Part shown: positions 1-64,000 of the stretch, in pieces
Layout: the number at the start of each line of letters is the position of its first letter
Numbering within the stretch: the first letter of the stretch is position 1
NCBI GenBank assembly: GCA_965240325.2
Contig: OZ251231.1
Coordinates: forward strand, 868,001-932,000
Direction of reading: 5' to 3'
Length of the DNA stretch: 64,000 nucleotides
DNA from: Rebecca billardiae RCC1528
Lineage: Eukaryota > Protista > Haptophyta
Notes under the pieces: model-generated
What the model saw: only the letters and a program-made list of their open reading frames with translations
Databases searched by the model: none
What the model was told of the DNA's origin: nothing
Translations under genes and position numbers: made by a program

Positions 1-73
1 GGCGTCCGTCCTGTCGTGCGCGGTGAGCTTTTAGCAGGGCTCGAGACGCTCGGAGCTTGCGGTAATCCCAATA
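1..73 (+). repeat. 3' end of the 5' LTR
   Basis: 73/73 identity with 4065-4137, ending CCCAATA. Confidence 0.9.
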
Positions 74-1605
74 TGCGCGCAGCAACCCCAGGGAGGGAGT
101 TGTCCGCACTGTCCTTTCTCATCGATTGGGCTGATGGGCACGAGCGGCCGCGGTTGCAGGATGGGCGGAACGAGGAACTCTGGCGTCGCATGGAATGCAG
201 CAGAGGTTCCTGGCCGAGAGCGCGGGCAAACTGGCGACGCTCTCGATGGGGCATGGCGCTACGATGCCAGGGATCATCGGCATCATCTTCGCGCATGGCC
301 CGGACGCGGAACTTCGCGTCGATTGGGAGGAACAGTACCTGTCGGTGATGAGCCCGACACGACAGCCTCCCGGAAGCTCACGATTGGATCTGAGCGGATG
401 CAGCTGGTGCAGGAGAACTACTGCGTGCAGCGGCGGATGACTGAGCAGCGCTACTGGCACGATCGGCGCGAGCACGCACCCCGAGCGCCGGGTGGCTGCA
501 CGGCAGCTGACGGCGGCGACGGCGGGCTCGGCGATCTACTCGGAGGGGCTGGCTCATCAACCTGTCCGGTGGTCTAGGGCACCGGATGGCGGCTGGCAGC
601 TGGACTGGGTTTTGCGGTCCGGCTGGCACGGCTGGCACGACCGGACTGGACACAGGTCCGGCGGTTGGCACACCCGGATCTATCGGAATCGTCCGGGTGG
701 AATCTGGCGACACGAGCGCCGTTACGGCGGCGGGCAGTGCTTGGCACTGGTCCTACGCCGGCAGCTGACGCGAGGCGCAGCTGGCAGTGCCACCGAGATG
801 GCGGCGCTGGCGCGACTGTTGAGTCGCGGGAATCGCGCGCGCGCGAGGCGCGAGCGCGGGATCATGACGGGGCGGCGCAGCGGTGCCGAGACTACGTCTG
901 CAGCTGACGCGAGGCGCAGCTGGCAGTGCCGCCGAGACGGCGGCGCTGGCGCGATCTTTGAGTCGCGGTATCCGCGCGCGCGCAAGGCGCGAGTGCGGGG
1001 TGACGGCGGGGCAGTGCATGGCACTCGGCCCACGCCGGGAGGTTCAGCTCGATTCCATGCTGCGGGCCGAGATCATTCGGCGGCAGGTGGGGACCCGACG
1101 CTGAGGCGTCGGAAGCACACGCACGGCGCAGGACGCCGGTGCGGCGTGTGTGCGCGCAGCAGCGCGCGGCAGTGGCTCGGCGGCGCTGGGCGCACCGAAC
1201 CAGGTGGTCGTACGCCCGGTGGTGGCGGCGGCACCCACACGTCCACGCACGAAGCTCATCGCCTGGCTCAGGCGGCGGTGGCGACGGCGGGGATCGTGGC
1301 GGCGGCCAAGACGGCGGAGAGATACCGACTGGCTGCGAGGGCGGAGGAGGCAGCGGCGGCGGCGATCAGCGCGCGCCGCGCGCGGAGCAGCTCCGTGGCT
1401 TCAACGTACTCTGGTACGTATGTCGTGTAGACGACGGACGTCTCTTCACTTGCGTGACGTACGCATCGACGAGACCGACCTGGTCGAGGGGGGGCACTCG
1501 TCGCTGGGCGCACCTGACGGTGGCGCGTACGTGGGTGATGGTGACGGCGCCGCGGTAAGCGGCGGACATCGTCCAGTCGGCGGTGACGCCGACGGTGAGG
1601 ACGAG

Positions 1606-1912
1606 GACGGCGACGGCGGCGAGCAGCCAGCCGACGCCGGGAATGACGACGCGACAGAGTTCGACGTCGGGTACGACGACGACGCAGATGCGTCAACGTC
1701 GGGGCGCGGGCGCAGCAGCGTGGACGCGGGACAGCGCGGGTGCAGCAGCGCGGGCGCGGATGACGGCGACGGCGGCGAGCAGCCAGCCGACGCCGGGAAT
1801 GACGACGCGACAGAGTTCGACGTCGGGTACGACGACGACGCAGATGCGTCAACGTCGGGGCGCGGGCGCAGCAGCGTGGACGCGGGACAGCGCGGGTGCA
1901 GCAGCGCGGGCG
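1606..1912 (+). repeat. 156-bp tandem duplication inside the retroelement, with a third diverged copy near 2062
   Basis: GAGCAGCCAGCCGACGCCGGGAATGACGAC starts at 1621 and 1777. Confidence 0.9.
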
Positions 1913-2869
1913 CACAGCCGTCGACGCCGACGCCGCAGGGCGGGCGTGGCGGGACAGGCGCGTCGATGACGCAGCCGGGTCGGCAGGGTCAGATACCGCC
2001 GGCGGAATCACGGCGCGGGGCCGCAGCAGATGCTGGCGGGCCGCCGCGCGGCGCAGGACGATGACGGCGACGGCGGCGAGCCGCCGGCCGACGCCGGTGA
2101 CGACGACGCGACGGAGTTCGACGTCAGGAACGACGGCGACGCAGATGCGTCGGCGTCGGCGCGCGAGCGCGGCAGCGCGGACGCGGAACAGCGCGCGGGC
2201 GCGGCAGCGCGGGCGCGGAACAGCGCGCGGGCGCAGCAGCGCGGGCGCGGAACAGCGCGCGAGCGCAGCAGCGCGGGCGCGGAGCGCGCAGGCGCGGCAG
2301 CGCAGGTGCGGAACAGCGCACGGGCGCGGCAGCGCAGGCGCGGAACAGCGCGCGGGCGCAGCAGCGCGTGCGCACAGCCGTCGACGCCGACGCCGCAGGG
2401 CGGGCGTGGCGGAGCAGGCGCGTCAGCGACACAGCCTGGGTCGGCAGGGTCGGATCCCGCCGACGGAATCCCGGCGCGGGGCCGCAGCAGATGCTGGCGG
2501 GCCGCCGCGTAGCACAGGTGCGCGGGCGCAGCAGCGCGGGCGCGGGTCAGCGCTGGCGCAGCAGCGCGGGCGCACGGGCGCACAGCCGCCGATGCCGCAG
2601 GCCGGCGATCGGGGCGGTGCGGGCGCGCCATGGGCGCAGTCGCACTGGTGGTATGAGATACCACCGGCGCAACTTTGGCGCGGGACCGCCGCGCAGATGC
2701 GGGCGGGTTGCCGCGGGTCGCAGAGGCGATCGATGGCGGGCTCGAGCGATTCGGCACGAACGCGAGCACGCGGATACGGCTGCCAGAGGCAGCGGCGCGC
2801 GCGAGGCTGACCGACGCGGACAAGGCGTTGGTTCAGCGCGCGGAGATTGACGAGCTCGACGACTTGCTC

Positions 2870-3075
2870 ACTTTGGGTGACTCTGTTTGGTCTAACAACC
2901 CAGGGGAATCCGGGTGGAGGTCGACGGGTGGCTGCATCATTGTCTTCTACAATGGATCGCCGGTGTCGTGGCACAGCAGCGGGCTGCAGGTTATGGCCCA
3001 GCTGAGCTCGACGGAGGCGGAGTACGTGGCGTGAGGTCAATGTACCACGCCGACATCATGACGAAGGCGACGGAC
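2870..3075 (+). pseudogene. Copia-type RNase H remnant (frameshifted, deleted)
   Basis: WRSTGGCIIVFYNGSPVSWHSSGLQVMAQLSSTEAEYVA then ADIMTK match the copia RSTxG..VSWxS..LSSTEAEYxA and ADxLTK motifs. Confidence 0.85.
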
Positions 3076-3183
3076 GACGCTGCTACGTTTGAGTGGCACG
3101 TCGACGCCATCATGGTGTGCGACACCCGACGCGCGCGCGATGAGCGGCGCTACTCGCTCGCGGCTATGGCTGTCGAGGGGGGG

Positions 3184-4137
3184 TGTTGAGCTGACGAGGC
3201 CAGGGGCGCGCATCTCAGCAGATGGCGTCGCCGGCGGTGAGTCAGGGCCGGTGCTGCAGCAGGCAGACCGGCGGCGCAGCTGCTGCAGAGCAGCAGTGCG
3301 GATGAACTGGCACAGTCTGGGGCACGCATCTCAGCAGATGGCGTTGCCGCTGGGGTGTCAGGGCTGGCGCCGCATCAGGCGGGCCGGCAGCAGCAGCTGC
3401 TGCGGAGCAGTGGCTGGCAGCGCGCGCGTCCAGGACGCGCGCGGCAGCAGACGCGCGAGCGCGGAGCAGCGCGGGCGCAGCGGCGCGGGCGCGGAGCAGC
3501 GCGGGCGCAGCGGCGCGGGAGCGCGGAGCAGCGCGGGGCGCGCGGAGCAGCGCGGGCAGCGCGGAGCAGCGCGGAGCAGCGCGGAGCAGCGCGGAGCGCG
3601 CGGAGCAGCGCGGAGCAGCGCGGAGCAGCGCGGAGCAGCGCGGAGCAGCGCGGAGCAGCGCGGAGCAGCGCGGAGCAGCGCGGAGCAGCGCGGAGCAGCG
3701 CGGAGCAGCGCGGAGCAGCGCGGAGCAGCGCGGAGCAGCGCGGAGCAGCGCGGAGCAGCGCGGAGCAGCGCGGGCGTCATGCTGGTACACTGGATTTGTC
3801 CAAGGAAAGCAGGTGAGCAGCACCGGACATGGACGAGAAGCAGTGGTACAAAGTTGAGCGGCAACAGGACGGACGGTGCGATCGCCGATTGGCTGATCGC
3901 GGCAAAATCTGGGTAAGTCGGCACGGCGATGATACTACCGCCCCGAGCCCAGGAGCGATCGGAGCTCGATCGCTGTTTTGGCCCGGCGCAAGAGCGCCGG
4001 AAATAAGGGCCAGGTTCAGAGGCTTGAGAGCTGATGAGATCGCGAGGCATGTGATCCTCGCGGTGGCGTCCGTCCTGTCGTGCGCGGTGAGCTTTTAGCA
4101 GGGCTCGAGACGCTCGGAGCTTGCGGTAATCCCAATA
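3184..4137 (+). repeat. 3' LTR (954 bp), TGTTG...CAATA
   Basis: Starts right after the PPT; its end is identical to window bases 1-73. Confidence 0.85.
3540..3772 (+). repeat. 10-bp minisatellite (GCGGAGCAGC)n within the LTR
   Basis: About 20 near-perfect tandem units are visible. Confidence 0.95.
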
Positions 4138-5521
4138 TAGTAGGCTTCTTTTAACAGCTTATGCAGGCGGCTTCTATAAATGCTAGCATAGATAGAACTT
4201 TACTACACTCGGGCTTCGGTATAGTACCGCCTACCGGCCGGCCGGCCGGCCGGCGGCTGCCACCTGCGGTCCCGCGAGACCCGCCGTCCAGTCTAACTAA
4301 GCCGCCACAGCCGGTCCGATCCGCGACGCGGCGCGACGACGCAGCCTGGTCCCGTGTCGGTGACTCTCCCAGTGAGCCGCGCAGGTCAGCGCGCAGCTGC
4401 CAGCATGCAGTAAGCTAGGCTAGCCCGTCCCGCGGGTCCTGCTCCTAAATATTTCGGAGACACGCCACACGGCGAGTGACACACCTGGTTTGCATAGCCG
4501 CAGATATTACGTACTGCTGTCTGTTAGCTAGGCTAAGATGATCACGGTCCTGACACGGTAAGCTAGCGGACGCGCGTAGATAGGTTAGAGTGCGCCGACT
4601 CACAGACACAGTAGTATTATCACTAATAATGTCTAATCACTTGTGATGCCAGTAACCGTAGTATGCGAGTAGTCTGATCGGCCATCAGGGGCCACGCCGT
4701 CGCGCCACAGCGGATCCGATCATCCGAGCCGCATCGCCATCGGTCTGATCGGACCCGCGTGCCGACTCGTAGAGTGAGTGTCGGAGCCCGCACGCAGCCG
4801 CGGTGGCTCCGCCGTGGCACATCTACGTCATCTACCGTGGGCGAAGTGCTTCTGACGGCTTGGCTAGGCTGTGGGTCATATTAGACGCTAGAGGGTGCCT
4901 TAGCAAGTGCCACGCTCGTGGCCCGGACACCTACATAGCATGGTTGTCGAAAATCATAAATCCGTAGGCTGCTGGCTGTTGGACCCCCTATCGTACTGTA
5001 GCAGTAGACTATATAGACCGTTTTAAAGTCGTACTGTCGGTTACGACGACGAATAACGGGCAGTTGCCAGTTTTCGCATATCGCATATCCGCCGTCGATC
5101 GTCCGGATCGGCGCGCCACGCGCCGCGGACGGCGGTCCGCCAGCTAACTAGGGCGGCTACCGAGCCTAGGCGCCGACGGCGGGCCGCTCTAAGCCTTGGC
5201 AGGTCATGCCCGGTCTGTCTAGCTCGGACTGTCGTACGGCGCGGTCCGGGCCACTCCGCGGACTCCGCCGCGGGGCGGGGCGCCACTCCGCGGACTCCGC
5301 CGCGGGGCGGGGCGGGGCGTCGGCTGGTCACTGCTGGACATCAGATCAATATAATCGGCACTCACGGACGAACTATATAATTTTCCAATGGCACTCGGTG
5401 CCCCGCAACACGTCGACTGGCGCTGCATCGCGGCCGGGCATCACGCGGGGGACGCCGTTTGTCAGCTCATCGACGCTTCCACGGCTGATGAATGATGGCG
5501 CGCAGCCCATGATTCGAATTC

Positions 5522-6466
5522 TCAGAAGCCCTCAAAACTCATGGTGTAGTCATAGTCGATCGTCGGAATGACAGTCGAGATGAACTTGAGGAAAAGGAAT
5601 AGGTACTGGTCAGCACGGCAGTGACCACCTCCCGACTCGAGCTGCTCGCAGAGCTTCTTAATCACCTCGGCGTGACGGCACGGGTGGATGGAGGCGTACA
5701 CTCCGTGCTCGAGGTGCGGGTGCGGCTCAATGGTGCACGTTTTGTTGGCGTGCTCTGCGGACACGTCCTCCAGCACCTGCTCGTTCGTGAGCGGTTGCCT
5801 CGCCTCGGTGTACCCGTACATCCACACGCGCGGGCATCGGTAGTACTTGTCGTACGTAATCGATATGTCGTACGTGCGCGAGCGCACGATATTGTCCGTG
5901 GGCGTGTCGCTGAGGGCCATGGAGCCGACAGGCAGCGCAGCGAGGTCATCCTCGTCCGCCAGACCATCCTGCTCAAAGTCCTTCATGTTTGGGATGTCGT
6001 CGTCGCCAAGAGTAGGCGCCGAGCTGGCGGGCTGGCTCGCACGCACAGCGCCCACGCCCGCGCTAGCTACCTGCGGCGTTTCTGGACCCGACAGCGGAGT
6101 CGCTGTGGTGCTGGTCCACCCGTCCTCGTCCGTGACCTCCTCGCCGCCTTCCGTGATGCCATCGGCGGCCGCGCTCGCAAGGTCCTTGGCCCGCCGCAGA
6201 CACGGGACACTACGCGTGACGAGGAACTGCTTTTCCGCGGGCAAGTGCGGCCGCGCCTTGGCCGGATCGCCACCGCTCCACTGCCACGTCGGGCACTTGA
6301 GCACGAGCATGTCGCCGGCCGTCACAAATTCCTCGGGCGTGAGCATGCCCTTCTCGCGGAACTGCGACTCCGTCATGACGGGCGCGAGGTACTCGGCCGT
6401 GCTCAGAGCATATGACTTCACGCTCTGAGGCACCACGGCCGACACGGCGCCCTTGATCACGTTCAT
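5522..6466 (-). CDS. ATG3: Autophagy E2-like conjugating enzyme ATG3
   Basis: GMLTPEEFVTAGDMLVLKCPTWQW, KQFLVTRSVPC, RTYDISITYDKYYRCPR, catalytic HPCRHA and C-terminal FLKFISTVIPTIDYDYT. Confidence 0.97.
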   Translation of the reverse strand: MNVIKGAVSAVVPQSVKSYALSTAEYLAPVMTESQFREKGMLTPEEFVTAGDMLVLKCPTWQWSGGDPAKARPHLPAEKQFLVTRSVPCLRRAKDLASAAADGITEGGEEVTDEDGWTSTTATPLSGPETPQVASAGVGAVRASQPASSAPTLGDDDIPNMKDFEQDGLADEDDLAALPVGSMALSDTPTDNIVRSRTYDISITYDKYYRCPRVWMYGYTEARQPLTNEQVLEDVSAEHANKTCTIEPHPHLEHGVYASIHPCRHAEVIKKLCEQLESGGGHCRADQYLFLFLKFISTVIPTIDYDYTMSFEGF

Positions 6467-6733
6467 CGCGTCGCGGTGGCGGCAACGGCGTCCAGATGTG
6501 CCTGCCTACGGGAGCTGGACAAGACCTGCCTGCCGCCGCGGATCAGAGCAAGTTTGCAGAGCGGTCAACCGCGTAAATCCGGCCGTGAGATGCCGGACTC
6601 AGGGCGCGCGTGAGCCCTCACGAATTCAGAATGGCGGATGATCACGTATTCAGCGGCTCCAAAGCCATTCCGGCAGGTGAGGGCCCCGCGGCCGCGGGTC
6701 CGGCGATCTCGAGTGGGCGGGCTCAGTGCGCCC

Positions 6734-7240
6734 ATGGCGCAGTCGCGCTCCCCTCATTCCCCGTCCACCAACATTCGATTCTACAGCGCTGACGGACACA
6801 TGTGCCGCGCACACACCTCGCTCCACCGCGTAGGAGAGGCCTTCGAACTGCCCATATTTGCGCCCTCAAAGGGCTGCCAGCTGGAGTTCTCCTTTCGGGA
6901 GCTGTCGGGCTACACTCTCGACTTTAGCGTCTCGCAGGTCGGCGTTGGCCAGCTCCTGGGGAGGTCGAGCGTCGATGTCTCAAAGGGCGCATGTGAGCTA
7001 CCGAACGATGGACCATGCACACTGCGATGGGACAACACGAAGTCATGGATGTACGGCCGTGAGATCGCATACGAAGCTGTCCTCCGCGTCGAAGCCGAGG
7101 ACGAGGTCGAGGCCGTCAAGCGCGTGCTGGCGCGAAACAAGCGAAAGTACCGCCGACCTCGCTCATTCCCGTGTTGCTGCCTCTCGACGCTGGAGGCAGC
7201 GCAAGGCTCAGAGGAGGAAGGCTACGGGCTGACGCGCTGA
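6734..7240 (+). CDS. Small GOLD-domain protein
   Basis: Beta-rich LEFSFRELSGYTLDFSV and GPCTLRWDNTKSWMYGREIAY resemble the GOLD C-terminal motif LxWDNxxSW. Basic/CCC tail. The start ATG is inferred. Confidence 0.6.
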   Translation: MAQSRSPHSPSTNIRFYSADGHMCRAHTSLHRVGEAFELPIFAPSKGCQLEFSFRELSGYTLDFSVSQVGVGQLLGRSSVDVSKGACELPNDGPCTLRWDNTKSWMYGREIAYEAVLRVEAEDEVEAVKRVLARNKRKYRRPRSFPCCCLSTLEAAQGSEEEGYGLTR

Positions 7241-8283
7241 CGAGGGCGAGACGGCATCTGCAATGTGCAAGGGGGATGCACCTGACTCAGCGTCGGGCGA
7301 AGAGCCGTATGCCGTCGTCTGGCGGGCCCCGGACCGCGGCGGCCGGCCCCGCGGCCGGGGGCGGCGGCGGCCGCGGGCCGGCGGCGACCGCAGTAGTAGT
7401 TCAATCAATGACCCGACGACAGTCGACACGGTACTTACTACTTACAATAGGCGAGTAGCTGGTTCTAGCTTGCTAACTTGCTACGGCGCAGGCGAGGTCT
7501 GCCCGGGCGGTATGAGGGTCACTCTGCGCCCGCACCGCGGACCGCCCGCCGCGGTACGAGCCCTTGAATAGGCCGCAACGGTCACACTGGCACCCCGCCG
7601 CCCGAGGGCGAGGGGCCGCCAAGGGGTCGCGTGCACTCCGGGGACGGGCCACGGGCCGGTGAGACTGCCGTGAGTGGAACCGGCACAGTGCTGAGTGCTG
7701 GCAACGGTGCTGTTTGTCATCCCGGTGGCCGCCTCGCGACGAGACCGCCCGGGCTCGAGCCTCGAGGGCCACTCGGCAGTTTCAGGCGCTGATGCTGTGG
7801 CCTTCTGTTGATATATATATGCTACCCCAGTCATGCCGCTTGATACACGCCTTCCCCAACGGACAAGTGGGGCTCCACATGATTCCGTACTACAGATGGG
7901 CCATCGTCGCAAGGGCCGTGCGCGCGGACGGCTCGCTGAGGCCGGCTGCGGGTACGCAGCGGGAGGCACGCGCTGCCAAGGCGCGTGCGGACCCGACGCC
8001 GCAGCTTCCCAACCCTGGCCCCTTCCGCGAGCTCGCGCCTTCGGCATCGTCGGAGCCGTCGTCGCGGCCGTCCGCATGTCTTCGGACCGCCAAGCCGGCC
8101 GGGGGCGGCCATCACCCTCTGGGTGATGGCACCCCGGCTGATGGCGCCCGGGCTAGCTCTGGGTGATGGCCCCCCTTGCTGGTTCCTTTCGGTTTGGCCC
8201 CCCGCAGCCTAACCCCCCTTGATTCCTTTGAATCAATCGTCGTCGTCGGTGAGTGTACCATCCCTTTCGTCGCGGCTGCGGGA

Positions 8284-9405
8284 ATGGCGGCGCGGCGCTG
8301 GTCGTGTCGGGGGCTGCGCCGGCGGCGCGGGGTGGTGTTCACCGCGCTCACGCTAGCCATCATCGGCGCGTGGCACTTCGTCCTCCATCACATCCTTGAG
8401 CCGCGCCCGCCGTACGCGCTTCCGCCATCGTGCCGCTTGCGCGCCAACCTGGGCGGCGGCACGGTCGCGCGCGCGGACGCCGCCGAGCTGGCCGCGGCCG
8501 AGCTCTCGCACTCAGAGGTGGTGGCGCGGCTGGAGGCGCTGTACGCGCGGTACGCCGCGGAGCTGGTGCGGCTCCAGCCGCATGCCATGCGTCTCTGTGC
8601 CACCCTCCGCGCGCGCGACCCCTCCTACTGCGCATCCGACGATCTCGAGTCTGAGATCACGTACATGCGCGTGCGCGAGGCGAACGCATCCGCCGTGCTC
8701 GAGCTCGCGCCGCGCGCGGGGTACTCAACGTTCTTTCTCGTGGCCGCGCAGCTGGCCAACGGCGCGGACGGTCAGGTAAACTCGTACGACCTGGAGGACC
8801 TCATCGACCGCCCGCTGCTCGCACATGCGCTCGGGCTCACGCCAGCGGACGCCCAGCCCGCCGCGGCCGCGGCCGCGCTCGCGCGCGTGCACGCGCTGCA
8901 CGTCGGCGACGCCCGGCGCGCGTTCGGGCAGGGGTCGAAGGCGGCGGGTGGCGAGGGCGCGCCGCCCTCCGCGCTCGTGGACCCCGCGAGCGGCGCCCCG
9001 CGCTTCGGCTACCTCTTCCTGGACGCCGAGCACTCCGGGCCATTTGGGCAGTGGCTGGGCGAGGCGCTGCTGGCAGTGGCGCAGCGGCTGGCGCCAGGCA
9101 CGCCCGCCTCCGTGCACGACGTGTTCCACAACTACCTGCCCTCGGATGAGGGCGTGGAGGCCGTGCGCGCCCTCGACCGCCGGCCGCGCGCGGCGTTCAC
9201 CGTCGCCAGGTGCCGGGTGGGCGAGGAGCGCTGGCGGCAGCTCCTGGCTGCACGCAGCCGGGGGTTTGCGCGCGCGAGCGGCTCATCTGCCGCCGCCGCC
9301 GGCGGCGGCGGCGGCGGGAGCGCCGCACAGCCGGTTCCGGCGGTGCCCGCCGCCGGTCGAATGCACACCGGCCTTGGCAATCCGACCCTTTTCCTCGAGC
9401 TATAA
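8284..9405 (+). CDS. Class I SAM-dependent methyltransferase (Methyltransf_24-like) with N-terminal membrane anchor
   Basis: TM segment GVVFTALTLAIIGAWHFVL; motifs VLELAPRAGYST, SYDL, GDA, YLFLDAEHS, VHDVFH. Intronless. Confidence 0.75.
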   Translation: MAARRWSCRGLRRRRGVVFTALTLAIIGAWHFVLHHILEPRPPYALPPSCRLRANLGGGTVARADAAELAAAELSHSEVVARLEALYARYAAELVRLQPHAMRLCATLRARDPSYCASDDLESEITYMRVREANASAVLELAPRAGYSTFFLVAAQLANGADGQVNSYDLEDLIDRPLLAHALGLTPADAQPAAAAAALARVHALHVGDARRAFGQGSKAAGGEGAPPSALVDPASGAPRFGYLFLDAEHSGPFGQWLGEALLAVAQRLAPGTPASVHDVFHNYLPSDEGVEAVRALDRRPRAAFTVARCRVGEERWRQLLAARSRGFARASGSSAAAAGGGGGGSAAQPVPAVPAAGRMHTGLGNPTLFLEL

Positions 9406-12400
9406 TTGGCGCCCTGGAGCCGACTGGGCTGGAGCGCACTGCCACTGTCTTCCAGCTCTGGGCAGAGCCCGCGGCGTGGGGAGGGGGCGATGGCGCACAC
9501 GGGCGGCCAAAAGGCGAGGCGCGAGAGGCGGGCCTGGGCGAGGGCAGTAGCCCCGGGCCGCCGGTGTCGAACGAGCGTCTGCTACCGCGCGTGCTGCCCC
9601 ACCGCGCCGGCTTTGCGCCCACTCGCCGCGCCGCACCGCCAGTCCCGCGTGCGCATCTACGTGTACCCACTGAGGCCCCACCTGCGATGGTCCAGCGTCC
9701 GCTCGTACAGCCAGCTGCCGTGGGCGCTGCTCGAGCTGCTGCTCGCGAGGCTCATCTCGCCGCGCGCTGCGAGGAATGGTCGGTACCTCGATGGGAGCGT
9801 CCAGCGCCCTCGTCCTTGACGTGGCTGGCTCGAGGTCAAGGCTGGCGGTCAAGGCAGTGCTGTCGTGCTCCGGTGGCCCCCCCGCCAGCCACCAGCCGTC
9901 AGCCGCCAGCGAGTACTGAGTAGCTAGCGACGTCGCCGCCGTCGGGCCGCGCGCTTAAGCGCGCAGCGCAAGCTCAAGCTGACTAGCGTGGCGTGCGCGC
10001 TGCGCCGCGGTAGGCACTGATGCTCACAGTCACCGAAGCCACTACTACTGCGTTATTGGAATATCATATGCTCGTTTGAGTCGTTAGAACTCAAAGTCGA
10101 ATCGCGCCGCCTGCGCGCATGCATGCACATCAGCAATGCGCATGAGCCGGCCACTACCCGCGCATGTTTAGACGATCTTATAATGATATATGCGTGACGC
10201 GTACGACCCTCAGGTAGTAACTGGCTACTGCGCTTAGTAGTTAATACTAGTACGTACTACTTCTATAGACTGACTATTAATTATTGAGTATTATACAACA
10301 GGCTGGCACACCAGCTGCATGCAGCCGCACAGCCCGCACACCGGTAGCATCTCCCGTTTACTCCTCCTCCCGAGACCGAGTCAGTTCCGCCCCAGACCCC
10401 CTGGCCCCTCCTCCTCCTCCTTCCCAGTTCCCTTTTTTTTCGCCCGGCTAGGGGGGCCCACTGAGGGCTGGGAATGGGATGCTGACGACGGCGTCTAGGG
10501 TCTAGGGACTCTAGCGCGCGACGCCCCACCGTGAGCTTGGGTCTGGTCAGCCAAGCAAAAACGGCGGGTGGTCACGCCCTAAGTATAGGCGGGCGTAAAG
10601 GTGACTGCATTTTACATTTTGGTCGGGGGCCGGCAATCAAGCCTGCTGATGATACATATAATGATTGATGGGCCCGACGCGCCGCGCCCTCGGCGCGCGC
10701 GCTCGGTCGCGCGCCCGCTCTCCCCTCGGGCCGGGCGGCGGGCTCGGCGGCGCGGCGCGCGGCAGTGCGGTGCGCGCCCCGCCACGACCAGCTCGGCCAC
10801 CCAACCTGTGTGGGTTCGGGGCTTCGAGCGGAGCCCATCAACACCCGGCCTCGGACAGGCCAAGTCGGCAGGCTCCACGCGCGCCGTTTGCACGCGTTGT
10901 TTGTCAATGCGCGCGCTCGGTCACACGGCCGCGCGCCCGTCTCCGGTCGGTGTACGCTCTACGGCCCTCGGGCCGGGCGGCGGGCTCGGCGGCGACGGCG
11001 CGAGGCAGTGAGCGGCGCGCCCCTCCACGGTCGCCCGGTCTGCGCTGCGGCGCGGGCGAGGGCGCTGCGGCTGGGCCGCGCGGGTCGGGCACCTTGCGGT
11101 CGTGCGCGCGGCGCCGGCAGGAAGCTCGGTGTATCCCGCCGTCATGGGGACGCGGTAGAGGCACACGGCATCGCTGGCTCGCAGCGCCACAACTTTGGCT
11201 CACAGCCGTGTCGCCGGCCCGGATCCGGCGGCACGCGGTCAGCCGCGGTCAGACCGATCAGTAGGCGGCGCGGGCGGCGCGGGCGGTGCGGTTGCCGACG
11301 AGTCGGCCACCGCTCGGCGCTCTCCAACTTGTTTAACGGCGCCAGGGCGCTGTCTTCTGTGCGCGCTGCGGTACGGCCGAGCGACCGGGCAAGCGCGCGT
11401 CCCGTCGGGGTGGCCGCAGCCATCGTTGTCGTGTGATCAAGAAGACAAGGACCGCTGATCGTCTTGATCAGCAACCTGGGGGGTTAAATCTCAGTCATCC
11501 GGACATTTTTGTCCGGCTTTGGGACCTTAGAGTTCAGAATTGCGATCAGCGATGGCGGCCGCGACCCCGCGCACAAACGGAGCTATCTCGTTAGGGGGGG
11601 GCAAAGTGGCACTGTGGCGTGACTGACGGCTACGAGCGCGGGTCCTAGCAAGTGTCTTGAGCTGATAATTCGGGCTGGATCATTTGCCCTCTGGAGGGGT
11701 CTGGGCCGGCCATGTATGATGTAAAAAAATCTGGTGCACATACCCTGATTATAGGGCGTAACGGCCAGCATATTTACTTATTAGAATGTGCCTGAACTTA
11801 TTGGAAACGGCATGCAACGGCCATCCTATACAGTATGTGACATATACTTATCATAATTCATATAGACCATGTCGACCTCACTTTGATAGAGCATCTCTGA
11901 GCAGGTCCCAACATGCGATATAGGCTGTGTACTGGCAGGCTGTCAAACACGTAGATTCCAGGAAGCCACTGGTCGTTACATACCCACCGGTGTATATAGC
12001 CGCCATGCTGATGAATACAGTCTCGTCTGATCTCGAGCTGCGAGATACGTTTTCAGACTGTGTATACGGCCACGCGTACGGCGTATTGCAGACATAGTAG
12101 ACCCAAAGCACCGGCCCCACGTCCTCAGCCCGGGAGTACTCTCGGTCATATAGTCAAGCTTTGAAGTCACTCGAGCCAACCGTCACCGCTCCCTGGCCGA
12201 TACCTACGAGGCAGGTCAAATCTGTCGTCGTCGCAGTGCGGCACAGTGCCGAGCATGCGATTGATTTGGCAGCAAACGCCTGCTCCAGGCGGTGGCTGGC
12301 GTCGCTGCACCAGGCCAGGCTGGATGGGATCGGTTCATAGGTACGCCCTACCCTGTTCCGCGCAATTTCTGGGCTTTGGGGCGGATATTCGGCCTACAGA

Positions 12401-15400
12401 GGCTGATCCGACGCTGTTCGGCGCTCCTGGCTGGCTGCGCGGAGCCCAACGGCAAGCGCCGGCGTGTGCAAGGTGTCAAGATTGAGACGGTCTCTGACGC
12501 TCCCGCCGATCTTGGGCGCAGCAGGGTGCATGGGGGCCCATCTGCATCTGCTTCTGCAGGCATGAACGTCACAGGGGCGCGCTTGCAGGCACCGTCGAGT
12601 GCACGCTAGAACTGTCGAATGAGTCAACCGCTGCCTGCGAGCACGTCCGCGACGTCCTGAAAGGCGAATGGGAGGCACCCCGACGCTACCTGGAGGCGAA
12701 TGTGACCCATACCCAACGTGCTGACCATCGCAAGTGCCACGGCAGGTGCAAACACGGGCCCTACGAGCGGAACATGACAGTTGCGGGCTCCGCGGAGGTG
12801 TTGTGCGCGAGCTCAAACCGGTCTGCTGACGGCGATTCTGGAGCAGTAGGGCAGGTTAGGCGAGCTGGGCATCCACCGACACACATGGGCGATTGGTCCG
12901 AGCATCGATCTCATTGGTCCGAGTTGATCATGCGCCACACCGTGCGGTAGCGTGGCTGGCGTACGCAGCGCACCAATTCAAGCCGGCCGACGCGCGCCGC
13001 GCACGGCGCGAGGTGGCGAAGAAGCGGGTGGTGAGCCGCTGGTGGCGCAAAGACACGGGTCAGTAGCACCCACCAGCGTCACGCGCGCGCACCCGAGACC
13101 ATCTCGGCGTCTCATAGGTCGCGAGCGCGCGGCGGTCCACTGCCTCCGGCCGCTCGTGCTGGAGCGGAACCGAGCTCTTGCTGGGTGGCCCTCGCGGCGA
13201 GGGCCACTCGGCCGTTTCAGGCTGATAAGACGTGGCTGACAATGTCGACGATGACAATGACGACCCCGGATGAGCTCTCAAGCGAATCTGAAATGGCTCA
13301 AAACTGCTTCGTCGAATCGTCGCGCGAGATTTGCGCCCGGGGCACTCATGGTGGCTCATCTTGCGCCCAAGAGCGGCCGCGATGCAGCGACATTCACCAC
13401 CCCGGCCCCCAACAGTGACATCGCCGAACCTGACGCGGGCTGCTCGGGCGCGAGTGCGGCGCAAGTCGCAGCTGACAGCGCCTCTGTGAAGGTGATGCAC
13501 ACACGTCGCGGGCCTACCGTCACCGTGGCACTTGAAGCAGTGGATGCGGACCTCGCCGCGGGCACTCCTTCGTCCGCGTGCAAGCGTGACGCTGCACCTG
13601 CGCCAGAGGTGCAGGGGGGAGACACCTGCTCCAAACCGTCCGTAATTCTCTCCTGTCGTGCCGACGGCAGCGTGGTGGCACTTGCCAATCGGCACAATCA
13701 CGACGAGCGTGGCACAGAGGCAATAGGCTGGATGGCGGTTGACCGCGCGAGCGTCGGCGAGGATTCGGACGCAGTGGGCGTGGCATCGTCAGTGTCCATC
13801 GCTGCGCACATGGAACGGGCCGCGCAGCACTGCCGCACGGTCTTCTCAGGCGAGCTACTTGCTGAGCATCCTGCCTTTGACACGCTGCTCTACTTCCCGG
13901 CTCCAGTCGGACTCCACACCAGAGCGGAGGCATGGGCATCTGCCACTGGCCACCCGCAGCCTGCGTGTGACCGTGGAACGGCCGCCCGAACTCAGGTCGG
14001 TGCAGGATGACACTCGTGAAGCACAGCCCGACCTGAGGTGACGCGCGCCACACGTATCGATAATCGAGGGACTCTGCGTCGACATCACCGATCACAGTGG
14101 CTGCAGCCTTCACGGACACGGGTACCTGGGCGTGCTGGCCGACGGAGGCGGCCGCTATGACCCATATCCAGACCCCGCATGCGGCGGGCGGATGGCCGGA
14201 TGAATTGCTCGGCACGAGTAGAAGGGACGAGGTATGACGAGCCGGCGGCACCGCCTAAGCCCGGCACCGACTCAACGGCAGACTAAGTCAGACTCTGCCA
14301 CGCCGACTCCTTCCCGTCACTCAGCTCTCTGCCGAGTCTCCGAATCCGACTGCCGTGTCAGGGCGCCATTACACGTGTATCGGAGTAGTATGCCATCAGC
14401 GACTCTCAGGACTCTTAGCGAGTTAGAGTACGTGGCCGAGGCTGCTGCATGTTGTGTATCGACTATCGTAAGCTACGTAATAATTGTAATTTAAATTAAT
14501 GTATTATGTAAATCGGACCAAGAGTCCGCGAGACGCGCGGTATATAGCCGTGCCGAGTAGCAACTTCAGAAAGTCACTGAGAAGCCGCGGTCCCGTACTA
14601 TTAGTATTAATAAGCAGCCGTATTAGCTGACGACGAATTGTAGTCAGCATCGTCATAATAATAATAATAATCACTATATATCATCTAACTATATGCATGC
14701 GTGATTCAAATATATGTATATATATGACCACGTTCCGCGGTCATATTATTCCGTCAGAACCAACGCAGTTGGGAGCCAGCGGTGGCCGTGCACTCCGTTG
14801 CTCGGTTGACGTACTTCCCGTCGTCGCCTGCCAGACCGTTGACAGACTCCGCCACGGTCCGCGGGCCCGGCCGAATCACTAGCAGTAGTCTTCAATCACT
14901 GAATCAGAACAGCCTCCCGCGACCAGGGCGATCGCCACCACAGACAGAGTCGGGCCGCCGCCAAGCCAACCACGGACTACGACGCCCACTTCCTCCTCCG
15001 CCCAGCGCCGAGTTCAACGCTGAGTTCGGCCCTGGTAATCGTCGCCGCACCGAGACCGAGTCCGCCCACGAGCCCATCGATGCTCATCCGTCCACTCGTC
15101 CAGCATCGAGCCCCACCGCCATCACCGCCATCCATGACCGAGGCCCAGCGCACCGCGAGCCTGCTGCTGCCATCGCCGCTACTGACCCAGCCACCGAGCC
15201 CGCCACCATCACCGCCGAAATCGCCGCCACCAAGCCCGTCGCCGAGCCCGCAGCCATCGTTGCATTATATATATATATCCGTCACCGCAAGCCCGTTGCC
15301 ATCACCGCCGCCATCACTCATCAGCACTGCCGCCGACCCCGCCGCTGAGCTCGCTGCCGAGCCTGCCACTGTCGCTGATGCCCGCGCCGCCACCAAGCCG

Positions 15401-16591
15401 GCAGCCGATCTGACCGCCGAGTCTGCCACCATCGCCACCACCGAGCTCGCCGGCGAGCCCACCGCCATCGCCGGCACCGAAACCGCCACCCTCGCCGCCG
15501 CCAAGTCCGGTATCAAGCCCGCACCTCCGCTGCTTCTGCCGCCAAGCCCGACCCCATACCCACTCTGAGCCGTCGGCTGCAGGCCTTGGGTGGCGTGTCA
15601 ACTGCTGCAGGCGGCCACGGATGACTCGCGAGCTGGTCATGTCCCCGCCAAGGCGTCGCCGTCGACGCGGAGGTTGAGCCCGCCAGGACGATGGCACGTA
15701 CTCTGCCACGTCCGAGTGAAGAGTGGCTGCCGAGCAGGCGAGCAGTCGCGCCACCATACCCGGCAAGAAATTTGGGTCCGCGCCAAGCATTCACTGGCCT
15801 CCGAATCCGCGCACGCCTCCCGGACTAGGGCCGGGGCATGCATGCACCGTCAATCTACCAAGTCGGAAGCAGCTCGACAGCCCCGCTGCATGTGCGCGCG
15901 CGCCTGCCGGTACGTCCGCTGCCCGCTCGAGGGCGAGCGCACAGCGCCTCGCCTGTCGACCACGACAGGCGCGCCTCGCGTGTATCAGTATACTCTGATG
16001 GCGAGGCCCGGGAGGCTCCGCAAGCGTGTTGGCGCAGCAGCACATGCCCATGGCCTGACCCGGGTTGTGCTTTGCCAGCGCGATTGCGTAGGGGTGTGCG
16101 GGGCACCATCTGCTCGCGGTTGGGTTTGAGAGCATCTGCTAGAGGCTCGTGTTGCCGGCGCCGCCTGACGGCCCCGATGTCGTCGCCGGAATGGAAGGGC
16201 ACCATCGCGCCGAGCTAGAAGAGAAAGCCGGTGTCGCCGCCGTGCTCGAGGCGCCAGCTGGCGCACGCAGCCTCGCTGACCATGGCGTATTGCCGGTCGT
16301 CCACCAGGACCCGTCTCGCCGCCGGCCGCCTCCGCCGCGTCGGAGCGCGCGTCGCGCTTGGTCGTCTGGCGCATGCACAATTCATCCCGAAACGGTGGCG
16401 GTGAAGTACTGCCCACAACCGTACGCGGACGGGTAGAAACGTCATACTACTTTGCCCGGTTCGTCAATTTATCATAATTCCGAGCGACCTGCGACCGTCC
16501 CGCCTACTTATTTATGGTGGGGGTACCCTGAAACCAAGCCCCGTGATTTCAGATACTCGATTGACGGAACGACCGCGCCGCGAGACATCCC

Positions 16592-19220
16592 ATGGTGGGT
16601 GGTTCCGACACGCCCCCACCACCAGGTCGGAGCGCCACCGTGGCGCCGGGGGGCGCAAGAGAAGACGGAGCGATCACAGAGCACGCCGCATCACCACCTG
16701 TGGAATCGCCATCCACATTCCGTCGATCGCCCCGCCCACCTTCTCAGCAGGAACTCGGTACCGTGCAAGAACGGCTCGAACATGCGCGTGAGCAGGGCCG
16801 CCGTTTTCGTGAACGTGTGCAGCTGCCGACGGTCGGGGCTGGCCTGTTGTGCGTGGTGCTAGGTATTGTGACGCCATCGATCTACCTGGGGATCTTTGGC
16901 GTGTCCTACGATCCGATCTATCTCGGCATGGTGCTCTGGCTGCCCGGTGCCTTTGTGGCACTGCTCGCGCTCCCAGCAGCACACTTGCGCACGATTCGTG
17001 TCACAACCGCGCTCATCTGCTCGGCGGTGCTCGCGTGGGCGGCGCTCGAGCTGCACGTTGCCATCGCGTTCTGGCTTCAGCATGCCGCCTGGCGCGCGGA
17101 CCAGACGGCGCGATGCCACGTCGTGGAGTCGATGCTGCCGCCGGACACGGTGCCGTGCGAGTACGCGCTGTTGGCCGCGCTGTGCAGCTCGGTGCAGGGG
17201 GCCACTGGGCTGGCTGTTGTCTCGCTGCTCGCGGGTAGGCTGCTGGGTCACAGCCGCGCGCACGAGCTGTTCGCCCTGTGCACCGCCGTGCTCGGCGCGA
17301 GCTTTGCGTGCATGGGCGCCGTCCGGCTGGTGCGCATCGCGTACACGGCTGCAGCCGTGCCGACTGTCGCGCAGCTCTCGCTCATGTGGGTGTCGTATTG
17401 CGTGGGCGCCGTCGAGGGCCTGCTGCTCGGCCCGCTGCTGCTCTCCTCGCGCTTCCGCGCCAAGGCGCAGGCATGGCTCGCCCTCCGCGGCGAGGCCATC
17501 GGCACCGCCGCCGGCATCGCGGCTTTGATCGAGGACCGGCCGTGGCAGGACCTCGAGGCGCTCGCGCGGCAGCTCTTCCGCGGCGTGCCCGCCGATCAGC
17601 TTGAGCGCGAGGACCTGGGGTCGTCACATCCGGACCCGGCGCTCTTCGCCAAGTCCGTGCCTGTGCGGTACGGCGAGGTGGACGCCTTCGTGACACATTC
17701 GTGCGCGCACTGCGTCCACCGTGCCGCGCGCGCTGCGCGCCGCGCGCCGCCTCGCCCCCACGTGATCGGTGTGCGCTGCGCGGCCTCCCGCGCGCCGCGC
17801 ACAGATGGCGCGACGATGCGGATGACAAATGGGCGGCGCTGCAGGCGTGGCGCGAATCCTTCGTCTTCCGGACAAAGCGCGAGCCGATCGTGTGGATCGG
17901 TGCGCGCACGCACCTCGCGCCTTGGGACGGGCCGCTGCGGTGCTGGGCGCGGCAGGCTGACGCGTCGTGTCGCGTCGCGTCGCGCTCGCGCCACCCGCTG
18001 CGCGCACACCTGCAGACCGCCTGTGTCTCAACCAGACGCAGATCGACGACGAGATCGCGTGCCTCCCTCTATTCCTCGCCGGCTGCAAGCAGCTGCTCGT
18101 GCTGGCCGGCGACACGTACCTCTCGCGGCTCTGGGCGTGCGTGGAGCTGTACGTGTTCCTCGAGATGGGCGGCGATGCGGAGCAGATCGAGGTGCGGCCG
18201 TTTGGCCGGCTCAGCGCGGCGGAGCAGCCGAGGCTGCGCGCGGCGGCCGCGGACAGCGGCGGGTACAGCGCAGACCCCGCGCGGCTGCACCCGCACGGTA
18301 TCGACCGCTCGCCCCGCTCGAGCGCGTCGCCGGCGCACCTCGCGCACGCCGGCACTGACGTCACGGCCCGCGACGCCTCGCCCTCGAGCTCGGCTGTGCG
18401 GCAGCCGCCGATGAGCAGCAGCTGTGCGGGCCCGACGCCGCCGCAGTTGACGCCGCAGCCCACGCGCACGGCGCGCTCGCCGCGCGTGACCGAGGAAGGC
18501 GAGCCCCCGCGGGAGCCGCCCCCCTCGCCGACCACGCGCAACATCGCGTGGGTCGAGGCCGAGGGCGCGCGCCGGCTCGGCCCGTGGGTGGACGAGCCGA
18601 TGCTCGCCCTCGAGGTGGCGCTCGCCGGCTTTGACGTGGCCGAGGCGCAGTGCGACGACGGCGCGATGCGCGAGCGGCTGCTCTTCGTGATCGAGGCCGG
18701 ATTTGGCTCGACCGAGCGCTTCAACGAGCGGCTCAAGGCCGTGATGCGCGCCGCGCTGCAGCGTGCGCGCAAGGAGGCGGAGGCGAGGCGAGCGCGCCGC
18801 TCGTCGCGCCGCTCGTCGGCCGAGATGCGCAACCCACGGCGCTCGTCGCGCATGAGCGGCTCGTCCCTCACGCCGCCGAGGACGCCGAGCGTCAGCGGCA
18901 CCAGGCGTGTGGTGCCCGGCGCGCAGCGCCTGTCCCGCGACTCGAACGACGTGACGGGACTCGCGGGGTCGCGGCTGCCCCACGTCAGCTCGCAGCCGAC
19001 CATGGCGCAGCTGGGCGAGCCAGAGTCGGGGGCGTCGGCCGCTGCAAAGGGCGTGGGCGACGCCATCCCCGAAGCGGACAGGCGGCTGACAGGAGGCACC
19101 TCGATCGACCTCCTCATCCCCGGCGCCGACGGGGCAGGCGGCGAGACGGGCGCGCCGGCGCCGGCCGCCTCCTCGGACGCCCCCAGCTGCTCTGAGAGCA
19201 GTGGCCTGCGGCCGCGCTGA
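16592..19220 (+). CDS. Multi-pass membrane protein with cytoplasmic TIR/HET-like domain; exons 16592-17700, 17805-17899, 18016-19220
   Basis: About 6-7 hydrophobic segments. Splicing GT-AG introns 17701-17804 and 17900-18015 yields DAFVTHSWRDD..KW..VWIDRLCLNQ..LPLFLAGCKQLLVLAGDTYLSRLWACVE. Confidence 0.8.
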
Positions 19221-20523
19221 GTTGTCGTGGTGGTGCCCCTTCAGGGCCTCCAGGGGGCGACGCTGTCAGCGCTGGCGGCGGCGGCGGCGGCAAGATGAGC
19301 CGATGCGCGTAGCTCAGAATCATCGCGAGCCCGCCGCCGCTCGCATTGGTGTTCGGTAAGCGCCCCGGAACCGCCAATCAATAATCATCACAATGCCGAA
19401 TGCGAGCGGAGCCGCGTCGGAGCGAGTTTTCGTCCGGGAGGACTACAGGGGGGTCCAGATGGTGCGGGCCCCACTAGTTTCTAAAGGCGGTTAGTGCTGC
19501 ACGGCCGTGCCTCTGGACGGGCATTGAGCGGTGGCGAGGTCGCCAAATGGCGTAAATGGCGTGGCGTGGTCGTCCCAGACAAGGTTGTCGTTATTACGTA
19601 CTACTACTACTAGTCCTGATCAGCTTGCTCAGCCATGCTCGGGTCGTTGATCACCCTGCCGCTGACAGGCGCGCACACGCCAAATGTATTCGCACGGCTG
19701 AGCGGTCGGAGCCGTCGGTCGGACGGCGGTCGCACCGGACTACCGCGCGCAGCCAACCTTGCTCGTCGTCAGATCCACGGCTTGTAGATCGACCATCGCC
19801 AGGCAAGTGCACCGTCGCAATGCATGCCCCAGAGGCCCAGAGGGCAGTATGACCGTCAGAACGGTGATCCTGGCCGCTACCTGCCCATCCTTCCCATGCG
19901 CAACCTCACCGGCGCGCCGGCCTCGTACGGGGGCGTGGACGTGGACGTGAGAGTGGTCGAAAAGTCGGAAGGGAAGACGTCATCACTCACGCACACGCGC
20001 TCGTACGGCGACGTCGACCGGCGAGTGCAACGCCCCCCTGTCCCGGACGTTGCACTCGCGCCTTGGATCGCGGTGGGACGGGCATTCACGCCCGCCATGG
20101 CTTCCCTTCCGATGTGGGAAACTTCATCTGGCCCCCCTGTAGTTATGCAAGCGCGCTAACTTGCGCTGTTCACATTGCGGCTCCGACGGCGTCGGTCCGC
20201 AGTCCGCACCCGCCCCTAAGCCTTAGTATTCACCGCCCGGCCGCCAGAGCACACACGCACCGTCAGATATGTATAGACAACCAAATTAGCACTTCTGCGG
20301 CACGAGTCGTCACTCGGAGTCGCACGGCTGATAGTTATTACTTAAAATATACTCTATATATGTGTATATACATATAGCTACTATATCTATAATATTATTG
20401 TGTCTGAATATAACCCCCGCCACGCGTACTAAATATCGATCGCGATATCTATCGATCATCGATCGATCGATCGAGAGAGAGAGCTCTACTATCAGAGAGT
20501 ACTAGATATAAGATATATATCCG

Positions 20524-20526
<3 letters not shown>

Positions 20527-20610
<84 letters not shown>
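20527..20610. repeat. (TA)n microsatellite
   Basis: Directly visible. Confidence 0.98.
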
Positions 20611-20612
<2 letters not shown>

Positions 20613-20648
20613 GTCGTCGCGCACAAACATCACCCGTCGTACGTTCGA

Positions 20649-22376
20649 TCACAGCGCCGCGGCCACGGTAGAGCCATGGGCGGGCAGCATCAGCTTGCTG
20701 TCCTTCGCAGTCGTACCGGCAGCCTCTGCCTCAGCAGAAGGGCCGAGCGCGAGTGCCGCCTCGGCGTGCCCGCGCCACTGCTCGGCGGGCGAGATGTTGC
20801 ACCGAAGCGCAAGGGCAGATCCACGCAGCAGCGCCGTGGCGCGCGCGAGTGCGACGAGCTCGGGCGGGAAGCTCAGGATGCGGTCGGAGCGCATCAACGT
20901 GCGCCGCTCGCGCGAGCGCAGCATGGCGCCATCCACGCGCGAGAGCAGCATGCGCGCGAGCGAGGCGATGAACGCATCGTCGTCGCGCTCGGTGCGGATG
21001 CCGAGGTCGCGGAATGTGTCCGCGACGTGCGCGTCGGGCGCGCGGTCAGCGACGGCGACGACGAGCCGCGCAATGCGCGCGCGGCTACTCGCGTCCAGCC
21101 GCTTGCACTGCCCGTAGTCGATCAGCCCCAGCCGGCCGTCCGGCATCACGAGCACGTTGCCCGGGTGCGGGTCCGCGTTGAAGAGGCCGAGCCCAAACAC
21201 CTGGTGGCCGTACACGTCCAGGAGCGCGTGCACGCGCGCCGCGGCGGAGGAGAGCAGCAGCCGGGCGCGCGCGGCGCGGTCGCGCTCGGCGGCGGCGGCG
21301 TGGAGCGCCCGCGCGCCGGGGATGGGCACCGAGCTGGCGGCGCGCGCCAGCGCCGCGAGCGCCAGCGCCGCGAGCGCGCACGCGCGCTCGAGCGCGGCAA
21401 ACGCCCAGAGCAGGCCGCTTACGCCGACCACGCGCGCGGCGAGGCCGAGCGCGGCGCGGCGCGCTCGGCCCTGCGCGCGCGCGGCGTCCTCCTGCGCGAC
21501 GATCCACTGGCGCACGCCCCCCGTGGGCGGCTCGACGCCCGCGGCGCGCAGGCCGGCGTGCACCGCGCGCTCGAGCGGCTCGCCTGGCAGGTAGCTCATC
21601 GTGAGGACGCGAGCGGAGCACAGCGCGGGCAGCACGCGCGGCACGTCGATCGAGCGCGCGTAGCGCGGGAGCAGGGCGTCGTGCAGCTCGGCGAGGTTCC
21701 GCCGCTCCCGCGCGAAGTCGAGCTCGCTCTCGTACTGCCGCGAGAACTCGTCGAACACGGGCTGCGCCTCGGGCCGCGTGAGCCGGACGAGCGTGCGCAA
21801 CGAGCGCAGGTCGGCCGCAAACATCGCGGGCACGCCGGGCAGCTGCACCTTGACGACGACGTCCTGCCCGTCGTGCGTGGTCGCCCGGTGCGCCTGCGCG
21901 ACCGACGCGGCGCCAAGCGCGCGCGCGTCGAATTGCGCGAACAGCTCGTCGAGCGGCGCCTGCAGCTCTGCCTCGATCACGGCCGCGATCACGCTCGAAT
22001 CCTCAGCCGGCATGTGCGATTGCAGCACGCGCAGGCTCTGGATGTATGCGGGTGGCATGAGCTCGGGGCGGGTGGACATCTGCTGCCCAAACTTGACGAT
22101 GAGGCCGCGCAGCTCCATTGCCACTGCGAGAGCGCGCGGCGCGTGGCGTGCGTGCAGAGCGTCGCGCGCAGCGCGCTGCGCGCTTGGATCATCGCCCGCG
22201 TGCAGCTTGTCGGAGATCCAGTACTCCGCGAGGATCGGCCCCGCTCGCGACCAAAAGAGAGCCTGGCGGCGTGCCGAGGGGTCCGACGCCGCGAACGCGC
22301 TCACACCACCGGCCACGACGACGCCAGAACCGAACGCCACTCGGCGCCACGTCCACACCGTGCGAGCGGCTGCCAT
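20649..22376 (-). CDS. ABC1/UbiB (ADCK) atypical kinase
   Basis: KFGQQMSTRPE, ALGAASVAQAHRA, VVVKVQ, ELDFARE, FNADPHPGN, LIDYGQ. First ATG is at 22376. Confidence 0.95.
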   Translation of the reverse strand: MAAARTVWTWRRVAFGSGVVVAGGVSAFAASDPSARRQALFWSRAGPILAEYWISDKLHAGDDPSAQRAARDALHARHAPRALAVAMELRGLIVKFGQQMSTRPELMPPAYIQSLRVLQSHMPAEDSSVIAAVIEAELQAPLDELFAQFDARALGAASVAQAHRATTHDGQDVVVKVQLPGVPAMFAADLRSLRTLVRLTRPEAQPVFDEFSRQYESELDFARERRNLAELHDALLPRYARSIDVPRVLPALCSARVLTMSYLPGEPLERAVHAGLRAAGVEPPTGGVRQWIVAQEDAARAQGRARRAALGLAARVVGVSGLLWAFAALERACALAALALAALARAASSVPIPGARALHAAAAERDRAARARLLLSSAAARVHALLDVYGHQVFGLGLFNADPHPGNVLVMPDGRLGLIDYGQCKRLDASSRARIARLVVAVADRAPDAHVADTFRDLGIRTERDDDAFIASLARMLLSRVDGAMLRSRERRTLMRSDRILSFPPELVALARATALLRGSALALRCNISPAEQWRGHAEAALALGPSAEAEAAGTTAKDSKLMLPAHGSTVAAAL

Positions 22377-22516
22377 CGTGGCCGGATGATGATCCACCGG
22401 GCAAGCTTGACGGCATCAATCCGGCATCAAGAAAATGCGGCCGGTCGGGCCCGGACGCGAGCGGCGGCGGCAGCCATAGTCGCTGCATCGGCGCCTCGGC
22501 GGCGACGTCGGCGGTG

Positions 22517-24268
22517 ATGCATAGCGGCGACGAGCCCATGGCTCCGTCGGCAGCGGTCAGTCCAGGGGACGAAGGGGATGCGCCAGCACGCATGCATACG
22601 CAGCCGAGCCAGGACGAGCCCGTGAGGCGAAACGGAGCTGGCGCAATCGCAGGGAGCGCATCCCTGCGGCGCGTGGGTGTCACTGCCGAGCCTGAGGCGG
22701 GGGGCACGGGCTCTGGCGAGCAGAGCCAGCGTACCGACAGGGGTGCGGGCGATGTGCGGGCGGGGCGCCGAGATCAGCGTTCCGAGCCGCGGCGCGAGCG
22801 TGGCTACGATGTCGACAACCGCCAGCGTGAGCGCTGGGACGACAGGGATCGGCAGCGGCCACGCAGGCGAGACGAGCGCTCCGAGCGCTCCGAGCGCTCC
22901 GAGCGCTCCGAACGCTACGAGCGCTACCACGATCGATACGACCGCGGCTTTGAGCGGTACGGCCGCAGCCACGACAGGCATGATCGGTATGATCGGCACG
23001 GCCGGCACGGTCGCAGGGAGTGCGCAGATCGGGGCGAGTCACACCGCAGGTGGCGCCGCGACGCCTCGCCGCCGAGCCACCGACGTGGTGCCGTCCGCAG
23101 CCGCAGCCGCAGCCGCAGCCGCAGCCGCAGCCGCAGCCGCAGCCGCAGCCGCAGCCGCAGCCGCAGCTCGAGCCCACGACTGCGGCGGCGCGCCAAGGGG
23201 CCCCGTGCAGCGCGGGCGGAGGAACCGTCCGCCAAGCCGAAGCTCTTCTTCGATGGCTTCCAGTGGGTCACGCCCACCGCGGCCGCCGACAAGCTCGGCG
23301 CAGCGGCGTCGGCGCCTGGCTCGGCACAGAAGGACCGGCGCGTGCATCTGGGCAATCTGCCGCTCGGCGTTGGCCTCACGCGGGAGGTGCTGTCGGCCTG
23401 GATCTCAGACACGATGCAGGCACAGGGTCTGCTCGCGGCAGCGTCCGAGGTGCGCAGCGAGCGCCAGGCCGCGCGTGCAGCACGTGCCGCCACCGCGAGG
23501 GCGTGCTGCATCCCCCACTTACCGTCGCCAGCCTGCGCACCCCGGTGTGCCCCCGCGTGCCCCGGCTGTATGCAGGAGGGCCCAGTGGTGACGAGCACCT
23601 GGATCAGCCCGGACGGCAACTATGCGTTCATCGAGCTGCGCTCGGCGGCGGAGGCGACGACGTGCCTGCGCCTGCACGGGCAGATGCTGCTGGGCAGTGT
23701 GCTGCGCGTCTCGAGGCCCAACAACTACGTGCCGACCGCAGCACTCGACGTCGGCGTTGCGGGCGAGCTGGGCGCGGGGCCGGGCAGCGTCGCGGCAGCC
23801 TCGGTGCCGCTGGGGCTACCAGGACACACCGCCCAGGCGCTCGCCCCTGCCGTGCCGCCGACGGCGCTCGCTCCGCCCGCGCCCATGGCCCCTGCCGGCC
23901 TCGGCCGTGTCGCCGCGCTCCTGCAGCCGGAGCGGAACATGGTGCTGACCAACTTTGCGTGCGAGGAGGAGCTAGCCGATGCGGAGGCCGTCAGCGACCT
24001 GGCCGAGGCGCTGCGCGAGGAGTGCGCCACCTTTGGCGCAGTCCAGGCGGTCATCGTGCCCACGCGCGACGGCGCGCGCACACTCGTCCCGGGTGCGGCG
24101 CAGCCGGTGCCTGTGTACGTGCAGTTTGCAGACGTGCCGGCTGCGCAGCGCGCCGTGGGGCGCATGCACGGGCGCATGTTCGATGGGCGCGTCCTGGCCG
24201 CCGCCTACGTGGCTGACGCAGAGCTTTGGCGCGTTCGAGAGCAGTATGCTCAGCACGAGCAGGCGTAG
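22517..24268 (+). CDS. U2AF65-like splicing factor (RS domain, RRM, C-terminal UHM-like RRM); intron 23450-23575
   Basis: RS repeat; RRVHLGNLP; NYAFIELRS; LRVSRPNNY; C-terminal LREECATFGAV..VYVQFAD..MHGRMFDGR. In-frame 126-nt GTGCGC..CAG intron. Confidence 0.85.
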   Translation: MHSGDEPMAPSAAVSPGDEGDAPARMHTQPSQDEPVRRNGAGAIAGSASLRRVGVTAEPEAGGTGSGEQSQRTDRGAGDVRAGRRDQRSEPRRERGYDVDNRQRERWDDRDRQRPRRRDERSERSERSERSERYERYHDRYDRGFERYGRSHDRHDRYDRHGRHGRRECADRGESHRRWRRDASPPSHRRGAVRSRSRSRSRSRSRSRSRSRSRSRSSSPRLRRRAKGPRAARAEEPSAKPKLFFDGFQWVTPTAAADKLGAAASAPGSAQKDRRVHLGNLPLGVGLTREVLSAWISDTMQAQGLLAAASEVRSERQAARAARAATARACCIPHLPSPACAPRCAPACPGCMQEGPVVTSTWISPDGNYAFIELRSAAEATTCLRLHGQMLLGSVLRVSRPNNYVPTAALDVGVAGELGAGPGSVAAASVPLGLPGHTAQALAPAVPPTALAPPAPMAPAGLGRVAALLQPERNMVLTNFACEEELADAEAVSDLAEALREECATFGAVQAVIVPTRDGARTLVPGAAQPVPVYVQFADVPAAQRAVGRMHGRMFDGRVLAAAYVADAELWRVREQYAQHEQA

Positions 24269-25468
24269 CCAGACGACAACTTCGTTCGTCGGACGGCTGA
24301 CGGAGCACTACGACCTACGTTCCTGTAGTGTCTATGAGCCTGCATCCCCCTGTCATGTCGTACGACAGCATATTAACAACTCGATGATCGTTACTGCTGA
24401 GTTACTCTCACTCAAGCACTCCCGGCGCCGGGGTTATGCGGCGCGCGCCGCGCGCGGCTTGAATTTGCCGGAGCCCCCTGGCCGTTCATATCCTTACTCC
24501 GAAGTTATTCCTTATTAGATCGACCTTACGCGGGGCCCAGTCGGCCCGGGCAGAGACGACTATTGTTATTTGTTGGTCGGCCGCCTTATCTTATACGGTT
24601 AACAGCATTCGTAGAGTACATGCAGTAGTAGTATAGGTAATAATAGCAGACTACCGGGGTAGGTGCCGGTGGGCAGCCAGGGGCTGGCGGCAGCCGAGAG
24701 GGGCCGCTGTCCCCCGCCCCCGCTGCTTGCGAAGGCGGCGGGGGGGTGCGCTGCTTGCCTCCGCGGGCGAGCAACGCGCAGTTTACGCCGGGCATGTGGA
24801 CCTGCCCACCCTTCATCTTCCAGTTCTTCCCTTCGGCTGGGGCTCGATCAGTCGACGTGGCGTCGCTCACAGCGCAGGCAGGTGTTTGGCGCGGCTGCAC
24901 TCTCGAGGTGGCTGGGATACAACATCCAGGTGCAGCACCCTCCCCGTGTGGTGTCAGAGCGCGCTCCCGAGCGCGTGCCTCCGAGCGCGGGGCGGCCGCT
25001 TGCTGCAATGGCCGCCTCGATGAGGTGCGGCAACGCGCCCCTCACCTGCCTGCGCCGGTCTGTTTTGTGGCGGTGTCTTTGTGCAGTGTTGGATGGCGTT
25101 AATCACGCCTTAACCAAGTGTGCACGTTAAAACATAGTAAACTGTATTAGTATAGGCATCAGGTCAACACTCACTCACTCAGACTCAGTATGACATCACT
25201 CATACAATAACAGCCGGCGGTCAATCGTCGTCGCGGGGCCTGCGCGCTGCCACAGCCGGGCCGTGACCGTGTGCCACGGGCACGGCGCCACCCGCCGCCC
25301 GCCCGGGAGTGTGACCCGGCCCCGATCGGCCAATGTCTGCGATGACCCGCTATGGCCGCTCATCATCGACATCATGATTCATGACAAATAACGACTAATA
25401 ATAACTATTAAGTCCGATGAGGCATGGCCAGTGGACTCTGCTGAGTCTGACTCTGAAGCAGACGACTA

Positions 25469-25517
<49 letters not shown>

Positions 25518-25557
25518 CATATATATATATATGATACATATATATATTATAATTATA

Positions 25558-25827
25558 GCGCGCCCTCGCGCCCCGCCGCCGAGCGCGCGCTGCTCGGCAC
25601 CATGCGGCGCGAGCTGGGCATGCGCTGCCTGCGTGGCCAGGCCAAGATGCTCATCGCCCGCGCGCGCATGGCGCACGTGCGCCCGGGAGGCACGCGCCCG
25701 CGGGGGCGCTGCGTACGACGACTACTTCGAGACGACGGCTGACGACGCGTGGCACCGCGACCACCGCGGTGGCGCGCACGCGTCGACGGCAGACGGTGCG
25801 TCGAGCTTCCGCTCGGCGATGGAGTGA
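25558..25827 (+). pseudogene. Possible 3' fragment of a non-LTR retrotransposon ORF
   Basis: RRELGMRCLRGQAKMLIAR resembles the QRLSxALQRGNA C-terminal helix of RLE-type LINEs. Frameshifted and abutting a (TG)/(TA) microsatellite. Confidence 0.35.
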
Positions 25828-25966
25828 TTGATGGGCGACTACGAGGGGGGGGGGGAACGACGGCGAGGAGCGCTGATCCTGGTGTTTGTCTCTGCTGCTC
25901 GATCTGCTGCTTCAGCTTGCTGACTCTGACGCCTGCCCGTTGCATACCCGACGTCGTTAATATATC

Positions 25967-25971
<5 letters not shown>

Positions 25972-26050
<79 letters not shown>
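25972..26050. repeat. (AG)n microsatellite
   Basis: Directly visible. Confidence 0.98.
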
Positions 26051-26051
<1 letters not shown>

Positions 26052-26482
26052 ACGGATCGAGTTCATGCTGCAGCGCTTTGAGTTTCGGAAGCCCGGCGCT
26101 TTCGGCTTTGGCTTCATATATTATATTGATGATGCCGCCCGATCGGATATATTCTAGTCCGATTCTGACTGCTCGGATATAGCAGTATATAGCAGCAGGC
26201 TTCGTCGTCGTTATATATATCGAAGGCGCGCTGCTCATATATATATTAGCTCGGATATTAGATTGACTGCTCGGTACAGTACAGTGTTCACTCACAGTTC
26301 AGATGCCTCGGAGCAGCGGCCAGCGCGGCAGCGGGCCAGCGGCAGCATGCCAGATGCCAGCACCGAGCACGCGGCACGCGGCGCAGCCGCGGGCGCGGAG
26401 CACGGCCGCGGACGCCGCCGAAGACGCTAGACGACAAGCGCAACGTCGTACTCGTAGACGGTAGAGTAGTAGGTAGTAGTCA

Positions 26483-28926
26483 TCAACGCCGGCGGTATGT
26501 CACGGCATCTGTCGCCAATCCGACGCCTGCTGCCAATGCGGGTGCCGCTGGACCGAACGAGCCCGCGCGCCTGTCGTCTGGCGAGGCGCAGCCTGGGTGC
26601 CATCTGCCCGGCTGCCTGCTGGGCCCGGCGCCGCCATACTCGTACAGGTAGCGCCCAGGCCCAGGGGCCGATGAGTTGGTGCCGTGGTACTGACAGTACT
26701 GCGACGGCGCGGGGGCCTGGCGAAGCGGCTGCCCGATGGGCGCGTGGCGCGCGAGACCAGCCGCCGTGTCGTGCGACGCGCCGGGCCAGTCGGCCCCACG
26801 CAGATGCCGCGCGTGCGCGTGCTGCCCGGGCGAGTCGGGCGGCGCGCGCATGCCGTCGTGGCGGCGCGCGCTCGCCGCGGGGATGCGGACGGGCGTCGAG
26901 ACGTTGAACTCGACGGTCGAGGGCGCGGCGGAGCTCGGCGTGCCGCGCCGGCGCGCTCGCACGGGCGGCCGCGCGGAGTAGTGCGCGGCGGGCTGCGCGC
27001 CAGCCGCGCCGTGCCGCGGCGTGAGCTGCGCGCGCGCGGCCGCGTCCAGCGCCGCGCGGCTCTCTGGCCGCTGCAGCAGCCGCACGTCTGAGATCCTGTA
27101 TGCGTACTTGGTGCCCGCCTCGACGTGCGCGTGGAGCAGCCGGCCGAGGCTCTCCTCGTACGCGTCGAGCGCGCGTGCGCGCGCGCGCCGCGCCTCGGCG
27201 TCGGCCTCGGCGTCCGCGCGCGCGCGCTCCGTGTACGCGTCCCACCCGCCGGCCGCGGCCGGCGGCGGCGGCGCGGTGCGCGCCGACGCGGCCGAGCCTG
27301 ACGAGGGCGCGCGCGCGAACGGGCCGTTGAGGTTGGCGGCGGGGTAGCGGTGCGCGGTGACCGCCTCGACGTGGCGGGCGAGGCGCTCGCGCTCGGCCTC
27401 GAGCCGGCTGGACCAGCGCCGCCAGCTCGCGGCGAGGCTGAGCACGCGGCGCGCAGTGCGCGCGTCGGCCAGCAGCCGCTCGCCAGCGGCCGCGAGGCGC
27501 GCGCTGCGGGGCGGCGCGGGGCGGCGCGCGGCGCGCGGCGCGCGGCGCGCGGCGCGCGGCGGGGGATGGGGCGCGGCGTGGCGCGGGCAGGGCGAGCCGC
27601 CAGGCGCGCGTGAGCCATCGAGCCGCCGGGCAGGGCGCGCGCGCACGGCGCGCACGCGCGCGCGCCGAGCGCGCACAATGCGCGCAATGCAAACCAGTGC
27701 GTCGCGAGGCCGCGCAGCCGCCACCAGCCCGCGCCGTGCTGCGCGAGCGCGCGCGACTGTGCGACCAGCGCCACCCACCCGTCCCACGCGCTCCGCCGCC
27801 TCTGGGCCGCGCGCTCGACGCGCGCGAGCTGCTTGTAGTACGTCGGCAGCGCCGAGCGCCACGCGTGCTGCGCCAGCGCCAGCGCGCGCGCCTCCCCGTA
27901 CCGCGTGCCGATTGAGACGGTGCCCGTGGTGCGCGAGGCAGGGCCGGTGGCGTGCGCGCGGAGCGCGCGCACCGTGCGGCGCAGCGCGCGGCGGCGCCCG
28001 CCGGCGGAGGCCTGGTCGAGCATCGCGCCCACCACGTTGGCCACGCGCCACCGCGCCCACGCGCGCCGGCGCATCGCGCGCACGCCCACCCCCGCCGCGC
28101 GCTCGAGCAGCGCTGTCGCCTGGCCGAGTGCCGGCGTGGTCGCGCGCATCGCGCGCAGCGCGCGCGCGCGCTCGCCGCGCCACATCGCGCCGAGGGCGCG
28201 CTCGAGCAGCTCGTTCGAGATCGCCGTGGCATCAACGCGGGCGAAGGCGCGTACGGCCGAGGCGCGCGCGCGCCGATGCCGGATGGGCTTGCACCGCGCT
28301 AGCGCGTGCGCGCGCCATCGGCGCACGGCCGCGAGCTCGCCGGCGCGCAGGCGCGCACGCAGCCGCGCGTGCGACTCCGCCGCGCGCGCCGCCGCGCCGG
28401 CGTACGCCGAGAACGCGCGCCAAGCGGCGGGCAGTCGGCGCTGGCGCATGTGGCGGATCGCGTCGGCCGTCAGGAGCGCTTCGCGCGTCGCGCGCACCTC
28501 GGCGACCGTCGGCTGGCGGTGCGAGCGCAGTGAGGAGACGTAGGTGCCACTCACGGTCTGCTCCACACGCTCGCCGCGCCGCGCGGACGCTTGGGCGCCG
28601 GCAGCGGAGGTGCGCGCACCGGCCCGGCCGTGCGACCAGGTGTGCAGCTCGTGCTCTGCTTCGTCGCCAAGCCGGCGGGCCACGTGTATCGCGTCGCGAA
28701 GCGGGCCGAGCACGTTGTCCGACAGGCTGAGCAGAACCTCGCCCGTCATCGGCTCGACGTCCGCGGCGGGCGGGCCCGCGACGGCGGCGGCGGCGGTCGC
28801 GGGTCCGGGCTCGTGGATGACGCCGCTACCAGCGTCCGCCACTCGCCATCGCTCGCGCGTGGGCTCGTCTCGTTCGCCGTCCTCTTCGGCGGGCGCGCTC
28901 GGGGGCACACGGTCTGCGGCCGCCAT
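26483..28926 (-). CDS. Helical Trp/Arg-repeat protein, Sfi1 (centrin-binding)-like; exons 28926-27677 and 27503-26483
   Basis: Recurrent motifs AAWRAF, AVRRWRAH, RAWARWR, AWDGWV, SWRRWS. A GTGCGC..CAG intron (27676-27504) joins two long ORFs in frame. Confidence 0.5.
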
Positions 28927-28990
28927 GTTGGCCGTTTCGTCGAACCGGAGCAGTACTTCCGTTCGGCGTTTAGCGTTCGCCCTGTGCACG

Positions 28991-29755
28991 ATGGCGCCGG
29001 CCATGGGCCGGTGGCCAATCTGTGCTTTGGTGTGGTCCCTGGTCACGGCGGCGGGCGTTTCCGGCGCTTTGGGCGTGGGCCCCACGTCTTCACGTGTGAA
29101 GCTCTTGTCTCTTATCTCCCCGCTGCGTCCTGGCGGCGTCGGGGCCTCGGAAGAGCAGCGCGCCCAGATCGAGGAGGCAGCCTTCGAGCTTGAAAGGGAA
29201 ACGGGGCGCTTTCGCGCCCCAGCCGCCGAAGATGCCGACGCTGCGCTCACCGGTGCGTGGCGCGTGCTCTATGCCAACGCACCACCGCCAAGCAACGGCC
29301 AGCTCGGCCCCTGGGTCGGCTTGGCGTACCAGTGCATCTCTGCTCGCGACGGTGCTTACGAGAACCGACTTGGGGTCGGCGACGGTGATCGGCCGTGGCT
29401 GCGCGCCACACTCCGAGCGGACTGGGACGTCCTCGCCCCGGACGCGTGGAAAGTGCATTTCCGCGCGCTGCGCTTCGACGCGCGTCTCGGGCCGTGGCAG
29501 CTGCCGCCGTTCGAGAACGAATTTCCTGACGGCACGTCGCGCTACTGGCGGTTCAGTTACACGGATGATGACATCCGCCTCGTGCGCGCAGGGCAGGGCG
29601 ACGGCAAGGTGAGCACCACGGGCCAGCTCCTTCGCGTCAAAGGCAGCACCAGCTTCGACGATTGCCTCTTCGTGCTCCAGCGTGACGAGCATCCGCCGGC
29701 ATGGGCACGGCTTGAGCCGAGTGATGGGCTGATGGCGCCTGACACGGTGACCTGA
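28991..29755 (+). CDS. PAP/fibrillin-domain protein, likely plastid-targeted
   Basis: Signal peptide ICALVWSLVTAAGVSG; LTGAWRVLYA; SYTDDDIRLVRAG. Confidence 0.85.
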   Translation: MAPAMGRWPICALVWSLVTAAGVSGALGVGPTSSRVKLLSLISPLRPGGVGASEEQRAQIEEAAFELERETGRFRAPAAEDADAALTGAWRVLYANAPPPSNGQLGPWVGLAYQCISARDGAYENRLGVGDGDRPWLRATLRADWDVLAPDAWKVHFRALRFDARLGPWQLPPFENEFPDGTSRYWRFSYTDDDIRLVRAGQGDGKVSTTGQLLRVKGSTSFDDCLFVLQRDEHPPAWARLEPSDGLMAPDTVT

Positions 29756-31308
29756 CGCCGGGCGGCGGGGCCGCCTCCATGCCTCATACTTTGATCAGTA
29801 GACTTTACTTAGCTTAACAGTACAGTTACAGCTATATGGCGGGCCGTAGGTCCGCCCCTTGTAGTGCCCGGGAAAAAGATAAGAGAAAGAAAAAGAAAAA
29901 GAAAATCGCCTCGCCAAGAAAAGAAAATCGCTTCGCTCACTACCGGGCGCCCTCGCAGCTCCCACTGGGGACGCTCGGCCGAAAAAGGGTCGGCCATGGC
30001 GCGGAGCGCGTGGGCGGCGCGCGCCAAATCCAACGCCGGCGCGGACATCGCGCGATGATTCCCTAGACGGGTTTTCGCCCGATTCGCGATTGCTGCCCTC
30101 GTCGTCTCGCGTGCAGGTCGAACGGGGGCCAAAGTCGACGCGTTTCAGGAGGTACGCCCGGCGCGTCGACATGATCGTGCGACCTGGGGCGGTCCTCGCC
30201 CGACTTGCACGTCGAACGCTCGCACGGGCGATAGTATCAAGCGCTGCGCACGACAACCACCTCGCGCGATCCACTGCCGCGCGTCGGGCTCGGTGCGGAA
30301 AGGCCCTCATCACGAGGTGTCTCGCGGGCGGGAAGCGCCATCGCACGCGACGCAAGATTTGGCGCGGCCTTCTGAACTCGATCGCCGGAATCCGCGCACC
30401 GGACTGTCTGTCGCGGTTCCTCCCTCAGCCGAAGCCCACGTCCGGCCTGCATGGCGTCGACGGTGACCAATGCGACGGAAGCGCAGCGCCAACGGCGTAC
30501 GACGCGCAGCGGACGCACCTCCCGGGTCTGTCGCCGTGGCAGCAACCGCGTCTTCGCGAGTTGGCGACCCTCGCCGCAGCGCGACACAGACAAGCCCGTG
30601 ATGCCATCCGCAGAGAGATGAATCGTCGAGCATGCAACATCGACGCGCCATCCTCGTCCATGGCGCAGGCGCTGCGGGACGAGGCGGACGTCGTCACGCC
30701 GGTGACGGATGCGCTGCGATTCGTGTGCCTGCTCGAGCAGCTTGTGCCCACTCTTAATCGCGAGTGGCCCACGCTGTCGCTGTGCGCGCGCGCGCGCACA
30801 ACCAACAGCTCATCGTGCCGCCGAACACGCGGGCGCGGGACCTGTCGCACGAGACGAAGAGCGACGACCGCGTGAACGTCAACGCGCTCGTGCTCAGCGT
30901 GGTGGCCGTGCACGACGTCAACGCGACCTTCGCCGAGCCCATCATGCCCGGAGCGGACATCGGCATCCTCGCGATCTCGGCTGGCGGCAGGAGGACATGC
31001 AAACGATCTACTGAGTCATCTAGCTACTCTGGCGGCTTCGTCGGCGGAGAAACGCTACTCGATGACGCCATCGCGGTCGAGATGCGGCACATGCAGCGCG
31101 TACGCGCGCTCGCGCGGAGCAACGGGCCACCCGCCCCGCCCCGCGTGCTCCGTGGACGTGGGTGTGGGCCTCGCTGAGTCCGGGCGCACCGAAACGTCGG
31201 TACTCACGACTACGAGTGTCACGCGGGAGAACTTCAGGAGTCACTGGTCCGACCGTCCGTCACCCACTCTGAGCGAATATGTGGACGAAAGACGCGAACC
31301 CGGCCCAG

Positions 31309-31737
31309 CAGGGCTCAAAGATCCGGTGCTCGGTACGCGTACCGGTGCACCGGCGCCGCAGGCGGCGGTGTACCGGTACACCGGTGCGCACCGCGGGGGG
31401 GTCCGGGGGGGGTGTCCCCCCCGGGGCCCCGCCGGCCCGAGACGATGAAAAATTTTGGGCCTATTTACTGATAGAAACAGCCCAATTATTGGACGAAATA
31501 TCGGCGGCGTATTCGCCTCCCCTGAGAGTGCCAGCAGTGACTCCGACCTCGGAGTCCACTGACAAGTGACAGAGCTCTGCTCCGCGTACTCCGTACTCGC
31601 GGGTGCTGTGGTCCGGGCGCACACGCCCCCTCCCGGACTCTCACCGGTGCGCGGCAGTTTGTGGCGGTGCATACGGTTAGCACCGGTAGCACCGGTACGG
31701 TATTTACCGGTGTCCGGTGTACCGTCTTGGAGCCCTG
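31309..31737. mobile_element. hAT-like MITE
   Basis: TIRs CAGGGCTCAAAGA / TCTTGGAGCCCTG (12/13 match), many subterminal ACCGGT motifs and an internal G-run/C-run hairpin. No clean 8-bp TSD. Confidence 0.6.
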
Positions 31738-32528
31738 GAACCCGCAGAGAAATATTGCGACAGCACTGGCACGGCCCGCCGACCCCCCCGCCCGCCAGGG
31801 CACAGTTTATATATTTATGACATGCATGTTCATAATAACTGATGTTGTCAAGTTATTGTTGTCACGAGTTCGGACCGGTCCGTCGGAGGCCAAAAAAATT
31901 CATCAGCACGATGGAGTCCTCCGTGTTCGACTGTGACGACGCGTTCAAACACGTCGCGAGGCGTGAGAAGACGTCGATTACGTACTTCGATGAGGACTAC
32001 GTTACTTCGTCCGCCGCCCCGGAGATCTTTCGATTGGTACCCTCATCGCCCTCTGGCTCCCAGGGGTTCGTCTGAATGCACCCCGGACAGCACCCCCCCC
32101 CCATAGGGTCACTGGACGTCCCTGACCGTGGCTGTCAGAGCATGCGGCCATCAGGCTTCGAGTTCTTAGGCCGCCGAAGACCGGGCCTGATAATGATTAC
32201 ACGGAACTCGTGACTCAGTGATCCGGCGACCCCGCGTCCCCGCCCGCGGTCCCCGGGACTGGGAGGCCCCGGTTGTAAACTGCTCCGCGGGGGACCACTG
32301 AGTACTAGTCGTATTCGAGTGCTCAGCACAGTAGGAAGTTAGGACAGTCTAGTCATTAACTTGCACTACACTCGGCTCAGGCACCGATCTGCTTTCTGGC
32401 CTCAGACTCAGTACAGTTTACTAAGAATAAGCTGAGACGCACACAGCTGACTAGGCAGGCCGCAGGCGAGATTGCAGTACATAGTAATCATCAACGCTTG
32501 AACACGTAGAAATAATACCGCTGCATGA

Positions 32529-32534
<6 letters not shown>

Positions 32535-32598
<64 letters not shown>
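32535..32598. repeat. (TG)n microsatellite
   Basis: Directly visible. Confidence 0.98.
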
Positions 32599-32599
<1 letters not shown>

Positions 32600-33871
32600 C
32601 GGTATTCGTAGTTAAGGCCGGACTGCAACGGATTCCGTGGGACTGGGTGAGGATGCCCGGCTATGAGCTGGTTGGCGCTCAGCGCCGTCGCCGTCGTGCA
32701 CGATGTATAGCGGTTGCTCGCCGTCCGCCGCCGGTGCACGCCTCCGCCTCGGAGACCGAGTCCGAGCCGTATGTATGGCGTGTCCGCGGGCGCTTACACT
32801 TCACAGTCAGTCCGCGTTGTCGTGGACAGACGCGTGCCCGTGTCGGCTGCGCCGCGCACGGGCGCAGCGTGCACACAACAACTAGTCACCGAGTCGACGC
32901 CTCGGTGACCCCACCCCTTCATCTCGTGTAGGCTGTGAGACGTTGCGTGGTGAACCCATACGGTTTGAGTCTGACTGAGTCACCGGTGACCGTTCTGACC
33001 GTGTCCGTCACTCTCCTGTCTCAGCCTGACGCGCACGCGGCAAGACTCGCAGCTCAGCCAACTCCCTCGAGCGCGGTATCAAGTGCGATCGGCGATGCGG
33101 ACTTGCTGTGTGTAGAGAATGCACCTGCCATGCGACTGCACAGCCCAGGCGGGCGGGTTCCCGGTACGGCGACGATTGTGGCGAGGAGGAAGGAGCTCAT
33201 GAACAATGGGAGTGAATCTTGGAACATCACGTCATCAAGTCCGCATCATCAATTATTGCCCGCCACCGCGCCACGCCTACCTCAGATTCATTATGGAGAT
33301 TCTCCACCGAGATCTACATGACTCTGAGAGAAACAAATATGAGCTTGAGTACGTGCTGAAACGCCGGTTCGCGTACAGAGTCCACACTTATAGGTAGACG
33401 AAGCCAGTTGGAAAATAAGGTAAGAGCTTGTAATCAAGACCAAATAAGTCAAAACCTGGATGGATCGAATTTCATTTACCAAGGTCTATGATACGGATCA
33501 GTTTGTGTGCGACGAATAATTCGCGCGCCTGACCAGCTGCTCTCTATCTAATCGTCATCCTATTCTTACGTGTAACCGTACCTGTCAGTACCACGACAGA
33601 CGAATCAGGAGAGCTGCGCCCTCGTGTCTTTAGAATTAGTACGCTCATATCGGGCGCCCGAAGCGCTGCCCTCAGCTACCGCCCTTGCCTCCCGGTCACT
33701 ACGTCGCCTCGCCGAACCTGCTGAGTGCTGGGCAAAGAAAGTAAGGAAGTCGCGTGAGAGCGCCCGCCTGGCCACCTCACGGCGGGGAGGAGGTCCCCCG
33801 GCCTGGCCCCTCCGTCTGGGAGCACACCCCTACGTGGCCGGGACGCGAGGGAACCCCGGCGCCGAAATCAG

Positions 33872-34861
33872 ATGTCATCCGAGGGCCCTTTGCGATCCTC
33901 CCAGCTCCAGAAGCGGATCAAGTGGACGGCGGAGCTGCACGGCGCATTCGAGGCGGCCGTGAAGGAGCTCGGCGGGATCGAGCATGCCAAGCCAATGGCA
34001 ATCCTGAATCGCATGAACGTGCCTGGGCTGACGCGGGACCAGGTCAAGAGCCACCTGCAGACCTATGTTGGCCTCGAGAGGATCAAGATGAAGTTCTCGG
34101 CTCTCGCCGAGGCCGGTGGCACAACAATCCCCACTTCTCAAAATGCCGCTGCTTCTCTGGAAGTCCACGCTGCTGCCGCGTACGGGCACTGCCGCTGGGA
34201 GTGCCCAAGCGAAGACGACGAGCGCCATCGGAAGCAAGCGCGCTACGACGACGTCGCAGCCTTCTCACACCCCCACATTGCCCAGGTCTGCCCCCCGCCA
34301 GGCGTGCTCTGGTCCATGCACGAAGGGACGTCAGCCCCGACGCAGCGGCCGGCGTACGTTTCGATGGACGGTCAGGCTCTCACGTGGATGGACAATGGCG
34401 GGACGAAGCCGCCGCCGCCGCAGATGGTCCAGCCCGCCCCTTCAATGGAGCAGTGGTACGGCTACCAGGCGCCCCCCGTGCCCATGCACGACTGGCTCCC
34501 CTACCAGCCGTGCGCGCCCGTGCACTTCCAGCCGCCACCACAACAGCCGGCACAGCAGAGCACGACGCTGTGGCATACCAACAATACGCCCGACCAGCGC
34601 TACTACTATCCAACGCAGGTGATGACGCGGCCTCTGAGCCCGGCGATCGCGCTGGGCGGCCCACCACACGCTGACAGCCGTTCGTCTGCCTTAGGACCCG
34701 TGCCGTGGAGTTCTGAGTACGCGCGTCTCCCGGCGTCCGTCGCCATGGGCATGTACTCTGTCTCTGCCACCGGCGCTGCGCGCATCATGCCCGATGGCAC
34801 CTGCTGCTGGTCGGACCACAGTTTACAGTGGCCTGGTGGAGACATGCGCAGATCATATTGA
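33872..34861 (+). CDS. GARP/G2-like Myb transcription factor (SHLQKY class)
   Basis: RIKWTAELHGAFEAAVKELGGIEHAKPMAILNRMNVPGLTRDQVKSHLQTY followed by a P/Q-rich tail. Confidence 0.93.
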   Translation: MSSEGPLRSSQLQKRIKWTAELHGAFEAAVKELGGIEHAKPMAILNRMNVPGLTRDQVKSHLQTYVGLERIKMKFSALAEAGGTTIPTSQNAAASLEVHAAAAYGHCRWECPSEDDERHRKQARYDDVAAFSHPHIAQVCPPPGVLWSMHEGTSAPTQRPAYVSMDGQALTWMDNGGTKPPPPQMVQPAPSMEQWYGYQAPPVPMHDWLPYQPCAPVHFQPPPQQPAQQSTTLWHTNNTPDQRYYYPTQVMTRPLSPAIALGGPPHADSRSSALGPVPWSSEYARLPASVAMGMYSVSATGAARIMPDGTCCWSDHSLQWPGGDMRRSY

Positions 34862-37165
34862 CTGCGACGCAGCGACGAGTGGCCCACGAGCACACCGAGC
34901 GTACCTATAGTGTCAGATTAAAATATGTCAACAAACTCTAGCTGACTCTCGATCCGCGGCGTACGTCGAACTGCTGACGACAGTGACGTACAGTGTCAGT
35001 AGTCGGGACCCGGCGGCGGCGCGCGGCCCGCGTCGTCCCTTACCGCAGTCTGCTTCATCTATATCCGAAGCATATTTGGATGGGCGGCCGTGGGGGGGCA
35101 CTGGGCGCGCAGGTAGACGGCGCGAGTGGGCGCGCGCACGCTGGGGGGCATCTTTGGGACCATACCCATCGACGACCCGAGCCTCGCCGCCGCCGCCCTT
35201 CCCCTTCTCCCGTGCCACGGCGCCCAGACGGAGAGCCAAACGAGCGTTTATTGATTGAACGTGCCATCACGAAGCAGATTTGGAATGGTGCTCAAACCGC
35301 TGCGGAGGTGATCGTCAGGCTGCGGCGTGAGGCTGGGAGGGGTATCATAACATAATGGATGACGGTCGTCACCCGTGCGCCGGTCGGTAGGCTGCTACTC
35401 AGCGCCCGTAGGCTCGTACGCTGCACCTCGAGCTCAAGATCCCTCACCGTGGGCTCCGCGCGAGTGACACTGAGCACGAGGAGGGTGTACTTGCGAGGGG
35501 TACGCGCGTCGCGCCTGCGATCGACGCCAAGATAAGCAAAGGAGCGATACCAGTATACCACCGCTCCCGTCAAGCGCCTGCCTGACCTGTGAGCGGCGTA
35601 CACACCATGCGCGGCGTGCCGCAAGGAAGGAAGGAGCCCGAACCGTGTCTCAGCGTGTCCCGCGCGACTGGCTGGTGGGCGCTTTCAGCGTGATCGGTCA
35701 TGCGAACGCGCGCAGAGTAACGCGCGCAGTATGTACACTGTCTGCAATCATCCTGGTCGGTCGCCCACGTGCTTGAAGCAGCTGCAAGGAGTGCAGCCGG
35801 GTGTCGCTGGCCAGTCCGAGCGCCCGCCAGCACGACGGCAGCTCGGCGCCGCCGCGCATTGCCATCGTGGAGGCGTTGAAGCTGGATGGACCAGGCTGGC
35901 GGCTGTCTGAGGGTAGCTAGACCATACCTGGTCACTCTCAAGCCGTGATGATCGCCCAGGCGCGCGTGAGGGGGGGGGGGCGCAAGGCGCGCGCAGCGGC
36001 CGCCGTCAACTCTGACTTCCATACAGTTCTGCGGTAAAGTAAGGAGAGGGATACGTAAGCCTGACTGACTGACAAGTCAGACATGACAGATGGCGTCATG
36101 GCGATGCCGCCAGGGGCGGACGGGTCGGAGATGACGCCGGTGACGGGTGGGCCGGGCCATGTTGCGGCAGTCGCCATCTGTCATGTCTGATGTCAGTCGT
36201 CGGCGGTGGCACCGCAACTGTAGTATACGGCTATATAGATTGTGATTGACTCTCGTCACTATCTGACGACTACTCTGCTGACTCTGCGAATGATCAGATC
36301 GATAAAGTTCTACTCAATCGTCGACTGACGACTGACTCACCTACTACTTAGTCCGACGCAGCCAGTGCTCAGTCTACTGACTCGAGTCTAGCTCGCAGCA
36401 CTGCAACCTGGACTGAGGCACATTCCGCCACAAAAAAACCGGCCCACGTCGACCGCGAACCACGCGCCGTGCCTGCAACGATAGACTCATTGGTCTCGTT
36501 GTCTTGGTCGTGTGACACGTCCCATTTGGCGCCGAACGAACGGCCGAAGCGACCGAGCTGGGCCACAGATCGCCATGGTATCTTCATCAGCACGTATCCA
36601 TCGGCCATGCTGTCGTTCCGATCATCGTTGCCATTCATTCATCGAGCCACTGCAGTCACCATGAGAGGCAAAGAGGACGCGGTGGAGGAGGAGTCAACGC
36701 CGTGCCCATTAGCTGATAGGCAGGGCTGGGCCGAGCGTGCGTCGCGGGCCTGACAAGGTGTCGGCGAGACCTTCCTGCAACGACACTTCGGGTTGGCCAC
36801 AGCCGTTGGACCGTGGTCTACCTCACAGGGACCGTCACGACCGCGGCGGGGGCCATCCGCTGCTCTACAAACGTGCCTCGCGGCCAGATCGCGGCCACCA
36901 CGAACGTCGGCATGCAAGTTCAGAGCAGCAGCGGACGAGATCATGGCCAGCATGAAGTTCTCATGTCACCCACAGTGGGCCTACTCCTAGTGGCCGTGCG
37001 TGCGCACCATGCGCCGCTGCTCGCGCCACCATGAGCCTTGAGCGTGAGCATTGAGCGTGTCCTCGAGCCAGTCGGCTGTGGTCGGCACTGGTGAGCAGCA
37101 CCTCGCTTGCAAGTTCAATCAAGACAGTGGGGCCTTTTCAAGGAGATCGAGTTTAAAATCATAGA

Positions 37166-37398
37166 ATGAGTTGACCACCTTTGGCTACCGTGAGTCCTGA
37201 GTACTCCTGACCAGTGTCCCAGGACCACGTGCACTGTACATAGTTTTAACTGCAGAACATTCGCGTCGATCCACGCCGATCCCTCGAGCCCGGGACGCAC
37301 CTGACTCATGAGTTCACCACCTTTCGCTACCGTGAGTACTGCAGAACATTCGCGTCGATCCACGCCGATCCCTCGAGCCCGGGACGCACCTGACTCAT
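37166..37398. repeat. Local mosaic direct duplication
   Basis: TGCAGAACATTCGCGTCGATCC...GACTCAT at 37251 and 37340; ATGAGTT(G/C)ACCACCTTT at ~37166 and ~37308. Confidence 0.85.
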
Positions 37399-38346
37399 TC
37401 TATGATTTTACCACACAGGTAGGACGGCGCAGGTCTAGCTCCTGATTCGTCGTCGGCAGTGGGCGAGTGGCATCATCCAAGGAGACTTTAAAAATCCCCT
37501 TATTGCATCATCATCCATATCATTCATCAACGGATCGCGTGATGATTCGCGCATCAGATTTCTCGGGCGCCGGACTCGGCTGGAGGCGGAGCCAGCCCGG
37601 CGACGGCGCGGGACAGAAGCACTCCGCTGTCATCGATGATCGCAATACAGCGCGTGTTCAGTGCGGTGCACAGAGGGCTGCCCTGCGGCCTGCAGGCGCT
37701 CGCAGCCGCAAGTAGTCCCGTGAGCGCGCGCGAATCCTGCCTCCTGGGCCTGGCAACTTGGGGAAAATCAGCTGCACGACAGCTCGTGCCGGCTGGCCCA
37801 CGCGCGAAACGGCCTCCAATCGATGTAAATACCAGCTTCTCTAGCACACAGCCAGACACGTGAAATGAAAAGATCACGGCTGTGCGGGAATCAATCAGTC
37901 CAGATTGACCGTGACCGCGGCGTGCTGTCCGGTGCCCGCCAGCTGTGACAGGCGGCGTAGCCGAGGCGTCGTAGCTGAAGTAGTGAGTAGAAACTAGAAT
38001 AGGATTGCTAGTAGATTACTGTAGATACTAAATCGGACGTGGTGTGGGCAGGCCTGAGTGTCTTAGCGAGCGTGCGTTGCCTCGGGCTGGTTCATCGCCG
38101 GTGCTGACTGGCGTACGGTATTGGTCACACTGAGTGGTACGTCCCACCGTAGTCCGTACTCCCCGGGCCACGGGCAGCGCGGTACTCTGATGACGTGACG
38201 GACTTGACGTCTGTACCGCGGCCCCGGGTCGGAATCGGATGCTGCGCTATACTGTTATAGTTACGGCGATGCCACCGCCTGCCCAGGTGGCAGAGGTGTT
38301 GCCTCGGTGGCATCCCGTCACCATGCATTCTGCCATCGGAGCATGC

Positions 38347-40200
38347 TCACTGCTCGGCGACGGGGGGCTCCCAGTCGACTAGGCACGCGTCGAGAGCGCC
38401 GCTGATAGCATCGCGGTCGAGGCCAACGCCGATGAAGACGAGCTCCTGCCGGCGATCGCCCGCGCCGCTGCCGCCCTCCTCGAGAGGCTGGTCGAAGTCG
38501 GACATGATCGACTCCGTGTACTCCGCGGGCCACGTCTCGCGTGGCACGGCTGCCCACCACGAGCCGAGCCGCTCGAGCGAGCCGTGCGCACGCGCGTGCG
38601 ACCAGTAGAAGGCGGTTTTGTCCTCGCCCTCGAGCCAGACGAAGCCCTTGGAGCGAAGCACTCCCGCCCAGAGGGCGGTGGCGTCGGACGTGCCGTCGGG
38701 CGCGCGGCCGGGCCCGGGAAGCGAGCCCTGCGCCGCCTGCTCCCGCTGCACCCGCTGCAGCGCCTCGAGCACCCCCGCCAGCTTCGCGCGTGCGAACGGC
38801 CGCCTGCCGGTGTACACAAAGGTGCCGATGCCAAACCGCTCGGACGCAGTCGTCTCGGCCGAGTGCCCGTGGCTGTGCTCGTGCGCGTGGCCGTGCTCGT
38901 GGCTGTGCTCGTGCGCGTGGCTGTGCTTGTGCGCGTGCTCATCTGCGTGCCCGTGCTCGTGGCTGTGCTCGCCAGTGTCGGCGCACGCGTCCGGCCGGTC
39001 TGCTTGCTGCGCGTGCTCGTGAGAGTGCGAGTGGCCCGCGTGCTCTGCGTGCTCTGCGTCGGAGGCAGCCTCAGCGGGCCCATCGGCACGCGCCTCCTTG
39101 AAGCGCGCCAAGTCCACGGCGGCCTTGTGGTCCATCACGTCGTTGCTCATCGCCACCGAGTCTACCGCCGCTGCCTCGTCCGCAGCCAGCCCGTAACCTT
39201 CGGGCAGGATCGCCGAGAGCGGCACCACGCCGTGCACGGCGTCCACCACCGTGGCGTACCCGTTCAGCTCGCGCACGAGAGCGCGCACCGCGTCGGCCTC
39301 GGCGGGGGTGACGCAGTCGAGCTTGTTGAGCACGACCACGTCGGCCGTCTCGACCTGCTCGACGAGCAGGTCAACCACCTGCCGGTGCGCCGCCGGGTCG
39401 GCCTGCGGCGGCGGTGCGAACGGCGCATTCGCGCCTGGCGCGCCGCCAGCCGCCGCTGCGCCGCCGTTGTCGCCGAGCAAGTCGGGCCGCTCGCGCACCT
39501 GCTGCAGCGAGTTGAGCTGCTCGTTGAACGTGGACGCGTCGACGACCGTCACCATCCGCGCGAGCTGCACCGCCTGCATCACCTGGTAACCCAGCTCCGT
39601 CGCCTCCTGGAACGAGTCGCGCACCAGCTTGGGCTCGGCCACGCCCGACGACTCGACCAGCACGTGGTCGTACCGCTGCTGCTTCATGTACGAGAGCGAG
39701 ACGAGCTCGCTCAGGGCGGAGAAGAGCTCGTCGCCCGCGTTGCAGCAGATGCATCCATTCTGCAGCTGTACCATGTCCATCTCCATGCCGGCCGACGGCT
39801 TCGGACCATCGCCTGCCGCAGCCGCACCGCCGCCACCGCCCGTGCGCTCCGCCACCAGCTTCGCGTCGACGTTGACGGCAGCCACGTCGTTGACCAGGAC
39901 GCCCACGCGATAGCCCTCACCATTCTCTAGCACGTGCTTCAGCAACGTCGTCTTGCCCGCGCCCAGGAAGCCCGAGATCACCGTGACAGGCAGCGGATGG
40001 CGGGCCTGATCGTCAAGCCACTTCTGCGGGTCGGGAGGAGTGGACACGTCGGTCGGCGAGGAGGATGCCGTGACGTGCGCGGCACGCCGAAGCGCCGGCG
40101 CGCGGGCAAGCACCGCCGAGCGGTGCGCGATCGGCACCGGGCCGCGCGCCGCGGCCGCTGCCGCCGAAGCGAACGCTGCGGCGAAGAGGGCGCGTGCCAT
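38347..40200 (-). CDS. COG0523/CobW-family G3E GTPase metallochaperone with His-rich insert, likely plastid-targeted
   Basis: SGFLGAGKTT, VNDVAAVNVD, NGCICC, VESSGVAEP, LNKLD, HEHSH repeats, LRSKGFVW, DRRQELVFIG. Hydrophobic MARALFAAAFASA leader. Confidence 0.95.
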   Translation of the reverse strand: MARALFAAAFASAAAAAARGPVPIAHRSAVLARAPALRRAAHVTASSSPTDVSTPPDPQKWLDDQARHPLPVTVISGFLGAGKTTLLKHVLENGEGYRVGVLVNDVAAVNVDAKLVAERTGGGGGAAAAGDGPKPSAGMEMDMVQLQNGCICCNAGDELFSALSELVSLSYMKQQRYDHVLVESSGVAEPKLVRDSFQEATELGYQVMQAVQLARMVTVVDASTFNEQLNSLQQVRERPDLLGDNGGAAAAGGAPGANAPFAPPPQADPAAHRQVVDLLVEQVETADVVVLNKLDCVTPAEADAVRALVRELNGYATVVDAVHGVVPLSAILPEGYGLAADEAAAVDSVAMSNDVMDHKAAVDLARFKEARADGPAEAASDAEHAEHAGHSHSHEHAQQADRPDACADTGEHSHEHGHADEHAHKHSHAHEHSHEHGHAHEHSHGHSAETTASERFGIGTFVYTGRRPFARAKLAGVLEALQRVQREQAAQGSLPGPGRAPDGTSDATALWAGVLRSKGFVWLEGEDKTAFYWSHARAHGSLERLGSWWAAVPRETWPAEYTESIMSDFDQPLEEGGSGAGDRRQELVFIGVGLDRDAISGALDACLVDWEPPVAEQ

Positions 40201-40435
40201 CGCTGTCGCGAAAAAGAAGTCGTCGAGAGCCGACGCGTCGACCTGGTCCCGAATCGCCTCTGCTCGATCTCCATGGTCCGGTGCCGGCGTTCCGCTTCCC
40301 GGAGTGCTTTCGTTGCCCGCTGCGGCCGTTGCCTCCCCTCGGCCCCTCCCGGAGCAAGCTTGGGGTGGAGGCCGCGGAGCGCCAAGGAGCGCGTAGTGTG
40401 GGCCGACCCCGTCTTTGGTGGAGACCGCCGTCGAG

Positions 40436-40995
40436 ATGGGCAAGCACACGTCGACGACCGTGGTGCACATCTACAACTACGGCTACGACGGCTCGCCTCA
40501 GACGTGGACGCGCACCGACGGCGGGGTGGGCGACTGCAGAGCCGGGTACGGCAGCTTTGACCCGTCGGCGGCCTCGAGCCTCACCTACAGCAAGGACGAC
40601 GAGTACTACGTTGACCCCACCGACGACACCTCTACAGACTGCTTTGTGCGCTCATGCAGGCGCAGGCGCGAGCGCCCACGCGCGCACAGCCATCCCGCCG
40701 TGCTGATCGGCTGATCTGCGCCCGTCCGATCCTCACGCGACGCGGCTGCGCGGGGCAGGTCGAGTACACGGGCGAGAGTGATGTGCGCAGGCCCGCCGCG
40801 CGCGAGAGTGGGCACCACGCGCCTGGCTGAGCCGTGCCCACCGCGCGCCGTACACGGCCTCAGGGCAAAGTCGTCTGGTGGAGGTCGACCAACTCCCCAG
40901 ATGGCGACTCGTTCGACCACTCCGACAACGTAGCGCAGTGGGATTGCTCCAGCACGAGCAAGTATGAGCCTTGGCTCTGCCAGGTGACATTCTAG
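40436..40995 (+). CDS. Small (~121 aa) acidic beta-rich protein; exons 40436-40645, 40759-40782, 40864-40995
   Basis: Two GTGCGC..CAG phase-0 introns join a continuous frame MGKHTSTTVVHIYNYGY...DCF/VEYTGESD/GKVVWWRS...WLCQVTF*. The 5' end is uncertain. Confidence 0.65.
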
Positions 40996-41826
40996 AGACA
41001 AATCGAGAGCACGGTCGCGCCAGGGGAAGAGGGGACATGGTGCTCCCAGTACAGGCTGCCCCTCGCTCGCTTTGAAGCGGCTCTCGTTCCGCGGCGCACC
41101 GGCCGCAGCCGCGCGTCCCGCAGCGCCGCACTGCTGCATGTTCACTGCTGATTCACTGGGATCGCGCGCGAGGCGCGGAAGGCAGAAAGCTGAGCGACTC
41201 GAGACGAGACGATCGGCCTCGTGAGACCCAGCGACACCGGCGGGAGCGACGTGCCGCCTCTTCAGCTACTCGCTCCGCGCGGTCCATGACGCTCGTACCG
41301 GGCGGCGCGCCGGTCCGGCCGACGGCGACTACGACGTCGCGCCCTCACCGAAGAGGCCGCACTGATGACCGAGCTAGTGCTATGACAGTGACAGGTCACT
41401 ATCAGAATCCGGGACGTCCAGCAGCCAGCAGCCCGCCAGCAGGCCTTGGGTGCATTCAGAATCATGCTATTAGTTACAATAATACTTTATTTAAAGAATT
41501 GCCGAACTGCGGCTTTGTCTAACTGTTTGACGACTTTTACTATTGCTGGGGGACTCACTCCGGGGAGGGGGTCTAGCTGGGCTAGCAGCCAGCGCAGCAC
41601 ATTCATCAGCCGCCGCCATGTTCTGCCAATGACACTCAGCCAACTACAGGCACAGCCCAACTGCCATATATTACTAAGTTCATGCTGTGAAGTGTGAGCT
41701 CGTTGTGAACCGCCTGTAGTAGTTGCCGGATGATATCGGCAACCACTCGCGCGGGACGACATATTCCGATAATATTGGCGGCTGACTACCAGTGACCGCG
41801 CCGATCAGCATATTCGTCATCATCAG

Positions 41827-41831
<5 letters not shown>

Positions 41832-41920
<89 letters not shown>
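41832..41920. repeat. (TA)n microsatellite
   Basis: Directly visible. Confidence 0.98.
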
Positions 41921-41921
<1 letters not shown>

Positions 41922-41983
41922 CTTTCAAGGGCAGCCACCTCGGGACTCGCTCGCGCGCCTGTTGCGACGAGTGCGTGTCGTCA

Positions 41984-43531
41984 TCAATTGAGCTGAGTAG
42001 CCTCGGCCATGGCGGACCGTGCGTGCAGCAGGGCGTCTGGGGCGGTTTGGAGTGCCGTCCTCGCGGTGCGGCTGGCAGCGCCGCGCACATTGGAAGCGAG
42101 CTCACTTTCGGACTCCCGAATGTGGTTGAGACCCAAGACGAGGGAGGTGCCCACGAAGCAGCAGCACAGAGCCTGAGTGGCCACCGCGCAAGCCTGCCCG
42201 GCTTCGCCTGTGATGCACCTAGCCACGCTCTGCAGATTGCGTCGCCAGTGCGTCAAGAGGCTCGGGCAGCACGGCGGCGTGCCGCACAACGGCAGGTAGA
42301 CCGAGGGCATCAGCGCGCACACGCACCCAGGCACGTAGGCCCGACGTTGGATGGGGCCACGCAACGCCAGATGCAGGCGTCCGACATTCGTGCCGAGTGA
42401 GAAGGCAGAGATCACCGGGTACACCATGTTGCGCGGCATCGGCACCGCGGGCGCGGGCAGCCAGAACTGGCCGATGATGGGGTCGTCCTCTCGGATGAAT
42501 CCGTACCGCGCGAGCATCAGCCGCACCTTGATTGCGTCAGTCGGCTCGTAGTCCAGTGGGCCGGAGGACCACTCGAAGACGGGCGTGCGCGTGTCACGCA
42601 CGATGAACGAGCGGCGCGTGACCGCGCCGTGTTGCACGACCACGTACGTGGAGGGCGGCAGGCCAAAGGGCGCATCGCGCGAGACAGCGGCGTGCAGCTC
42701 TGCAGACTCGACATACACGGTGAGTGTGACGCTGGTGGTGTAGTGGCGCGTGGAGAGGAAGCGATCCGCCTCGGGGTTGAGCGCGACGTCGATCGTCTTG
42801 TCGATCCAGCCCACCCCGAGCGTGGCGGCATCCTCTCTCATGAGGTCCTGCACGGTCACAATGCCGGCCGACCTGGCCTGCGACGGCGAGATGCGCTTGC
42901 CCGCCGAGTAGAAGACCGGCACGTCAGCCCACACCGGCTTGGCGGACGGATTGACGAACTGGGTCGCATCCCGTCGCTCCAGCACCTTGGCGAGCACAGC
43001 GCGGTACGAGTCGTTCGCGAGCAGCACGTGCATGAGCGTGACCTCCTCCTCCTCCTCCGCCCCCTCCTCGCCAAACATGGAGAGGCGTGACAGCGAGTGC
43101 AACAGCCCGCCGCCGCGGCTCGGACGAGGGTAGATGCGCATAAGTGGCGAAACCGAGTGCAGCACGACCTGCGGCATGATCGGCGAGCCCCCATCGAAGA
43201 CGACAAAGCGCAGCTTCACAGAGTCGTACACCGATGGCACGCGCGGATGGACCGTGTTCTGCGCACCCTCGTCGGCGCCTTCGTCGGGTGTCATCCACTG
43301 GTCGGCAAGCCGGACCGAGCGCAATACATTGCGCAGCTGATGCCGCGCGCGATGATCGGCGCGTTCTTGGGCGCTCCTTCCCGCCACAGCTCGCTGCGCG
43401 GGCACATGCGGCGCATCGGCTCCCGTGACACGAACCCGGCTCCCGCGCAGCGCCGAGCTGGCCCAAACACGGGGGCGGGATCGCCTGGGTGGCGCCGCAG
43501 CCGCATTTGCCTGACTCTCGGCGCTCGACAT
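41984..43531 (-). CDS. C2-domain protein with Cys-rich hydrophobic C-terminus
   Basis: LTVYVESAEL, STYVVVQHG, RSFIVRDTRTPVFEW, DDPIIGQF, GRLHLAL. Confidence 0.7.
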   Translation of the reverse strand: MSSAESQANAAAAPPRRSRPRVWASSALRGSRVRVTGADAPHVPAQRAVAGRSAQERADHRARHQLRNVLRSVRLADQWMTPDEGADEGAQNTVHPRVPSVYDSVKLRFVVFDGGSPIMPQVVLHSVSPLMRIYPRPSRGGGLLHSLSRLSMFGEEGAEEEEEVTLMHVLLANDSYRAVLAKVLERRDATQFVNPSAKPVWADVPVFYSAGKRISPSQARSAGIVTVQDLMREDAATLGVGWIDKTIDVALNPEADRFLSTRHYTTSVTLTVYVESAELHAAVSRDAPFGLPPSTYVVVQHGAVTRRSFIVRDTRTPVFEWSSGPLDYEPTDAIKVRLMLARYGFIREDDPIIGQFWLPAPAVPMPRNMVYPVISAFSLGTNVGRLHLALRGPIQRRAYVPGCVCALMPSVYLPLCGTPPCCPSLLTHWRRNLQSVARCITGEAGQACAVATQALCCCFVGTSLVLGLNHIRESESELASNVRGAASRTARTALQTAPDALLHARSAMAEATQLN

Positions 43532-44157
43532 CGCTGTCAGCCTCGCCTTGAGTGCGCCTCGCGTCCGCTTCGCGCGCCGTCACCACCAGGGGGCAGTCGA
43601 ACGGCCGAGTTGACGCCCACTTTTCGATCGCGACACAGCAAGCATGCGGAATGTTCATCAGCGCACCTAGCTCAGGCGTTTCGTGTCAAACGATACTACA
43701 CAGTGTAGTATGATACAAGTACAGCTAGTACTATGCCAGGGGTACTGTACTAACTACTGTCGTACTTTACTGTCTAATAGAATAGCTGAGGCTAGCTAGT
43801 AGCTTCACGTACAGTTGAATTCAGTCGAGGGGCAAGGCTCTGGCTGCTCAGACTACCTACCGTCTGTACGTAGCCGCCAAGCAGCTCACTAAGCTGGCAG
43901 AGTCAGCGCCAGGACAGTCGGACTGACCCGTCGTCAGAGACTCGGAGTGACGGAGTCGGAGCCGCATTGTAAACCGGTGAACCCCCTTCGGCCTTCCGCC
44001 GCCGGGGCCTTCGGCCCTTGGTCGCCGGAGGTGTTCGGCCAGGTAAGTGACGAGCCTCATCCTCAGGTGACTTCAGGAGCAGCGACGCTGACGGCAAAGG
44101 GCTGCAGCGACGGTCGCCAATGATCACGCCTGCTTAACCTTACTCGATCGGCTGCGG

Positions 44158-46638
44158 CTACGCATTGACGCTGTCGTCCAGCGGCTGTGCCTGTGTGCTG
44201 GTTGGCGGGGCGGTAGCCTCAGCCGTCGCTGCCACTGGCGGGGCGATCGGCTCTGTGATCGGCCGGGAGTCCTCGGCACGACCCGCGGGCTCCGTGGGCG
44301 CAGGCGCCGCTCCATCGGCCGAGGCGCCCCCTGCCCCGCATGCGCTCTCTGCGCTCGATGTCCCCGCGCCCAGCCCCTCCGCAGCAGCGGGCGCGCTGCC
44401 CGCCGCCGCCGGCGCAGCGGCGGCGGGCGGTGCGGGGGTCACATCTTCGAGCCTGCGCTGCAGCAGCGCCTCCACCTCCGCGTCCAGCCCGCCATCCGCC
44501 GCCTGCTGCGCACCACCGGCCCGGGGCGGGGGCTGCGAGTCGTGCGCGGCCGGGGCGGGCTCGGAATTTGCAGCCGGCGCGTCGGGTCGCGAATCGCTCG
44601 CCCCCGCCGCGTCCCCGTCCGCATCCAACGGGGGCTGCCCGGCGCCGTGCCTCGGGCCCGCCGGCTGTCGCACGCGCCGCCCAGCGCCGGGCTTGGGGAT
44701 GGCCGACGGCGGCCCGGGCCGAGGCGCCGGGCCCGAGCTGCGCTTCGAGGGCGCCATCGCCGGGTCCCCGTGCTGCGCGAGCTGCGCGGCGTACACGGGC
44801 GCGAGCGGCGGCGCCGGGAACGTGCCATCGTTGTGGTCGACGCTCACGTTCCACTTGCCCTTCGCGTTGCCCGCGGTGTCGTGCGCGCGGCGCGTGTTGA
44901 CCGCGGCGCGCTTGCGGTCGAGCGCGTTCTTCGCGCGCAACGCCGAGTCATAGGCCTCCGTCTCCGCGCGCAGCTCCGCCTGCACGCCCTCGAGCTCGGC
45001 CGTGCACGCCTCGAGCTCGCGCCGGACCACCGCCGCCTCCGACATGCGCTGCGCGTACAGCGCGCCGAGCTGGTCGGCGAACGTGTCGACCTGCGCGACC
45101 GCCACCTCGTCGGGCTCGCCATCCGCCCGAAACGCGCTCGCGGCGGATCGCGACGACGAGTTGAGCACGGCCGGCGGCCGCAGGGGCGAGCGCGCGCCAG
45201 GCGAGCGCGCGCCGGGCGAGCGCGCGCCCGGCGAGCGCGCGCCGCCGCTCCCCCACGAGGCGCTGATGACCAACGCGCCGCCATGCACGGGCGGCGCCAG
45301 CTTCGCGCGCGGCGGCGAGGCGTGGTCGTGGCGACGCGCCGCCCCCCGCGCGTGCGCGCCGCCGTGCGCCGCGTGCTGCTGCTGCTGCTGCTGCTGCGGT
45401 GCCGGGTGCAGCGCGAGGTCGACCAGCCGCCTGTGCTGCAGCAGCGCCTCGTTCAGCTCCTTCAGCTCGCGGTTCAGGCGCAGCCGCTCGGTGCCCGCGT
45501 CGTGCGCGCGCTTCTTGAGCTCGGCCGCCTCGGCGCGGTACTGCTCGGCGAGCCTCGCCTGCTCGGCCGCGCCCGCCGACGGCACGAGCTGCCGCTCCTT
45601 CGTCGCGATCAGCCCCTGCAAGAAGTCGCGCTCGCGCCTCGAGTCGGCGATCGCGCGCTCGAGGTCGACCGCCTGGTCGTCGAGCGCCTGCAGCGCCGCC
45701 GCGGCGTCCGCGCGCACCTCGACGCGCCGCTGCAGCGCCGCCACCTCCTTCTGCGCCTCGCTCAGCTCGGCGCGCAGCGCATCGACCACGCCGCTCGAGA
45801 CCTCGCCAACGGCGGGCGCGCCGCCGGCCGCCTCTGCCGCGCGCTGCGGTGTGGCGCCCGCCGGCCTGCGCTGCGCCGCTCCCGCGTGGTGTGCGTGCTG
45901 CTGCTGCTGATGCTGCTGCGCCGCCAGCTTCCTTGCACGGCGCTGCGACGCCTCGGTCAGCTGCTTCAGCGTGGCGCGTAGTTCGTCGCGCTGCGCGCGC
46001 AGCTGCGCGCGCTCCGCGGCGGACGCGCGCTCGCGAGCGTCCGCCGCCGCCGCGTCCGCTCGCACGGCCGCGCTCAGCTCTCGCGCGAGCTGCGCCCGCT
46101 CCGCCTCGGCCTCGGCGGTGGCCGCCTCGAGGCTGCGCAGCTCCGCCTGCTGCGCCTCGAGCTCGGCACGCAGCGCGGCGGCCTCATCTGCCGACGAGCC
46201 CGCCGTGTGCGCGGGCGCCGCCGGTGATCTTGGCACCGGCGGGGGCGGCTGATCCGACGGCGGCGACCCCGGCGACACCGATACCGTCGCCACGCTTGGC
46301 GCCGCTGCCGCCGGGGCAGGCGCCGCCACGCTCGGCGGCGAAGGCGGCGAAGGCACCTGCGGGACCGGGGCAGGCGCCGCCGCCCCGCTCGGCGCGCTCG
46401 ATGCGCCCGCAGCCGAGGTCTCCTCTTCCTCGTCCTCCGCAACCTCCTCAGCCCCTGCGCTCGTGTCCGCAGCGACCGCCGGCGCGCCTGCGCCAAGGCC
46501 GGCCGACGGGTCCTCGTGGTCGATGGGGAGCGCGGGCGTTAGGTCCACCTCGTTCGCGGCGGGTGCGGCGACCGCCTGCGGCAGTGCCTCGTCATCCACA
46601 GTTGGAGGCTCGGGCGCTCCACCCGCGTCGTCGGCCAT
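44158..46638 (-). CDS. Long coiled-coil/low-complexity protein of unknown function
   Basis: Open frame with heptad-rich E/A/L/R segments flanked by Pro/Ala-rich regions. The start MADDAGG is inferred. Confidence 0.7.
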   Translation of the reverse strand: MADDAGGAPEPPTVDDEALPQAVAAPAANEVDLTPALPIDHEDPSAGLGAGAPAVAADTSAGAEEVAEDEEEETSAAGASSAPSGAAAPAPVPQVPSPPSPPSVAAPAPAAAAPSVATVSVSPGSPPSDQPPPPVPRSPAAPAHTAGSSADEAAALRAELEAQQAELRSLEAATAEAEAERAQLARELSAAVRADAAAADARERASAAERAQLRAQRDELRATLKQLTEASQRRARKLAAQQHQQQQHAHHAGAAQRRPAGATPQRAAEAAGGAPAVGEVSSGVVDALRAELSEAQKEVAALQRRVEVRADAAAALQALDDQAVDLERAIADSRRERDFLQGLIATKERQLVPSAGAAEQARLAEQYRAEAAELKKRAHDAGTERLRLNRELKELNEALLQHRRLVDLALHPAPQQQQQQQHAAHGGAHARGAARRHDHASPPRAKLAPPVHGGALVISASWGSGGARSPGARSPGARSPGARSPLRPPAVLNSSSRSAASAFRADGEPDEVAVAQVDTFADQLGALYAQRMSEAAVVRRELEACTAELEGVQAELRAETEAYDSALRAKNALDRKRAAVNTRRAHDTAGNAKGKWNVSVDHNDGTFPAPPLAPVYAAQLAQHGDPAMAPSKRSSGPAPRPGPPSAIPKPGAGRRVRQPAGPRHGAGQPPLDADGDAAGASDSRPDAPAANSEPAPAAHDSQPPPRAGGAQQAADGGLDAEVEALLQRRLEDVTPAPPAAAAPAAAGSAPAAAEGLGAGTSSAESACGAGGASADGAAPAPTEPAGRAEDSRPITEPIAPPVAATAEATAPPTSTQAQPLDDSVNA

Positions 46639-46788
46639 GCCGATGGGCCTGGCCAGGGCGGTGAGAACCGTCAGCCGTGAAACTGAAATCAGCCTGTAGA
46701 GTTCCGGACCAAGAAAGACCCCGGATTTCAGCAGATCTGCAAGATACCCCGGCGCATCATTTCTCCTCACACATCCGGGCTGCGCGCC

Positions 46789-48064
46789 ATGGCGGAGGAA
46801 GGCCAAACGCCGGCGGGTCCGTACATCCCGTTGGAGCCGGCTGCGCAGGAGGCGGGCGGGGAGACGCCCACAGCCGGCACTACCGTCAGGCGACGCGCTG
46901 CGTGCGCTGCCCTCATCCCCTCCGCTTTCGCCATCGCCCTTGCGTGCTACAGCGGGCTGTGCGTGCTGCTGCCAAGCCGACCAGGGCACATCCGACCCGA
47001 GAGCGTGCCCTCTGCACGCGAGAGGCGCGACGACGCGAACGCGCTGTATGTGTTGGCGATCGGTGACTGGGGCGGCATCCCCGTGTGGCCGTACGTGACG
47101 CCGGCACAGCTCGCGGTGCGCACAGCCATGGCAAAGGCGATGAGCCGCTCAGCCGCGCCGGTGAAGCGCATCCTCGCGCTCGGGGACAACTTCTACCACA
47201 CGGGTGTGAACAGCGCGCACGACTCGCGTTTCAGAAGTACGTTCGAGGATGTCTACGTCACGGGGCACCCCGAGCTCGGCGAGTCCGACATGTGGCGCGT
47301 GGTCGCAGGCAACCGTGCGCGCCCGGCCGCTGCGAGCCCCGTGCGCCCCCGCCCGCCTTTATTGCATGCCAGCACATCTCAGTGTGCGCGCTGTGCCGCG
47401 CCCGCCGCATCGCGCAGACGATTACTACGGCAATGTAAGCGCACAGATCGCGTATAGCGCGCTGTCGCGCGCGTGGCACTTCCCGTCCGAGTACTACACA
47501 TTCAGCGAGCCTGTGCCGGGCGGCGGGCGCGCGCAGTTTGTGATGGCAGACACGGTGCTGCTGAGCGCGGGCACAGCGGACGGCCTGCAGGGCGAGGCCG
47601 AGGCGCAGCGCGGGGAGGCGCACTGGGCGTGGCTGAACGAGACGCTCGCCGCGTCGACCGCGGAGTACCTGGTCGTGGCCGGCCACTACCCCGTGTGGTC
47701 GGTGGGCCCACACGGGCCCAATCAGCGGCTGGTGGCGCGGCTGCGGCCGCTGCTCTCGCAGCACGCCGTCACCGCCTACTTCTTCGGCCACGACCACTGC
47801 GCGCAGGCGCTGCGCGACGGCGATGTGGACCACCACGGCGTTGGCGGTGCCCACCTGCTCGTCTTCGGGGCCTCCAACCTCGGGGCCGTGCCCGACGGCA
47901 TGCTCGCCTTCCACTACGGCGGCAACATGTGGCCCGCGAACGCGTACAAGGGCGCGTTTGCGGAAGCCACCTTCCGTGCCACCGAGCTCACGGTCACGCA
48001 CTATGACTCGGACGGCCGGCCGCTGGCGACGATGACGCGGCCACCGCGCAAATCGCGACGATGA
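46789..48064 (+). CDS. Purple acid phosphatase (TRAP/ACP5-type); intron 47315-47417
   Basis: GDWG, GDNFY, GNHD (formed by splicing), VAGHYPVWS and GHDH metal motifs; N-terminal TM segment. Confidence 0.95.
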
Positions 48065-48480
48065 GCCTTTCGCGCTCTGCGCGCGCCGGTCGTGGTTAGC
48101 GTTGATCACGTAAGCGGCGGCGGGGTGATGGAAGCGCGCGTGCGGTCATTGCGCTGATGGTCGTGCGACAGATGCGCCGAGTGTGAGGGCCCAGCTGCAC
48201 ACACGGCAGGCCAGCGTGTGCACTGTGGGGGGCAACGTCGCCGGCCGGTCTGGCCATAGTCAGGCCATCGTCCAGTCAAACGGAAGTACAAAGACTAGGA
48301 TCGCCGCGCCAAAATAATCGCGCTACAACATCATCAGCATCAATCATCAGCATCAATAAATATGAGGCCCCGGCCGCGGCCGCCGCCGGCGGCGGCGGCG
48401 GGCTGCACGCACACTAGTACTAGGTGGCCGGGAGGGGTTGCCGCGGGGAGCGCTGCAAGCACCTGCAGCGGGCCCGACTC

Positions 48481-51477
48481 ATGGCGGCGACCGGGGCGGC
48501 CGAAAGCTTCACGTTCTTCAAGCTGTGCAACGAGCTCGGGCGCATCGAAGGGGCGGCCAACGGGCGCGACCATGGCTTGAACAGCAAGCGCGCCATCGCG
48601 CGCCACCTGTTTGACCAGTACTCCAAGCATGGCCGGGGCCAGCAGGAGAACATGCACCCGCTGCTGCGGCTGCTCGTGCCGGGGATCGACAGCAAGCGTG
48701 GCAACTACAGCCTCAAGGAGGCGAAGCTGGGCTCGGAGCTGGCCGCCGCGCTCGGTGGCGGCCCGGACCTCGCCGAGAAGATGTCCAGGTGGAACTCGAC
48801 GAGCACAGCAAAGGCGACCGGTCTGCGCGGCGACTTCGCTGACTTTGCGAGCGCAGAGATCCTGCGCGAGCGGTGCAAGGAGTCGGAAGGGTGGACCATC
48901 GCGCAGGTGAACGGCTGGCTGGACCGGCTCGCAGCTGTCGCCGCGGACAAGGCGCCGACGCAGGCGGACGAGCGCCAGAAGCTCTTTGTCGAGGCGACGC
49001 GGGCGCTGAGCGCGTTCGAGCTCAAGTGGATCATCCGCATAATCCTCAGGAACATGCGCATCGGGATCAAAGAGATGTCGATGCTCAAGGCGTACCACCG
49101 CCACGCCGAAGAGCTGTTCAGCCAGCGGGCAGACCTCGAGGCGATGTGCGTCAAGTGCGCCGACCCGTCGTTCAAGTTTGCGCTCTCGGACATGCAGCTG
49201 TTCACGCCCGTCTGCTCGATGCTCGCCTCGGCCATCACCGTCGACGCGCGCGCGATGGCCAAGCTCGCACGCGACGTGCTCGTCGAGCAGAAGTTCGACG
49301 GCGAGCGGCTGCAAGCGCACGTGGACGTGGCGTCGGGCAGGGTCGTGTGGTACACGCGCAACCGCAAGGACTTCTCCAAGCACTACGGCGCCGACATGGA
49401 CCCGGTCGTGAAGAGCTGCCTGCGTCCGCGCGTGACCTCGGCCATCTTGGACGGCGAGATGCTCGCGTGGGACGCGGACGCGCAGCGGTACTGCCCGTTC
49501 GGCGAGAACCGCACGATGAACGTGCAGCACCGCCGCGGGCAGGGCGAGCACCAGCAGCCGTGCTACAAGGTGTTCGACCTGCTCTACCTCAACGGCGAGA
49601 ACCTGACCGACCAGCCGCTGCGCGAGCGCAAGCGGCTGCTGCGCGAGTGCGTGCTCGCGCGGGACGAGCCGCGGCGGCTCGAGCTGGTCGAGGGCAGTGT
49701 GGTGCGCAGCGCGCTGGGGAACGCCGACAAGGCGAACGAGGTGATGGCGCTGCTCGACCAGTCGATGATCGAGGGGCACGAGGGGCTCGTGCTCAAGGCG
49801 CTCGATGGCGACGGCGCAGCGTACACGCCCGACAGGAGGGGGTGGCACAAGGTGAAGCCCGACTACCAGGACGGCTGGTTCCAGACGCTCGACCTCGTCG
49901 TGATCGGGGGCTACTACGGCAGTGCGCACACGGGGCAGCACTGGAAGAGCGGCGGCGTGTCCCACTTCCTGCTCGGCCTGCTGCCGCGCGCGGGCACGGC
50001 CGTGCCGCCGGGCACGAGCGAGGACCCGGTGATCACGTTTGGCAAGGTGGGCACCGGCTACACCGCCGAGGAGCTCGCCGAGATCCGCCGCCGGCTCAAG
50101 CCGTACGAGCGGCCCTTCGACCGGCAGAGCCCGCCCCCGCACTTCCTCAACTGGACCGCGCAGACCAAGGACGACTGGCCGACCGTGTGGTACCCGCTCA
50201 AGGAGACGCTCGTCTTCGAGATCAAGGCGTACGAGATCACCGAAGCGGAGCCGGAGAAGTGGAAGGCCGGACTCTGCCTGCGCTTCCCGCGGGTCGAGTG
50301 CGTGCGCTGGACCAAGGAGTGGCACGAGGCGGAGTCCCTGGTCGGCGTGCAGAAGCTGCACAAGGAGCTCAAGGACAAGGGGCTGCGGCTCTCCACGGCG
50401 AACAAGGGCGCCGCGATCGCGGACGCGGCTGAGGGCGGCGCGGGCGTCAACGACGGCGGCGCGCGGCACAAGAAGAAGCGCAGGGTGGACGCGCAGCCGT
50501 CGATCCAGACGGCAGCGGCGCTCACCGGCGGCGGCGTCGCCGTGAGGCTGAACCTCTTCCACGAGCACCGCATCTGGGTGGCGGTGGACGACGACGAGGG
50601 CGAGCTCGGAGCGCTGTGGACGCTCGCGTTGTCGCTGGGCGCGCAGCCCGTGCGCAACCAGGTGCCCACCATGCGCTACGTCCTCGTCCTCCCCAAACCG
50701 AGGTCGGGCGCGCAGCCGCTGAAGGTGCAGAACTGCTTGCGCAAAGCGGTGCGCGACAAGGCGGCCGCGGCCGAGACGCCGAGCGGCGCGCCGAGCTTCG
50801 ACGTGGTCACGTCCGAGTGGCTGCGCGCGTGCGAGCGCGCCGGGCGGCTCGTGCCCCTCGAGCCACGCTTCACGCTCTTCACCTCGCCCGCGACTGACTT
50901 CGAGCTGTCGGGCGTGATGGACGCGTACGGCGACCGCTACGCGGAGGACGCGAGCGTGGACGAGCTGCGCGCCGTGCTCAGGCTCGTGCGCGAGCGCGAG
51001 GGCGAGCGCGACGCTGCGGGCGCGCCACGTTCGGTCGCGGAGGTGGTGCGCGCGATCCAGGACGACGAGGTGTGCTACGAGCTCGACCCGCCCCCTCGGG
51101 GCGCGCTGCGCACGCCGCACCAGTGCGTCGCGTACATGCTGGCAGAGCACGTGCTCAGCCCGCCCGACGCGCACCGTCCGCAGCGCGGCGCCCTCGCGCT
51201 CTGCGCCGCGCGCCTCCGGCTCCTCGGAGCGCGTGTGACCCACGAGCTCTCCGACAGCGTGACGCACTGCGTCTTCCCATCCACGGGCGAGTGGGCGTCG
51301 GACGCGAAGCAGATGCTCGCGCAGCTGCGCAAGCGCCGCCCCGACGGGGGCGCCTACGTGAGGAAGCGCTTCGTGCGCAGCACGTGGGTCGACGCGTGCT
51401 GGAACGCGAGCGCGTGGGTCGCCGAGGCGTCCCACGAGAGTCTGATCTGCGCCGCATCAGCACCTGGCGTCGCATGA
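48481..51477 (+). CDS. LIG4: DNA ligase IV (NHEJ)
   Basis: EQKFDGER active-site Lys, ILDGEM, EGLVLK, WHKVKPDY, LDLVVIGGYYG, LRFPR, two C-terminal BRCT-like regions separated by DAYGDRY. Confidence 0.95.
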   Translation: MAATGAAESFTFFKLCNELGRIEGAANGRDHGLNSKRAIARHLFDQYSKHGRGQQENMHPLLRLLVPGIDSKRGNYSLKEAKLGSELAAALGGGPDLAEKMSRWNSTSTAKATGLRGDFADFASAEILRERCKESEGWTIAQVNGWLDRLAAVAADKAPTQADERQKLFVEATRALSAFELKWIIRIILRNMRIGIKEMSMLKAYHRHAEELFSQRADLEAMCVKCADPSFKFALSDMQLFTPVCSMLASAITVDARAMAKLARDVLVEQKFDGERLQAHVDVASGRVVWYTRNRKDFSKHYGADMDPVVKSCLRPRVTSAILDGEMLAWDADAQRYCPFGENRTMNVQHRRGQGEHQQPCYKVFDLLYLNGENLTDQPLRERKRLLRECVLARDEPRRLELVEGSVVRSALGNADKANEVMALLDQSMIEGHEGLVLKALDGDGAAYTPDRRGWHKVKPDYQDGWFQTLDLVVIGGYYGSAHTGQHWKSGGVSHFLLGLLPRAGTAVPPGTSEDPVITFGKVGTGYTAEELAEIRRRLKPYERPFDRQSPPPHFLNWTAQTKDDWPTVWYPLKETLVFEIKAYEITEAEPEKWKAGLCLRFPRVECVRWTKEWHEAESLVGVQKLHKELKDKGLRLSTANKGAAIADAAEGGAGVNDGGARHKKKRRVDAQPSIQTAAALTGGGVAVRLNLFHEHRIWVAVDDDEGELGALWTLALSLGAQPVRNQVPTMRYVLVLPKPRSGAQPLKVQNCLRKAVRDKAAAAETPSGAPSFDVVTSEWLRACERAGRLVPLEPRFTLFTSPATDFELSGVMDAYGDRYAEDASVDELRAVLRLVREREGERDAAGAPRSVAEVVRAIQDDEVCYELDPPPRGALRTPHQCVAYMLAEHVLSPPDAHRPQRGALALCAARLRLLGARVTHELSDSVTHCVFPSTGEWASDAKQMLAQLRKRRPDGGAYVRKRFVRSTWVDACWNASAWVAEASHESLICAASAPGVA

Positions 51478-52196
51478 TCGACGCGACTGCTATGATGATG
51501 AGTCAATGATGATGTCGACTGTCGTGACTACGTCTACTGACTGCGTCTGCTGATGCGCAGATGTGACTTGTGAGTGAGATCGATATGATCAGTGTCAATC
51601 ACTATTGTCATGACATTGACGCTACGAGTTCAATTATACTTTGTTAAGTCGTACGACGATGACTCGGCGCTGATGATTTATTCGTATCTGATATCGTCAT
51701 CGCCCGCCAGCTGACCATTGCGATTGACATTGTCCGTCGATCCTAATTGCCTCAGGCTGACCATTGTCATCGTCCATTCCGCGACCGCGACTCGCGAGTT
51801 CGGCAGCACGCCAATTCCGATATTATTTCGGAATATAATAATCATTATTCCGAATTCGCGTCTCGGACCGTCGGTCGAATATATATTAGCTGATCTTCAG
51901 CATCAGTCACATGCATCATGTCGTCAAACGGGCACCACCAGCGCGCAGGCGCGCTTGATATCATGCCGATCGAGCTGACGACTCGGCTGAGCCCGAGCTC
52001 GGAGCTGGCAGCCTGCAGCCGCTGCCTGCTGGGCTGGGAACGCACGTGCTGCGTCTGGACTCTGGTCAATAAGTCGTCATGCGGCCGGCAGGATTAGCGC
52101 GGTAGGTGTCCGGGGAGGCATGTGCCGCGGAGGTCAGCGCGAGCGAGCATGCGGGGGGGGGGGCGGGGTCAACTGAGACGACCGAAGGCAGAGGCA

Positions 52197-53806
52197 TCAC
52201 GCCGCGAGATTGCGCGCGACGGCCGTGTAGGTGGAGGGGTCGTCGTGGAAGCGGTTGGGCGCCGCTTTCGTCGCCTGCACGACTGGGCCATCGGCGGCCT
52301 TGAGCAGGATGGTCGAGTGCAACTCGCCCGCCACTTTGCCCGCGTCATGCGCGATGATTTCAAGCGCCACGAGGAACTGGTTGAAGCTGATGCGCTTGCC
52401 GCCCCACGAGGTGTCCAGCGCGGCAGAGCCCGACGGCGCGCGCGTCGCCTTGGTGAAGGCCAGGTCGAGGAAGGTGGGCGTGATCGTCTTGCTGATCAGC
52501 CCCGAGTCCTTTGCGAGCTTGACAAAGTTGCGCGAGGTCATGCCCAGCAGCCCTCCCGCGGATGCCGCGTCGCGGTTCTCGCCGAAGCGCGCGTACTGCT
52601 CGAACACGTCGAGGAGCGCGGCGCGGTTGGCCGGCTCGGCGGGCGTGGGCACCCCGCCGAGCGAGTGCCGCCGCGGCTCCTTCTGGAAGCGGTCCGCAGC
52701 CGTGACGGCGTGGCCGATGCCGCCAATCGTGTGCGTGTGGCGCTGCTTGGTGGTGGTGGTGGTGCCCTGAAGGTTGACCCCCGCCATCTCGCGCGCCACG
52801 GCCGTCCACGTGCTCGGATCATCGTGGAAGCGGTTGGGCGCGGCCACCGTCGCCTGCATGATGGGGCCCTCCTCCGTCTTGTCCGCGATCTGCTTGTGCA
52901 GCTTGGCGGAGGGCACGCCCTTCTCGGCAGCGCACAGCTCGAGCGCGATGAGGAACTGCCCATAGTTGATGCGCTTCGCCGTCGCATCGGCCAGCTCCGC
53001 TCCACCCACCGGCGCGCGGATGGCCTTGGTGAAGGTGAGGTCGAGGAAGGTCTGCGTGAGCTTCTTGCCGTCCGCCAGCCCCACGTCCTTCATCAGCTTC
53101 ACCCAGTTGCGAGAGGTGAGGCCGAGCACCTCGGACTCGCGGCTCTCGCCGAAGCGGCAGTACCGCTCGAAAACGATGAAGACCCCCTTGTTGTCGGAGG
53201 GCATCTTCGCCACCGGCAGCTTGGTCATCGAGTCCTCGCGCGACAGCGCCTTGCTCGGCTCGCCCCGCGCAACGGCCGTCCAAGTCCTGCGGCGTCAGAA
53301 AAGGTGAGCCGAGGACGCGCGGGGGTTGGGGGTGGGTTGGGGGGGAGAAAGGCGGTCGGCACCGAGCGAGCAGCAGGCTCCGCAACGATGGCAGCCGCGC
53401 GCGCGTGCGGGCGCGCTCACGATTTGTCGTCGTAAAACTTGTTCGGGGCGGCCACTGTCGCCGTGACGGTCGGTCCGTCGTCCGCCTTGGCGATGATGCG
53501 CTGCATGAGATCATTGGCTGTTGTGCCGGCCTCCTCGGCGCAGAACTTCAGCGCGAGCTGGAACTGGGCGAATGTAATGCGCTTGCCCCCCCACGAGCTG
53601 TCCAGCCCCGGCGCACCCGAGGGCGAGCGCGACGCCTTGGTGAACGCAATGTCCAGAACGGTCAGCGTGAGCTTCTTGTCGACGAGCCCGCTGTCCTTGG
53701 CGAGCTTGACAAAGTTGCGCGAGGTCATGCCGCCCGACTGGGCGCCAGCGTTGTCTCCGAATGCACAGTACTGCGCAAAGACACGGGTGAGGGCCTCCGA
53801 ACCCAT
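52197..53806 (-). CDS. Protein with three tandem p25alpha (TPPP) domains; intron 53420-53287
   Basis: Three repeats of FxxYxxFG..TSRNxVKLxKDxGL..LDxxFTKA..KRIxxxQFxxAL..PNxFxDDxSTxTAV. Spliced length is 1476 nt. Confidence 0.9.
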
Positions 53807-55035
53807 GGTGTGCGGGCGCTATCCCGCCGCAGGCAGGGTCCAAGCAAGCGCGTGCACAGCGGCGGGGTGCCAGGCTCCGCCCTTGCTGCCGCTCTACAGC
53901 TCAGCCGCTGTGGCCTGCGCGGGCGATCGAGATGCGCGGGCGCTGGAAACGGCAGGTGAGCCAAACCGCGAGAAAACGACCGCCCGCGCGGTTCATCAAG
54001 GGGGTTCGGATTTAGATCTCGTTATCAACCGGTTGATAGTTGATATTATACGCCCTTGTCGAGTCGTGTCGTCGTTGCGATACCGCCCTTGTTTCAACTC
54101 ACTAATTGAGAGTTCTAAAGGCGACAACGAACTGGGTACTACTCATTTATTGGCACTATCTATCACCCGGAGCCCGTTATAAAGGAAAAACAGAAAAAAA
54201 GATAGTACCGGTAGCTTGCCGGTTAACCCATGCATGGGGACCGGTACATCGCTCGGGGCACAGCAGGTCCATGCGAGCCGCGCAGCGCAGGTGGATCGCG
54301 CTCCAGCAGCTCAAGGCCGCGCTCAAGCCATTCGATCGCGGTTCAGGCTATGCTCTGCCACCAGCGCCGACTTCGTGTCGACGATCGGGCACTGCCGACG
54401 ACGAATCAGGAGACCTGCGCCGTCCTACCTGTGTCGTTTAATCATAGAATGAGTGTATGACTATGATGGGTGCTTGTATCTTCATACGATGCAGCATGGA
54501 AAAGGCCTGAAAGGCGGCCTGGGCTACGGCCCTGCCTGGGCGGTGAACAACTTGAGTGAACTTGGCACGTCGTCGCCGCCGAACTCGCCGTCCTCGTCTG
54601 ACTGGCTCATGCCCATGGTCCTACATCATCAGCTGCGAAGCCCTCAACTGATGGGCACTGGCGGCGCACCGCCGCCGCACCACCGCGGTCTCAACAAATA
54701 AAATAATCTCAACAGACAAGGTCACTGAAGGTGAGGTCCCGCTGAGTGACTGAGTGAGTTCCGCGACTCGGTCGCCCCGCGCGGGCACCGGACTGCCAGT
54801 GCCTGGGTGAGCCTGGGACGGCGATATGCGTATTATGACGCGATAGTGTCATAGTCCGACGAGCTGTTACGAGACGAGTACTGAGTCAGTGAGTGTGAGC
54901 CGCTGTCGGACGGACTCGGACCGGGCCCCGCGCAGACTGTCAGCCGGCGGTGAGTCTGACCACCCGCTCCCCCAGCTTCCAATCACGCCTGCGCTGGACG
55001 CTCGGCCGGCACGCAGCCGGCCTGCCTTCGCACCC

Positions 55036-55851
55036 TCAGACGCGCGCTGTGCAGCCATCGATGGCGTACGAGCGGAACAGCTTGAAAGCTTCCAGGATGG
55101 CGAACGTCATCAGCACGTGCCAGCACGTGTGCCCGAGCCACACGAAGGGCACACGGCGGCTGCTGTGCAGTTTCATGTCCAGCAGGCGCAGCAGCATGCC
55201 CACGATGCTGAGCGTCAGCGTGCCCCTCAGGCCGCTGTAGTCGGCAGGCAGCCGGTCGGCCGCGAATATGCCGAAGTCGATGATAATTGTGCCGACGATG
55301 CCAGCGGGCAGCACAATGTCGCTCCAGCCGGGGGTGCGCGCGAGCAGGTGGCAGCCGACAACGCCGCATGCCCCAGCCAAAACGAACGGCCATGCGGGCG
55401 CGTGCGGGAAGTTGTGTCGGCACGCACCAAAGAGCGAGGCCGCTAGGGGCGGAATCGTCGCGCCCATGGTCGCTCCCGCGTCGAGGACTCGCCAAATCTC
55501 GAGCAGCGACGCATGGAACATGAACGAGGAAAACCCCGTCCAGATGAGGACGACTGCGAGCAGCTGGTTGAACATCGGAAACTTGTGCGAGCAGTTGGAG
55601 TCGGGGGCCGCTGGTGCGTCGGAGGCTGTCACGACGAGGATGTGCACGCCGAGCAGCCAGAACGCAAACGATGACCACGAGTTGAGCAGCGTGCGCACCG
55701 GCCGATGCCAGCGCTTGGGCTCGCCGTACTCCTCGAGCTTAGCGTACATGCGCATACCATCCCAAATCGTCGGTGGCAGCGAATCGAGCCCGAGTGCGAA
55801 CGCAGATGGCAGCACAACTCCACCGAGCGTTAAGGCTGCTACCGCCGCCAT
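55036..55851 (-). CDS. CREST-superfamily membrane hydrolase (alkaline ceramidase-like)
   Basis: NSWSSFAF, GFSSFMFHAS (SxxxH), LD, GHTCWHVL (HxxxH) and multiple TM helices. Confidence 0.8.
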   Translation of the reverse strand: MAAVAALTLGGVVLPSAFALGLDSLPPTIWDGMRMYAKLEEYGEPKRWHRPVRTLLNSWSSFAFWLLGVHILVVTASDAPAAPDSNCSHKFPMFNQLLAVVLIWTGFSSFMFHASLLEIWRVLDAGATMGATIPPLAASLFGACRHNFPHAPAWPFVLAGACGVVGCHLLARTPGWSDIVLPAGIVGTIIIDFGIFAADRLPADYSGLRGTLTLSIVGMLLRLLDMKLHSSRRVPFVWLGHTCWHVLMTFAILEAFKLFRSYAIDGCTARV

Positions 55852-55973
55852 CTGGCCCGCGCGGATTCCCTGCCTCGCCCGACCCGTTCGGCCGTTCGTT
55901 GAATCGTTCACGTGATCACGTCCGCCACTGCTCCACGGGCGCTGAGCTTGTGATCTGGAGATCAACCTGCAGG

Positions 55974-57081
55974 CAAGGGAGGTCCGGGCCGGGAGCTCCC
56001 AGCGAGCGGCCAGCAGCGCGACATCACCTCAAGGTTTTTCCTGAGCGCCGGGCGGCAGCGGCGGCGAGGGCGGTGCTCCGCTGGCGGGGCGCGCACGGGG
56101 CACGGCGCTGCGGGCGCGGATGTGTCCGCAGAGCCGGCGCGTGCGGACGGGCTGTTGCGGGAGAGCATCTGGCGCCCTCCTGCGCCGCGCGCATTGCGCC
56201 ACGCCTCTTTCGCCTTGACTCAGGGCAGCGCGCACATGCGCGCCGCGTCAAGGCCAGCCTTGCCGCGCCGCAGCCGACCGCGCGCGCGCCGTGCGCGGCG
56301 TGGTCGGGAAGGAACGGGCGTGGCTGCCGGGCGAGATGGCGACATCACGTGCGCACGCCATGCCGCCCCGCCACGCCTTGACGAGCGTGTCGCCGGTCCG
56401 TTTGCACGCCTCTTCGAGTTGTCTCAAATGGTCTGCACGGCCTCGCGGTCGCGACCCTTGTCGGGACGATCATTGAGACACAGAACAGTGCCAGACGGGC
56501 ACGCGGACTACTCTTACATGAATGTCCATCACCACGTGGCCATGTAGAAGTGCTGGGTGCGACGCTTTCCTCGCGCTGATGCACTTTCATCATCTTTTTC
56601 GAGCTCAGGTCTGGCTTCAGGCACGGCAAGAAATCAGCACTCGTCAACAGCTGTGCGGATCCGTTATCGCGCCCTTTCGCGGCGCCGCGGGACGACATGG
56701 CGTGCGCACGTGATGTCGCCATCTCGCCCGGCAGCCGCGCCCGTTCCTTCCCGACCACGCCGCGCACGGCGCGCGTGCGGTCGGCTGCGGCGCGGCAAGG
56801 CTGGCCTTGACGCAGCGCGCATGTGCGCGCTGCCCTGAGTCAAGGCGAAAGAGGCGTGGCGCAATGCGCGCGGCGCAGGAGGGCGCCAGATGCTCTCCCG
56901 CAACAGCCCGTCCGCACGCGCCGGCTCTGCGGACACATCCGCGCCCGCAGCGCCGTGCCCCGTGCGCGCCCCGCCAGCGGAGCACCGCCCTCGCCGCCGC
57001 TGCCGCCCGGCGCTCAGGAAAAACCTTGAGGTGATGTCGCGCTGGCCGCTCGCTGGGAGCTCCCGGCCCGGACCTCCCTTG
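55974..57081. mobile_element. Non-autonomous foldback DNA transposon with ~400-bp TIRs, P-element-like
   Basis: Arms 55974-~56371 and ~56687-57081 are near-identical inverted repeats. Termini CAAGGG..CCCTTG. Direct repeat CTGCAGG at 55967-55973 and 57082-57088. Confidence 0.85.
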
Positions 57082-57311
57082 CTGCAGGCTTGCGGCTCGC
57101 GGCTCCCAAACTTCCGACCGGCGACCGCTCTGGAGCTCGGGCTGGCACTCCTCCGGCAGTGCCTGGGGCTGCCGATTTTCACTTTCAATTTTATCAGCGT
57201 ATCAGCGTGAGTCGTCACCGCCGCCGCCGCGCCGCGCGGTCCCAGCCCGCATCGCCGCACCCTGGGTGGGGGGGCTTGGTGGCCGGCGTTACCGCTCGTG
57301 GGGTTCGGGCG

Positions 57312-59726
57312 ATGCGTCCATGGCGGGCCGCGTTGCTCGGTGCCATGGTGGTGTCGCCCCCCAGGCTCGTCGTGGGCTGGGCGGTCATCGACAAGCCTGG
57401 CGGCGAGGGCCTGCGCACGGCATGGCGGTGGGAGGCGCCCGCTGACGCCTTCGCCTCGACGGACGGCCTCGGTGGCGGCCTCGTGTTCAGCATTGACTCG
57501 CGCTTCTGCGAGCAGATGCTCCCCGCGTTCAGCGACGACCTCTTCCGCGGCAGGCGCGTCTTTGTCACCTGCGCAGCCCTCGAGAACGCGGTCGAGCGCG
57601 CGTTCGCCATGTGGTCCTCCAACCATAAGGGCGTCCACTTCGTCAACGCAGGGCGCGATGCGTGCGATGACGACGCTCGGGCGCACGACGACTGCCTCGC
57701 CGTCGAGGTGGAGCTGTCGGCATCCACCTTCGGCGCCGAGCAGGACGAGCTGGGCGCGTACGTCCGGCACCACGTGAGCTCACAGGGCGTGCGGAAGCCG
57801 ACTGGCAACGTCTCCGCCAGCTCGGCGCGGATCGATCGCGCGGAGCTGCACGTCAACGCGGGCGCGTGCTGGTATCTCGACGCTAGCTTTTGCCACGGCT
57901 TCCACCGGATGAAGGGCGACTTTGGCGCGCACGAGTCGCTCATCGGCGGGCAGGTCGTGCTGTGGCTCGTGTGGTCGTTTGCGATGCTGGTCGTGTGCTA
58001 CGAGGCCGCCCTCGTGCTGTACGCGCTGTGGCACGTCGCGCACGACCAGCGGCCGGACGAGCCCGAGGAGGAGCTCCCCACGCTCGCGCGCCGCGCGAGC
58101 ACGCGCATCGCGGCGCGACGAAGCGTATCCTCCGCGCTGCAGCGCGCGTCGACACGCGTGCGCCAGTCCGCCCTGCCGGCGGGCGCGAATCGCGTCGAGC
58201 GGCTGCGCGAGGTCGCGTTCAACCTGGCGAACCGGCACTCGGTGGGCGGCCTGCTGTGCCTGTGGCTGTGCCTGCTGTTCCCGCCCATCTTCTACTTCAA
58301 CGTCTTCCTGCCGTGCTGGGAGTGCTTCGACTTCTCGGCCGCGATGACGCACGAGGTCGGGCACGTGCTCGGGCTGACGCACCCCGACGAGGCGGCGGCC
58401 GCGTCCAGGAACTGGCGGAGCGACGCACCGATGGGCGCCGAGACGTGCATGCGCGACGAGAGCACGCCGCAGACGACAGACGAGCCGCCGGACCGCTCCA
58501 TCATGTTCATGTTCACGCAGCACACGCCGCACGCGTGCCTGCAGCCCGACGACCTCGACGGGCTCAACTGGCTCTACCCTGCGTGCGAGGGCGTGCGCCA
58601 GTCTGTGCGCTGCGTCGCCTCCGAGCGCAACATCGGCTGGCTCCGGCTCACTTTCGCGGTGGCGCTGCCCACGATCGTCGCACTCGGCATCTCGCTGTGC
58701 GCCACGTACGCGGTGAAGCGCCGCCACCTGCTGCGGCTGCGCGAGACGAAGCAGCAGCTGCGCGAGGCCATCGACGAGCTCGAGGTCGCCAAGCAGCAGC
58801 GCGCACAGCCCATCGACGAGCCCGCCCGCGGCAGCCTGCTGCAGCGCCTCGGCCGCAAGGTGCAGACTGGGCTCGCGAGCCGGCCGCGCGCGTCGACCAA
58901 TTACTATGCGAGCGACAGCGTGCCTCCCGATGCGCGCGAGCCGAGCCGCCTCGGCGACCTCGCCAGTGTGGTCGCCGCCGCACAGCGCGCCAAGCAGCCG
59001 GGAAGCAAGCGCGACTCCGGCTCGCCGCCATGGCGCCGCTCCGGCACTGGCGTGAAGGGCGCGCGGTGCGCACCGCCGACCAGCGGCGCGCGCAGGGACG
59101 CCGGAGCGGAGCTGGGCGACGTCCGCGTGTCCTTCGCGGAGGAGACCGATGGGCGCAAGCCTGGTGCGGGCGTGGCGGACTCCCAGCCGCGGTGGAGTCC
59201 GAACGCTGGGCACGGCCAAACGCCGCTCGGCGAAGCTCTGCCGCCGCCAACGAAGCGTCGCGACCACGGCGGCAGTGCTGTCGAGGGGCAGGCGGCCCGG
59301 TGTGCCGCAGTGCACGCCCCTGCGAGCCCGGCCCGCATTGGCGCCGCTTCGCGACCTGCGGCCGGCGCTTCGGCTGCGGACGGCGGCGACGTGCACCCCC
59401 GCGCGCGTGTGGTCCAAGCAGACCCACACCGACGGCCGAGCGTCGGTGCGGACGCAGCCCGCTCCCATGCAGTCGCGGGCAACGGCACGGGGTCCGGTGC
59501 AGCGGCGCAAGCAGAGACACGTCCAAAGTTACCCTCTGCAACGGCCGCCACGACGCCAGCTGCGCTTGCCGGGACCGTGTGCAGCCATGACTTTTGGCCT
59601 GCGACTGGAGCTGCCGCCGACATCACGGAGGACGCGGCCCAGCGCCGCCGGCGCAGAAAGCTACAGCGCGAAGCATCAAAGACTACATCATCAGCGGCGG
59701 CCGCACGGGCACACGGTGACGCCTGA
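57312..59726 (+). CDS. Matrixin (M10)-like zinc metalloprotease with three predicted TM helices and a long cytoplasmic tail
   Basis: Signal-like leader, AVERAFAMWS, HEVGHVLGLTH zinc motif, SIMF Met-turn, LQPDDLDGLNWLYP. Confidence 0.85.
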   Translation: MRPWRAALLGAMVVSPPRLVVGWAVIDKPGGEGLRTAWRWEAPADAFASTDGLGGGLVFSIDSRFCEQMLPAFSDDLFRGRRVFVTCAALENAVERAFAMWSSNHKGVHFVNAGRDACDDDARAHDDCLAVEVELSASTFGAEQDELGAYVRHHVSSQGVRKPTGNVSASSARIDRAELHVNAGACWYLDASFCHGFHRMKGDFGAHESLIGGQVVLWLVWSFAMLVVCYEAALVLYALWHVAHDQRPDEPEEELPTLARRASTRIAARRSVSSALQRASTRVRQSALPAGANRVERLREVAFNLANRHSVGGLLCLWLCLLFPPIFYFNVFLPCWECFDFSAAMTHEVGHVLGLTHPDEAAAASRNWRSDAPMGAETCMRDESTPQTTDEPPDRSIMFMFTQHTPHACLQPDDLDGLNWLYPACEGVRQSVRCVASERNIGWLRLTFAVALPTIVALGISLCATYAVKRRHLLRLRETKQQLREAIDELEVAKQQRAQPIDEPARGSLLQRLGRKVQTGLASRPRASTNYYASDSVPPDAREPSRLGDLASVVAAAQRAKQPGSKRDSGSPPWRRSGTGVKGARCAPPTSGARRDAGAELGDVRVSFAEETDGRKPGAGVADSQPRWSPNAGHGQTPLGEALPPPTKRRDHGGSAVEGQAARCAAVHAPASPARIGAASRPAAGASAADGGDVHPRARVVQADPHRRPSVGADAARSHAVAGNGTGSGAAAQAETRPKLPSATAATTPAALAGTVCSHDFWPATGAAADITEDAAQRRRRRKLQREASKTTSSAAAARAHGDA

Positions 59727-60271
59727 AGTCGACTACTACCATACTACAGCAGATATGAGTCTACTAGCTATATTATTCAGTATTCAAGCAGCTGCATGCT
59801 GCTCCAATTAAATATATATATTGTCGCGCGGATCTAATCGCCATCCCGCGCGCGTCACAATAACTTGTCACATAGTGCGGGCAGTGCCGCAGTGCCTGTT
59901 AGTGTTACTTACCAGACACCAGTGCCCCGGTGGCCGCCGCCGGTGGTGACGTGGCGGATTATATAATATATTAATATATCATATAATACATATATTATTA
60001 TTTAATATAATAATAAATGTCGCGTGCTGACGACGTCGTCACGGTCACCGCATCAGGCGCCCGCGGGCGCGGTCACCGCCCGGTCACGGGTCACGGATCA
60101 GGGGCAGGGCGACCGACGACGGATGGCGCTGCGACTACTGGCTGCGCCGCGAGTGACAATCGGTTATCGGACGGCGCACGGTGAATGACGGTCCGCGCCA
60201 GTGCACGCCGCGCCGCCGCGCGCCGCCGCGCGTCGGGTCGTCACTAATCAATAATAATCGAGATCGATCGA

Positions 60272-60328
<57 letters not shown>

Positions 60329-60332
<4 letters not shown>

Positions 60333-62292
60333 AAACTTTTCTGAGGATAGCGCACCAGCAAAATCCCTTGACCGCCATCCGGATTTTACGGAGGCCGCGT
60401 TTGGACGCAGAAACGCGCGATGGCGAGGCCCGCCCTCGCACCACCGCTCTCGCGAGATCGCGACCGTGCGACCTGCGGCGTTGCGCTCGACGCGCTCTTT
60501 CTGCTCGGAGGCCGCGAGGTCTCCCAGGTGCGCCAGCTCGCGAGCGCGCACCTTCCTCCTCGCCGCGCTCGCCGAGCACGAGCCGATCTGCAGCAGATGT
60601 GCAAGGAGCCGCATGTGGCCTTCCTCGCGCGCGCGGCACGGCTGCACACGAAAATCGTTAGAGGGCACTTCTCCGCGCATTCTACATTTTGGGGAAAGAA
60701 CGCCTGAACTGCACAAAAAGTGCCCTCTAACGCTTCCGCTCCTCGCCGTTGCGTGCACGCGCAAAGGAGCACTGCAAAGGGTGCGACTGGGAGCATTCCT
60801 TCTCCCGGGCGGCCACCACGGCCTCGGAGGTGGTGAGGATCGCGTCGGCGACCACGGCGTGGACCATCTCCGTCGCGCCGGACACTCCGGTCGCCCCTCG
60901 CCGGACTCCATCCTCGCTGCGCGCTGACCGTTTGCCGAGCGGGCTGCCCCGCCGCCTGCCCGGCGTGTGCCCGCGTGGTGACACAAGATGGTCGAAGGCG
61001 TGGCAGCGCGGTGGTGCGTGCGATCGGGGGACCCCACCTGAGCTACGACACGGGCGCGCGTGCTCATCCGTGCTCATCACGGTGGTGCACGCGCGCGTCG
61101 CGCGCTCGTCGGCTGTCGCGTGCTGACGGCTGGGCTGCTTTGGGGTGTCGGCGGCGGCCACAGCTCGCTGGTACGGGCGCGATGGTGGCTGCGAGTGGTA
61201 CGCGGCGTTGCACCAGGTCCATGTGCGTCACGCACGACGCTCGGCCGGCTCGCCCTCGGACCATTGGCTGAGTTCTACTCGCCGCGCGCGCCGCGCGCGG
61301 GAGCCGCTCGGCAGCTGCTCGAGGCGCAAAGTGCGCCCCGCGCGCTGAACGTGGGCACGACGAGGTGGTGCGGCGAGCGTGCGCGGGTGTGTGTGCGTGA
61401 TGGGCACCCCCATTGCGCTACTTGCCATGCACATCTGCCTCTCGCCAAGCCTTCGACACGATTGCTGCAAGCGCTGCTCGGAGGCGCGCTCGCGGGCTCG
61501 CGCGCGTTTGAATCTGGGCTCGGCGGCGATCGCGTGGACGAGGGGCAGCGCGGTGCACGGTGGCGGAGCGCGTGCGGAGCGCAGCCTACACCTCCTACAC
61601 GCTCCATCCAGACACATCGCGCATGCTCGCGCGACCTCCTCGGTCCATCACGCGCGCGTGCGCGCGCGAGCAGGTGTGCATTCGCCGGGCGCGTTCACGG
61701 CGCGCCGCGTTGGCGCGCGCGCACCGATACCCGTGCGCAGCTCGACGAGCGAGCGCGGTGTGTTTCGATGCGTATGGGGAGGCTCGAATTTACGCGCGCG
61801 CACGCGCCGGCCCTCGCCGCCCCTTCGCTCGCCCACGCCTCATCTGCGCGCTCGGCGTTTGCAGGCAGCTGCGCATTCTTTCCGACACGTGCGCAAACGA
61901 GCAGATGGCGCTGGGCGAGGTCGATTGGTGCGTCAGCTATTCGGCAACGATCAGGCCCGCGCGTGTGCCGCCACTCGTGCTACTCTCGGCGACCACCTCT
62001 GGCTCGGTCGCGCGCACGAGGCTGCTCGCGGCCGAATCGTGCCGTGTACCGTCAAGCTGTACCGTGCGCGGCGAGGCGCACTCAGACGTCGGCGTGGGCT
62101 GGCATGCGAGGGCCCGGCAGTGCGACGCGTCGATGGAGCATGCTCCGGATACGCTTCGGCGCACTTCCCGACGCGCACGAGCCGCTCGAAGGCGCGGAAA
62201 GGCGCCCAAACGGGGCAACCGCCATTTTGCGCCACTTCGGCCCGGATGGCGGTCAAGGGAAATTGCTGGTGCGCTATCCTCAGAAAAGTTTA

Positions 62293-62295
<3 letters not shown>
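60329..62295. mobile_element. Non-autonomous TIR element (~2 kb) flanked on both sides by (TA)n
   Basis: ~54-bp TIR containing TAAACTTTTCTGAGGATAGCGCACCAGCAA..TCCCTTGACCGCCATCCGG at both ends; (TA)n at ~60275-60328 and 62296-62359. Confidence 0.85.
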
Positions 62296-62363
<68 letters not shown>

Positions 62364-62463
62364 GTCGTCGTACTACGACGTCGTAGCAGTCATCTGTATA
62401 GTCATATTCCAGTGTTGATGTGTGCACCAGCACTCTGCACTGCATCACCTGGTACCTGTCAGC

Positions 62464-64000
62464 CTAGTTCGGGGCCATACCCTCCAGTCGGCGGTCATCA
62501 TTCAACGTGATGTCACCTGGGAGGAACATCTCGTCGAGAGCCTTGCCCGGGGCGACCATGGGCAGGCAGATGTCGGGCGTCACCTTGAAGTCGACCAGCA
62601 CCGGCCCCGCGGTGGCGAACATCTTCTCCACGCACGCACTCAGCTCGGACTCGTGCTCGCAGCTCCACGCGTTGATGCCAAACGAGCGCGCGAGCATCGC
62701 GTAGTCCGGGTTCACGTTGTCCGTGGCGACAAGACGCCCGTCAAAGAAGAGCTTCTGCCAGACATGAACCATCTGCTGCCTGCCGTCGTTCAGGATGAAC
62801 ATCTTCAGCGGGAGGCCGTGCTCTGCGACCGTGCCCAGGTCGTTGAGCGTCATGTTGAAGGACGAGTCACCGTCGATCAGCACGACGGTCGAATCCGGCC
62901 GCGAGAGCTGCGCGCCGACGGCCGCCGGCAGCCCAAAGCCCATCGTGCCCAGTGATCCCGACGTGACGATCGTGCGAGGCTGCGACCAGCGGTAGAATTG
63001 GGCCGCCTGCGCGCGCGGCGCGCGGGGTGTGTGCGCGAGCCCAGCGCGCATGCGTCTCAGCGCATCTCCGTGGCACCACGCAGGCACACTGGCGCGCGGA
63101 GGCAGCGCCTGGACGGGAGTGCTCGGGCAGGCGCACGCACGCGCACCATCATCTGGTGGTTACCCACTCCGGTCGAGACCACGAGCTTCTCCTGGAGCGG
63201 CCCCTTGGTCACCTGGTACATGCGCTCGATCACCTGCTGCGTCTTGAGCCGGCCGTCGGGCGCGGGCGTGTACGCGAACGGCACCTGCGCCTTCCACGCG
63301 CGCAGCTGCTCGTGCCATGCGGTGCGCGGCTGGTGCTGGACGAGCGGCAGTAGCGCCTCGATCGCCTCGCCGCAGTCGCCCTCGATGGCGTGCGTCGGCT
63401 GCACGACGCGCCCGATCTGCGAGCGCTCGATGTCGAAGTGCACGATGCCGCCGCGCCCCTCGCGCTCGGCCGCCTTGGCCGCGGGCGCGTACTTTGGAAG
63501 CACGCCCGTCGTGCGGTCGTCAAAGCGCGAGCCGACGGCGAGGATCAGGTCGGCGTTCTGAACGGCGTAGTTGGCGTACGCGGCGCCGTGCATGCCGAGC
63601 ATGTGCAGGGAGAGGTCGTCATGCTCGTCGAACGTGCCCATCGCGTGGAGCGTGGTGGTGACGGGGATGTTGGACGCGTGCGCGAGCGCGCGCAGCGAGT
63701 CCGCGTAGTCGACCGCGCCCTGGCCGACGTACAGGATCGGCCGCTCGCACTCGTTCATCAGCTTCGCGACGGGGGCCAGAATGGACGCGTCGATGGGCGG
63801 CGTGGGCGGCTGCGGCACGACGGGCAGCGACTCGCCCTGCAGCAGCGCGACCATCACGTCCTTGGGCAGGTCGAGGTGCACCGGGCCCTTCTTGCCCTGC
63901 TGCGCGACCGCAAACGCCTCGTGCACGACCGAGCGCACCTCCTCGACCGTGCGCACCTGGTACGACCACTTGCAGCACGGCCGGGTGAGGTCGACAGCCG
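62464..64000 (-). CDS. ALS: Acetolactate synthase catalytic subunit (5' part outside the window); intron 63146-63007
   Basis: GPVHLDLPKDV, MLGMHG, GSRFDDR, TGVGNHQMM/AAQFY, SGSLGTMGFGLPAAVGAQ, GDSSFNMT ThDP motif. Confidence 0.96.

Follow-up and report, generated by a model that had tools for sequence, protein, structure and literature searches.

A three-exon gene of the haptophyte Rebecca billardiae predicted to encode a six-helix membrane protein with a C-terminal TIR/HET-like domain

The stretch of DNA analysed here (the window, 64,000 nucleotides of contig OZ251231.1 from Rebecca billardiae RCC1528) carries on its + strand, at 16592-19220, an intact gene of three exons, in an alga of very high GC content. 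The encoded protein of about 800 residues is, with high confidence, a six-helix membrane protein with a C-terminal domain of the TIR superfamily. The gene belongs to a family that has expanded in this lineage, of which it is a somewhat divergent member; this genome has about 60 six-helix copies and some 95 or more of the domain, and the domain belongs to an unnamed branch of the TIR superfamily that carries a WxDxxCxxQ block of the fungal HET type. Taken as a whole, the best explanation is that of a membrane-anchored TIR-superfamily protein with NAD-derived signalling, which we consider probable if far from certain; that the mechanism is NAD cleavage, as the analogy with known TIR enzymes would have it, is a more tentative proposal.

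Gene structure

Exon 1 (16592-17700, + strand) starts with an ATG at 16592, downstream of an in-frame stop at 16562, and ends on TC, the first two bases of a split Ser codon. Its translation and the homologue alignment indicate that a disordered N-terminus, the six membrane helices and a helical linker are encoded here, followed by the opening strand of the TIR-like domain (VDAFVTH). Intron 1 (17701-17804, + strand, 104 nt, GTGCGCGCAC...CACAG) splits the Ser codon of FVTH-S-W after its second base (TC-A). Its GC content at codon positions 1/2/3 is 0.80/0.80/0.86, without the second-position drop that marks a coding frame, and its position is common to at least 11 paralogues, where the donors read GTGCGC or GTGAGC. 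Exon 2 (17805-17899, + strand, 95 nt) translates as (S)WRDDADDKWAALQAWRESFVFRTKREPIVWI(D), contributes helix A and strand B of the TIR-like domain, has a third-position GC of 0.84 and aligns without gaps to the transcript-derived protein P0007 at 61% identity. Intron 2 (17900-18015, + strand, 116 nt, GTGCGCGCAC...CTGCAG) splits the Asp codon of WI-D-RLCLNQ after its first base (G-AC); L003, L005, L007 and L008 are also split near this site, and many paralogues are continuous there. Exon 3 (18016-19220, + strand) is open in its translation down to a TGA stop at 19218-19220.

Both introns are of the GT-AG type, starting with GTGCGCGCAC and ending in CAG, and since neither 104 nor 116 nt is a multiple of 3, the exons lie in three different frames. 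The three exon pieces tile end to end, gap-free at the junctions, on transcript-derived homologues such as the MMETSP proteins P0007 and P0015. An earlier sequence-only reading had proposed two introns and a domain split over three frames; the canonical intron ends, the gap-free tiling and the shared position of intron 1 bear out the former, and the exon translations together with the intron lengths bear out the latter. No stops occur in the three exons over about 2.4 kb of coding sequence. In the proposed frames, third-position GC is 0.84-0.95 across exon 2 and the parts of exon 3, including the insert and tail described below, and 0.45-0.70 in the first ~66 codons of exon 1. An antisense ORF of 497 aa (17624-19117) was rejected as a high-GC artefact because family conservation lies on the + strand. 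A word-based search of the exon 1 region against a 5.8-billion-protein collection returned nothing at E <=1e-3, not even the gene itself.

Membrane module and linker

The six-helix module (16829-17443, + strand) was delimited by Kyte-Doolittle hydropathy and an AlphaFold2 model. In exon 1 residues, hydropathy places the helices at approximately 80-104, 109-130, 138-162, 192-215, 226-251 and 262-284, with peaks of 1.6-2.2, and the model (pLDDT 80) has helices at 52-102, 107-125, 132-174, 189-214, 220-255 and 262-284. Thus, where six to seven helices had been counted from the sequence, the two methods agree on six, and a seventh is not supported. Arg-rich loops flank the module on its N- and C-terminal sides, and therefore both ends are predicted to be cytosolic; from this we infer a membrane topology in which the sole sizeable outer loop is formed by residues 163-191 (~29 residues, with two Cys). 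Because this one loop is all that would be exposed outside, the description of the protein as a receptor-like sensor, also made from the sequence, has to be treated as conjecture.

A fold search with the six-helix model retrieved only generic helical bundles (Z <=9.2). A GPCR or other seven-helix receptor was rejected, given six helices and no GPCR among the structural matches; weak sequence matches to 5-HT2A in the PDB (E 0.003) reflect the composition of hydrophobic segments and are noise. Cytochrome b561 was likewise rejected, its structural match being generic (Z 8.1 and 7.9, among unrelated helical bundles), and the membrane part of alignment A3 contains no conserved His, of which cytochrome b561 needs four as haem ligands. 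With regard to the reading of the module as a sensor, we note that it has almost no outer surface, that no ligand-binding domain can be recognised in it and that it matches no known fold.

Downstream of the module, a cytosolic linker (17447-17698, + strand; RFRAKAQAWL, AAGIAALI, LFRGV) leads into strand A of the TIR-like domain (GEVDAFVTH). It is the best-conserved part of exon 1 in alignment A3, and the AlphaFold2 model gives it helices at 286-298, 301-312 and 318-328.

The TIR/HET-like domain

The core of the domain in exon 3 (18016-18218, + strand) reads (D)RLCLNQ, CLPLFLAGC, LLVLAGDTYLSRLWACVELYVF and IEVRP in translation, is 46-58% identical to paralogues and has GC contents of 0.70/0.39/0.93 at codon positions 1/2/3. 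Within it, a motif scan located RLWACVE (18126-18146, + strand; TYLSRLWACVE in the full exon 3 translation), with the Trp codon at 18132-18134 and the codon of the putative catalytic Glu at 18144-18146. All three motifs reported by the sequence-only reading, FVTHSW, WIDRLCLNQ and TYLSRLWACVE, are found after intron removal, as confirmed by translation and by the completed split codons. At ten positions, all of the 73 family members compared share the same residue (F, S, W, W, D, P, R, W, C and E). The window copy keeps eight of them, with Ser replaced by Thr in FVTHSW and Cys by Ala in RLWACVE; the key Glu is retained, as is the Trp that precedes it by four residues. Judged from the sequence alignment, the motifs are not chance occurrences, as they fall on family-invariant positions.

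The core is followed by a low-complexity insert of about 120 residues (18219-18578, + strand), rich in Ala, Pro, Ser and Arg, which lies inside the TIR-like domain in alignment A2. Relatives lack it or have a much shorter version, and it probably forms a disordered loop. An in-frame intron within it was considered, as candidate GT..AG pairs are present, and was rejected, since an in-frame third-position GC of 0.95 speaks for coding sequence throughout. Beyond the insert, the C-terminal part of the domain (18579-18770, + strand) is conserved in alignment A2 (FDVAEAQC, RERLLFVIEAGFG, RFNERLKAVM) and corresponds to helices 192-206 and 209-221 of a paralogue model, within the range of that model aligned to TIR structures (49-227). 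The protein ends in a predicted disordered tail (18771-19220, + strand), rich in Ser, Arg and Pro, with a third-position GC of 0.91; the tandem repeat finder marked a 12-nt repeat at 18793-18822 within it.

These features bear on whether the window copy is a decaying or silent paralogue, that is, a divergent and possibly unexpressed member of a fast-turnover family without a function of its own. The copy is at most 34% identical to any paralogue over the membrane module and departs from the family at several conserved membrane positions (alignment A3), in addition to the two changed positions among the ten invariant ones in the domain. The long insert, the low third-position GC of the first ~66 codons and the empty search of the protein collection, in which the gene itself also went unmatched, point the same way. 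But the three exons are open over their whole length and both introns have canonical splice sites, and in-frame third-position GC stays at 0.84-0.95 even in the insert and the tail. Moreover, the Thr and Ala variants are shared with the intact paralogues L022 (DAFITH) and L002 (RLWAVVE). We therefore regard a gene without function as very unlikely.

Assignment of the domain to the TIR superfamily was examined with curated profiles and by fold. Pfam, applied exon by exon to the window gene, gave no relevant match, and the gathering thresholds of TIR_2 (PF13676) and TIR (PF01582) were not reached by the window exons, by uninterrupted paralogues or by the 73 relatives. The best TIR_2 score of the uninterrupted paralogues was 15 bits (E 0.031) against a cut-off of 28; sub-threshold matches among the 73 members were to TIR_2 in 19 (best E 1.8e-4), HET in 11 and TIR in 4. 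The threshold of HET (PF06985) was not reached either (best E 0.019-0.083, 13.7 bits against a cut-off of 22.5), and its sub-threshold match covers the WIDxxCxxQ block only. When run on the genome, the TIR_2 model picked other genes, none of them from the six-helix/TIR-like family; the HET model gave no matches, but as control searches were likewise empty, this result carries no information. HMMER searches of PDB sequences retrieved no TIR with the full-length family profile, only hydrophobic noise (GPCRs, transporters), and nothing relevant with the domain-only profile. An hhalign comparison of the family with nine canonical TIR_2 domains of the same genome was weak and not significant (E 0.017, probability 2.7%); the register of that alignment is nevertheless right, the family-invariant Glu falling on the invariant Glu of the canonical TIRs.

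Whereas the window's own domain is spread over three exons, that of paralogue L009 (L009:1222-1950) is uninterrupted, and it was on this one that the fold was examined; L009 shares 52% identity with the window gene in the exon 3 core and 43% in the linker. The model of this domain (pLDDT 88.6, pTM 0.85) matched TIR structures in all of the top 28 rows with Foldseek (best E 8.7e-3, probability up to 0.97). TIR structures also filled ranks 1-46 in a VIA second look (Z 8.9-6.8, 91-136 residues aligned) and ranks 1-10 in an unbiased search of 48,161 chains without the Foldseek prefilter (Z 7.9-6.7), where TIR-related deoxyribosyltransferases and SEFIR came next. These Z values are moderate, and below 8 the tool warns that a match may mean a common arrangement only. 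A structure search, which had been suggested as a check, thus found a TIR fold, on the paralogue's domain. Overall, the TIR/HET reading is partly supported, by the modelled fold and without the backing of curated sequence models. The claim of a multi-pass membrane protein fused to a TIR/HET-like domain stands, in view of the retained Glu and Trp, the TIR fold of the paralogue and the sub-threshold Pfam TIR_2 and HET matches.

Many TIR domains are non-enzymatic adaptors, and the window protein might act in this way, as a membrane scaffold or docking site whose domain signals by homotypic contacts with other TIR/HET-like proteins, as with TLR/MyD88. In the fold searches, the TIRs of MyD88, MAL, TRIF/TRAM and the IL-1R family score level with enzymatic TIRs (Z 8.9-7.2), more than 100 domains encoded in the genome could serve as partners, and the invariant Cys adjoining the Trp is lost in the window copy; HET, too, was first proposed to act by recruiting other HET proteins (PMC4986451). 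Yet the Glu and Trp are invariant in 73 diverse relatives and kept here, as expected of an active site, and animal immune TIRs and an algal TIR are reported to be catalytic, the algal one producing 3'cADPR in a Glu-dependent manner (bioRxiv 10.64898/2026.04.20.719644). On this evidence an adaptor role is unlikely, if the strongest of the alternatives.

In its similarity to catalytic TIRs, the domain has a Glu at the equivalent place after strand C and a Trp four residues before it. The catalytic Glu is established for TIR domains; the plant TIR motif reads SxWCxxEL, and a Trp/Glu pair is found in AbTir and SARM1. The alpha/beta fold of the paralogue model resembles SARM1, RUN1, RPP1, RPS4, AbTir, ThsB, SPARTA and SpbK (Z 7-9). 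The present domain departs from these by the long insert within it and by an additional helical linker on its N-terminal side; identity is 7-18%, and its activity is putative.

The sequence-only reading had named the Glu as the NAD+-cleaving residue of both TIR and HET domains; this is established for TIR but goes too far for HET, whose death mechanism is still unknown (PMC10890737). The three-block layout of HET is nonetheless present, FVTH-S-W, WI-D-RLCLNQ (WxDxxC[IL]xQ) and RLWACVE being read from the exons; that these blocks define HET is taken from PMC4986451 and general knowledge. As in fungal HET (PF06985), an aromatic-Ser/His-x-W block is combined with WxDxxC[IL]xQ and, some 35 residues on, a W...E block, in a remote TIR relative with large lineage-specific expansions (PMC4986451). 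Fungal HET is, however, N-terminal to NACHT/WD or lectin modules, whereas here the domain is C-terminal to the six-helix module. Given the HET hallmark WxDxxCxxQ, the sub-threshold HET matches in 11 of the 73 members and the capacity of HET domains to induce cell death by an unknown mechanism (PMC10890737), the protein could instead be a membrane-tethered death executioner that works independently of NAD, is triggered by other sensors and itself senses nothing; the tiny outer surface of the six-helix bundle, with little room for a ligand, would suit such a role. HET is itself regarded as TIR-related (PMC10890737, PMC4986451), and therefore this alternative overlaps with our main explanation. 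In addition, relatives join the same domain to other sensor-like N-terminal modules (C-type lectin, EF-hand), which fits the domain as the output of many sensors, the six-helix module included. We consider a HET-type executioner improbable.

Proposed mechanism and family context

In the explanation that we favour, with NAD-derived signalling by a membrane-anchored TIR-superfamily protein, the six-helix module would hold the TIR-like domains at the membrane, and a stimulus would cluster or rearrange the protein so that these domains are brought together. Clustering would complete an active site around Trp-x-x-x-Glu, as in SARM1, plant TIR-NLRs and bacterial Thoeris or AbTir, and this site would cleave NAD+ or make an NAD-derived signal that feeds stress, antiviral or cell-death signalling. 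We infer the oligomerisation, the NAD+ cleavage and the biological role from these known systems.

The closest published parallel is in Gephyrocapsa huxleyi, whose TIR proteins have multiple N-terminal membrane helices and a conserved Glu and respond to virus infection (New Phytol 2025, PMC12489294). Like them, the window gene belongs to a haptophyte and combines N-terminal membrane helices with an intracellular TIR-type domain and a putative catalytic Glu; both lack NBS or LRR domains and are biochemically uncharacterised. The comparison is by description. The G. huxleyi genes were found with Pfam TIR profiles (HHsuite), whereas the present family lies under all curated TIR/HET thresholds. 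HET-like domains in Haptophyceae had been reported in 2014 (Dyrka et al., PMC4986451). The architecture, which the sequence-only reading did not know to be functionally characterised in algae, is not new in view of that report and of the multi-pass TIR proteins of 2025, and this genome alone has ~60 such genes. Thus, the window copy is ordinary in its genome and adds little beyond the published literature. Its interest lies in being a further member of a very large, biochemically untouched protist family that joins membrane modules to a TIR/HET-like output. TIR-type domains are an immune and cell-death currency common to bacteria, plants and animals, and virus sensing and the triggering of death in bloom-forming marine algae are largely unknown; taken together, the family lends itself well to a first assay of NADase activity or signal molecules.

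A bolder joint claim would make the six-helix module a new sensor of membrane state or virus entry that gates a TIR-type NAD-cleaving domain, and would make the ~60-gene family and its cousins (lectin, EF-hand and H-NOX fusions) the main innate-immune or cell-death receptor repertoire of haptophytes and dinoflagellates. In function, such a repertoire would be on a par with the TIR-NLRs of plants or the TLRs of animals; we hold the joint claim to be a long shot.

Counting paralogues, another check that had been suggested, gave at least 60 matches to the membrane-plus-linker piece in the genome, about 40 of them over nearly full length. The exon 3 piece had 133 matches in six-frame translation, some 95 with E <1e-3. 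Marine eukaryotes contributed 83 matching protein clusters (E 7e-159 to 1e-16), among them Symbiodinium, Diacronema lutheri and MMETSP transcripts. The window protein is collinear with P0006, P0007, P0015 and P0050, in which RxRVQLP, six helices and the AAxIAALxG linker precede the domain. A protein atlas returned only unnamed haptophyte clusters, all under the 0.9 score level, and a search of it with the paralogue domain includes a haptophyte cluster with H-NOX, whose score of 0.75 is low.

Gene structure and membrane module

The gene was modelled by reading the sequence and translating it piece by piece. It lies on the forward strand, in DNA of ~68-71% GC, and consists of exon 1 (16592-17700), whose ATG is the first downstream of the in-frame stop at 16562, a 95-nt exon 2 (17805-17899) and exon 3 (18016-19220), with TGA at its end. 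Introns 1 (17701-17804, 104 nt) and 2 (17900-18015, 116 nt) share their first ten bases, GTGCGCGCAC (17701-17710 and 17900-17909), and both end in CAG. Neither length is divisible by three, so the three exons lie in three different frames and the ORF list yields fragments only, just as the sequence-only reading had held in describing a domain hidden from the ORF track. Splicing joins a Ser codon split as TC and A, completing FVTH-S-W, and an Asp codon split as G and AC, completing WI-D-RLCLNQ; the third motif is TYLSRLWACVE. A 497-aa antisense ORF over most of exons 2-3 (17624-19117, reverse strand) was unsupported and looks like a high-GC by-product.

Support for the predicted splicing is comparative because no transcript was found for this gene, and the exon 1 region had no match in a word-indexed protein collection. 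In alignments, the exon pieces tile end to end, gap-free at both junctions, on full-length relatives, some of them MMETSP proteins derived from transcripts. The intron 1 site, within the Ser codon of SHSW or immediately behind it, is common to at least 11 paralogues with GTGCGC or GTGAGC donors; in four further paralogues the intron lies one base later, and in four it is absent there. Some paralogues have a counterpart of intron 2 close to its site, and many lack it. In the proposed frames, every exon segment from the membrane module to the end of the gene has a third-position GC of 0.84-0.95 and a clear second-position dip, a pattern that neither intron displays. Together, the gap-free tiling, the shared intron 1 site and the codon-position GC bear out the two introns of the earlier reading. 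A silent, decaying paralogue is the less likely explanation of the locus, because its frames are open and its codon bias is strong. The first ~66 codons (16592-16789) have a third-position GC of 0.45-0.70 versus 0.84-0.95 in the rest of the gene, which could stem from an upstream exon that escaped detection, a wrongly placed start or a ramp of codon usage at the 5' end.

Many paralogues (loci L002-L034) also use GTGCGC(G/C) donors at the corresponding codon, and these shared intron starts suggest that the 5' splice-site consensus of this genome is extended and unusually rich in GC. In one paralogue, L011 (G000 C23:109050-112589), a (CA/TG)n-type microsatellite at ~2200-2330, read as HTHTHT in one frame, occupies the intron 1 position of other copies, suggesting simple-repeat growth inside the intron.

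Exon 1 encodes six hydrophobic segments, and its AlphaFold2 model (64-row alignment) shows six long helices (pLDDT 80, pTM 0.73); of the 6-7 transmembrane helices first proposed, six are thus retained and a seventh is not. Arg-rich segments beside helices 1, 2/3, 4/5 and 6 all fall on one side, and both ends of the protein are therefore predicted to be cytosolic. The sole sizeable loop on the opposite side has ~29 residues and two Cys. When 48,161 PDB representatives were searched with the exon 1 model, only generic helical bundles were returned (Z <=9.2), and a GPCR likeness was rejected since the weak family-profile matches behind it are hydrophobic noise. The linker between helix 6 and the TIR-like domain (AAGIAALI, LFRGV) is conserved and helical. 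In this copy a low-complexity insert of ~120 residues breaks up the TIR-like domain, and a disordered tail rich in Ser, Arg and Pro comes after it.

Identity of the C-terminal domain

Curated models fail to recognise the domain. Pfam gave no match exon by exon on the gene itself, and only sub-threshold ones on uninterrupted paralogues (TIR_2, E 0.031; HET, E 0.083). Of 73 relatives, 19 matched TIR_2 (best E 1.8e-4), 11 matched HET and four matched TIR, none above threshold. The TIR_2 model found ~ten canonical TIR genes elsewhere in the genome and zero members of this family, and HMMER family profiles found no TIR among PDB sequences. Aligning the family with nine canonical TIRs of the same genome (hhalign) gave a weak match (E 0.017, probability 2.7%) whose register is nevertheless right: the two A strands coincide, WLD falls on the LD of strand B, and LLVLAGPTY..RLWC..EL pairs with VVV..S..Y..S..C..EL, Glu on Glu. 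Ten residues are invariant in the 73 relatives: three in strand A (F, S, W), two in strand B (W, D), a Pro, and four in the final motif (R, W, C, E), which includes an invariant Trp-x-x-x-Glu. The window copy retains 8/10 of these residues; its Ser to Thr and Cys to Ala exceptions also occur in the intact paralogues L022 and L002.

Because the domain spans three exons, the uninterrupted paralogue domain L009:1222-1950 was folded in its place (52% identity over the exon 3 core, 43% over the linker). The model, from a 73-row alignment, had a pLDDT of 88.6 and a pTM of 0.85. With Foldseek, all 28 of the top 28 rows were TIR domains (best E 8.7e-3, probability <=0.97), among them RUN1, RPP1, SNC1, BtTir, AbTir, SPARTA, ThsB and SARM1. 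A second look with VIA placed TIR domains at ranks 1-46 (Z 8.9-6.8, 91-136 residues aligned at 2.5-4.5 A), and a Foldseek-independent search of 48,161 chains placed them at ranks 1-10 (Z 7.9-6.7), followed by nucleoside deoxyribosyltransferases, SEFIR, LOG and DprA, all recognised structural kin of TIR. These Z-scores are moderate, in the range for which the search tool warns, and the modelled fold, carried by the coherence of the match list, argues for TIR more clearly than the sequence evidence does. The AlphaFold and Foldseek run proposed with the sequence-only reading, here on the paralogue, thus upheld the TIR fold; the TIR/HET identity did not extend to curated thresholds.

Family, precedents and proposed function

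In the 72 Mb assembly (41 contigs), the exon 3 piece gave 133 six-frame matches, ~95 with E <1e-3, and the membrane-plus-linker piece gave 60, ~40 of them near full length. The closest of the latter is only 34% identical, so the gene stands as a divergent singleton within a large family, with no second copy in the window. Beyond this genome, matches to the domain come from 83 protein clusters of Symbiodinium, Diacronema lutheri, MMETSP transcriptomes and many marine metagenomes. The membrane architecture is common to most of these clusters, C-type lectin domains occur in eight and EF-hands in one, and none of the 83 has a precomputed Pfam match on the domain itself. Among named relatives, Diacronema is the closest to the paralogue query, and this, like the clusters from the protein-atlas search, points to a haptophyte.

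Some TIR/HET-like paralogues form tight clusters, with three within 8.5 kb at C12:125037-133452 and inverted pairs at C11:493666-498429 and C14:198914-204046. The C11 copies have stop codons, and the arrangement points to local duplication with some decay. Distinct from this family are two genes, at C5:1949398-1950210 (reverse strand) and C13:1545244-1546164 (forward strand), each with two canonical Pfam TIR_2 domains in tandem within a single open frame of ~890 aa.

HET homologues in Haptophyceae and a HET-TIR link were reported in 2014, with an Emiliania sequence in the alignment (Dyrka et al., PMC4986451). Gephyrocapsa huxleyi TIR proteins described in 2025 respond to virus infection (PMC12489294) and, like the window gene product, carry several membrane helices at the N-terminus together with a conserved Glu. 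With such precedents already published, the gene is real but ordinary, of a kind already known though still uncharacterised. A green-algal TIR showed Glu-dependent 3'cADPR production and clusters in a tree with haptophyte and dinoflagellate TIRs (bioRxiv 10.64898/2026.04.20.719644). The Glu had initially been taken as the catalytic residue of TIR and HET alike, which holds for TIR domains; how HET domains bring about death is still unknown (PMC10890737). By analogy with SARM1 and with plant and bacterial TIRs, clustering of the membrane protein may bring its putatively cytosolic TIR-like domains together, and the assembled domains would complete an NAD+-cleaving site. The leading alternative is that the TIR-like domain serves only as an adaptor, in which case it would act without such cleavage.

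The adjoining genes are unrelated to the TIR-like gene: an RRM protein and, downstream, an ABC1 atypical kinase (20649-22394, reverse strand; PF03109, E 2.6e-47). A 613-aa forward-strand ORF over the kinase DNA had no family match and is probably a GC artefact. Between the TIR-like and kinase genes lies a perfect (AT)42 microsatellite (20527-20610), in surroundings of 65-70% GC.
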